A stretch of DNA of 64,000 bases. Source: Paraphysomonas bandaiensis. Taxonomy: Eukaryota > Protista > Chrysophyceae. The notes below the pieces were generated by a model, which was not told the origin of the DNA, did no database searches, and saw only the letters and a list, made by a program, of their open reading frames with translations. Of this stretch, positions 1 to 64,000 are shown piece by piece; position 1 is the first letter of the stretch; each line of letters begins with the position of its first letter. The translations under genes were made by a program, and so were the position numbers. The stretch lies in the NCBI GenBank assembly GCA_965644295.1, contig CBFFRP010000111.1:62001-126000 (forward strand). The letters are read 5' to 3'.

Positions 1-1
1 T

Positions 2-3000
2 ATTTCCTGGGTAATAGTTGAACAAGGAGCATACAACATATCAGACAAACGTATGTATGTAAGAAAAGATAACATTACTAGGACGTCTGCCTCAGGCTCT
101 GAGAGTATGGTGTCAGTAAACTACCCTTCCGGATGTGACTCAGAAAATACGTCGTGTTCCTTCTCTGTTCCCGGAAATATTGTAGTAATTTCTCAACTAC
201 AAACCTTGGTGTATGACAGATTTTTGTCTTCGAGAATATCGAAAGTGCGAAATACACAAGTAACATTTATTTTACAGCCCCATGATTCAAGTGATTCCAG
301 TTACTACTCTATGCCTGACCCCGAAACCATTGCATTTTTGGCAATGGAGAATAACTTTATGATGTCATGTATGGAAGGTGGTGGCTTTGAGCTAGCTCAA
401 CTGAGTTCAGTCAGCCATGAATCCAGTGCTATCAGTTTTGGCTTAAGTTACCAAAATATTCCTGGTGTGTTTGGGTCAATCGGATCGACGAATGGACTCG
501 GTGACTCCACCTCTTTAAGAATATTTTCCCAGTCTTATGCATCAGCAGAATTGCGAGCCCAGGAAGATCAATGTGAAGATGAAGAAATGGTGCACATATC
601 GGAGCGTGTATTTATAATGGCTTTTGGTGAGATCGATACCTCAGTGGCTATGGATTCACAGCTGTGTTACATTCGATTTCATCCTGAATTCACCTCAGGT
701 CCAACTATTTCACCGTCTTCCTATCCGTCGTGTGAACCATCATCAGTACCATCGTTGACTCCCACTGCTTGTCCTAGCAGCATTCCATCTGCTGCACCTT
801 CCTCTGAACCCACATCTCAACCTTCATTTGTCCCATCGTCCATCCCATCTTGCGAGCCATCTTCCAGGCCATCGCAGAGTCCAACTGCATGCCCAAGCTC
901 TGTTCCATCTGCGACACCAACCTCTGTGCCCACCTCTGAACCGTCATCCGGGCCATCGTCAGCCCCCAGTGCTTGCCCAAGTAACACTCCATCATCCGTC
1001 CCATCTTCGTTGCCGTCGTCGACCCCCACTGCTTGCCCAAGTACCATTCCATCATCCGTCCCATCATCACTGCCGTCGTCTGGCCCCACTGCTTGCCCAA
1101 GTACCATTCCATCATCCGTCCCATCATCACTGCCGTCGTCTGGCCCCACTGCTTGCCCAAGTACCATTCCATCATCCGTCCCATCATCATTGCCATCGTT
1201 GACTCCCACTGCTTGTCCAAGCAGCATTCCATCATCCGTCCCATCATCATTGCCATCGTTGACTCCCACTGCTTGTCCAAGCAGCATTCCATCAGCAACA
1301 CCTTCCTCTGAACCTACATCTGAACCTTCATTTGTCCCGTCTTCCATTCCATCTTGTGAACCATCATCCAGACCATCGTGGAGTCCCACTGCGTTCCCAA
1401 GTACCATTCCATCTGCCTCTCCTAGTTTAGTTCCGACAGGTGCACCATCGACATATCCATCAAGCGTGCCGTCTGGAGAGCCATCCAGCTGTCCCACTAG
1501 CAAGCCTACATCTTTGCCATCGACTTTTCCAACAGCTGTGCCATCTTTTTCTCCATCAGCCAGTCCCACCACTATGCCTACCAGTCTACCATCCTCGCTG
1601 CCGACATCGCTCCCTAGCAGCACGCCCAGTGGCCTACCATCAACTATTCCCACAGGGTTGCCTTCTCTATTTCCAAGTGCGGTACCTTCTTCGTACCCCA
1701 CTCGAGCTTCGGCTAATAACTATTATTATAATTTTGACAGCAGAACATTGCTGGATACTTCTCCAATCAGTGGTGATATCATGTTCCAGTTCTATGTTAA
1801 CACTGCGAACGATCTACAAACGGTCAAATCAAACTGGCTACGTTTTCTAGATGATTATTTTGTCACACCATTTAACATCGACTACTACCAGTTGGAAATG
1901 TGGGTGGCGTGGTTAGATTATAGACGCTCTTTGATATTGGAATGGTCCAGCACTTGTGCCGAGGTAGCTGCTGTAGGGGACTTGGTTGGGACAGTGATGG
2001 CTTCGCATGGGGACTCCGTTCAGCATACTTGTGGGACCACAACGTGGACTGCCACGAGTCAGCGGTTGTGTGCTAATTGCGGCGAGGAATACTGTACGAG
2101 GCCTGAGATGGGAGTATTCACTCTGCCAATAGAGCCGTCGTGCTATACAAGTAATGGGGATCATTTCACAAAACTTGCTGGTGTTGTAACTGTACGAACA
2201 GTAGAGCGTATTGCACCTTCTGTCCCAGTTATACACAGCATCCGCACTACGCCGTCAAGCTCATCAGTGATGCTCGCAGTGAATGTTTCCACATCGACGG
2301 TAGATGGAAGGCTATACTGTCGTGTTTTTAGTGGAGATATCAGTGATGATTATGTAAAGCGTTCCGCAGTAGTTGCGTCTGGAAAGTCAATTAGTATTCC
2401 TCACACAGCTTCTGAATTTGAAGTTTTGACACTGGAGTTAACTGGTTTGATTGCTGCGACTTCGTACTCTTCTTATTGTCATGTCACAGATTCCTTTGGG
2501 AATAGAGGCTCGAGGCCATCAATGCTTGCAACGAAACAATTGTTTATTACATCCTGTTGCAGAAATATCATATTTTCAGAAGTGCCGTCTCACATTGTGT
2601 TTGGAACATATACTACTTCCAGTGCTTCATTCAAATTTCGTCTGCCATCATACCCCACCTATACGACCCAAAGCAGTGGGTTAAATGTTTATGTTGAAAT
2701 ATACACTAAAAATGGGGCCAAAGCTTCGAACTCTGAAATTAGTGCTTTTCCATCGAGTCACACATTTAAACTGGATAACAAGCACTTGGGATTGAGCAGA
2801 GACTTTGTTGTTAACTATTACGGATCTGAAGCGACAACGTTTACAGTATCGCTTTCCTTAAGTGGATCAAGTGTATACAATTTCTCTTCTCCTGTTCAGA
2901 TTCGGACAATTACTGATGTTCCCCCGCCAACCTTGCACTCTGCAATATTTGGCGACTTTGGTCAAAGAATCATGGTATACTTTGATAACCCGACAGATTA

Positions 3001-6000
3001 TGGCGGTGTCGATACGACTTCTAATTGGATCTGCTCGGAATTGCTAATATTTACGGGGAGTGCCATATCTTCTTGCGTGTGGATCAGCGACACGAGTATA
3101 GAAGTGACACCATGTGGCTCAGGTTTGTGCGAGGGGCTCGTTGATAGAAGTGCAATCCCTCTAATTGAACCGGGTGGTGTCATTTTCCTTCGCGGCGGAA
3201 TGGTGCGTTCTCTATGTACATTGCCATCACAGAGCATGTGTGCTAGCTACGAAGCAGCGGCGGAACAAACCATAGTTGTTTCCTACCCACAGTCTTTTGT
3301 TCGGCCAGAAGTGCATCTTGAGACTTCTCAACCTGGTGGTTCATGCGGTATGGACTTAATTGTTGATGCTTCCGCATCACTAGGAAGTTGTGGTAGATAC
3401 TGGAAAACTGTTGTCTGGTCTGTCCAAGCAGCAGATACAAGTGACACCAAAGACATATTGCACATTTTGGAATCATCAATGGTAAATCGTCCCATAACCA
3501 TTCCGTACGAACTACTCTCCAGCACGTCATATATAATATCACTTCATCTCGGAAATTTCCTTCAGAATACCACAGATGATCTGTCTTCGGCGTCAGTAAT
3601 TCTTGATGTCTTTGCTTCTTCTACATCTCTCAATCCGACTGTTAAAATCCATGGTCCTTCATTCCGTGTAGTGAAAACATACAATGAATTTGTTGTATCA
3701 AGTGCTGTCAGTATCCCCAGTTGCTCGGGTGCCAATATCAGCGAAGTGAAATGGAAAGCTTATCTTGAAACGCTGTATATCAGCGACACTGTCTCTTCTA
3801 GTGTAGATCCTTTGACACTGAGACTGCCACCATACTCTCTTGAGCCAGGAGGAGATTATTCTTTTTATATGATAGTTACTCTGAGTGATGGGACCACAGC
3901 CATGGATATGATTAGAGTCAGCGTTGCTTCGGATGAACTTTATGTGAAAATAAGCGGCCCAGATAATGTACTCGTTTCGAATCAGACTGAACTAATACTT
4001 GACGCTTCAGAATCGGTTGATGCTGATGCAACTCCTGAGGGTTCGACTTTGAACCTGACTTGGAGCTGTCAGGTAACTAGCTTGAGAGACTCTACTGATT
4101 TTTCGATGTATGGATCCCACTGTAATGAGCTCATCAATATTCCTAACCTGGTGGAGTGGCCATCCCTTGAGCCTGTTCCCCTTTTTACCAATATGATGCT
4201 TCCAGGTGTTGTCTACACTTTTACTGCGTCGGCATTTTCTTCAATGGGCATATACTATTCAGATCATGTTACCGTCGAGGTATCTACACCTGCTTCACCT
4301 ACTCCAAGGGTTTCTATAACATCATCGTTCACTTACTTCGTTGCCAGTGATATTCTCCGTTTATCGGGTACTGTAGCACCCGCGAGTATGGGCCTGTCTT
4401 ATGGTAACATAAACGCCACGTGGAGTCTTCACGACAGCTCCCTGAATGAAATTCCTTTAACGGAATTGTTAATGACATCTGTGTCCAAAACAAGATTCGG
4501 CAACGAAAGTTTCAAATTCCCTTTGGGATGTTTCCCGTATTCATTTGTTCCAGGAAGAAGTTACACTTTCCGGCTTTCAGCCTTCTATGGTGGAGCTGGT
4601 GTACATGAGGCTGTATACTCCGATATTACAGTTATTGCTAACGGCCCTCCTTCCTCTGGAGGCATCGATGTGACGCCATCAGTAGGAAACGCCTACGAAA
4701 CTAATTTCCTTTTGTCTGCTCCGTTATGGGTTGATGATTATAACGATTACCCATTGTACTACTCATTCACATACTCTGAACGAAGAGTAGCCAATAGCAC
4801 TGGTACGACATTTCAGCCCATGGGGCTTGCAAGTGAGCAGTCATTTGTATACAGTCAACTTCCATCCGGTAGTCCCGGTACTAATTTTACTGTATACTGT
4901 CGAGTAGTAGTGAAAGATGTGTTTGGCGCTTCAACGGATGCTTTGACTAATGTTACCGTGAAGAATAACACCGAATTGACTGTATCATTTAGTAACTTCA
5001 GTGATGCTATTACTTTTGGAATCAGCAGCTCTGATGTTAGTTTCATGTCCAAGAGTATAAGCAATATTGCCTCGTTGATATCTCAAATTGGATGTCGGTA
5101 CTCCCCAGACTGCTCCGCATTGAATCGACAAGATTGTTTCAATGTAGCGCATACATGTGGTGATTGTTTGACTGGTTATAATGGTGTAGTTGGGCCGTCG
5201 AATAGCTATTGTTCTCAGGAGGAGGAAGAACTACTGCCTGTCGACTCAGTTTGTTCATCGGATTCCGAGTGCTCTCTGCAGCATTGTGGGGGTGGAAGAT
5301 GTGTAACTCCAGAAAAGTCGTGTCCCACTGTGTCTGATGAAGAGTGCTCTGGTAACGGTAAATGTGTGTTTCGCAATGGGAACGGAGACATTGTTGAATC
5401 TTGTCTTGTGACAGACCCATATTGTACGCCGCTGTGTGAATGCCACGGCAGCACTTATTTTGGTCCAGCGTGCTCAATGAAGTACGAGGAGTATACCAAC
5501 CAGAGTAAAACAAAGGAACTCATTTGTAAATCGCTATCTTATATTGCTCATTCAAGCGATCATTCCTATGAGTTAGTAGATTTGTTGGCGTCCTCTTTGT
5601 CTGCTACTCTGAACTATCCTGAGTTCATATCTCTTGAAGCAACCATGAATTGCTTGGATGTCTTAACGTCAGTAGTGAACATTACTCGAAGTGGTGTTTT
5701 GCATAATGAAGCCTTGCTGTCGAACTCAACTTCAGTTGCTCCTCAGGTTAATATAGCAGCTGCAATTTCTTATTTCAATGGCGTGTTATTGGTGCTACAT
5801 GGTAGCGATCTCGATGATTTAGTGGACGAGATTGAAACCGAAATCTCTTTTGCCTCCGAATCACTTGTTACCATTGTCAACGATAACATGATCGCTGGGC
5901 AAAATAACATTGAAATTGTTAGTGACGGTGTGCGTATATCTGTGCAGTACAAATCTTTTGAGAGCATTGCTGGGGCAATATTATCTCCTCCTGCTACAAG

Positions 6001-9000
6001 GCTGGAATCTGTGTACGCTGTTGATCAGCCTCAGATTATACTACCCAGTGGTGGTTTGGAGGCTTGTAGAGCGATAAATGGTGATGAGGAATACATCAGG
6101 CTTTCTGTGTTGCAATGGGGAACTAACCCTCATATGAATGCCACCAACCGAAATATTAGCCAGCTCCTGTCTCGAGTATTTCAGTTCAGTTCTTTCTCGA
6201 ATTCTCAGGATGGTGGTGGTAGTGGCAGTTCACAGTTCGTTTCCGAATTTTCAACTAGTTATAAGCTCATCATGCAATGGATGACTCCCCAGAGCTGGAC
6301 CCAGCGTGAGCCTAACTGTACTATGTTTATTGATTCAGAACCTGCGACATGCCCATGTGATGTTCTCAGTTACACTGCAACCAATGTGACTTTTGAATGC
6401 TACAACCTCCTTGATTTATGTCCGTCCACTTCTTCGAGGAGAATGCTCAATGGTCATCGGTTATACAACGAAGACATGCATCATCCCCATCGAGATCTTA
6501 TCACCTCCGATAGTAAACACAGAAGATTGGATTTCGATTATGCTGGTGAGGCTGATGATGGGTCGGAAGATAGCAGTATTGTTGAGTACGGTGCACTTAT
6601 CACGACAATTAAGTCAGAACTGGATACTACTCTGACAAATGACCCATCCAGCATTGGAGACATCAGGGAGGCTATTGCGTTGGTTTCCTTGCTAAGTATT
6701 ATTTTTTTCAGTATGCTATTTGGGTACGGCATATTTCAACGATGGGATGAAGATGATGTGAAGAAGATAATGGCTCAACGAGAACGAAATAAAGCAATGA
6801 ACGGAATGGAATCGCCCTCTCGCAGGGATTTTCACCAATCCCTGTCCATTTTAGGTGCGTTTACCAACACTCCGAGCAAGAGGGATATGATACTAAGACA
6901 ACAAAGTTCTCAATCGGCCGCGAATGATACTAATTCAGCACCTTCACCAACGATAAAAAGAGCCGTTGCGGTCGATAGTGATGATCAATCACCACAGAGT
7001 CCTAATTTCTCTCGTACAGACTCCAACTCCAATACACCGGAAATTCGAAGGGACTTTTCGTTTGACATGATTGCATCTTTCAAGTGGAGACGATTTGGAA
7101 GTGCGGACTCTACAGATAACGCAATGAAACGAATCGATTCGTCGGCTGTAAATGAGGTAGTGTCATCCTTTTTTGACAAAGCTCTTCCGCCTTCTAGTTT
7201 ACTGGCTGTCCAGAGTGGATGGCGAAGATTTTTTCAGGCAGTATACAGACAGCATGGTAGGTTATGAGATAAATTGGTCACGTAAAATTAACGACTTTGT
7301 TGTAGACTGGGTTCGCTGCGTGACTTACTCTTCGCTTCGACTGCCACGAACTATCCGGTTTCTTGTAGTATGTACAGACGTGCTGTTCTTGCTCTTTGTA
7401 GATTCGTTGTTTTTTGGAATTCTGTTTCGCGACGATGGTACATGTGGTTCGTATTCGGGAACGACTGAAGAGCAGTGCCTTTCCCCGCCATCAAATTTTC
7501 AGAGTGACCAGAGTTTGTGCGAATGGGACCCTGAGTCTGAAAACTGTGCACTACGTCCTCCACCCTCTACCATTCAGTTCTACATGGTCGTTGCCGTGTT
7601 GGTGACGTCGTTTTCTATCTTACCGTCAGTGTTTTGTGCGTACATACTAGAAGAATTCTGTGCTTTGACTCCAGGTTTCAAGAAAGCACGTGGAGATGGT
7701 AGTAGCGACGACAGTTCTTTGTCTGGAGTCTATGCTGCAGGTGGCATGGAGAAAGGTCGCAACCGAGGTAACAGTCTTCTAGGAAATGTAATCCAAGCTC
7801 CTGTATCTGGAGAGGCCACGTCTGTGTCGTCCCAGCTACTTGACTTGTATACGTACTATGAGTACGCAACCATTGAAGAGGAGACGAATGTGCTTGTTGC
7901 AGCCGTGGAAGAATATTTACGTGCCAGTATAGAAGACTCTCCCTTACCATGGCGAGTCGACCCCTCAAAGCCAAATGCTAGTGTAAATGCCGAGGCAGTA
8001 ATGGAACTGGTAGGTGTAAATGCTGATGGGACCCCGGCAACACTCTCCCTGAGACAGTGGTTGCTTTTTGGAACCCAACGAAAACGCCTGGAATATAAAA
8101 TTCGCAAAGTGAGAACAGAAGCCAAGGAGATATTGGATATGATGTCGACCTTTGAAGATGATGAAGACGATAGCAAAGACATGGCCCTTATTCAACAATT
8201 TATACTTGAACAGCTTACACCTTTTAAGCGATATGCGGTAAAGAAAGACTTCTTTCAGTTTGACACTGCCCTGCCCCAGCATTGTGATACACTTGTGTGG
8301 ATCTGTAGCTGGACATTTATGATTCTGGTATGGGTGTTTTTGGTGTTTTGGATATTTCAATGGGCTATTGTTAACAGCGGTGGTACTGTCAATGAATGGA
8401 GTGTGTCCATTGGATTGGTTGTCGTACAGGACGCGATTATCAACCAGCTGTTGCGAATATTTGTCGTTCATGTTATCGCCATTGAAGCTGCCCGTCCTCA
8501 ATTGAATCAGATATATCACACTTTAAACAACATCACTACATCGAAGATAAAAAGCAAAAGGGATGCTGTGTGTGGTGTTCGGGCCGTCCAATTTCTCTCT
8601 GCCGCATGTAGAGCAGCGAGGTCGCGGGAGTTGTTTAACTTACCGTCAGCTGAAATATTGCATCAGCTTAATGATAATGACGTTGCTTTGTGTCGGGCAT
8701 CTAGACGAACTAAATTAGGCCTGTTTGTCACTTTTTTTATAGCTATCCCCGTTGCTCTAGCTTTGTCACATGAATCTATTCAAGAGAGTGTATTGGATGT
8801 GATTCTCCCTACCCTGTGGGCATGTTTTGTAATATCCAATGCTTATTTGTATGAGATTTCTATATATGCGATGCTGGCACCGTATGTTTGTCTAGGGCTG
8901 TATCTATTTTTTCGACAGGTATACTTGAAACCAATGCGACGTCGCAAATATCAGCGGAATCCTTTTACACATCGAAAGTCTAAACGAGTTCAAAATCATA

Positions 9001-10010
9001 ATGCTAAGAGCACTTTCTTTGGAACCAGATTTAAGAAAGATAGCGATGATGTGTACGACAAGCTCACGCCACTACAACAACTTAACTGGAAGAATATGAA
9101 CTTAATGCTCTGGAAGATGCAACCGAAGGCGTACGAAGAAAGCACGGATAGTTCTGACAGAGCTTCAAAGTGGAAAATTTCAGATGATATCACTGTTATT
9201 CTAGGGCCCTATGAAGTGAAGCGACTCAGATCTCGGAGACGGGATGAATCGGCCCAGTCATGCGTTTCGCATTCTGCGGAAGCAAGTGGCGCCGCTTTGA
9301 GTTGCGATAATGATTTCGCTAATAATATTCCTGGCGAAGTCGAGGATATGATGGTCTGTAAGCATGAAAAGGGCCTAAAAGATCGCAGTTTTCGTCTCAA
9401 AAAGCGCGACTCCTTTGTTGTAAATAAATGCTTATGGAATGTGGATCCAGAAATGACTTCAGAGCAAGTCGTACCTGTCTACCCTACTTTCCCTACAAGT
9501 CGAAAATATAATAAATCTAGTTTGGAGGCGGCGATCAATCGAAAGAAGAATACATCTCTGCCACTTGAAGAGATGCTAATGTCATCAAACTATGATCTTA
9601 ACTTTAGGAATCCTTTTGATGCCGAGGTCGATCCTAAGTGTTCGACACTAAGCTCGAACGAAGATGCTAATGCTGAGTTTGATACATTTGAGAAGCTACA
9701 CCAGGTTGGTGGCGACTCTGAGGATTTGAATGGTGTTAGTTGCCCTACACCAGAATACTCTACGTCATACTCCTCATTAGCCGATGATACTAGACGTTAT
9801 CCTGGGCAGCAGCTCCTTGATTGGCGAGGAAGGCGAAGACAGATTGTCAAAACGCCAACTGCTATGAGTATTGCTTTGGGCAGTCCTTATGTGCCTGATG
9901 GTAATCAATGTCCCCAAGTATTGGAATGCGCTTCTTTTTCACACGATGATTCTGTCGAAGAAGTAATGAAATTTATTCACCGTGAGAATTTAGATGTATG
10001 TACACTGTAG
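2..10010 (+). CDS. Giant (>3300 aa, 5'-truncated) polycystin-1/REJ-like multi-pass surface protein: lectin-like repeats, Pro/Ser/Thr stalk, REJ module, Cys-rich/EGF region, multiple TM helices
   Basis: Frame is open from window start (ISWVIVEQGAY...). ORFs 53..7267 and 7173..10010 join in frame via a 49-nt GT-AG intron 7257..7305 (QH-D-WVRC). REJ motifs LILDASESVDAD...LTWSC and NGPPSSGGIDVTPSVG...WVDD...YPLYYSF; EGF-like CSGNGKC...CECHG...GPAC; several hydrophobic segments near the C-terminus. Confidence 0.8.
712..1700 (+). repeat. Coding PS/PT tetrapeptide repeats including near-perfect 60-bp tandem units (PTACPSTIPSSVPSSLPSSG)
   Basis: Lines 1021-1261 show a 60-nt period (cccactgcttgcccaagtaccattccatcatccgtcccatca...); a longer block at ~750-900 recurs at ~1255-1410. 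Confidence 0.95.
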
Positions 10011-10731
10011 GTGTTCATGATCGGTTCAAATAGTGCAGCGTAAGCGTGGGCATCCCGTTGTGGTTGTATCCGATACTTAGCTGTGCCGTGTCGTCGTATA
10101 TTAATGCGAATGACTTGTGAATAGAGTTGCGGATTCCGTTTTTGATTTTGCTGATATTTTGTTACATATATATCAACAGGTCTGCAATTTCTCTGTATCA
10201 TAGTCGTAGAATAGATAGTGCGGTATGGGCTGACTTTATGAATAAAACTTAGCCCCCCACCTTGCAGTGATGGAATTACTGCTGTGTAATCAACTTAATA
10301 TTGTCTTTATTTCACTGATGTATGACATGTAAAATTTCACTGTACTCAGTATTATTCATGTATCATGGCTAAAACCCTTGGCAACTGTTGGGATACTTCG
10401 TATAGTGAAAAACTACTGTGCTTTTTAAAAGTATGTATTAAATAAAAAGCAACTAGTTTCTACTATCACTACTTTCGACAACAGTGAAAAAGATGACGGT
10501 GGGTTCTTTTTTCTAACAGGAAGTGCTCTGGTAGTAATAGTTTCTCTGTGTCCTATACTAACAACAGCTTAACATATACTGGTCGGTGACACATACGATT
10601 ATTACGTTCTTTACCGACCAGAGTATAAATATATTACTAGGAGAATCTTACTGAATCCAAATCCACAGACTACGATTTTGCGTATTAATTTACGTTGATG
10701 ATATGTTGTGTTGCATGTTGTACTATGCTAT

Positions 10732-10832
10732 AGCTTTCGTAGCGCGAAATAGTAGGGTATCAGAGTTAAGCACTAGTTAGTTAAATTGCTTTGCTATATT
10801 AGTTCTGACTCTTACACGCCTATTACTAATAA
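10732..10832 (-). repeat. Fragment of dispersed repeat family R1 (inverted relative to the 11.2-kb copy)
   Basis: agctttcgtagcgcgaaatagtagggtatcagagttaagcactagttagt...gactcttacacgcctatt matches the reverse complement of ~23295-23392 and is similar to 41709-41775. Confidence 0.85.
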
Positions 10833-11188
10833 TACTACGACCTCAATAGAGGACAAAAAAAGATATGCAAGTTGAGTTTTCGTTAACGTTTAGTCTAATT
10901 TTAAGGTTTAATTACGCCTAATAACATCAGCATATGAGTCTTGTAGTACATATCCCAAATACTTTCTAAAACGACTATAATATATTTAGATTATATCCAT
11001 TCTCATACATGTGTATATGAATGCTAACCTTAACACTAGCAATACCTATCAATGAATTCCAAAGATCTCTCAATACTTATAAGTGTTATTGGTCATGTCT
11101 GGAGTTGTAGCTACACGATATGTGGAAGTCGTCTGTCATCTTGTGCTAACACAGAGACTAAAGTAAAAGTCTTGTTATTTATATCCCA

Positions 11189-11667
11189 GTAGTGAATGTC
11201 TTATTATTAGCAAAAGACATTTAAGAGTCAGTGCTTAACTCTGATATCCTACTATTTAAAGCTACAAAAGCTGTTTGTGCGTCACCTCAAGTACCAAGGT
11301 GCAACCATTTTGCTCAGCGGATGAGTTCCAAAACAAACAGTTTCGATAACCCCTACTCAAAGCAAACGCAGTGAGCAAGCAGAATCTTGATATACCTGAC
11401 ATCTGCTGACTTCAGAATTTTTGAGTCCTTATGGTGAATAGCCCGGATGCTTGACTTCAGCAGGCAGCCCGATACCTTGGACGCTCTTAAGATGGGTCCA
11501 TTCTAGGATGCCTGTTTATTCGTCAAGGCTTAAATACGTCAACACAAGTGACACTAAGTAATGTTCCTTGTACCACACAAGCATTAGGCTATGAGTGGGT
11601 AAAATAGTATCTGCTGACTATATATGCTGCTTACGTTTGTTCCCGGAGAAATATCTCCGGTACTTAT
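11189..11667 (+). mobile_element. Dispersed non-coding repeat family R1, copy A
   Basis: Shares gtgcttaactctgatatcctactattt, ccaaggtgcaa, gcttgactt..gcagccc, atctgctgactatat and ccggagaaatatctccggtacttat with 23272-23716 and, inverted, with 40430-40732 plus 41678-41793. Confidence 0.85.
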
Positions 11668-12544
11668 GCAGATCTGATACCTCCCGCTATTGCTGAACTT
11701 CGTCAGTAAATGGTGTTCTGTCTTGCAGAACTTCGTGATCTTTTGATGAGAAATAATGATGATCCTACTGCAGATGATCCTCCAACTGCTAGTAATGTGC
11801 CCCCAATAGCACTTGCTGTGTCGTCTCGGAGCATAGGTACTAATACTACTGTAAGTAGTAGTCGTGGAGATAGCTATAAGCGTATGCAATCTATCCAAAA
11901 TCAGGTTATTCGGTTGGATCTCAAGAGAGGAAAATGCAGATATATGAGAATACGATATTACAAAACTCAAGTAGCAAGAAGGGCAACTTGTAACGCAATA
12001 AATACTTTTAATGTATATTATATATATTGAATGTCTTATTGTTTAGCAATGGGCGTTGAAAACCTGCACTAATTAGTGGCTAGAAGAATCTTTTAATGAC
12101 AACTATTATTGCAACTTTTTCTTTATCTTTAACCTCTCAGATACAAATTACAGTAAAATAATAATTCAGTACTTAGACATGATACCTGGAGAATCGCTTT
12201 ACCAGGATTTGGTATTACCTCGACTTGTTGTAAACGCTACGTGTAATATTTCGTTCTAGGACACAGAATATAAAGCCTTGAAATTAAACATGTTACGTCG
12301 TTGCTGCAGGCATATTCAACTTTCACTGATCACACTCCTCCAGCATAATATAAAATATATGTCTATAATATAACTCTGATTCAGGAATTACATTTATATA
12401 TCTTAATGAAATCTCTCTATCTACAAACATATTAACCAATGACGAACGTGTAGACATCATAACGAAAAGTGTCTTAGTATTATACTATATACATGAAATG
12501 CGACATACTGATCCCCGAAAAACATAAAATATCTAATGTGCTTG

Positions 12545-15467
<2,923 letters not shown>

Positions 15468-15735
15468 AATGAGATGATGTTAGATTATGTTAGTAGATAG
15501 AAGGGAAGTGATTGAGAGATGTGGGATGATATACTAACTGCATCTATATGCTAGTTATGATATGGAGAGTGCTGTACATGCATACTGTACATACTCTGAC
15601 TCAGTACATACATATACATACATATACACAGCTGCTGTACAAACATACGGCATAACTGAAGTAGGGAGTATGTATGTGTACTTGTATAAATAACGTTTAT
15701 AATATATAAAATTTAGGATAAAAGACAGGATAGTT

Positions 15736-15808
15736 GCCGGGCTAGCTCAGTCGGTAGAGCGCAGGACTCTTAATCCTGTGGTCGTGGGTTCGAGCCCCAC
15801 GTTCGGTG
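15736..15808 (+). tRNA. tRNA-Lys (CTT)
   Basis: Cloverleaf gccgggc...gttcggt(g), anticodon arm cagga-ctcttaa-tcctg, T-loop ttcgagc, downstream T-run. Confidence 0.97.
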
Positions 15809-15919
15809 TTCTTTTTTATATTTCTAATATCATACTCACTAGTAGAAAATTGTACTTTATATATTGATAAATAATGATGAACAATCACCAACAAATGTCA
15901 GTTCAATCCTGGCAAGTAA

Positions 15920-15992
15920 GGGCGACTAGCTCAATTGGTAGAGCGCACGCTTAGCATGCGTGAGGTAGTGGGATCGAAGCCCACGTTGTCCA
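15920..15992 (+). tRNA. tRNA-Ala (AGC)
   Basis: Acceptor stem gggcgac/gttgtcc(a) with the G3:U70 Ala determinant, anticodon arm cacgc-ttagcat-gcgtg, downstream T-run terminator. Confidence 0.97.
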
Positions 15993-16299
15993 CACTTTTT
16001 TTATTCACAATACTTTGCATTTTTTATATCACTACACTCTGTATACAAAACAAAATATACAGAATCTAGCTAGAAAACATATGTTTTTAGTATCAAATAT
16101 GATGAAATATAAGGTTTCTAGAAGGAAATATCTACAGAGTAGTTGTTTATGCACATCTCTCACTATACATACATCTATATATCTCATAGAGTTATTTGGA
16201 TGGATAGGGACACTATATACATACACTAACCATTACATTCAAATTATTACACTATTAAACCAAGCAACAATCATTAAATATATAGATATATAATTCATA

Positions 16300-16749
16300 A
16301 TGTCTTTAGAAGATATTAAAAAAAAGAAATCAAAGAAAAAAGATAATAAACATAAGAAAAAACGTAAACATAAACACTCGGATGATGAGAGATCATCATA
16401 TGATGACACTGATAGAATTAAGAAGCCTAAGAATACAGATAGTCCTGTGAATGGTGAAACTGTATCATTATCATCTAATACTGAAGAAGAGAATACTCAT
16501 ATTGATACAGATAATACAGTTACACAGAAACCAGCTGTCAAATCAAAGGCTGATTTTTTTGCTAGTTTATTAGCACGTGAGAAAGCTAAACCTCCTATTG
16601 GAACATTTCATGCGGTCGGTAAGAAAGCTGATACTGAAGCCGAAGCATCGAAAGATTGGACATGTCCGAAGTGTATGACTAGTAATTATAGACATTCCCA
16701 CCAGTGTCAGAAGTGTAAAGCCATAAAAAGATTGAGTGAGTGGCGTTAA
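16300..16749 (+). CDS. Small Lys-rich (probably nuclear) protein with a C-terminal RanBP2-type zinc finger
   Basis: DWTCPKCMTSNYRHSHQCQKC fits W-x-C-x2-C-x3-N-x6-C-x2-C; basic N-terminus. Confidence 0.8.
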   Translation: MSLEDIKKKKSKKKDNKHKKKRKHKHSDDERSSYDDTDRIKKPKNTDSPVNGETVSLSSNTEEENTHIDTDNTVTQKPAVKSKADFFASLLAREKAKPPIGTFHAVGKKADTEAEASKDWTCPKCMTSNYRHSHQCQKCKAIKRLSEWR

Positions 16750-17194
16750 GTGGATAATTAGATGTTCACCATAACATATAATTTAAATGTATTTACTTTC
16801 TCAGACTTAGTGGATATGTGCAGCAGTCATTGTACTTGTAGAACAGAATGGCTTGTATTGTAGATTCTAGAAAGAGTAAACGGAGAGGAATATAAAAGAT
16901 CATTTTTTGTATATGCAAATTTTGTCATGTGCGCCTACACCTCACTGATGAAGGTATATTGCTCAAAGGTCATGGCAATAAGCACTCATATGCGATAAGA
17001 ATAGTGAAATAACAAGCTAACCCATAAATAACTTGTTTTCATAAATGAATAACTTGCCTACTCAGCTACTCAGAGTCTGCAGCCACATACTACTTGACTA
17101 TAGATTCATCTATCATTGTTGACTATTAAGTTACTACGAGTCTTATAACTATAGCGTTAATGAATCATAATTATTATAATCACACACAATGCTT

Positions 17195-18778
17195 CTAAAC
17201 TATTACTATATCTATATTTGAATCGGTGTGAAATTCTATTTCTCGAGCAACACGACTGGGAAACAATACTTTTGTGATTTCGAAATTGTCTTTGCTCATC
17301 TCTTCTTTCCAATTTACAGCAGTACAAATGAGTCCTTTCCTTTCATCTATAGTGTTTGCCTTGTTAGGAGAGCGCGAATCACCACAAACTCCTCTTTCGG
17401 ACTCTAAAATATCATAACAGTAACTGAAGTTAGTATCATACAATGCAGAATTAAGCTTAATATCAAACGAGAGGGTGGAGCTACTTCTATCTCTTTCCGT
17501 GTCAGCCCGACTAGAAGATGGAAGACTCGTTATGCTCTTCATTGGTTTTCGTGTGCGTAACCGAAATGGATTGGATAGTCCCGGCGTGTCACTGAGAGGG
17601 AGAATTTCAGTGTCTCTTTTGTTGGATCCAGTAGATAACACAACATACTGATCTATATCGTCTTCCTCCTCCAACAAAGTATTGGCAGTAGAGGATGAAT
17701 TGGCCAAGTGTTTCAGAACCTTTGTGAGCGGGCCTATACATGCACTGGGAATAAGACCTGATATTTGTAGGGTTCTACCCTCCATTTTCGTAGCCGATGC
17801 GCTGGTTTGGGACGACGGTGTCTTGGAGTACGACACCACATTGAACGTGCTTATAGATGCATGAAGAAATTCACGCGGAGCTACAATTCGAGGCAGTTCT
17901 CCAACACGTCGCCCAAAAGATGCAAGCGTAGAAAGCGATAGAGAGACAGATAAAATGCAGTCGAGAGTCGCCCTTACATCTTGCTCTCCGGATATCAGCA
18001 GCACTTTGTCTGCCAGGGCAGACATTGGTAGTGGACCATTGATAACTGAAGATGATACTGTTTCTAAAGCTTTTACGGTGACTCCCATCTCCGATATTTT
18101 AAGATATAAGGATGGAGTGCACCGTTGAAGTATACACTCCACATGTGCGTCAGGGGATGACCGGTACAGTAGAGCTCTACATGCTAGTGCGGATAAGCCA
18201 AGGATATAGAAAAAACTTAAGGAACCAGAAATCAACCGCTGAGAAACAGATTCCAATGCATCTTGCCATTGTAGAAACCTCTCTATAGCAGCAGCTCGTG
18301 CTCCACCTCCTCCCGTATACTGTCCTTCCTCAGCCCTCTTTGTCGTCCAAAGTGTGTCAAGTGCCTGCTGTGGAAGAGCAGGAACATGCTTCCATCGAGA
18401 AGAGTCCAGATCATTAGGGGGGTAAACCCAGACCCGCCTTGATAATAGGAACTCACTCCATACTGACTCATCCATATCACTAGCAATAGAAGCCGTTGAA
18501 TCATTAAATACACGCATAAGTGGTCTCAGATCAAAATTAGCAGTGATTGACATAGATCTCTTAACAACCATATCATCTGGAACATCTGTATATGCTCCAT
18601 AATCTGTAATACCACTCTCATCTTGTGGTATATCTTCTGATTTCTTATTTATAGGAGTGATCGAGATACTGTCCACATCTTGAAGTAGTTTAAGGATTCT
18701 GTCTACTCTCTTCTTCTTCTCATGATCTTCATCTTTAGATTGATCTCTAGTTAACCATTTACGCTTTAAAGAATCCAT
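17195..18778 (-). CDS. DONSON: DONSON-like replication factor (intronless, 527 aa)
   Basis: Motif order WVYP ... WQDALESVSQRLISGSLSFFYI ... LPRIVAPREFLHAS ... TLQISGLIP resembles the DONSON blocks (W..sF.Sly..lr.g..pyFY; lPtllsp.pF..as; leI.GpilP). Recognised by eye. Confidence 0.65.
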   Translation of the reverse strand: MDSLKRKWLTRDQSKDEDHEKKKRVDRILKLLQDVDSISITPINKKSEDIPQDESGITDYGAYTDVPDDMVVKRSMSITANFDLRPLMRVFNDSTASIASDMDESVWSEFLLSRRVWVYPPNDLDSSRWKHVPALPQQALDTLWTTKRAEEGQYTGGGGARAAAIERFLQWQDALESVSQRLISGSLSFFYILGLSALACRALLYRSSPDAHVECILQRCTPSLYLKISEMGVTVKALETVSSSVINGPLPMSALADKVLLISGEQDVRATLDCILSVSLSLSTLASFGRRVGELPRIVAPREFLHASISTFNVVSYSKTPSSQTSASATKMEGRTLQISGLIPSACIGPLTKVLKHLANSSSTANTLLEEEDDIDQYVVLSTGSNKRDTEILPLSDTPGLSNPFRLRTRKPMKSITSLPSSSRADTERDRSSSTLSFDIKLNSALYDTNFSYCYDILESERGVCGDSRSPNKANTIDERKGLICTAVNWKEEMSKDNFEITKVLFPSRVAREIEFHTDSNIDIVIV

Positions 18779-19261
18779 ATATTCTAGTGGTTTATTGAGT
18801 TTATACCATAAGATGTTATGCTTCTATATGCATATATATATATATGCATGTACTGCTCTATATGTACACAGATACATATTTACATACATATATATACATA
18901 TACAGTATATGTGCAGGCATACACAGAGTAGAGATGTCCATGTATGGTACATAGTGGAGTATTTTTTTGAGAGGAGTTTTGAGTTTTTCTTCAAAAATAG
19001 CCGATTTTGACAGTGATAGTATGTAAAAAACCCTTAATTATGCTTTTGAACTACAGTATATCATGATTACAGTGCCGTACATATACTGTAGATACATGTA
19101 CATAGATATGTACAGAGAAGTATGTATCTCCAGTATGTGGATATGTATGTATGTATATGTATATATATAACACTGCAGTTCATCTCTATGACTCATATAT
19201 ACATACATACACACATATCTCTCCACATATCTTCACAATACATTCATTAATATAATCAAAT

Positions 19262-21183
19262 ATGTCACAATGGAATAAAATGTCAATAAATTCATTAAAA
19301 TCATATTTAAAAAGTATTCATATGACACAAAGTGGTGATAAAGGGACACTAATACATCGATGTACACTCTATCAACTATGTATAGATAAACACATTACTA
19401 TACAAGGAAAACATCCATGTACACTATCTAGTACGGTAATACCTGAAATCTACATACTATTCATACTATTAGATTGTAATTTTATTGTATAGGAACTTAA
19501 AAAAACTGTAGCTCAAATGGGATTATCACCAATAGGTACATCAGATGAGTTACTCACTAGTTTAATACAACATTTAGCTCAAAATACAACTGAAACAATA
19601 GATTCTAATCATAGAAATTCAAATGAAATAGAAAATAAATTAGAAAAACAAAATAGAAGTAATCCAAGTGCTATTGAAATTGCTAAACGTGTTTTGGAAT
19701 TAAATGATGCGGATGATTTTGAAGGAATACTCAATATCGCTGGTGGTAACACCATAACAAAGAGTTCTCCTATTGCCGTCATGCGAAAGGCATACTTGAA
19801 ATTGAGTTTGGTAATTCACCCAGATAAGCTACAGAGGAGTTTTGATCAAGCGACACATGCGTTTCAAGCTTTGGTCCGTGCTTTTGAGCGCCTATCTCAG
19901 CCTGAAGTTACCGATGATGTGTTTATGCAAGAACCATCAAAAACAGGGAAAAAGGGGTCATCGAAGTCACCAAGCGGAATTGCACGAAGTAACGAGGGAT
20001 GTTATCGCACTCGAGTAAAATGCCCAAGATGCAAACAATGTTGGTCTGAAGGTACTTTAGACGGTAACCCGGACTACTTTTACAACTTCTTAATGACCGG
20101 GTTGAAAACTTACACTTGTTCTACCTGCCTGTGTGAGTTCGGATGTGTAACAGCTATACACGAATGCCCGTTCTGTTCGAAATTTTTTGAGTATAGTCCA
20201 CAGGTATATATATTCCAGTTGCCTGTACTTGTCCCTCCGTGCATAGCATATTTACAATAAATTGTTACATGTTTGGATATTGTGCTGTAAATACGAGAAA
20301 CCTGCGTACTCTCTATTCTTTTCCAAATGCTATTAATGCGCACCCACTATGTGTTGTAGTAACTAACACACAATATATTCAGGATTATCACCGCAAGATA
20401 ACTTGTGGTAATTCCAAATGTAACAAAGAGTTCGGTTTCTACATGTTTCACGTATCTAATCGAGTCATGACTGAAATGAAGCGATCTGTTAAAGAAGAGC
20501 AGGAGCGATACGCCAAAATTCATCGAACCAAGCAGCGTCGGGCAGCTCGAAGCATTTCTCGTGACCAGCAGACGGCAGAGGCAGCATTTGTGATGGGTCT
20601 CGAAGATTGCTGTCCTCGATGTGGGGAAGGATTCGAAGGTTACCCCGATGAAGAGGCACAGCGACATCATATGATGAATTGCACTGATGAGAACAAACAT
20701 AAAAAGCACCGTAAAACTGTGCAAGCGGCGAAGGAACATGCAGCTGCTGCTGAACAGAAACGGGATAAACAGGCTCAAGCACAGAGTTTGGCATCTTGGG
20801 AGTTCCTTGGTGGAAAAACCTCCCAGCTATATCTGCTGAATAACGACCAGCTCAAAGATATTGCTCAAAGAGAGGGATTAGCCACTTTTGATGCCGACAG
20901 TCGAGAGGACTTAGTATCCAAAATTGGGGATCAAAGACGTGGTAGGGCAGATCAGGAAAGTGAAAAAGGCCGCAAGCGTATTAAGACAGCCAACAGTAGC
21001 TCAGCGCTTGTTGTCGGGAATCGACGTATTAGTCTCAGCCCTGAAGATCTTCCTCCCAATATGCACAGCATGACTGTTGCTGAGCTACGAGTGTTTTGCG
21101 CATCGTATGGCGTTGCGGTACCGAAGAAATTGGTGAAATCTGAAATAATTGAATTAATTGAAGGTATCGCGTTTGATGATTGA
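19262..21183 (+). CDS. J-domain (DnaJ) protein with SAP-like helical repeats and several Cys-rich zinc-finger motifs
   Basis: Introns 19436..19492 and 20204..20382 join three ORFs in frame. MRKAYLKLSLVIHPDK has the HPD motif; N-terminal SAP-like segment (LKSYLKSIHMTQSGDKGTLIHR); several CxxC pairs; C-terminal MTVAELRVFC...KSEIIELI. Confidence 0.85.
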
Positions 21184-21363
21184 AGTAGGTAGTAAAGATT
21201 TGGAGTTAGTTATATCTATGTGTTGTTTACATCGAAACTGTAAAAGGCGTGCCACTTTTTGCTTTATATGGAAAACTATAAGCAAGTATTTTTTCAGTAT
21301 CACAACCTAATTTTTATCATTCATTATGTTCATATCGACAGGTGTATTTAACGATGGGTTATA

Positions 21364-21664
21364 GTAGTGAATGTATGTCTTACTATTAGCGTTTCAGAAT
21401 CAGAGCTAATTTAGCATTGCAATTTAACTAACTGGGTTAGGGTTAGGTAGTAGATAAAAAATTATGTTAATAGATAACATGTTAATTACATTAGGGACAT
21501 AACAGAATATGATATCTCCGGTACTTATCCCCTAGAATACCACGAAAGGATGTGAGTCTGACTTTGTTGTGAGAAGATTGGAAAGGATGGGTTATAAAAA
21601 GTAGATTTGAATAACACTAAATGATAACAGATATCCAACAATATTAATTGAAATTACTAAGCAA
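21364..21664 (+). repeat. Internally deleted R1 copy with a short TTAGGG-like tract, ending in the left arm of a 74-bp inverted repeat
   Basis: gtagtgaatg...tattagc start; gatatctccggtacttatcccc...gactttgttg matches the reverse complement of 40433-40495; gggttagggttagg at 21434-21447. Confidence 0.7.
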
Positions 21665-23000
21665 TTACCAGAATGTGTCTGATTGTGTGGATGGGGGTGT
21701 AATACTATCGACGGGGGTGCAAGTGATGAGGAGTGACCCACTGGTCCGAACTGTTGCAGAGTTCAGTCATCGTATAGTCGATATAGACGTGTATAAGTGT
21801 ATAACCGCCGGCTGTACTAAAAACATCGTTCTTGTGGCGACAAGAGATGTGGGTCTTCATCTACGCCGGCTTCGTGGGGAGCGCCCAATAAGTCTATACG
21901 GCGGATGAGATTCCAGGGAAGTGAATGTCCCTTCGTACTTTGCCAGAGAGTAGTGCGGGTGCTGTATCTAGTAAGACGGCTGTACTATAAAAACCTCGTC
22001 CTTGTTATGACAAGAGGGGTGGATCATCATCTACGCCTGCTTCGGGTGATTCGCCCAATAAGTCTATTTGGCGGATGAGATTCCAGGGAAGAGATTGTCC
22101 CCTCGTACTTTGCCTAGTGATACTGTGTATACTAAGTCTAGTGAGATCAGCGTGAATCGTGTCTGTGAGACTGTACCTTTTGTGTCTAGTGAGATCAGTG
22201 GTACTGTACCTGCTGAGTCTAGGGAGACTTGTGTGGTAATAAGCGTTCGGGTGTTGACTAGTTTGTCCACTTTGGTGAGGTAAACCTTTATGATGAGGAG
22301 ATTGTCAATCTGTGTGATGACAGTGACTGTATCTAATAACTAACATAATATGTCTATTTGTAGAGAGACCAAGGCATAATATATGCGGAGTTCGTTAATT
22401 GCGTTGATTCGTTTCAGTGTGTAAGTATCGGGCTATGTCTGCTGGCATGCAGGAACTCGTGTGGCTTCGGGGGGGGGTGTTGGTCGAACTGGGACTTCGA
22501 TTGTACGAACCCACTCCATTCTTCCTGACAGCCAGAGCACTCGTAACTTAGTGTGTTGAATATTGTGGTGTGATTGATCTGATCTGACGAGGATCAGATA
22601 TCATACATGGAGGTTATCAGAGACAGATCATATAGATGTGTTGTCTATGGTGAGGCTAGCTGAAACGTCGGAGTCATACGTCCACCGGTTTGTCCTATGA
22701 GGTTTTTGGTGGTTGCGTATCCGTCAGTTATGTCTTGTAATGTGAAGATTGAGTGTACAGCTTATGAGATCTTGGTGGTTGCGTATCCGTCAGTTATGTC
22801 CCGTGGTTTGCCAATTCAATGTACAGGGCTTTGAATTGAGAGGGAGTGTTGAGTTTTGCTGTTTAAGCAATTAAAAGCTGTAATTCTAAGGTGTTGGAAT
22901 TATGACCGTTAGTCTTTGAAGAATACAGTAGTGATGAGCTGTAATATGAGAAGTGATATCATGACGATGTAAGATCGTACTAGAAATGAATGGTAGTAGA
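21665..23000. mobile_element. Decayed, GC-richer transposon-like relic with internal direct duplications (family unassigned)
   Basis: ~100-bp direct duplication (about 21850-21950 vs 22020-22115) and 29-bp duplication (about 22706-22735 vs 22772-22800); no intact ORF; flanked by other repeats. Confidence 0.4.
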
Positions 23001-23271
23001 GATAACGTGATATATTGCTTATTATATTTATTATAATCTTCTCTTATCTTGACTTGATTAACGAGTAAATACACGTCCAGTTAACTTAGTAAATCATCAA
23101 ATTGTGTCATATCTTGACAATACACTTTAACTTCAGCACGCAAGATTAATATATCAAAGATCGTTGGCAAAGAACAAAGTGAGCAACTTCACAACGATCG
23201 TCGCGATACATAGCACAAGGTGATTGCATATATACAACGCCTTAAAATTATTCAGTATAGTAGTGTAGTGT

Positions 23272-23716
23272 GTAGTGAATGCCTGGTTATTAGTTATTAG
23301 CAATAGGCATGTAAGAGTCAGAACTAATGCAGAAAAGTAATTTTACTAACTAGTGCTTAACTCTGATATCCTACTATTTGGCGCTATGAAAGTTGTTTGT
23401 GCGTCACCGCAAACACCAAGGTGCAATCACTTTCGCTGTCTGTCTTTAAGATGATGAACAGCCCGGACGCTTGACTTAGTAGGCAGCCCAATGCCCCAGA
23501 TGCCTTTGAGGTGGGCCCATTCCCTGATGCCTGTTTATTCAAGGCTCAAAGGCGTCCACATTAGTGACACTTATTAGTGTCCCTGGTACCACGCAAGAAT
23601 TAGACTATGAGTGGGCAGAACAATATCTGCTGACTATATATGATATATACCGCTCACGCTAGTTTTCCGGAGAAATATCTCCGGTACTTATCTCCAAGAA
23701 CACCACAAAAAGGTGC
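23272..23716 (+). mobile_element. Dispersed repeat family R1, copy B
   Basis: Collinear similarity to 11189-11667, including the hairpin ccggagaaatatctccgg. Confidence 0.85.
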
Positions 23717-24205
23717 GACTGTGCTGAGGGATAGTGGTACGTATGTGTGCAGCAATAATGGACTTGAATAATTTGATGAGCAAATTTGGGATGAGATTAT
23801 AGTTCAGAAAGTTATTCTAAAAATCTAGCAATAGAATTGTAAGCAATTAATTGTCAATAAATTGCAATGCCAACTAACCCTAATCGAATAGGATACTTGC
23901 TTAGTAATTTCAATTAATATTGTTGAATATCTGTTATCATTTAGTGTTATTCAAATCTGCTTTTTATAACAATCAGACACATACATTCATTAACCAAGTC
24001 ATCTTTTCCAGTCTACTTTTTCTGTTTTATGTTCGTATGAAAACCCCCGTTTTTCATAAGTAATACTGGTTTTATATCCTATATACTGTATATTTCTACT
24101 ATACAAAGCAGTATCACTTGAGCCCTACAAGCCATATGGACTCCTGCTTCTCTGTCCAGTACACTCCAATGGTCACACTTCAGCAGTTGCTTCCAACTAC
24201 CATCC

Positions 24206-24376
24206 GCATACATGTTAGAAATTGACATTTCCAGTAATAAGGCCTTGATAAACACTTATATATAATAAAAAAAATATTCTATATAAGTGTTTATCAAGGT
24301 CTTATTACTTCCAATATTCTATATAAGTGTTTATCAAGGTCTTATTACTGGAAATGTCAATTTCTAACATGTATGC
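24206..24376. repeat. Foldback palindrome (~57-bp arms, 1 mismatch) with an internal tandem duplication
   Basis: gcatacatgttagaaattgacatttccagtaataaggccttgataaacacttatata vs tatataagtgtttatcaaggtcttattactggaaatgtcaatttctaacatgtatgc; aatattctatataagtgtttatcaaggtcttattact occurs twice, 40 bp apart. Confidence 0.92.
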
Positions 24377-24798
24377 TGACCCGTATACTGTCACACACAA
24401 CTATGATTTAAAAATTAATAACGTGACTGCACATACATCCAAGCTTCAATGCTAATAGATAATGACGCTATATACTATATATAATTTTGTCATCCTATTA
24501 ATTGAAAATAATTTGAAACTTGTACTGTATTCTTCACGGAAAGCATAGTAGAATACAGAGTTCAATTGCTTATAAATAAGCAAATCTCAACAAATGATGC
24601 TATAAACACATGTTCGGAATGTTGTCTGGGTGCATGCAGGTACACGAAGTAGAAGAACATTACATGCCTTGTTTCGTAGTCATTATGAATTCTTTGTGGT
24701 ACTTTTAGTTTATACGTCATAATCACTTCAGCGAAACAAACTTCTACCACATACAGTTGACTTCGAAGTCTCGTAAACACTATTCACGCAAGTTAAGA

Positions 24799-27700
24799 TT
24801 ACTCGGTCAGTCTTCCTTCACCACATGTATCGGAGTCTATTGCAGAATCCTGTTGACCAATCGAAGCAACACAATCTTCATACAGCTGTTCAAAGTACTC
24901 ACCGAGTCTAGGTCATGCACACGAATCAGGTAAACAACATATATTGCCTAGATTTACCTTTGAGAACTGACATATATCGGACTCCCTTCTTGGTTATACT
25001 TCTGGCAATTGTCCCAAACCTGGCGAACACTCTACATAGTGGCACAAATAATAACTACGTTTACCAACAATATCAAACAAACGACATGTACATACCTTCG
25101 CAAAATCTTCATGATCACCATTGTAAAAGCATACTTCTACTCTGCGAGCTATGGTACCCAAGTCCATAGGCTCCGAAACCTTGGATCTACCAAACATAAA
25201 ACAATAATTGACACATAAGTAAAGATACACCACGATTTACACAATCTAAACAAGACAACGCTTCTTATACTAATTGCAATGGTACGTATGTAAGTACTTT
25301 TCATCCAAAGAACAGTATATACGTACCGGTAATCAGTATATACTTTCGTATCAACTGGGTACCAAAAGGGTTCGCTCTCGGGGTCATTATGCAGCTTCTC
25401 AAGTATAAGCAGCAGTTTGAGGTCCACATCAGTTTCTGCTTGCGCCTCAGAAAGAGACGACTTCTTTGAGGCAATAATGGATGATATATCCACGTCTATC
25501 ATCTCAACACTTTCGTTTTCACTCGGTTCATCAGATTCCTCTGTGCGTGGCTTCTTACTCCGACTTTTGAATGATGTAGTCTCCACATCGTCATCCTCAT
25601 CAGCTTCCACATATGACACACGTTGTCGCTTACGCAGTCCGAGATCTCTCTCGCGATCCACACTCTCCTCTTCAAACTCATTGCCATTCTCCTCTTCTTC
25701 TTCATCCTCCTCCTCCTCAATATCCTCCTCAGATTCAGAACTCTCACTTTCATTATATCTTCTTCGTCGTTTCATTCGCTCGGCTCGTGACAATCGCGTC
25801 GTCTCTTGCGCATATCCGGCGGGCGGCTTACGAGAGCCACATACTATACAGGAGCGAGCTCTATCTTCATTCATAGTGGAGCACGATACACACTTCCAGT
25901 CTGGTCGCACGGGTCTCTCTCGAAGCCTTCTCCCACCTCTGAAAGACTCATCGTCGCTGTCCTCGTACTGCCCACGCATACTTGCACTAAGGGACTCTCT
26001 CGCGCGCACACTAGCGGCTCGCCTTGGGCGAGTAGCAAGTGTACCAAAAGAATCATCTGGGCGGTCACCCGCTACCAAGCTTCGCTTCGCAGCCATGTTG
26101 TTTCGACTCTTCCTGGGTGGGGCAATACCCTGTCCAGACACAGTTGTTGCTTTATTACCATCACCAGCACTACGCACACCACGGGGAACATTCTGTACGC
26201 GATCATATGCCAAACACCGATCCAAACAGTAGATACGCAATGCTACAGCGGCATTTGTCACGCACCGCATCGCAAAGTGAGGGTTTGGTAGAGCGGTGAT
26301 AAGCTTATTCGCTGGTGGAAGAAGCCACGACTTGGAAATATAAAACTCAAGAAGAAGTACACACTCCATCAGTACAGTTGGACTGCGAGCTTCTAAGACA
26401 CATCCGCGCCACGTCTGTTCAAGATTATTATTCCACCCTGTTGCTTCTGCTATGCTACCAAAGATATCTGCACGTCTATCTTCTTCTTCTGGACCAAGAA
26501 TCAAACTTCCCAGAGGAAGCGCAAGGTAAAGAGTAATCAGTGCACTCTTGACAGCTACAAACTCATTTTCGTTTCGGGACATTTCAGATAGTAACTCCCT
26601 TCGGCGAGTGCTGATCATCCTATCTGCATGGGTTACATATGAAGAGGCGCGCAGTCGTTCCAGAGCACACGTAGGCCCACATGTAATGCTCTCCGCTTCC
26701 ACCAATACAGTATGCACAATGGGATCAATATTAGCAACCATAGTCCCCTCGGCAATAAAAGATATCGTGTATTTGCCTGACCGCTTGAAGTTCAGTGTAG
26801 AAAAATAATAGATGCCGTCGTTCCACGGTTCTTCCAGCGGGGTATAGGCTAGACCTTGGGACATTCCTTCCCGGTGAATTTGGAATACTACGGTGACGCC
26901 AGAACCCTTCGCAAGCTTCACAACTTTACCACTGGCATTAAGTAAACCAATCGCGAAGTATCTGAAGCGCATAATCAAGCAAAAGTCACAGGTTGAGCGC
27001 CGTCCAACTCACCTACTGGAGCGCGAGAAAGTAAAATATTCCTGATACGAGGTTTCATCCTCTTCTTCCTCGCTATCATCCTCCTCGTCATTATCAGCAT
27101 CCTCAAAAACTTTCTCATTTTTAATCACATATCTGACAGAAACATTTCACACCACATTAATATGGTTGATTGACGAATATGAAAGTAAGACACACAGGTA
27201 CCTGCGTTGTACATCCACTCCCTTGTGCTTCAATATTTGCATTGACACAACCTTGCTATCAGCTAGCGCCGCGATTCTAGACGATCCCCCTCTTCGGCTT
27301 TCAGCCATACTGCTGACACTTCCTACAATACTTTTTTCATCCTCTTCATCTTCGGCCTGACTTTCAGTTCGATCCTCTTCCGCTTCTTCGCGATCTTCCT
27401 CAGCTTCTTCTGGTTTATTCTCCTCGGCGTGATCAAGCTGCTGAGTGCAACGGTAAATCTCGTTGCTGAATCTCTGCCAAAGTGCCTTTCGAAGAGCAAC
27501 TTCCGCATGTGACCGTCCCAATAGTTCAATCAGCCGTGCCACAACTAACATGTCTGACACGACCAGCCAGTCACCAGATGGAGATCTATCTAATGATTCT
27601 TGAGTATCTCCATCTCCGCCGGTTCTACATTTCTTCCCCTTATTCTGTATCATCTTCAGAAGACTTTCTCTGTCAGGCTCACGTTGAGAAAGTACCCTAG

Positions 27701-30700
27701 CTGGAGAAATAAAAAGGTAATTGCAGTTGGGAAACTGCCAGTAAGATCTTCCCTTGTCGTCATACCCAAGGGGTTGAGTGGCCATCCCAGATAAACTTGC
27801 TACTCGCTCCGCAATGACTTTCCGTCTTCGTCTCACAGCATGCCTGGTTAATAACGCTATTAGAGATGTACACATGGTAACAGGTAGTTAGTAAACTATT
27901 CATACATACTTTGATCGTTGCATTCGTGCTTTGAACATACGAAGAGCACACAACTCATGAACGATAGGAGAATGAACTAGTGACGACTTTCGCGACTTGA
28001 ATTTGGACGCGGATGAGTCTTTCACAAGAGGAAAGTACGGCATGGAAGGTTCCGGTGGTTTCTGCTCTTCGAGAAGAATACGAAACTTTACACTAGTTCC
28101 TTTCTTATTCGAATAAAAGTCGTCTAGCTTAGGAGCGTCATTCATGGCAACATAGGCATTGAACTCCGCTCTACTTTGCCCGTATACAAGTGGAGAACAC
28201 AGCTCTAATTCTGAATTCCCACAGTATACACATAGAGTCTACAAGAACACCATAAACAAAGAATATGAGTACTCAAGCACATAAATGTTTAACGACCTAT
28301 ATACTGCATACGATACCTCGGGTTTTCCACCATAGGACGCACGCTCTCCATCACGTGTTTCTGCAAGCTCGTCAATGAGTCTCAATTCTTCATCTTTGCT
28401 GCGATATGAGTCGACGTCTTTGAAGAGTGCCTCCATGGCCGTGTCCTCGTCATAACGACTGGACATTCGGTCTGCACACGGCGGACAGAACCATTCTTTG
28501 CTTGGGATCTGTCATAAACAAAATGTGAGGAATACAGTGTATGTGTGTATGAAGTGCGATTTGGTGTCAAGTTCAATAAGCAATACATATGGCTACACAA
28601 CGCACATCGTCTATTTTTAGGCAAGGTAAATGGGCTTCAGCGTTGCAGCCGTCACAGAGCAGCACGGTGCCTTCATAGTCATCCTCATATGTTGACCCTT
28701 TACAGACCAGGCACCGACCCTCAATGACTTTGGCTTTCAAGAGTTCCTGCGCTGATTCTTCATCCACACCGTCAAGTAAACTACGACAAAGTGTTGCACC
28801 CGCATCCCCCGCAATTGTCCGAACCTAAAAGCAAAATGAAAACACTCTCGATAAAGAAGTTCAGCTATGTAAAAAGAAAACCGTGAAACTGTAAATCACC
28901 TGTTCCATGAAACCAGCTTCGTGGAAGGGCTCCCGAATGGACATCTTGGATAGTTTGACACACTCATTATATATATTATTCAAGTAATCATGGCTTTCAT
29001 TGTGGCACTTGAGCACCTCACATAAGGCAGCATACACATTGAGTCGGTCTTTCATTCCCCATGGCACTAGCACTTGCTCAGGCCACGTGGATCTAGTATG
29101 ATGGGTATGCTCTTTTGTTAGTACTGGAGAAAGATTTGGAGCCGATAAAACTTGCAGAGCATCTAACATACACTGCAGCTGAGGTGCAGATTTGGCTAAA
29201 TTGGCAATTTCCGTATTATGGCGACTATTTAATGTCCAAGGAACTAAAGCAGATGTGCCCCACTCATCAAATGAAAAAAAGCCTCGCTCACGCCCGTCCA
29301 AGCCATCAGTCACCACGGAGTCCTCTCTAAGGCAAAGCATACATACCCACTCTTCATGACTCTGTTGGACCAATTCTTCGGTTGGAACAACGACAGTAAA
29401 CTCTTTGCGATTAGCATGAAGACAGTCCAAAGAATATATCCCCATACAACGTCCACATTTAATTGAACTGTATGTGGTCGCGCTGAGTACAATTGGCACG
29501 GAAGAGAATAGGCAATGCTCATCATTGCAAGCATAAAGTGGAGGCCGATTGGGGTCAAACACCCATCTATCCATGTGCCTGTGAAGTACCTGTAGCACCT
29601 TTTGTGCCTGTGCAACTAGCGCTATTGCTTCGGTGTTGAACACAAAGCAGTTGATCACCACCTGCCTCATGTCACGATAGAATGATGCGGCAACAGTCCC
29701 AATAACATGCGTGGCATCATCAGCGGTATGAGAGTCATCTGCCTGCTCAACAGTGCTAATTGACGTACTTTCAGCATTGCTTTCACCATATGATTTCTTG
29801 ATAAGTTTACACGCTATTCGGGACAAACTCATGGGATGTTTAATCACAGTGTGGTAATCAGGATACACATTCTCGTCCACATCCCAGATTAAATTCTTCG
29901 CCTGGCTGAGTGCTGCAACACGAATCCAAACTTTACAACACCTTCTATACTCTTCGGAATATTCTTCATTTTCTGATATCTCCTCAACGGCAGACATCAC
30001 CTCCCCATCAGTTGTAAAATCCAGTTGGGCATCATCTTGATCAATATCGTCTCCTGAGCTCTCAATAGAATCGGGAAGGGCATACTTTAGCAAGTAATCC
30101 TCATCGTCGCCAGTTATAGATTCTTTTTGCCGTTCCTTGCCCCCAGTTTCCATATTTTTTATCACAAAATCATCGACAGATTTTGAGAATGAGCGTGTAG
30201 CGATACGGTAGCGTATGTATCGAATTACATTCTTCGAAAGTTTATAATGAGCATGCTTGCTACCCCGAATCGCATGGAGCACCTGAGCAAAGCGCAATGT
30301 AAGGAAAAATTGTAACATACAGAACAGGTTAGATCATTGCACCTTGTGCAGTGTTGATTATTTTTTTAGCTGTATTACACACATGAAATCTCATATCGAC
30401 AAGCAATTACCTCTTCCTCTGATCTCAGAAGCTCCCTATGCAGAGATGCCACTATCAGCATACGTGCTAACTCCTGCCAAGTTAACTGGTTAAGAGGCAA
30501 TTTGCTCGCACACTGACTCCGGTCCCGTTTAGATGAGTCCGCATCGTCGTCGTCCAAGTGAAGTAGCTCATGAAGATCATCGAGCATAACTCGAACTATA
30601 TTTAACTGAATGCGGTCTAAATCAACCTCGTTCTGAACAGGTTGGTGTACAGGTGGCTTAACTTGACCCGGTAGTGACTTTGATTTCCTTGAACCGGAGG

Positions 30701-32791
30701 CAACCACCATCTCACTACCGGAGTTTTTCTCACCATTTTCATATTTCTGAATACCGTCAGCGTTAGATGTCGACACTACATCCATAACCTCTGTGGTCTC
30801 ATTGGAGACGCAGTCAATAGTTTCAGATGGTATTTCGTGGTTGGATTTGACTTCAGCCTCTGACTCACTCACAATGACAGAAGGTTCAGCTCTATCTAAA
30901 TTCTCCTGTCCACTATTTTTGTCGAGATCGTGCGATACTACCGCACACTCCGATTCAGCGCGGAGTGTTTCAGCCTCTTTCATTTCAATATCCTCAGTAT
31001 TTTCTACTTCTGTTCCATCGGAAAAATCTCCAAAATTTCCAAGAATGTCATTCACAAAGTACTCAAACTTAAAGTTATTCGAAAGGTGCAACAGTCCTCT
31101 CAGGGCGTGCAGACAATTAACAGTATCCAGAATTCTGGACACATCACTGCTTTCGTCAACGCACAGATGCTCCCTGACACACGGTATCTCTTGAAGTAGT
31201 GTATCCAATTCTGAGATTTCTAGCGCACTGGGAAGATCTTCAGTACCAGTGCCCTCTACATTTTCCAATGCATGGGCGGCAAGGGCAGTTTGCTGCAGCT
31301 CTTCCTGATCCTCTTCTTCATCAAAGCACTGGAGAACTTGAGAAACCGCCTCTGTTCGAGCTTTGCGCATCTCACTCATTACATCTTTTCGCATAAAATT
31401 CTTTGCCTTCTCTTCGCGTCGGCGTACCTCACGATTTTTCTTAGCAACCTCCTTCTCCTGCTCTCGGCGTTGTTTTTCTTCCTCTCTCCTCTGACGCTCG
31501 GCCTCCTTTTCTCTCTCTCTGTAGATCACAAATCACATCTATACGAGCTTAAGGTCGTGCACATACCGCACAGCTTTTTCACGTTCGCGCTGTTCCTTCT
31601 CCTCTGCCGCTAAACGCTTTTTCTTTTCATTCTCTAGTTGCTACAGATAACGTCGTCATACAAAACACATAAAGAAACACTACATAGTGTACTAGCAGGC
31701 CAACTGTGTACCCTAATTATCAACATATATTAAAACAACACAACACCTGTTGACGCTTCCTTGTCTCGGCCAGTAATCGGACTTCATCTGGAGTCATATG
31801 TCTCTGGGAGTGTCTATTACGGCTGCGCATCTCACGACTCTGACGAGCTAGGAAAGCGGTACTGGCCAGGGTAGCTTGTTCCTAATGAACAGATGAGATG
31901 CAGACTAACATGAAGGAATACATATGACAACAGCAGAGCCACTTAGAGTGTTAATGCAGTGCATGATATTAAAAATAACACCGGTAAATCATACACATAC
32001 TGATGGCATTCTCTACAGTATATAGATGCAACGTATACAGCACATTACTCGTACCTGTGTAGTATATGTATCCCCATAGCCTCTCTCACAATGAAATAAG
32101 TATTCGCTACAGTTCTGGGCATCTTTTAAGCCCTCTAGCAGCAACTCAATCTCTAGGTTGAAGAAGGAAAGCTGGTCCAGCATGATGCACTCCCCGTCAA
32201 ACTGCAAATAATTTTAGCAGGACAGTCAAATAAAGTCAAATAGAGTTCTATTGTCACTTGCATAAATCTCATATAACACAAAGTTTGGTACCACAACAAT
32301 AGTACCTTACGCCACACTTCAGCTTCAGATGATGCAATGTGGACACGGCCAGTTGACTGAACAGTTAATATAAATTCAGGTTGATTATCTATTTCCATAA
32401 TTTCACATAGAAGAACTTGTGTACTTCCTGTGCCTTTACTTTTGCTAGAAAGATATTGTGTATCAATCTCAACCTCACATTTATATCCCACAGGATAGAG
32501 TTTCACTGGACTATGAAAATTCTTATTTCTTCGTATGACACCAAAGTTTAATACTTTAATATTTCCAAATTGTTTTGGTAAATGATTTTGTATTATCTTT
32601 AAATCTTCAGCAGCATGTTCATGTGCAGTTTCTCTTTGTAATGATATATTCTTCTTACTTTTATTATCATGAATAATCTTTTTATGATGATCTGAGTAGG
32701 ATGGTGAGATTCTATCATTCTCTTCATATTTATAGGATGATATATCATCTTTATGTTTCTTTTTTATTGGAAAGAAATCATTAGAGGACAT
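24799..32791 (-). CDS. Large multi-exon chromatin reader (FYRN/FYRC-like, DDT/WHIM-like, two bromodomains, PHD fingers, RanBP2 ZnF); BAZ/MBD9-like
   Basis: FYRN VLNFGVI...FHSPVKLYPVGY; LPLNQLTWQELARM; bromodomain YPDYHTVIKHPMSL...MRQVVINCFVFN; PHD CLVC...LLCDGCNAEAHLPCL/WFCPPC; WHIM3-like TQPLGYDDKGRSYWQF; WKCVSCSTMN...CIVC; second bromodomain SEPFWYPVD...VSEPMDLGTI...VWDNCQKYN. Confidence 0.85.
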
Positions 32792-33296
32792 TATTTGAAT
32801 ATATTGTAATGATTGTTATATATATATGCAACAATGTCCAATGAATGAATGAATGGGATGATCTATAGAGGGATTGTAGGAGGTTATCTATAGAGGTCTA
32901 CGTAATGGGGATGCTATGCATGCATACCATACCATACACACTGCTATACTGTATATGCATAGTAGTTGTAGTATAGGGAAGGTATGTATAGTAATTCTGG
33001 TATATAAAGCTGCTGATGGTACTGTCCGATTAGAGAACCAGTGACAGCAAATTTCATATATCAACACATCCGTGTATCGGACCGTATATTTTCAACCATC
33101 CGTAACGGGACGTCTTGTACCCATATGTATCATATGTTGAATATCATATGCGATTGTCCATATGTTAGTTAGTCCATGTCCACCATGTCAGTCCATTACA
33201 CATGCATATATATATATATATATATATCATACAATGATAACAATAAGCATGATAACAATCAATTCAAAGATAACAACTTTTATATATTGAAGAATA

Positions 33297-34193
33297 ATGT
33301 CAGAAGAAAAGAATGAATCAGCTAAAATTGTATGTCTATGGACTATACCACGTGCATGTTCAACGGTTTTCGAACGATCCATGATGAATCGCAGTGATGT
33401 ATATGAAACCTTTCATGAACCAAGATATATTCCTTTCTATTATGGTCCACCAAGTGATAGAGGAAGTTCAAGATATCCTGAACATGATGTTCGGGAGACA
33501 CAGGCTGATATTACTGCACAAATTCTTGAGATGAAAGCTAAGGCTCCACCGGGCTCTATAGTATTTATCAAGGATATGGCCTATTATCTTCTAGGACCAA
33601 ACGGATTAATTGATCGTGAATTACTGAACCAAGTCGTTGATTTAATCGATATTCATACATTTCTTATTAGAGATCCAAGGAAACAGGTCCGCTCGCTGTA
33701 TAAGATGTCCGTGGATATGGAGCCAACAACTGGGTGGGTTACTTTTGATCCTACTGAAGTCGGATATAAGGAAATATATGAAGTATTTTGTGCTGTAAAA
33801 GAAAAAATGGATAAATTCAACCCATCGGACAACACAAAATGGCCCACAGTGACTGATGCAGATGATCTTTTAGCCAATCCCAAATCTACCCTCGAGGCAT
33901 ACTGTCGTGGCGCAGGAATTTCTTTTGAAGAAGATCGAATGTTGACATGGGAGGCAAACGATCCAAAAGTAATTCTGAAGTGGGCTGATTGGCCAGGCTG
34001 GCATGACTCGGCCATAGAATCAACTGGATTCGATACCAAACACACCACGGTGAAGACAGTGCCCACTGCTACTGAGGAAGTACCGCTTACAGCCGCACAA
34101 AATGCAGTCAATGAGATGATCAATACGTGTATTGAAAATTCAATGCAGTATTATACACCTATGTATGAAATTCGAAGCGTCTCTGTCATTTGA
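33297..34193 (+). CDS. Sulfotransferase-fold protein (Sulfotransfer_5 / 'BCAT-like N-terminal' family), intronless
   Basis: LWTIPRACSTVFERS...FHEP, VFIKDMAYY, HTFLIRDP, DADDLLANP...LEAYC, WHDSAIESTGF are hallmark blocks of this family. Confidence 0.85.
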   Translation: MSEEKNESAKIVCLWTIPRACSTVFERSMMNRSDVYETFHEPRYIPFYYGPPSDRGSSRYPEHDVRETQADITAQILEMKAKAPPGSIVFIKDMAYYLLGPNGLIDRELLNQVVDLIDIHTFLIRDPRKQVRSLYKMSVDMEPTTGWVTFDPTEVGYKEIYEVFCAVKEKMDKFNPSDNTKWPTVTDADDLLANPKSTLEAYCRGAGISFEEDRMLTWEANDPKVILKWADWPGWHDSAIESTGFDTKHTTVKTVPTATEEVPLTAAQNAVNEMINTCIENSMQYYTPMYEIRSVSVI

Positions 34194-34584
34194 TTTGTAT
34201 GATATGGATCGCATGGCTTTTCAGAGTTTGAAAGTACTATATTATTCTCTGTGTCCAACTCGTGATATATAGCTTATAGTAAAAGGATAAAGGAATTTAC
34301 GCCACATTAATTGCGACTACGTATTATTCTTAATGGTAATATGTACGGAAATTGTTTTTGTAAGATAATTTACACGAATAGCTCATGAGATCGCATTAAT
34401 AAAATAAATAATATGACAAGACAATGGTAACGCCACTGCTTCACTACGGACAATCAAACGTCATACAAAAGCACAATAGAAAAAATATTTCCACGTATGC
34501 ATATAAAAGCGACCCAGCTAATATAACTTCAGCTCCATAATATCTTCAACAATTAACTACGGTACAATAACATATATTTCATCA

Positions 34585-35946
34585 TTATCGACGCGGAGTT
34601 CTGGTAGATCTGCCAGCAGAAAATGACCTATTACCCTTTTTAGTAATCGCCGGGACGGAAGTAGAGTTTCCGGCAAGCTATATGCAATGATGTGAGAACA
34701 CATAAGTAAGATGAATTCAAAACTTACTTGAAGTTTAAGTGACACATTTTCCCGTTTCAAACGTATGAACTCCTCAAAGCTGAAACTACCGTGCTCTTTT
34801 GAAGTGTCCTCTTCTATCTCTGAGAGTGACGAGCGCGTAGTAGCACATATCTCACTATCAAGGCTGGGAGATTGAGAGGACGAATTCTGGAGCAAAGGAA
34901 GGCTAGTAGTCTGTGTCGTGGCATCTATACGAATTTAACATAATAATTTTAGCATTCACATATTCACAGCATCAGAAGAGTAGAGGTACAAGTAATGCAC
35001 ACCTTGCTGTCGAGTTGACGTCACAGGTCTGGGCGGTCGTTCCATTTTCTTTTTAGTGGAGGCTACTACTTTAGAGTAGACATTTCTTAAGTCTTCATAT
35101 GACCTGGTGGCTTGATCCAACTCTTTCTCCAGTTGTGATATTCGCTCTGTCTTTGCGTCCATTATAGAAGTCAACCTTTGCATATCTAACTCATAGCTGC
35201 TTGTTTGTATTTTACTTTCATTTCTCAACTACGAATTCAAAAAATAGTAAGATCAGAGTTATGCCAAACACGGTTGTAAATAAGCACCTTTGTAAGTTGA
35301 GATTTACCAGATTCTACCGCTAACATCAAATCTTCGATTTTTGCCTATATTAAACATAAAGCGACTATATTGTAAGCAATAAACGATCCTTACAAACCTT
35401 ATACGAACTACATTCATTACAACAAGCCGGTTGGGTAAATGAAGAGGCTAACTCTCGAGCTGCCAAGCTGCGTATGTCTTCTACTTGCATTGTCAGTTGA
35501 GCAGTATGTTCTTCTGTTCTACGAGACTGTTCATCAGATTGCTTCGCATGGTCCTGTATCGTCCATAAAATACACTATGACGGGATAAAAATACGTCGAA
35601 ATACCTGTAGAAGGCGCATATGTGATTTCTCGGTTAGCGATTTAGAGGACCGCAGCGTTTTGACTTCGTTCTGGAGGGAAGAAACTTGGGACTGAAGAGA
35701 ATCAATTTCACCATCATGACCACAAGAATGTGTAGTAGATTCAACAGTAGACTCAGGTGGTACAGAGTTTGTGGATCCCTTAACACCTTTCGACATATCT
35801 GCTATAATGCCTTCAAGTCGTTTCACTTCAGTCCATAGATTATCATTCTCCTCATTAGCAGTCTCTAATAAGAACAACAGTTCAATATGATCACCACGTA
35901 ATCTTTCTTGTGCAGTACGACTTCTAATATCAAGAACATGTGACAT
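34585..35946 (-). CDS. Coiled-coil protein of unknown function (multi-exon; start uncertain)
   Basis: Series of heptad-rich ORFs separated by GT-AG introns; last exon ends ...RSTRTPRR*. Confidence 0.65.
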
Positions 35947-36103
35947 CTTTATATAATAATGAAGATATGAGTATGTTATGTATTCATAACTGTGATATAT
36001 ATGAATATATTGATGTTATTGTCGTTGTTTTAATAGTGGAATTAGTTTATATTCATGTTAATGGAATGGAATTCTTGGTATATAAATACAACGATCACAT
36101 CTT

Positions 36104-36134
<31 letters not shown>

Positions 36135-36603
36135 AGATGTTATATAGTTATATGGTACATGATCCCACAGCAGTGTGTACAGCAGAGTCCATAGCAACTG
36201 AATATATATATACAATACAGCAGTGTACTTCAATATATACGGTACATATTTCTATATGCTGCTATGTATGTATATGTATGTATGTATATGTATGTATACC
36301 GTCATCGTCGTCATAATATTCCGTTAGATGGACAGTACCATCAGCAAGAAGTGTGTTATAGACAACACGTAATATCCTATCATATTAATATGATTCGCTA
36401 TAATATATACAGACTTTGAAATGATTCGCTATGATGATGGGAAAGTACGAATGGACCTGTATAGTCATCATAACATTCCGATGAACGCATCATCGTATCT
36501 TTTAAATCGATATACTCTATACAATAAAACAGCCTCGTACCTGTCAACTGTCAACAGATACATACATACAGTACATATACCTACCTACCTACCTACCTAC
36601 ATA

Positions 36604-36637
<34 letters not shown>

Positions 36638-36717
36638 CACACATAGATACGTACATGATTCATATATATAACAGTTCACTCATCTAACAACACATACAAC
36701 TATAACATAATCCAAAT

Positions 36718-39700
36718 ATGTTCATCATAACATTATTCTATTTCCTCCTCCACACACCTCACTATCTATCTGATGAAGTATTAGGAGCTGGAGCTTCATT
36801 CCCTCAAACCTTATATGAAAATGCTATTACAGCCTATAAATCTCAATATAATGACGAGATATCATATCATACAATGGGAAGTGGTCGTGGAAGATGTCGA
36901 ATTAAATCATGGGAAGATACATGTGCCTCTGATGATGGACTTGATCCTCGTTATATTGATTTTGCTGGTTCAGATTCCATATTAACTCCTGAAGATTATC
37001 ATACTTATCCTGATTTACAGGTTTATTAAGACTGTTTATTATATCTTGTAATATATTATCTAATGTATCTATTATACAGATGTACCCGGTGGTGGCTGGT
37101 GCAGTAGCTGTTGTTTACAATATTCCTGGTATTTCATCGACATTGGAATCGAGAAGGCTTGTCTTAAGCAAAGAAGTAGTGGCACAGATATTTAGAGGTG
37201 AAATTCGATACTGGAATGACACAAGGATTCGATCCACTCAAAATAGTTTTGTGAAGGATCGCCTACCTGATGCTCCTATTGAAATCGTAGTGCGAAGTGA
37301 CTCTTCAGGAACGACGCAAATATTTAAATCTGCATTATCTTTTTTTGATAGCGCTTTTAATACCAGTATCGGCTCATCCAGTAGCTCGCTATGGCATGGG
37401 GTCAATGTGTCAAAAGTAGATGGTAACAGTGGCGTGGCAGCATACGTACTATTTACTCCCTTCACAATTGGCTACACTGTCCTAAGTGAGGCCAATCAGT
37501 TGGATCTCCCTGTAATAGGGCTTGGACAAAATAGTGGATCGGCTGTGTTTCCAACTTTGGGGAGTGTAACGGCAGCTCTTCTTGATGCCGGGAGTCAATT
37601 TGGCAACAACGGTGATGATCCAGAACACATGACTGCGAACCTATTCGTAACTCAGTCTTCGAACGCCTGGCCTTTGTGTGGATACACTTACTTGGTAATG
37701 CGAAAAGAAACTCTTCGTGAAGGTGGAACTCACTCGTCACGCCTATCCACATCGAAATTTTGGAATTGGTTTTACAGATCTGGCGTCGTGCGAGAGATAG
37801 CAGCTGCGAACTCCTTCGCCATGTTGCCCGACTCGGTGAGAGACATTGTGCTAGGCCGCTTCAACAGAGATATTAAAATCGACGGAAATGCAGTACATTT
37901 CTTTGTGCCCCTACAAGTTCCTCCTGTTTTAGATATTTTCTTCAAGCATATTGTAGTACCTGCCTACGGGAATATTGACGCTATTTCCCCGATATTGTCT
38001 GTGGTATCCTTAAATGAGTCATACTCTAACAACGATATTGTGATCACATTTAAATCTCATGCTGATATACTTCTCAGCAGCAACCATAATACTGTTGGGT
38101 TTAACTTGGCCACCTATAGCTTGGCGGTTGTTGTCAATCTGTGTGGTAACTTTCACCGGAGCCAGTGTCCGTTCGTTAGCAGTCCCCCTGTTCAACTTGA
38201 CATTCTAACTCTCGGTGCTATCTTCGCTGGAAAGATAACTAATTGGGGAGATATAAGCATTACTTCGAGAAACAAACATTTGGTAGGTGTGGACGAAACT
38301 ATTGTTATCGTTTCAGATTCCCGACATAGTTTGACATTGGTATCCTTGAAATCTATTTTTGAAAGTATAGTTCCAGGTATGTTGATGATTGACTTTGTGG
38401 GCGTGTCTAAAGTTAATGTATTGTTTGCAGAGTTTGAGTACTGCGAAAACTGCATGTGTGTTGAGAGTAATGAGAATCGTGTGAAGGCAAAGGTATATAA
38501 TACGGCTTTTAGTATAGCGGTGCTCTCAAATCTTGGTTTACTTGGGCCACAAGCATCCCCTGTTACCCTGGTCAATGCTGATACAACGTCAATAAATAGA
38601 ATTGATTCCCCACGGTCTGTGCGCCAGGGAGTATTTTCACAGTGTACAGGATCTAATTGCTATCCTCTGAGTGTTGCGCTTTCAGTAGTTACTACCAAAG
38701 AGCACAAGGACTGTGAATTGAGTGATGATGATGTGACGGTCAAGCGCGTCCGTTTTTTGAGTTGGGTTTCTCGTCAAAGCGAAGCTTTGAAGTCGCTAGG
38801 ATTTACGCCATTGGGCGACACAGGTGAAGTAGAGAGTGCACTGAAATCAATCACTTGCCATGGAGAATCCATACTGGATGTAAACAACGACAGAAATCTT
38901 TTGCCCACAAGCCTTGTAACTGGGTTGCTATCTCTGATGTACATAGTTGCGACTGTAGTACTTGCCTGTATCGCAGTATTAGTGATTAAGCGAAGAGAAA
39001 AAGATGTGCGCCTGTGGCAGCCATTCTACTTATATGTATTACTACTTGGATGTCTCATAACTCTATCAGCTATTATTCCTATGAGTATGGATGATAGGGA
39101 TATAAAACCCAACAGCGACGGAAGCTACCCTGTCCTGGATCATGCTTGCATGGCCACGCCATGGCTGTATTTCATTGGTTGCACTATGATGTATATGGCA
39201 TTACTAATTCGAGTATGGCGTTTGATTTGCTTGTCTTCAACACTAAAGCGAGCGACGGTGAGAACATCTGACATGCTGCCATATTTACTTTTCCCCATGA
39301 TGCTTTCGATTGTTGTCCTTTTCACATGGCAAGTATACGATCCACTACGGTGGGTACGAGTCGCTATTGAATTCGATTCAGAGGGAAACACTACATCATC
39401 TCGTGGAAAATGTTCGTCAGATTCAATGTCGCTCTTTTTGTTTGCACTTTTTTCTTTAGTACTTGGTCTTCTTATGTACGGTCAAGTTTTATGCTTCAAA
39501 GCTCGTAATATAGCTGCTGTCATAAGCGACAGCAAGTGGCTCTCAGCTGCTCTATCAAGCAGTGCTCAAGCCCTCTATTTCTCTATTCCAGTTTTTTATT
39601 TCATAAAGAAGAATCCAACAGCAGCCTATTTCGTGAAAGTTATGTCTGTACTCGCACAAGTATCCTTTGTTGTGGGGTGTATGCTGTTTCCCAAAATCTT

Positions 39701-39872
39701 TCATTTATTTGTTAGGACACATATATTGGTTATACCTAATGAGGATTGCGTGGCATATCCTTGTGTGCGACACGAAAGCGATAAGAGTGTCTCCACTTCG
39801 ACGTGTACGTTGGATCATGTCTCATCACAAAAGAAAAGGTGGGAAAGCATTGTGGAAGAAACTGAGTGCTAA
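36718..39872 (+). CDS. PstS-type phosphate-binding domains fused to a class C GPCR (GABA-B-like 7tm_3) transmembrane domain
   Basis: 59-nt intron 37021..37079 gives LQ|MYPVVAGAVAVVYNIPG. Signal peptide; PstS motifs GAGASFP, GSGRG, DFAGSD, IFRGEIRYWND, VRSDSSGTT, GNSGV, AWPLCGYTY; second repeat AIFAGKITNWGD...YPLS; 7tm_3 motifs WQPFYL, CMATPW...IRVWRL, WQVYDPLRW, FKARNI...SDSK, LFPK. Confidence 0.9.
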
Positions 39873-40429
39873 AGTATATATAAACTAAATTTTGTGTGGT
39901 AATATTATTGTCTGAGCTGTTGTGTGCATGTCAAGTACAAAAATATAGCGATAATATATTATACTAGTGTTTTTTTTTGTTTTTTTTAAATCAACTTTTG
40001 ACGTTGTGGATGGTGTAAACTTAATAACTGAACATTATATTCACTCGATACTCAGTTGTTAAAATTATAAACAATATCTCTTATCATTCAGTGTCATTCA
40101 CAAATAAAATAATATCAATTGTCATTTGTAAGCCCATTTGGGGTGAACTGCTACTTATGAACTCAACAATTAATATGTGCAGTGTGCCACTCCACCTGAG
40201 TTCTTCGAATCCATATAAATTCAATATATACAATAGTTTTCAATACCTGTGCTGCTCTTGATACTTGATAATCTTATATAGCCACCACATATATCACTGT
40301 ATCTGATGAATTTCATAGTACTTCATTAAATACACATAACACCGTCTTTAACTATTGTTTTCATCACCAGCAGTTTTATTTCAAAGTCCTTAACCTGATG
40401 CTTATTTTGTCAGCTATATGCAAAACTAA

Positions 40430-41793
40430 ACCCTCAACAAAGTCGGACTCACACATTTTCGTGATGTTCTGGGGATATGTGCCGGGGATATTTCTCCGGG
40501 AAACTAAAGTAACCCACACATATAGTCAGCAGATATTTTTCTGCCCACTAATAAGTGTCACTAAAATGTAGACGTCTTCAGGCCCACCTTAAAGACACCC
40601 GGGGTATATGGCTGCCTGCTGAAGTCAAGCATCCGGGGTTTAATAATCCTGAAGTCAGCAGATGTCAGGTATCAGCATTCTACTTGCTCACTGCGTTTGC
40701 TTCGGGTGGTGGACCGAAAGTGGTTGCACCTTCAAGGTCAGGTAAATATATTGGATTGCTATTATTTAAATTTTTGCGTGCTACAACATATTGATTATTA
40801 TTTTAGCAAAATCTGGCCTCACAATATATTTCAATATATTGATATATATTGCTCATATGATTGTGTGTCTTAGAAATATATTTGATTAATCGTAAGTTAT
40901 TCTACTCATAATCACATATAACTCATCTATTATTATAACGTCAAACTTGCAACAAAAACTCTATTCATGTTCATATAAGAATTTGAACTGTCTCTGCCAA
41001 GCTATTTGCCAAAGAGTAACTTCAAACTGTTTAAATTGATGCTGTCATCCTCGTAAAAATATGTTTTACTTGTAATCTGTAATAGAATGAAAGTCTCAAC
41101 AGTCAATAGTCAATAAAAGCAAGAAGATGCCAGCAAAACGATCGCCATATCCGCCAAAACTATTATTCAAAATTATTACTGTAGAGAATACGGTTCCAAA
41201 CTATTCGACCGTCATCTCTTTCATATTTATTACGTACACTTTTATTATGAACAGTCAACGAAACCGTTTCAAAACCCTACCTTCGATAAGGCCATATTGT
41301 GAAGATTCAGAATGGATATGTGGAATCTCTGTCTCCTCAAGAGAGAAAAGCGGTTACGAGAATTTGAATGAATGCAAAAGAAGCCGATTCACTGGATACC
41401 GCCGTCGAAGTGGCAAACGTAAGAAACGCAACAGGTCATCGATCATGGACCATCCGATCAGGACAAGAATGAGGACAACAGTGACGAAGAGTTGGAACAC
41501 TTAGAGCACCAGTTGCTTTCATCACTATGTAACCTCTACTAACTATCTACTGCCGATCGAACTAATTTCTTCTTCTTAGTGCCCAATATTGCAACATATT
41601 TATTAATTATTATTGGTCTTGAAAAATATTGTTATTATTATATATTTTTACTGGCAATATATTGTTATCACCCCCTGTGCACCTTGGTGCTTGCGTTGAC
41701 GCACAAGCAGCTTTCGTAGCGTTAAATAGTAGGATATCAGAGTTAAGCGCTGAGTCTTACATGCCTATTGCTATTACTAGACATTCACTTCTA
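40430..41793 (-). mobile_element. R1 repeat copy D (inverted), split in two by a nested insertion; weaker similarity extends to ~40070
   Basis: 40430-40732 and 41678-41793 are contiguous parts of the reverse complement of copies A/B (…ggttgcacctt|ggtgcttgcg…). Confidence 0.85.
40733..41677. mobile_element. 945-bp non-autonomous hAT-like DNA transposon
   Basis: Exact 8-bp TSD TGCACCTT (40725-40732 and 41678-41685); imperfect TIRs caaggtcaggtaaatatattg / rc cagggggtgataacaatatattg; repeated subterminal AATAT(AT)TG motifs at both ends. Confidence 0.8.
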
Positions 41794-42064
41794 CAAAACT
41801 TTACATAAAGCAGAGCACTATCCCCAACCTCACTCAGTTATTAGTAGTTTTCCTATTTACAACCATTTATAAATTTAGAATTTCTATCAGCTTTTATGTA
41901 TTGGAAAGAAAATTGTTTAAATTTTAGCTTACTTGTAGTTCCCTTACTCTGGGCTACCACTGCTGTGTTAAACAAAGGCGAGCATGTCTCATGGTGTACC
42001 ACGATGAATCACATATAAGCAATCAATTGATTTTTAGCTTAATACAAATAAAGCCATCACCTTA

Positions 42065-42946
42065 CTACTCCCTCTTCCAGATCATACAATGCGAAACACC
42101 ATACTGAAACTTCCTGGAGTGCTCCCTGATAAGGAAAGGTACATCTTCGGAGTGAATTAGGGTCATCCGAATGGGGGTCGTCGATTCAGAGAGTGCTTCC
42201 ATCGCCTGCTGCAGAGCGGATGCAGAATCTACCGGTTCTCCAGATTCATTCACCTTACCGCCAATCCACTTGTCGACTGGTGTATACTCCTCTAGCCAAG
42301 AGTAAGGAGAGACAAGAACCAAAATGCCGCCAGGATTCAGGAGGTGAGGTGCTTCGGCAAGGAACTTACCAGGGTCTGGAAGACGACAAAGAAGATTGGA
42401 CGCATGAATAATATCAAAAGTACCTAAGACATATTATTTACTTCAAAAAAGTGTTTATAACATCATACCTAAAGAGGTAGACAGATTGCAAGCATCGCCT
42501 TGTGAAAACGTAACTCTATCGGGGTTAACACCGACCGGCAATTTTGCCTCATGTTGGCTAAATATCTTCCCCTGTTCCATTATACTATACTGCATTGTAC
42601 CCACGCCTTTCATTAAATTGGCCGCGGCAATAAAATTATGAGAGAAGTCAATACCAACAACTTCGTTGCAAGATTTTGACAGCTCAAACGCAGAGGCACC
42701 AACTGCACAGCCAATATCAAGTGCTCTGTTATGCTGAGATGCATGCCGAAGGCATATATCAGATGTTCGTGCCGGAAAATTAGTTGCTTCCGATGGACCA
42801 AACTTGTAGGGCATTAAGACATCCGGTGATCCATAGTGGAAGAGCAAATATTCATGCACAGCTCGTTCACTCTCATAAACATCACTTCCACTCGTGCCAC
42901 TAGATGCAGTACTACGTACAGATTGATTGTTACTGAATTGAGACAT
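42065..42946 (-). CDS. Stand-alone SAM-dependent methyltransferase homologous to the OvoA C-terminal (mercaptohistidine N-methyltransferase) domain
   Basis: 45-nt intron 42424..42468. YESERAVHEYLLFHYG, RALDIGCAVG, GIDFS, FSQGDACNL, NLLCRLPDP, SPYSWLEEYTP..KWIGG, DVPFLIREHSRKFQY...WKR. Confidence 0.85.
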
Positions 42947-43550
42947 TGCAAAAAAATATTGCTTGTGCAGTGTTTAACTGATTATATGTAATATAAGAGT
43001 GAGTTGTTGCATATGGGCTATGCTGGATGTACATACATACAAGATTGCAGATTGCAGCACTTGGAGTATGGTATATGTATGTATATATGTCTGTACATCC
43101 CATACGATCTTTGCATCCTACACTGCTGCTGCTCCTGTACATATATAGTATAGTGGATAGTGTAGGCTACAACACACTGAGAATATCATAAAATTGCTAT
43201 TTTTTCATTACTGAGAGGACTATATTCTGGATTTTTGAAGTTTGAGATCAATTTTTAAAGAATACTTCTAACTTTTAGAATTGTGTTAAGAATTTTCTAT
43301 GTTTTCCCTAGTTTTTTTGTATGTTTTTATAATAGATCGTATTTCATCTACAATCTATAGTACATACATGTACCTATATACAATACAATACATACTACGT
43401 ACACATACATGTCCAGTACACATCACAATTATCTATCTGTACATGTATGTATGTATAATATGTATAGTAAGTCCCTATTAACGACCATCTTAACTCTCTC
43501 ATATACATATATAAACTCTATCATCTCTCACTATACACACATACACTATC

Positions 43551-44826
43551 ATGTCAACTCCAATTACTACAATAACAAAATTAAAAAAACTTCAATCAAT
43601 AACAAAAAGAAAATATACAAATCATGAAAATCTCACAAAATCACCACTAAAAAAACAAATTCAATCTGCTGAAAATGATTTTTATAATTATTTAAATGAA
43701 AAACGTCGTATTTATATTAATAAATTAATTAAATCACTAACTTTAGGGGCTGATAATTATTATAATGAACAAAAATTAGTATTAATGAAAGATATTGAAA
43801 TCTATTATATACCCTTATTAATACGTTATATAAGTCAATTAATGATACATTATGCAGATGATATATTTGAAAGAGTATACTTAGAAGAACCTCTTGATAT
43901 TCCACCTGAATTTCATGGTATTCATAAAGATATTGAAACTAGAGCTCGTAAGATTCTGGAGATATACAAGCATCGTATATTGGAGTTCCTTCATACCAAG
44001 CAGGCTAGTCTTACTATTGCCGCTCTTGATGCATTGAGTGTGGCTGTTCTCGATAGAGAGGAACATTGGAAGAACAAAATTGCAAAAGATGTTGAATGTT
44101 ATCATAAACTTAGACTGCAGGAGGCTATGAATGGCCTGGATACTATTCATTCCATGTCATCGAATGATACAGATGATGAGGAGAGCAACACTTCTGGTCC
44201 TCTTAGCAACGAAAAACTGAGAATTCGAGATATCACGCCAAGTAGTATTCTAAGAGCCTCCGCGATCCGGGCTCCTGATGGGGAAGAATATTTAAACAAC
44301 GGTGTTTTGGGTGCTGGAGATGGGGAGTACATCAAGCGAGCAGAGCGGTGAGTTTTAGTGCTATTTCGGATATATGGGCACCTCTTTTCATCTCGTTATA
44401 TGTATTGATTAATGACCTGTAAAACAATACCTGTTTCATACATTTATTTGTGTCATTAGCATGGCCGAGACGATAAAAGAGAAGATCACGTATAGCTTCG
44501 CCGAGGTTAGTAAAGATATGTTCGTAGTTCCCTCAGAGGGACGGCCACAACCTTCGGTGGAGAGGCCTCTCAGCGATGAATATTTAGACAAAATACGGGG
44601 AGATCTTGCTGAAAGAGACTATTCTGAGAAGAGAAGAAGCGTTCGAGTGTCTTCCTCTCCAGCTTCTTCGGCATCATCTAGACAGGCTTATCAGCATATG
44701 GCTGACTTAAGGGAAATTAATCTTCAAGCAGAACTATTTCTGAGAAAGCAAGTTAAATTACAGCAAAAACTGAAAGTTGAATTTGCGTCCCTGGAATGTA
44801 ACAACCGAATTTCTGCTTTTAAGTAA
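43551..44826 (+). CDS. Hypothetical helical/coiled-coil protein (2 exons)
   Basis: ORFs 43551..44351 and 44461..44826 join in frame via GT-AG intron 44348..44459; no recognised domain. Confidence 0.65.
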
Positions 44827-45532
44827 CAACTGTGTAGTCGTCTGTACTATATTGTATATATGTTAAAGATTCGATTGAAGTTGTGTGTGATAAAATACAA
44901 CAATTTTTCGATTAAGCTTTACATTCTTGCTTCCAAGAACGATTCATATAAAATAAATCTGTAACAAGATAATCGAACTACTTCTCTTCTCTACATTCCC
45001 AATTCCCAACATTCCTCTTTTTCAAAAGTCAACTTCTACACAACAATGTACTATAAAGTAATGTATATGCTGCCTGTGTGCGAACCCTTGAGGTGAATTT
45101 TCGCCATGAACATACCACGGGTTTGAAGAGTACATGCATATTCGGTCAAAATACGTTAACAGATTTCTATCATAAAACCAAGTGAGAAGTTAATATGTGT
45201 ACTTGGATATGTATCCCTCTGCGTTTCAGAAGTGAATTCTTTGGTCAGGTATTACCAACCCGTCGTTTCACGCCTTGCTTTATGATCAATCGATGCGGTA
45301 TAAATATAGCATATAGGTGCGGCGTTTATTTTGTGTCTATCTGCAATGTACTAACCTACATATGTTCCAATAACATTCTGAAAACAATGCCAGATCCAGC
45401 ACTTCCGAAAATACAAACATAAACTTTGCCTACTAGCTACATTTTCTCTCCGATTGAATGGAGTAGATTATAAGGTTAGTATGGTTGATTTCATGAGATT
45501 TCATTTATATCTCCCATCCAAGTTGTGGAAAT

Positions 45533-46858
45533 TTACTGCTTGGTTCTGCCTGGACCAACATTGGAGTCGTCTCCGCCAAGTTCCAGTGCCCGTCTGTAGC
45601 ATGCCCACACAGCGTCTGCCATCACTACACGTATATTATAAGTAAAAATTGAGTGAAGCATAATCTCTCACCTGTGCGGTAGCCTCCTTTTTCCAACTGA
45701 TAAAGTGCGGATGCAGTGGTGCCACCGGGAGATGTAACCTTCATGTAATAGTCAGTGATTATTTGAGCTAGAGTGACAGATATTAGATACACTTACGTTA
45801 TTTCTTAGAGTTGAAACTGAGTGGCCAGATGATTGCGCATACACAACGCTTCCCTGAATTATTACACACTTAATAACAAATGGACAACGCACAGCATATT
45901 TACCTTGATGGTCTTGTTCACAAGGCGAGTTGCCATAGCTCTTGGAAGACCCATATGAACCGCCGCATCAACCATCGCCTCAACGGTCAAAAAGACATAC
46001 TGCCAAAATCCACATAAGTAATACCCAACATGCACGAAGGCATGCGAATAGAGGGGGAGACAGGAAATAGCCGTGGAAAAGATTAAGAAAGGCTGTAGAT
46101 ACTCACCGCTGGACCCGTGCCTGATATGGCCGTGGACATGTCAACCAGCGCTTCGTCTTTAACAAGAATTTCATCCCCTACATTATGATGTATTTTTCTT
46201 ACACATTGCCCTTATCAGGGTTCGCTAAACTAATACCTGTGCAGAGAAGAAGTTGCTTCGCTTTCTGCACGATATCACTGGGAACCTCCTTGCTAGCGAA
46301 CCAAACCGTCATTCCTTCTTGAACCGTTGCAGGTGTATTCGGCATACAGCGTATAACCAATTTTGTGTTAAAAAGCCTTTGCATTGTACTGACGGCAGTA
46401 CCAGCTAAGATCGACATCAAGACACCATTGATTTTATCGACAGACTTTGCAACATCACCAAGATTCTGGGGTTTACAAGCTAATATCTGAATAAAACATA
46501 CAAAATTAGCATTTCGTTTCATTCTCAACAAAAAATATATTGCATTGTATACCACTAAATCAGCATCTCTGACAGCTTCATTGATATCATCATTAGTTTT
46601 CACACCATACGTAGTTCTCATATACTCAAGACGATCAGAGTTCACATCATATATAGTAACATCTTCCATTCTCTGAAGATTAGATGAATGAAGTGCTTTT
46701 AACATTGCTTCAGCCATTTGTCCACCACCAATAAATGCTAATGATGGGACAAGTGATTGTATAGATTGGGAATAGTAACGATTGAATTGTTTACTGATTG
46801 TAAAAATATTTAAATTTCTTATTCTTCTCATATTTGAAGTCATAGAAGATAATACCAT
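45533..46858 (-). CDS. proC: Pyrroline-5-carboxylate reductase, multi-exon, with an N-terminal extension resembling a mitochondrial transit peptide
   Basis: LAFIGGGQMAEA, ILACKPQ, SILAG, IRCMPNTP, TAISGTGPA/YVF, VTSPGGTT, AVWACYRRALELG. Confidence 0.95.
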
Positions 46859-47564
46859 CTTTAAATATGTTAATTACAAGGTAATGGAATGGATTTATGG
46901 TGTATGTATGTATGTATATGAGAATTAATAAGTGAGAGATGACTGACGACTATGTCTGTATGTATGTATACACGTATATATATATGACAGGAGGACATAT
47001 ATATGCATATAAACAGCAGTATGTATGTAGAGTGTACGTACTGCTATGTCAATTTCTATATGAATATTCGGATATTAAGAATCTATTAACCATCACCAGC
47101 AGCACATACTAAAAGACCGCTCCAGAGAAGTAAATATAGTGGACGAATTTAGGCTTGGTACGGGGATTTTATGAAAAACTCCCAGATTTATATATATAAA
47201 CCTATAGTTTTAAATGAAAATCCTCTATTTTGAAAAATCGGGGACGGCCCGTCCTTGAGGGACGGGCGACACACACATAAATTGGAACGGGATGTATTAT
47301 CCGTAACCGGATATAAGTAACCCGTCTATATGATAACAAAAAGTGTTGTAACGACTGTTCAATATGTCTATACACGTATATACAGTGTATGAAATTTAAT
47401 GTATGGAATCTACCGTTAATGACAACCCTAAGAGAGCATTCTCTAGTCGAGAGATCTACATACCTTGAAACACTATTATATTAAGTATTGTGTTGATTAA
47501 ATCATCTTAAATAATAAGATTATATTAAGAAACTATAGAAAACACACAGAAGAAGGTTTGAAAT

Positions 47565-50500
47565 ATGAATGAAAGCGATGGATATGTCGCTATTGAGGTA
47601 TCATCATATCAATGAGATCATCATACATTATAATGATTATTATCAGGTGGAAAAATTTGGAATTGCTTTTAATGAAATTAAAAATGAATCACCAAAATTT
47701 CGTATTGATTTAGAACTTGTTGGAAGAGGTGAACACTTAGCATGGGCTTCAAGTGGGTCCAATAAAGTGATGTCCTCAGAGCTGTCTGGTTTCTCTGAAC
47801 CATTAGATGAACAAGTTGGTAATGATGAGATAAAAGCAGATGATGAGGAAGATAATAAAGGTGATAATGAGGAGAATACAGAGAATGCTTCAACTATTTC
47901 TTTATTTACTGTGGGATGTAATTCTTTTCAACGAACGAAGTTTATCGACATGACAGAGGCAAATGTTAATGATCTTCTAAACTCTTATGTGCTGATAAGG
48001 ATTGTTACGATTGGGTCTAACTCCTCTGTTAATTCCCCTGCACCAGCGAAAGGAAAGAAGGGCGCACCTGCAGCAGAGCCTGAATCAACTGAAGAAGTTC
48101 TTACCGAAGTGTATTGCCACATTGCCCCCCTCGTGAAGGATAATAGCGGTGTGATCGAAATAAACTACAGCTTAGAAGACTTAAAGTCACAGGCACCTCG
48201 GACTGTTATCAAGGATAGTATAAATGGCACGAAGAGTTTCTTGACCCTTCGTATGCTACTCGACAATGGATTCTGTGAGTATACTGCCGGTGGGAATGTG
48301 ATTCAGTGGGAAATTGCTTCACTGAAAAATATTCCTGGAGAATGGACAATCCCATTAGTAGAACCCCAAGAAAAGGGTAAGGCCGCGGCTAAGGGGAAAG
48401 GAAAGGAACCTCCAAGTGAAGACGAGTTACGCGAAAAAGAAATGCAGTTGATATCGAATACTCTCAATAGTCAATCCAATGTGGTTCAGTACTCTTTCAC
48501 AATTGATCCCCCTGCCGCTGATGAGGCAGGAGACCCCGAAGTCACAGCAGTAGTATCCCACCTACCTCATGTGGCTCTAAGTTCCGGTCGCTTGGAGTTC
48601 GATAATACTGCAGCTGCCGAGTGTGCAGTTTCTGAAGAGCAAACCCTGTCAAGCTACCACCAACTCTGGTCGTTGCATTGGGGACCGTCACCTTTGATCT
48701 TTTTGCACAGATCAACTGTTCGACAGTTGGTGGATTGCATGACCCGTGGTGGTACACAACTTGTTGTCAAAATCAAGAAGTCACCTCCGCCTGAACCTGA
48801 GAATCCGGAACCCCCAGTGAAGGGAAAAGAAGTACCGGAACCCGTCAAGGAGATTGAGGCAACCGGATATCTTGATATAAGTGATCTATGCACCCCTGAT
48901 ACTAAAGGGTTTACGTTAACTCTATCACCTGTTGGGAATGGTTTGGAAGATACAGAAGCAGTTGCAAGTGTTGCTGTTATGCTGGAAAGACCACTTGTTT
49001 CGTCAGATACATTTCCTGTGTCTGATGTTTCACCAGTGGACACGATTTCAATGAAAAGTGTGAAAGACCAAAAAAACCGTAGGGATGTAAAGAAAGAGTT
49101 ACGCACGGAGATAGCTTCTTTCGTGAAAGAAATTGCAACTGAGTATGTTAGTCTCTATCCACAACCTCCATCACAAGAAGAATCGATGGATTCTCGTAAA
49201 CAGCATTTTATGTATCACTTATCCACAAGTGGAGTATATCACCGCCTGAAAGAAACCCTCAAGCCACGGATACAGCGTGTTGTGAGAGAGCGGTATGGTG
49301 CTCGAAGCAGGGCTCTTGGGAATACAGAGAGTTCTATACCTCCTGCTGGGTTTTCCGACCCTGAAGAAGTTCCAATGGACGAAATGATTGGTGAACTATA
49401 TGTCGTTCTCGTTAAAGAATGTAACACGGTGCTCAATGCAATGTACAAAAGCACTGTTATTGATAGAGATACGGATGAGTTAGAAAAAGAATCTGCGATT
49501 GATGATGAAACTGAAACTCCACAGCAGCGGTTTTTCAGATTGTTTAAATTGGCTGGTGATGCAGAGGCGGATAAGAGATACAACCAAGCGGAACAGTTCC
49601 ATTTGGAGAGAATTGCGTTGTTGAAACATGAAGTTCAGTTGAGTACGGATCCACAGGCACCGCATCATGCATATTTTCAATTCCATGAGTATCTCATGAG
49701 GCGGGCCGCGGATGTCCTTATTACTGAAAAGGTGGCCCTTGCGGAGACCTCTGATGGAGAAGACAGCGAAGCGAATGGCGTCTCGACCACAGTGGAATCT
49801 TTGAGAGAGCAAGCTAGAGAGGCAATATATCAGGCCATCAATGCTAAAAAGAATCATTGGATGTCTTATTTACAGCTTGGCTGTTTGCTGCTAGAAACCG
49901 ATCAGCAAGAAAGAGCCGGTGATGCTTTACTTACTGCTATTCGTATTCAACTGGATGATGGAAATGAAAACCAGCGTATCGAAACATTGGATGAGTTCAA
50001 AGGATATGAGAGCGATAAACTATGCCCTGTGCACCCTATGTCGTATGTTATGCTGACTCTTTATTATTCCAAGATTGGTTCTCCATTGTGTGCGAGAAAA
50101 GCGATTAGGCTTGCCATCAGGTAAATCCCAGTTATCGTTGATCACTCTGTATTCATGACTGCTTTTTATACCCCAGGTCGTTCGCTGAAGGTAACTACGA
50201 ACCAGCAGTGAGCACACATGGTAAACCACGGAGAACCGCAGTGTTATGTCTAAGTGAAGGAGCTGTGTTCTTATATGAGCACGGAATGCCATTACTTGGA
50301 GATTTATGCACACAGCTTGCACTAGACTGTGAATTAGCTGCCACTAAGAAAGCTGAAGAAAGAAACCTTCCAGCATCAACAATTCCGAGTATAAGACACA
50401 TGCTAAAGAAAGCTCAAGCGTTTGGACATTTATTCCGTGGAAATGTTGATACCGCCATTGATGATGCTGAGAGTTGTATAGCTGTTGCTGTTGATCCAGC

Positions 50501-51287
50501 ACAAATTGTCAAAGGCAACTTGTGTGTAGCTCGATATTTGTCGTACAGCTCCTATGGAGACAAAGTTGATCGCATGATAAAAGCTTTCAGCAGCGCCTTG
50601 AAAGTCTTAGAGAAAAATGAAGACTATGAGCTGATACCACTCGCTGATTACATTGATATGGGGAAGTCATTAATTCACGTAGGCAGATACAACGATGCTT
50701 TTGAATCAATGTTAATAGGTTGTCGGGTTTATCCTTCGTCTTCTCTTTTCCACCTTGTCGGAATATGTTGTATTCGTTTGGATCGCATGATTGATGCCGA
50801 AGATGCCCTTCACGAGGCAAATCTACTCGACAATCGTAATCCTGAGGTGTGGGCTTATCTCTGCATTTTGTGTCTGAGTACAGATGGGCATCGTCTTCAA
50901 GAGGGAATGAAGTGCTCTGATCAAGCACTGCGACTCGGCCTGAGTAACGCTGCGATACTCCGTGAGATAGCAACAGCATACATCGCTGTGGACAAGCTGC
51001 GTTATGCAGAAGACCTTATTCGCCGTGCAATGGCTACAGACTCTGCAGAAGGAAATGGAAAGAGTAGTTCCCACACACGCCGATTATTGGGCGACGTTCT
51101 TGCTGCACAGAATCACGCAGCACAAGCTGTGGATGAGTATCAATGTGTCATCGAGAACAATGAAGCTGACTTGGAGACCAGAATTGCTGCTGGAAGAAAG
51201 TGCTTGACTCTCCTGCAAACATTGGGGAGAAATGAAGAAGTGAATCAGTTGGAGTCTATCATTAATGCTCTTGAAAGTAGTGTTTGA
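47565..51287 (+). CDS. CFAP70: Cilia- and flagella-associated protein 70 (TTC18)-like TPR protein
   Basis: Introns 47598..47646 and 50121..50176. FMYHLSTSGVYHRLKETLKPRIQRVVRE, LAGDAE...AEQFHLERIA and C-terminal TPRs AEDALHEANLLDNRNPEVWAYL are typical of CFAP70. Confidence 0.8.
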
Positions 51288-51922
51288 AACTCGTGAACCG
51301 GTGAGAAATACGTCATTTATAATGAGTGTTATACTTATGAATGGGTAGGAGAATTCCATATTTTGCATAAACAAATAATGAACTTTGAATGCTAGCGCCC
51401 TTATTGTACGACGTAAATTTTTTCATTTAGTTAGCAAACACTGAATGTAATAATAGTGCTCCTCATATCCAAAACTTATCGATATGTCAAAATGAAATTG
51501 GCAAAGTAGCACGCTGATTACAGGGGTGCAAAAGTACGCCCCAGATTTATGCATTAGAATTCTAACACTCTGCGTCGATAAATGGGCTATGGCTGAGAGA
51601 GTTGTACTTGTGGTTTGATAAGAAATGTGATACATAAAAGTGTTTGTACTATATATTTGTATAGTTAACATATAGTGCATGTGTTCTTCAGAGCGCAGTG
51701 TTGGAATAAAAGTAATATTGACCAATTTTTATTCTCATAGATTATATTTTTGTTAAAAAGCTAGATACAAAATTGTATTATATATAGCATCGTGGAAAGA
51801 ATGTTGTTGACGATTGTTCGACAGTTTAAATTTTCACGATATATATATTCTCTACGAAAATTCAACAAACGAACACTGACTAATACTGTTACACATCACT
51901 AAAGCACATAAAAAATATTTCA

Positions 51923-54697
51923 CTACTCTGATTGTGCAGACTTTACTCTTTCATCATCACTCCAGAGGCCTGGGTCGTGGATGTTCTCAACATCTAAATC
52001 AGCAATCTCTTCGGACTGTATACTGAGATAAGATTCAATTGTTTTGCACGCATTTCTGGATCTATGTAGCTCCCAGTGAGATAAACCAAAGACCGTTACT
52101 ATTATAGATATAATACGCGAGAAGATCATGCACAGCTCCAGCCATAGATAAGTTAGCACCGAAAACTTCAGTCGTACTCTGTTCGAGGGTTGAAATATCC
52201 ATGAAAATGTTTCCTGTGTTCGAACAGACCACGAACCAGAAAAAATAGGAACAGCGCAAGATGCACGAAGTATATTATGCACCAAAGATTCTATATACTC
52301 CAGGTCATTATGTGGGAGATATAAATACACTTCGCGGTCGTCACTTGGCGTATCCTCTAGATATGCTTCCTTCTCCGCTGCTTTAGTCGGTTGAATAGAG
52401 GAGAGGGGCGGATTGCTTCTGGCAGAATGCTCCACACATATATGATCCTGAAAGATAGAGTATTTATCTCTACATGGATTGTACTCCTCCCTTATACCAA
52501 TTACGTGCCCAATATATGCCCTGAAAAAGAAGAAATATTATATATGTCACTGAAAAACAGCATACGATTCATACCAAAAATGAAGCACGTCTTCTATACT
52601 ACGCTCCGAGAGAGTGCCAGCAGTTTTTCGCAGAGCAAATATTGTATCTGAAGCAAAACGTCCGATGCAATAACCGAGAAACTGCTGACTAAGCGGCATA
52701 CCGAAAAATTTCTCATCCCATCTCCCTACACCACATATACTCAATATTCGTCTCCTTGCGACTGCTAGTGCAAGCCGAAGCTCTATCAGTTTAACCCAAG
52801 CAGCACCGTAGGGTATCAAACATCCAGTGGATGCAGCCAATGAGCATTGATACACGATACTTACGACTCGAGTGACGATATGCTCCATGTCCTGCGAACT
52901 CCATGCAACACTCTGTTGAAGAGCGATCTGAAACAAAAGGGAGTCCTTCTTCACTTCTTTATCGGTGTCTGACTCTCCTGGTGAGTCAGCATTTTCTGTT
53001 GTACTTGCTAGAGAAGCAAACAGTGCCGCGCCTTCAGCTGAAGAGGCAATTTCCACTAAAGAGTGACTCAGAACTGCTGCAAGAACCCAAGAAATATGAC
53101 GAATTAGCAAATTGCCAGCTCGTCGTAGGCTTGTCCCACTCACCCACTCGGGGTCACGAGAAATAACCACTAACATCTTTTTTACACGCTGATCTACTAC
53201 CGGGTTCCCATCTTGTTGAAGTACTGTACTGTCATCTTGTTGTGCAAGTATGCTGCGACACCGCAGGAGCATTACTCGCAGGATAGATGGGTTTTCCTCT
53301 AGAGCTATGCGCCCGTTGTCAATGTCCCATAGACCGTCTAAACCATCGTCGGCTACACAATCTCCTGTGAATCTCATGCCACCTTGAGGTCCATGACCAC
53401 GCATCCACTCCCATTCGCAAAGGCGTATCCTCCGCTCTGTAATGGTTCTTACATAAGCATCAGAATAGAGTCGCTCCCACCACCGCAGGGGATATGTCGA
53501 CGACATTGTTGATTCATTCGGTTCAAAAACAGTAGCAGTATTTTTACTGACATCCGTGCCAGCATCAGTGTCAATACTTCGACATCCGTCGTCCGATTCC
53601 GTACTGATGGAGGAGGCAGAAATCATCGTTATATCCCGGAAAAAATCTCCGAATGACAAACAGGTTCCGTCACGCATAGCTTTTCACCATATACGTAACA
53701 ATAGTTATATTTGCAACAGTGTGTATGATTGGTGTTAATAGCACGGTAGACGGAAATAATGGGTTGTCGCGTAAAAACTATATGTTGTGTAACTCTTACA
53801 TGTTCCAACAGAGTGAGCAGCTATCGTCATGAATAGCTCCTTCCAGTCTTCTGCTTCACGCTCATCATTGAGTTTGTAGAAGAGTTTGCTGGGTACCCAC
53901 GAAGGCGTAGCGCCTACAACCTCCACATCAAAACTAAGACACATTGTACACGCAGTCTAAAGATAGAGACGTGAATAGTTTTCAATGTAACTGAATGCTA
54001 AGTTACCCGGGTAGCCATACAACTGCGATTATGCAAGTAGATGATGCGCTTCGGTCGTCGACTCATAGGAGTGGGAAAAACCAGGAAGTGTTGGTCGACT
54101 AGTAGACACCAAACTCGTTGAAACTTGCGGAATGCAGAGCTCTCTAACATATTGCCGCTTTTTATGCGCAGAAAGCAACGGAGTGCGTGAGGCACTACAG
54201 ACGTTGCAGCTGCCTCCGCTGTAAACGTGTGAGGTACACCAACATTTATATGTGTATTATCACATTCACACATCACAGATACAAATTTTGAAAATTTACC
54301 TTGCCTTTGTCGATGTTGCTCTTCGTTAGTCTCACTCTCCATATCCACCTCGTCTGGCCCCCATACGCTATAATTTCCACTTGGTTGTAATGATTCAGCA
54401 GGCATAGTTAGTTCTGTTTGTTCATAAAATTCAACTCTCTCTTGTACGGACATATTGAGAAGCACTTCCTCCATTGCATTCACATCATCAGCACTTCCTT
54501 GTGGCAATAAAAGAAGATTCTAATAATATTCTTGTAAACTGTTGCCATGTACTTGAAAGGACTGTATATACCTGCCCTTTATGAATCTTATCATTCACTT
54601 GAAGCTTATTCAGTGTCTGTATAGCCTTCACTGTCGTACTGAACCGTAAAGCAAGACCAAGTATAGTGTCCCCTTCACGTACAATATATTTCACCAT
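51923..54697 (-). CDS. LysM + PH-like domain protein of unknown function (multi-exon)
   Basis: N-terminal YIVREGDTILGLALRFSTTVKAIQTLN (LysM); FLRIKSG...FQRVWCLL...PKRIIYL...EREAEDWKELF (PH-like). Exon joins inferred. Confidence 0.65.
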
Positions 54698-54734
54698 ACG
54701 AGAGTGTCTGTATATATATATGAATCAGTATATC

Positions 54735-54962
54735 TATGTGTGTCACTGTGTGTGTATATATACATATGCTCTCTGTGTGTGTCTGTGTATATGTATGTAT
54801 GTATATGCATCTCTGTGTGTCTCTACATACATAAGTCTCTGTGTGTGTGTCTGTATATACATAAGTCTCTGTGTGTGTCTGTGTATATGTATGTATGTAT
54901 ATGCATCTCTGTGTGTCTCTACATACATAAGTCTCTGTGTGTGTGTCTGTATATGTATGTAT
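54735..54962. repeat. Compound TG/TA minisatellite upstream of the LysM-PH gene
   Basis: Recurrent ataagtctctgtgtgtg(tg)tctgt... and tgtatatgtatgtatgtatatgcatctctgtgtgtctctacatac units. Confidence 0.85.
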
Positions 54963-55522
54963 AAGAAGTGTGTTACTTACGGTAACAAGTCAGACATACA
55001 GTCGGTAGGATCTCCTCCATATCTAAACATCATAAAGTGAGATACATACAGCCAATCACATACATACACTTCACATTACCTCATACTTCGTTTGATTGAT
55101 TTTTCTGTTATGATTTTTTTGACTAATGGATGCATTTTATGGGCATCATACACTGCATACCCTAACTGTGTTAAGGTTGATGTATTCTGATCACTTGACA
55201 TGATTATATATGCTATCAAAGATAATAGAAGATCTTAATGGGATTAGAAGAGTATTAGTATGCAATGAACAATGCATTCATTATATAGTAGAGAGTATAT
55301 CATATATATGGAAGATTACCGCAAATTTTTTGCAATGTAATTTTGTTATCTATATATGTAAAATTACTAATAAAATTATTATTGCTAAAATTGTATACTG
55401 TTTTTATGGTAATAAATATTGTGTAGGGTAGTATTTTACTCCAATCGAATCATGTTGTAGTAAAATACAGCGATATGATTGAATAACATTCTGGCACAAA
55501 ATATTGGACAGGTGTACACAAA

Positions 55523-55963
55523 TACATACATACATACATACATACATACATACATACATACATACATACATACATACATACATACATACATACATACATA
55601 CATACATACATACATACATACATACATACATACATACATACATACATACATACATACATACATACATACATACATACATACATACATACATACATACATA
55701 CATACATACATACATACATACGTACATACATACATACATACATACATACATACATACATACGTACATACATACATACATACATACATACACACATACATA
55801 CATACATACATACATACATACATACATACATACATACATACGTACATACATACATACATACATACATACATACATACATACATACATACATACATACATA
55901 CATACATACATACATACATACATACATACATACATACATACATACATACATACATACATACAT
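55523..55963 (+). repeat. (CATA)n microsatellite, ~440 bp
   Basis: Directly visible; rare CGTA/CACA variants. Confidence 0.99.
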
Positions 55964-56051
55964 TCTCCATCCATTCCTCTCCATATTCTTCATCCTCACT
56001 GAAGTCTCCTCTCCCTCTCTCTCCTACACTCCACCCCTCTTCTCTATCAAC

Positions 56052-56381
56052 ATGTCAAACACCCCTTCATCTGATTTCTTTAAAGGTGATCATGTGATGT
56101 ATACTTCTAATACTGGCACCATAGAACTAGCTACTATAATAAACATACATTATGAAGATAATCCTCCATATTATACTATTAAATTTATGAATTCTAATCG
56201 TGAAAAAGTAACAGATGCAAAGAATTTAACCCCCCTATATGATGATGAGGATGTAGCAGATGATACACATCATCCATCTCATCAAACTATATATACTGGA
56301 TATAATATATGTATAGGGGGGGTAGTACTTGTATCAGTATTATCAGTATTTGCTATATGGGTACGTCGTATGTATAAGTAG
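56052..56381 (+). CDS. Small tail-anchored membrane protein with a Tudor/SH3-like barrel
   Basis: FFKGDHVMY...ATIINIHYEDNPPYYTIKF...REKVT plus C-terminal TM IGGVVLVSVLSVFAIWV followed by RRMYK. Confidence 0.65.
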   Translation: MSNTPSSDFFKGDHVMYTSNTGTIELATIINIHYEDNPPYYTIKFMNSNREKVTDAKNLTPLYDDEDVADDTHHPSHQTIYTGYNICIGGVVLVSVLSVFAIWVRRMYK

Positions 56382-56638
56382 TAAGTTGAATGAGTTGATT
56401 ACTATAAGAGTTATAACACACATGTTGTGCATCCGCTAGTTAAAGAGTAGCTGTTAGCTATACACACTGCATGTGATATATAATGTCACCATGCTATTAG
56501 ATGACTAGTGAATGACAAGTTACTTAAATACTGTACAGGCATTATAAATTAAAGTGTAGTACATATCATACTAGTTGAAAGTCAAGTTTATGATTAGGAA
56601 GCACGGTTGAAGTATTACTACTGATATGGAGCATAAAC

Positions 56639-56712
56639 CATCGGTGGGCCATATTAGGTACCTATAGGTACTTCGAACTACCTATAGGTACTTTATCTGA
56701 GGTCAACCGATG
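56639..56712. repeat. 74-bp foldback mini-element
   Basis: Ends catcggtgggcc / rc catcggttgacc; core holds two tacctataggta palindromes around ttcgaa. Confidence 0.7.
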
Positions 56713-57193
56713 ACACTTCGCCAGTACAAATTACTTATCACATCTTCTTTGCAGTATGTAATATAGTGCATGCTGTAGAGTTGGGTAGGGATTGAAGCCA
56801 ACCATGCTACGGAGTGGCATATAGTGTACTGTACTGGCATACATCGCTCATAGCTAGTAGGTGGTATTCAAGCTGAAACACCAAAATGCGTGGAACAAAT
56901 AAGAAAATACCCCACTCCTGGCATATGGAAAAATCCCGTAACGATTAATTAGAATCAGAAAACAATGAATCAATCCTCTGTATATATGTTCCTTCACTAC
57001 ACTGTACATGATACATTCACACGGTAGAACAGTATATCGAGGTAAATAGCATTAGGACTACACAGTCGGGGGTAAGCACACTAGAATGACATACTAAAGC
57101 TAAAACGATCTCCAGTAGAGCCTTCCAAAGTAGACAATCAAATACACTAGCATCTCTGACAACGATAAGGTGTGGAAGACTATATTCTCATGG

Positions 57194-60100
57194 TTATTCA
57201 AGTGCCTTCGACCGCTCCCACATAGCATCGTCACCTCTGAAAGGGCCATTCTTTCCAAGTATACATTGTATATCTGCAAGGGAAAAACTGTCAGAACTAT
57301 GCGACTCATTCATGCATGAACACATACCAAAATCTATGTTCATCTTGTAGGGTGTTAACTGACTGGATCTAACTAAAATCAATAAATTGGCAATGGACCG
57401 TAGCTTCCCGAAGTTTATAAGAAGCAGTCTAGGGTCAGTCGGGGAGTTGCCTGTGATTCCAATTAGAACATGCCGTGGTACAAGAACTTATATATCAGCA
57501 TGTATGCGACCCATTAAATAAAACTAACCTGGTGAATTCGCATAGAGAAAGTGACTCTGGTGTCCGTCCTCCTCATCATTCGTACTACGTATGAAGGTTG
57601 GCACCTCATTTAAGCGAATAAGTCTTGCGAATATCCCATTAATGTAGGGCATACAAGGCTTTCCAGACTCTTTCGGAACCCCGCCAGCGCCCCCGAGCTT
57701 ATCTGACCGCACCGCACCAACTATAGAGCGCTTACTACGCCGACTACACATATGTTGTCGATAGCTCCCGCCCCCACGATTTAGTCCTCGCTGTGTGGAT
57801 TGCACCAACGATGAAATAATGCTCTGTTCGCCCATACTATCTGACGATTCTACAGTTTTCAAATCTTCTAATGACGACGCCTCTTCTTGAGTAGGTTGTT
57901 GCAGCTCAGCAGCACGGCAATCATCACCCAAAGAATCAAGTATCAATTTGTTTGTTATGATGTGTGACTTCGATCTACATCTATAGTTGGACGACTTCGA
58001 TTTACTGCTGTCAACATCTGCACCAATCGAAGATTTTGACTCATCCAAAATAGATGGAGTTAGTAGAGGCGGTCCATCAGAAGGTTCCTGGTCAAGGTCA
58101 AAGTGATGTCTATAAACGGGTACGTGGCCTTCAGAATAGGAACGAACCCTATTAATGCGCCTAGATTGTGTGGCTTGCGTCGCGTCAACAGGCTTCTCAG
58201 TGCTACCATTGTCTAAAACAGAAGAAATCTCAGGCTTCGCTCCGTTATTTGCAAGCGCCTCACTCCCCCGGACCACCACGAATGACCTACTGGTACTGGT
58301 GGCTAGAACACGAGCCCTGGTCTTATCCAGAGTTCTACTACTACCTCTATCTTCTTCCCCACTTGGTGACTCCTTGAAGCGAATAACTCTGAAGGCAAGT
58401 CGAGAACCATCCATGCTGGCAATGACAGAGTTCGAGTCGCGGAGGTCAGTGAAATCTTTTCGGCCTGCATACTTCGAAATGATAGTGGAAGTACCAGAGG
58501 AGCCATCACTACACGTTTCTTGAGAATCCACGCATGAAGTCTCCGTTGGAAACCCAGGAAACGCGTGTGTAGGTGGCATACTCAGAAAAATTTCTTCTCT
58601 AATATCTCCTGTTACACCCTCAGCAGCTTGTCGGCTACAGAAATTTGCAGTAAGTTTTTGTCCTCCAAAGCCCGCCAGATCTTGCAGTATATCCCATCTT
58701 CCAGGAACCCTCGCATGCACAACTGCCCAGGAACTTCGCAGTCGATGCACAGAATGGCTTTGGAGAGCAAATATAACAATCATCATCGCGTGATGGCTTC
58801 TCATTCGGGCCAAAAGCTCTCCAACTCGAATGGCTTGAATGATTACTTCCGCCCTGGTCATAACGTCGTTATGCAAAAGTATTTCATTCACAATCAGCTC
58901 TTGCAAACGCTCACTCTCACTTCGCAGTCGACTCAGCATTGGTGTTAAAGATTTCGATTTCGATCCAAAGCCGTAGTCAATGGTAAACTCCAACATGGGA
59001 ATGCAGCAGAACATGTAGTGAAACTTCATTGTGATATTTTCAGCGATGCTCTTGTCGCTATAGTCCAGGAAAAGTGAGGTGGTGTGCTTTTCGGTAGAAA
59101 CTTTCCCAGCCCCCGCGAAACTACGTCTTCTACTACCACCTGCTCCACTACTGCTTCCACGCATCCAGGAAAACATGCTGGCACGGGTAGGTGTACTAGG
59201 GCTGTGGGGAAGAGAGGGCCGAGATGGAGATGAGGAAAAAGATGAGGACGGCTCAAACCTGCGTTTGTTTCTGCCATCATCCAACTTAAGTGCAGCATCT
59301 ACAGCGCTATGGAGATCTGACGAAGAATTCCGTTCTCTTATTAGTAGCGCTACTCTGTCCAAACCGTCTTGATAAGAATCTTTGTAGGAAAGTATGTGTC
59401 GATCAATAGGCGCAGCAAATAAGCGGACAGGAACATCCACTGCAGACTCTGCCATCACATACATCTGACAACAGCACCAAGTAAGTACAAAGTAAGCGTA
59501 TTACGCCAATAGTGTAGCATGATATATTTCCGTAAGCATCACAGACACACCTGTGCCAACTGCAGCTCTACAGCTGACAGCATTACAGCAGAATCCGTGT
59601 ACTCTCTTAAGAGATTATTCATACTTCGCTCCCTCATGACTTGTAGGCACTAACACAGCATGAGGCAACATCATATCGCAAGGTACCAACAATCAACATA
59701 CCTGCGTCAGGCGTGACATCAATACAACTGATAATGTCGGTACGTTGCTCAGTGCAGCATCGGTCCCCGCATCCTCAGAGTACTTTCTTTCACCGGAGGT
59801 TATTCGCTGTGGCGGTAACGATCGATGTAGTGCTTCGTCTCCATGATGAACCTCAGCTGGCTGATCCGTGCTGGTCAAAGCAGATACGATACTCTCTTTT
59901 TCTTCCACATTCGAAGGACCAGTCGGTAGAGGGATCCGCAACTGGGAGATTTTAGTGCGTAGCTCGATACTAGCAGCAGTCTGAAAATAACCACATCAAA
60001 GCACGTATAACCAGTTTTCTCTTCATCTATACAAACACAACATAGAATCTCGAACAATACAACGACAGTGCATTAATAACTACGCACCATAGCTGATACA

Positions 60101-62150
60101 AGCGCAGTAGATATTGTACAGGTGCATGTGGCATCCCCCAAGGTCACTTTAAGGTAAAACTTATCGTCTTCACTATGCATCATCGAAAGCCGAGCCTCTC
60201 TCGGTAGAGGAGAACTCAGAAACTGGTCGATAAGTCCTGCTTTAGATGGAGATTTCTTCATCCCGTAATATTGCATCGATCCCTGAAGAGATTCCAGGTC
60301 ACCATCGCCTTCAAACTCAAGTATTTCACTCAATGTGGAGTCTCCAAAGCGGTCAAAGAACGACATGCGCAATGAAGCCGTACGGGAGTAAGGGTTGCTG
60401 TCCTCCCGATCTCTATCTTCCCAATCACAAGTGTCCTCACAACATATATTACCTTCAAATGCATCATCTATGTCACATTGCGATTGATTTGCAGCTAAAT
60501 CCTCTTCGCATATCACCTACATGTGAGACAAACCAGGTCAATACCACCATATTCATGATACATACAGCAGCATCCCCACTAAAGTGTCATGTACAAGAAT
60601 ATTATTCAAGAAATCGTACACAACCATCACCTGGAGAACTCTTGCAAGACAAGGAAAATGAGTCCCAAACTGTGACCCGGGAGGAATGACAATGTCGGGT
60701 AGATATTGCTCGTTGTCATCTGACATAGGGGCCTCAACCCTTTCTCCTCTTCGAATTTGAACTCCCAAAAGCGGTAACATAGGACTCCTCGCTACCTCTC
60801 GCATAAATCCCACCAGCTCTCGCATAATCTGCCCATCCTCCTGTCCTGACTCGCTCAATGTGCTTGCGCTCGATGGTGCCACTGATGCACCACCCGGAGA
60901 TGCGGGGCCGTGCAGTTTAACGGCAGCAAGCACGAAGTCTTCAGAGAAATGGACCAGCCAAGTCTCGAGAAATAGAAGCACCGCCAACTTTATCTATAAG
61001 GGTAGACACAATCCGTCAAAATAGTCGATAAATCCTACGGGTGCAAACACCACTATATCTGTACAAAACACGAAGTATCTAACACATTACAATTCCATGA
61101 CAACAATCTATGACATCAAACTACCGATGCGTAAGACTCCAACATCATCTTCTGTTCATCACGCTCTGCTGAAAAAAGCTGTAGCGTCGCCTGAGCAGTA
61201 TCATCCCCGGTGTGCTGTACCACACAATGCAGCGCAACGAATATGTCACACATATTCAGAGATATTCATAACAGTAAAGGGTACCTGGGATAATTCTGAG
61301 GGAGATGACAGCCAATAAAACTGAGGACCAATAACGTGACGACTCTACAAGTGAATAGTTGCAAGTGTCATAATCGCAGTCAGCTGAATGTAAAGCAAAC
61401 CTGTGTCAGACCAGCTCCACCATCGGCTCCAGTCGCCGTGCGTTCTGCCCCTCCAGATGGATACCCACAAGCACATAATGCATTGTTGGAAGTTAGACCA
61501 AGACATAGCGGACATCTTGTGCTCGTATTAGCTGCACACAAGAAATACATTATAATAGCAAACATACTCGCAATAGTTGTTTCACATAAATACTCCTCAT
61601 ATAATACACAATACACACGAACTCATATCATAACAACATTACATTTCTCTTCCTCAATACCAAACGAAGCTGTCTCATATCTAAATTTCTCTGCATACAT
61701 ATCCACTTCTTTAGGTGTTAACATAAATCTTTTCATTAAATATTCTAATATATATTTAGGTCCAATAAACATCCGTAAATGTAATAGAAATGTCCATATT
61801 TGTGATTGGGATGTAGTTTCTAATGATGTTAAACGTCTAAGTATAGCAGGTAATGTACCGCCTTTCATATATCTAATCAAACAAAAAAATATCATCATAA
61901 ATGAATGATTTGAATGTATTCTATATAACCTTTTTGAGATATCGTCATCATCTGATGTGATAATATCCTCGGAGTATGTTTCTATTGTAGAGATCAATTG
62001 TAGCCATGGTTCATACATTGAATCATATTTAGGGGGAGTAGAAATTGATGAGTTCATAAGTCCTTTCATGAGGATGATTGTATAAGCTAATGATGTGGTT
62101 ATGACATTCGGAAGAAGATGATACTGATACTGCTTTGCACCATACCACAA
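57194..62150 (-). CDS. RasGEF (REM + CDC25 domains), multi-exon; 5' end uncertain
   Basis: REM YMKGGTLPAILRRLT...TFLLHLRMFIGP...LLFLETWLVHFSEDF; CDC25 IAENIT...IVNEIL...RAEVI...ALQSHSVHRLRSSW, PCMPYI, LINFGKLR, MWERSKALE*. Confidence 0.82.
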
Positions 62151-62167
62151 CTAAGATAACACACACC

Positions 62168-63036
62168 TGTATGTATGTATGTATGTATGTATGTATGTAT
62201 GTATGTATGTATGTATGTAGGTATGTATGTATGTATGTATGTACGTATGTATGTATGTATGTATGTATGTATGTATGTATGTATGTATGTATGTATGTAT
62301 GTATGTATGTATGTATGTATGTATGTATGTATGTATGTATGTATGTATGTATGTATGTATGTATGTATGTATGTATGTATGTATGTATGTATGTATGTAT
62401 GTATGTATGTATGTATGTATGTATGTATGTATGTATGTATGTATGTATGTATGTATGTATGTATGTATGTATGTATGTATGTATGTATGTATGTATGTAT
62501 GTATGTATGTATGTATGTATGTATGTATGTATGTATGTATGTATGTATGTATGTATGTATGTATGTATGTATGTATGTATGTATGTATGTATGTATGTAT
62601 GTATGTATGTATGTATGTATGTATGTATGTATGTATGTATGTATGTATGTATGTATGTATGTATGTATGTATGTATGTATGTATGTATGTATGTATGTAT
62701 GTATGTATGTATGTATGTATGTATGTATGTATGTATGTATGTATGTATGTATGTATGTATGTATGTATGTATGTATGTATGTATGTATGTATGTATGTAT
62801 GTATGTATGTATGTATGTATGTATGTATGTATGTATGTATGTATGTATGTATGTATGTATGTATGTATGTATGTATGTATGTATGTATGTATGTATGTAT
62901 GTATGTATGTATGTATGCATGTATGTATGTATGTATGTATGTATGTATGCATGTATGTATGTATGTATGTATGTATGTATGTATGTATGTATGTATGTAT
63001 GTATGTATGTATGTATGTATGTATGTATGTATGTAT
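62168..63036 (-). repeat. (TATG)n/(CATA)n microsatellite, ~870 bp
   Basis: Directly visible; nearly perfect. Confidence 0.99.
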
Positions 63037-64000
63037 CTTACTTTTTCTCTGTACTTTGCTATGTATCTCTAATCTTTATTAAAGGAATTCGACTCTATCG
63101 TTACTTTGGCCCAGCACCACGAGTCTATCCTTCGTCATGAGCTCATCAACCTTGTAGGGCTGCTTGAGACACGTTTTCCCATACGACTTATGTTCAATGT
63201 GAATCCCCAACTGACTGCTCAACTTCTTTAATAATTCCTAAGATCAGCACCCTTCTGAGATCTTAACTCTAACTGTAATTGAGGCCCATTTCAAGAGTAG
63301 GTTTATCCTTACAATCACATTGTATTTCTAAACTTCATGCCCCATTCCGAGAGCGTGCCCTAGTAAAGGGCTAGTGTTGAGTGTTGATTAAACTAAAAGC
63401 TAAGCAATGTATATATTTTTATTAAAATCCCGGCGTACTTTTTTGTGTGTGGTGACAAGCAAGCTCCAGCTAGATCTACTCTATACTTGTATAGTTCATA
63501 GTCTCTGCGCGATTACGAGAAACCTCGAGCATTCTAGGGGAGGAGAGGGCTCGTCAGCCAATGTCACGCTAGGTCTATACTGACTCATGCATAATCACGT
63601 GAAGCTTTGTTAGAGAATGGGAAGGTAAACATGACCTTGCTAGCTTGCTATAATCTATTCGAATTACATACATATGCCTGTTTTGCATAGCTATGAGAAA
63701 TCCAGAGTATCTGTGTTGTCAGCCTCTCTGATGCGAGAATAACGGGCAAGCACTCAATGCAGATAATTATTGTACTATGCATATAAGCTGTCTTCATCAC
63801 ACGTTCCTATTATGGCAAACTTACAGTACGGCTGCTAAACGTATCTCTACATATCTACTTGTACATGATACCAAAAATCAGCATAAGAATTGGGATGCAG
63901 TAATTAATGCAGTATTTACTCTTTTTCGTGAACAGAAGAGTGTACTAATTCTTAATCCATGTTCCAATAACAAATCTAACTATTTTGCTTGTCCACAATA

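Follow-up and report, generated by a model that had tools for sequence, protein, structure and literature searches.

A candidate phosphate-sensing class C receptor with a tandem PstS ectodomain in Paraphysomonas bandaiensis

At 36718-39872 (+) of the window, the 64,000-nucleotide stretch of Paraphysomonas bandaiensis DNA that was analysed, sequence similar to the bacterial phosphate-binding protein PstS lies upstream of a class C seven-transmembrane (7TM) domain. The locus raises the question of whether a single protein carries both modules, and whether a transporter subunit has become the ligand sensor of a surface receptor, as an earlier note on this DNA had proposed. Our analysis indicated that the gene probably encodes a cell-surface class C GPCR with a PstS-type phosphate-binding ligand module, and that it is a candidate sensor of external phosphate. 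Phosphate sensing is a well-supported reading of the evidence below, and we infer phosphate binding, plasma-membrane location, dimerisation, G-protein coupling and a downstream response.

A spliced and expressed gene

ORF, profile and transcript-contig evidence indicated that 36718-39872 (+) is a real gene that is spliced and expressed. Open reading frames were present at 36718-37029 and 37080-39872, and the gene parts follow in the order signal peptide, PstS domain, second degenerate PstS domain and class C 7tm_3 domain. The 5' untranslated region covers at least 36678-36717 (+), with the alignment of transcript contig L001 starting at 36678 and that of the X8 contig at 36687. The coding part of exon 1 (36718-37020, +; residues 1-101), identified by ORF, TIGR00975 profile and transcript alignment, encodes the signal peptide followed by the N-terminal third of PstS domain 1. 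The signal peptide, read from the sequence, is predicted at residues 1-19 (36718-36774, +) with the hydrophobic core FIITLFYFLL; this stretch has low pLDDT in the AF2 model, with a helix at residues 2-11. Exon 2 (37080-38376, +), supported by ORF and transcript alignment, encodes the remainder of PstS domain 1 and the first half of PstS domain 2. The coding part of exon 3 (38431-39872, +), identified in the same way, completes PstS domain 2, continues with the 7TM domain and the C-terminal tail, and includes the TGA stop codon (39870-39872, +). At least 39873-40032 (+) belongs to the 3' untranslated region, to which the L001 alignment extends as far as 40032 and the X8 contig as far as 40100.

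Two GT..AG introns separate these exons: intron 1 of 59 nt (37021-37079, +), and intron 2 of 54 nt (38377-38430, +), which lies in phase 1 and is in frame with no stop codon. Both were absent from L001 and from contigs of the RNA-type runs X8 and X11, and both were kept in the DNA-like run X5. L001 is 99% identical to the gene and contains a single 1013-aa ORF with its CDS starting at base 45, and one spliced X8 contig of 3437 nt spans 36687-40100, from PstS through the 7TM domain. Transcript contigs of independent runs thus showed both introns spliced and PstS joined to 7TM in one molecule, and did not separate the two halves, the outcome that the earlier note had named as refuting its reading. 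Identical fragments of the gene were also present in a marine polyA metatranscriptome. The mature protein is 1013 aa and differs from P0001 solely at residue 74 (G74 versus R74). The earlier note had described a spliced ORF of about 1030 aa; the single spliced ORF stood and the length did not, the second intron having been overlooked, and the intron that it did predict, 37021-37079, was removed exactly in L001 and in the contigs of both RNA-type runs.

PstS is typically bacterial, and the first gene model rested on one predicted intron, so that a chimeric gene model, bacterial contamination or a pseudogene was considered. Against such an artefact, two GT-AG spliceosomal introns lie within the PstS-coding parts and are removed in transcripts, and the entire protein is one ORF on one transcript contig. 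The adjoining genes, REJ, bromodomain and RasGEF, are eukaryotic, and 71 of 169 collected proteins, these from other organisms, carry both modules in the same collinear architecture. An artefact is extremely improbable, and the transcript evidence refutes it.

Two PstS folds in tandem

PstS domain 1 spans residues 20-378 (36775-37910, +, split by intron 1), as delimited by TIGR00975, by phmmer comparison with E. coli PstS (1ixh) and by Foldseek. The spliced product matched Pfam PBP_like_2 with 96.4 bits (cut-off 27). Matches to the NCBIfam profile TIGR00975 were collinear across intron 1, with exon 1 covering profile positions 3-60 and exon 2 covering 74-308; domain 1 scored 181.7 bits (profile positions 3-308 of 315) and the whole protein 195.5 bits, the latter just short of the equivalog cut-off of 205 bits and the former also under it. 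Judged by these profile matches, domain 1 is a full-length PstS homologue and not an equivalog, which agrees with the complete PstS-like domain claimed earlier. Foldseek placed its model on PstS with a TM of 0.90 (E 1.7e-23, rmsd 3.0 Å over 355 alignment columns), a bilobate type II fold.

The match to 1ixh (phmmer E 2e-28) allowed residue-by-residue mapping, in which the PstS fold begins at residue 20-21, opposite residue 4 of the mature E. coli protein. All nine E. coli pocket residues, T10, F11, S38, D56, R135, D137, S139, G140 and T141, have counterparts here, in order S27, F28, S55, D86, R173, D175, S177, G178 and T179, with T10 replaced by serine. The pocket motifs named in the earlier note were all recovered: GAGASFP at 36784-36804 is residues 23-29, RSDSSGTT at 37293-37316 is residues 173-180, and its G-S-GRG and DFAGS-D are present as MGSGRG and DFAGSD. 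Most of 48 family members retain the pocket residues; of the 47 aligned, 41 have R135 and 42 have G140. At the T10 position the family alternates between serine and threonine. Domain 1 therefore resembles bacterial PstS (E. coli 1IXH and relatives) in fold, in its complete set of phosphate-ligand residues and in sequence, at 26-28% identity. Unlike bacterial PstS, it is joined covalently to a receptor and duplicated in tandem, and an insert of 13 residues that includes Cys lies between S55 and D86.

The protein might be such a receptor and yet bind another ligand, such as arsenate, phosphite, pyrophosphate/polyphosphate or a small organophosphate. The serine at the T10 position, with the alternation of serine and threonine there across the family, the eukaryote-specific insert near the pocket and the TIGR00975 score under the equivalog cut-off would fit such a ligand. 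However, every solved relative that scored above noise binds orthophosphate, and profile searches of the protein revealed no resemblance to proteins that bind phosphonate or phosphite. The R-x-D-x-S-G-T motif is whole, and D86 is present at the position of E. coli D56, the residue that selects protonated phosphate over sulfate. A different ligand is quite unlikely on this evidence, and orthophosphate is the more probable ligand of domain 1.

The approximately 310 residues between domain 1 and the 7TM domain proved to be a second complete PstS-fold domain and not a linker. PstS domain 2 spans residues 380-690 (37914-38900, +, split by intron 2). A profile built from 44 homologous segments matched PstS proteins in the PDB over its full length (E 3e-29). 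The AF2 model of domain 2 (pLDDT 86.7) gave the same answer, with its top 48 Foldseek matches all phosphate-binding proteins (E 4e-12, TM ~0.6). The phosphate ligands are lost in this domain, with D514, R516 and L519 at the positions equivalent to R135, D137 and G140, and across the family these positions show no conservation.

The class C seven-transmembrane domain

The 7TM domain comprises residues 693-964 (38907-39722, +), as delimited by Pfam 7tm_3, the AF2 model and the alignment to human GABBR2. It matched Pfam 7tm_3 with 89.9 bits (cut-off 33.5) over profile positions 7-251 of 251, and in the AF2 model it consists of seven long helices with an ECL2 hairpin, at a pLDDT of mostly 85-98. 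GABA-B and GPR156 structures were retrieved by Foldseek with E values of 1e-11 to 1e-13 and TM of 0.76-0.83 on 7TM-only targets, the best solved 7TM relatives being GABA-B2, GABA-B1 and GPR156. These matches bear out the assignment of a GABA-B-like 7tm_3 domain in the earlier note, which had asked for a model of that fold. The short cytoplasmic tail (residues 965-1013; 39723-39869, +) is predicted to be disordered, with pLDDT < 50 at residues 969-1013.

The phmmer match to human GABBR2 (E 2e-13) aligned the class C hallmark residues: C773 and C861, the TM3-ECL2 pair; R794 (3.50) and D900 (6.35); and P954-K955, the PK of TM7. All 48 family members have the TM3-ECL2 cysteines and a basic residue at position 3.50, 45 have an acidic residue at 6.35, and the PK motif is found as well; taken together, the hallmark residues are conserved in 45-48 of the 48. 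The protein thus shares with the GABA-B subunits and GPR156 a homologous 7TM domain (fold TM ~0.8 to GPR156), the TM3-ECL2 cysteines, the 3.50/6.35 lock, the TM7 PK and the lack of a cysteine-rich NCD3G domain.

The ectodomain and the tail differ from those of the same receptors. The usual class C ectodomain is a Venus flytrap of the LIVBP type, and that of the GABA-B/GPR156 group is one type I LIVBP-like flytrap, whereas two tandem type II PstS folds occupy this position here. No profile match to ANF_receptor or Peripla_BP, the type I LIVBP-like flytraps, was found in the ectodomain, which matched PBP_like_2/PstS instead. Because its ectodomain is a type II PstS and not a type I flytrap, the protein is an atypical class C receptor that belongs to the class by its 7TM domain only. 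The tail, too, differs from that of GABA-B and GPR156, being short and without an evident coiled coil.

Relatives, genome context and proposed function

The combination of PBP_like_2 and 7tm_3 is already catalogued. It was noted in Spizellomyces punctatus SPPG_06488 by Krishnan et al. 2012 (PMC3251606), and Plasmodiophora brassicae proteins with both domains were annotated as putative phosphate transporters, or "novel transporters" (Rolfe et al. 2016, PMC4815078), so that the earlier caveat that the architecture might already be in databases was well placed. Database homologues were found in raphidophytes, labyrinthulids and chytrids, including Heterosigma akashiwo A0A7S4DDI4, Chattonella subsalsa, Hondaea fermentalgiana GBG28277 and GBG31271, and Batrachochytrium salamandrivorans KAH9250086. 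Family names are automatic and include "GABA-B receptor subunit 2", "hypothetical" and "phosphate transport system substrate-binding protein", and clusters of the ESM Atlas carry the automatic name 7tm_3/PBP_like_2. These proteins have the same order of PstS, degenerate PstS and 7tm_3 as the gene described here, are collinear with it over approximately 875 residues at 29-35% identity, and agree with it in the hallmark residues of the pocket and of the 7TM domain. To more than 15 cluster representatives, phmmer aligned query residues 1-875 in a single stretch. The P. bandaiensis gene lies on a long branch, grouped with marine sequences beside a raphidophyte clade, and homologue searches found no relatives between 35% and 98% identity.

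A search for a bacterial donor among short high-identity PstS matches identified none. P0052 lies on a 1.3-kb contig with no context, and P0088, on a 709-kb contig beside a reverse-transcriptase gene, is probably a eukaryotic gene fragment.

Full-text literature searches found no functional study of any PstS-GPCR or phosphate-sensing GPCR in protists, in agreement with the earlier statement that no functional characterisation was known. The gene is an added member of a catalogued PBP_like_2+7tm_3 family for which no functional study was found, and its architecture is not new. Related protist proteins carry the same PstS ectodomain on adenylate/guanylate cyclase catalytic domains, which is consistent with one sensor module feeding different signalling outputs.

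Bacterial PstS is a subunit of the PstSCAB importer, whereas the genome that holds this gene gave no PstC match: a search for pstC (TIGR02138) returned none in the 62.6-Mb assembly, which is possibly incomplete, and the control was positive in 14 of 14 reference genomes. The gene is single-copy, being the only PBP_like_2 locus in the 62.6 Mb. With neither PstC nor another PstS-type gene found in this assembly, the domain should not be serving an ABC importer, which is consistent with the proposed repurposing of a transporter subunit as a receptor's sensor. The intact pocket, the modelled 7TM fold and the lack of a PstC match together support that idea. The same genome contains at least four G-alpha loci and approximately eight 7tm_3 loci. 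It also contains several silicon-transporter genes. No phosphate-linked neighbours were present among the genes at 31.5-47.5 kb of the window.

The protein could instead capture phosphate at the surface or assist a transporter. PstS would then concentrate phosphate at the membrane or hand it to a transporter, and the 7TM domain would anchor the protein or serve as a conduit. A precedent is the membrane-anchored PstS that Gram-positive bacteria normally have. The annotation of PBP_like_2+7tm3 proteins as putative phosphate transporters (PMC4815078) points the same way. However, the class C activation residues are kept family-wide, which an inert anchor would not need, and sister proteins carry the ectodomain on cyclase catalytic domains. 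We know of no transport activity for 7tm_3 domains, and the lack of a PstC match also argues against a transport role. A capture or accessory protein is unlikely, and a signalling receptor is the preferred reading.

Such a receptor might operate as follows. The 19-residue leader would send the N-terminus outside the cell, where PstS domain 1 would close on inorganic phosphate through the hydrogen-bond set of bacterial PstS: S27, F28, S55, D86, R173 held by D175, and S177-G178-T179. The ligand-dead domain 2 may serve as a rigid stalk or transmission module, a role likened to that of the cysteine-rich domain or stalk of other class C receptors. Movement of the stalk would reach the 7TM domain, the R794-D900 lock would open, and a heterotrimeric G protein would be activated.

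Two known systems each provide a precedent for one half of this receptor. The mammalian calcium-sensing receptor (CaSR), a class C member, responds to extracellular phosphate; its anion binding takes place in a type I flytrap and modulates the sensing of Ca2+. The Pseudomonas chemoreceptor CtpL senses phosphate through PstS, but uses free PstS non-covalently, and its output is a bacterial chemotaxis pathway.

Phosphate limits marine primary production. When phosphate is resupplied, diatoms produce fast Ca2+ signals, and the machinery that generates them was described as unknown in 2026 (PMC13187674). For the perception of external phosphate by eukaryotic phytoplankton, this gene is a concrete, single-copy and expressed candidate that combines an intact PstS pocket with a GPCR chassis in a genome with G-alpha and with no PstC match. 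We tentatively suggest that the receptor may be the host's missing cell-surface phosphate sensor, upstream of rapid phosphate-resupply signalling, and that PstS-7TM and PstS-cyclase proteins may form a widespread, unrecognised eukaryotic phosphate-sensing system built on tandem PstS, with domain 2 transmitting. If true, this would be the first class C receptor shown to function with a type II binding-protein fold, and its tandem of live and dead PstS domains poses the mechanistic question of the route from flytrap closure to the 7TM domain.

Gene structure and transcripts

The six-frame listing contained two plus-strand ORFs within 36718-39872, one of 103 codons from 36718 and one of 930 codons at 37080-39872, with a GT...AG sequence between them at 37021-37079. 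Exon 1 matched TIGR00975, the NCBIfam PstS model, over profile positions 3-60, and exon 2 matched it over positions 74-308, so the two ORFs are collinear halves of a single PstS domain. The transcript contig L001 (3246 nt, JGI sample) was 99.1-99.6% identical to the window over three aligned blocks and carries a single ORF encoding P0001, a protein of 1013 aa. Its alignment contained the junctions of two plus-strand spliceosomal GT..AG introns: intron 1 (37021-37079, 59 nt) and intron 2 (38377-38430, 54 nt), which keeps the reading frame and contains no stop codon. Intron 1 and the single spliced chain of the earlier note were confirmed, but its model lacked the second intron, which it had no means of seeing, and its protein length was corrected to 1013 aa.

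Public contigs were aligned to 36600-40100. Both splice joints were seen again in X8 and X11, RNA-type runs that differ in study and organism label, and one 3437-nt contig covered 36687-40100 with both introns spliced out. Both introns were retained in the DNA-type run X5. The polyA marine metatranscriptome X15 yielded four identical fragments of the gene's 3' half, and the runs containing gene sequence were marine. The spliced window translation was 1013 aa long and identical to P0001 save at residue 74 (G in the window, R in P0001). Because it matches a protein encoded by a single ORF, the PstS and 7TM parts lie on one message; neither the 3437-nt contig nor L001 separated them at the junction for which the earlier note had proposed a transcript check. 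An artefact is extremely improbable.

Over 36840-39980, eight single-base differences from the window were common to RNA-type and DNA-type runs of another organism label (X8, X11 and X5). One of them, 36937 G>A, produces G74R within a eukaryote-specific insert of PstS domain 1. They resemble differences between strains or species rather than RNA editing. The presumed promoter contains an (ATAC)n microsatellite of approximately 25 copies (36558-36656), whose end lies 60 nt before the start codon, and X5 has a 19-nt insertion behind 36677.

A tandem PstS ectodomain on a class C 7TM domain

The protein begins with a hydrophobic leader (residues 1-19). The PstS fold starts at residue 20-21, opposite position 4 of the mature E. 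coli protein in the alignment. Pfam PBP_like_2 matched both ORF pieces, and the spliced product scored 96.4 bits (cut-off 27). PstS domain 1 (residues 20-378) matched E. coli PstS (1IXH) with an E value of 2e-28, which, with TIGR00975 on both exons, bore out the complete PstS-like domain previously described; the coordinates reported for GAGASFP (36784-36804) and RSDSSGTT (37293-37316) were exact. Residues S27, F28, S55, D86 and R173 align with E. coli T10, F11, S38, D56 and R135, and D175, S177, G178 and T179 with D137, S139, G140 and T141. All nine pocket counterparts were present as claimed, with a single conservative change of Thr to Ser. A 13-residue insert between S55 and D86, with two cysteines (C60 and C69), is kept in the family consensus.

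Orthophosphate is the suggested ligand because the domain 1 pocket is complete, including D86. Sulfate is rejected in E. coli PstS by Asp56, the counterpart of D86. Arsenate and further phosphorus species are also compatible with the sequence, and a ligand other than orthophosphate is quite unlikely.

PstS domain 2 (residues 380-690), a stretch to which the earlier note had given no explanation, produced a weak PBP_like_2 match when searched alone. A profile of 44 homologous segments matched solved PstS proteins over its whole length (E 3e-29), and the top 48 Foldseek matches of a separate AF2 model (pLDDT 86.7) were all phosphate-binding proteins. The equivalents of R135, D137 and G140 are D514, R516 and L519, in columns unconserved in the family; judged from these residues, the phosphate pocket of domain 2 is lost. 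One domain 2 position that is almost always cysteine across the family alignment (P0001 position 591) has another residue in P0001, and the neighboring C610 is retained; an unpaired cysteine or rearranged disulfide is possible.

The class C 7TM domain (residues 693-964) was identified by Pfam 7tm_3 on the second ORF, with 89.9 bits for the spliced product (cut-off 33.5). The full-length AF2 model (pLDDT 85.4) had seven long helices and an ECL2 hairpin, Foldseek matched the domain to GABA-B subunits and GPR156, and TM1-TM7 aligned to human GABBR2 by phmmer (E 2e-13), in agreement with the GABA-B-like assignment made earlier. The hallmarks C773 and C861 (TM3-ECL2), R794 (basic 3.50), D900 (acidic 6.35) and P954-K955 (TM7 PK) are kept in 45-48 of 48 relatives. 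A short tail follows (residues 965-1013), with predicted disorder.

Relatives and genome context

Searched exhaustively with phmmer, a set of 1.84 billion cluster representatives gave 169 matches below 1e-30, many of approximately 1000 aa and aligned in one continuous piece across query residues 1-875. A domain-probe scan found PstS and 7TM modules together in 71 of the 169 fetched proteins, often as PstS-PstS-7TM. Members from Heterosigma akashiwo, Chattonella subsalsa, Hondaea fermentalgiana and Batrachochytrium salamandrivorans carry automatic names ('GABA-B receptor subunit 2', 'hypothetical', 'phosphate transport system substrate-binding protein'), and ESM Atlas clusters auto-named 7tm_3/PBP_like_2 include Chlorophyta and Discosea. 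The sequence searches returned no relative in the 35-98% identity range. A quick maximum-likelihood tree placed the protein, on a long branch, together with three unnamed sequences (SH-aLRT 97), neighboring the raphidophyte clade, a position compatible with, but no proof of, vertical descent in ochrophytes.

A claim that the architecture is unprecedented fails: it is present in databases and PBP_like_2 with 7tm_3 was already remarked twice. Krishnan et al. (2012) listed PBP_like_2 on the Spizellomyces Glutamate-family GPCR SPPG_06488 (PMC3251606), and Rolfe et al. (2016) described Plasmodiophora proteins fusing 7tm3 with SBP_bac_1 or PBP_like_2, labeled as novel transporters, some predicted to carry phosphate (PMC4815078). 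In diatoms, Port et al. (2013) reported class C GPCRs whose N-termini are of other PBP types and mentioned no phosphate binder (PMC3727952). The literature searches turned up no binding, localization or signaling studies of any PstS-7TM family member.

The same ectodomain occurs on adenylate/guanylate cyclase catalytic domains in the protist proteins P0012 (Euglena), P0042 and P0048, beside an ANF_receptor domain in P0054 and fused to an Ephrin_rec_like domain in P0096. These fusions suggest a broader range of phosphate-sensor architectures among eukaryotes.

The 62.6-Mb assembly (669 contigs) contains several full-length silicon-transporter genes, which the analysis took as a sign of a diatom. 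The gene is single copy and the sole PBP_like_2 locus; the assembly has approximately eight 7tm_3 loci and at least four G-alpha loci. No PstC permease was found in this assembly by a search whose control was positive in 14 of 14 reference genomes. The approximately 7 further class C loci (contigs C239, C167, C25, C598, C298, C33 and C108) lack a PstS domain. Neighboring genes are unrelated (REJ-domain protein, bromodomain, RasGEF, sulfotransferase-like, methyltransferase). At 53-10010, two very large plus-strand ORFs, of 2404 and 945 aa, include a polycystin-type REJ domain (E 4e-39) as well as PT repeats and probably belong to a single gene for a giant surface protein. The (TGTA)n array at 62168-63036 is nearly perfect (217 copies, 99% matches) and accounts for the stack of overlapping ORFs in multiple frames and the extreme GC skew in the window's last 2 kb.

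Proposed function

The earlier interpretation stands on all computational tests available. A cell-surface receptor is the best-supported reading, and the product is probably a phosphate-sensing GPCR. Domain 1 would close on orthophosphate in the manner of bacterial PstS, the ligand-dead domain 2 may serve as a stalk or transmission element, and the class C 7TM domain would activate a G protein. Non-signaling phosphate capture or a transport-accessory role is unlikely: the activation residues of the 7TM domain are conserved, the PstC search indicates a genome without the ABC permease, and sister architectures are coupled to cyclase, all of which argue against transport or mere anchoring.

The gene is a new member, with putative function, of a family with a catalogued architecture that will not surprise specialists. 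The analysis added the second intron and 1013-aa model, recognition of the ectodomain as two PstS domains in tandem, one live and one dead, proof of the fusion at transcript level and, by the PstC search, absence of the PstCAB partner at genome level. The machinery behind diatom phosphate-Ca2+ signals was stated as still unknown in a 2026 paper (PMC13187674). For the question of phytoplankton nutrient sensing, this gene is a directly testable candidate.
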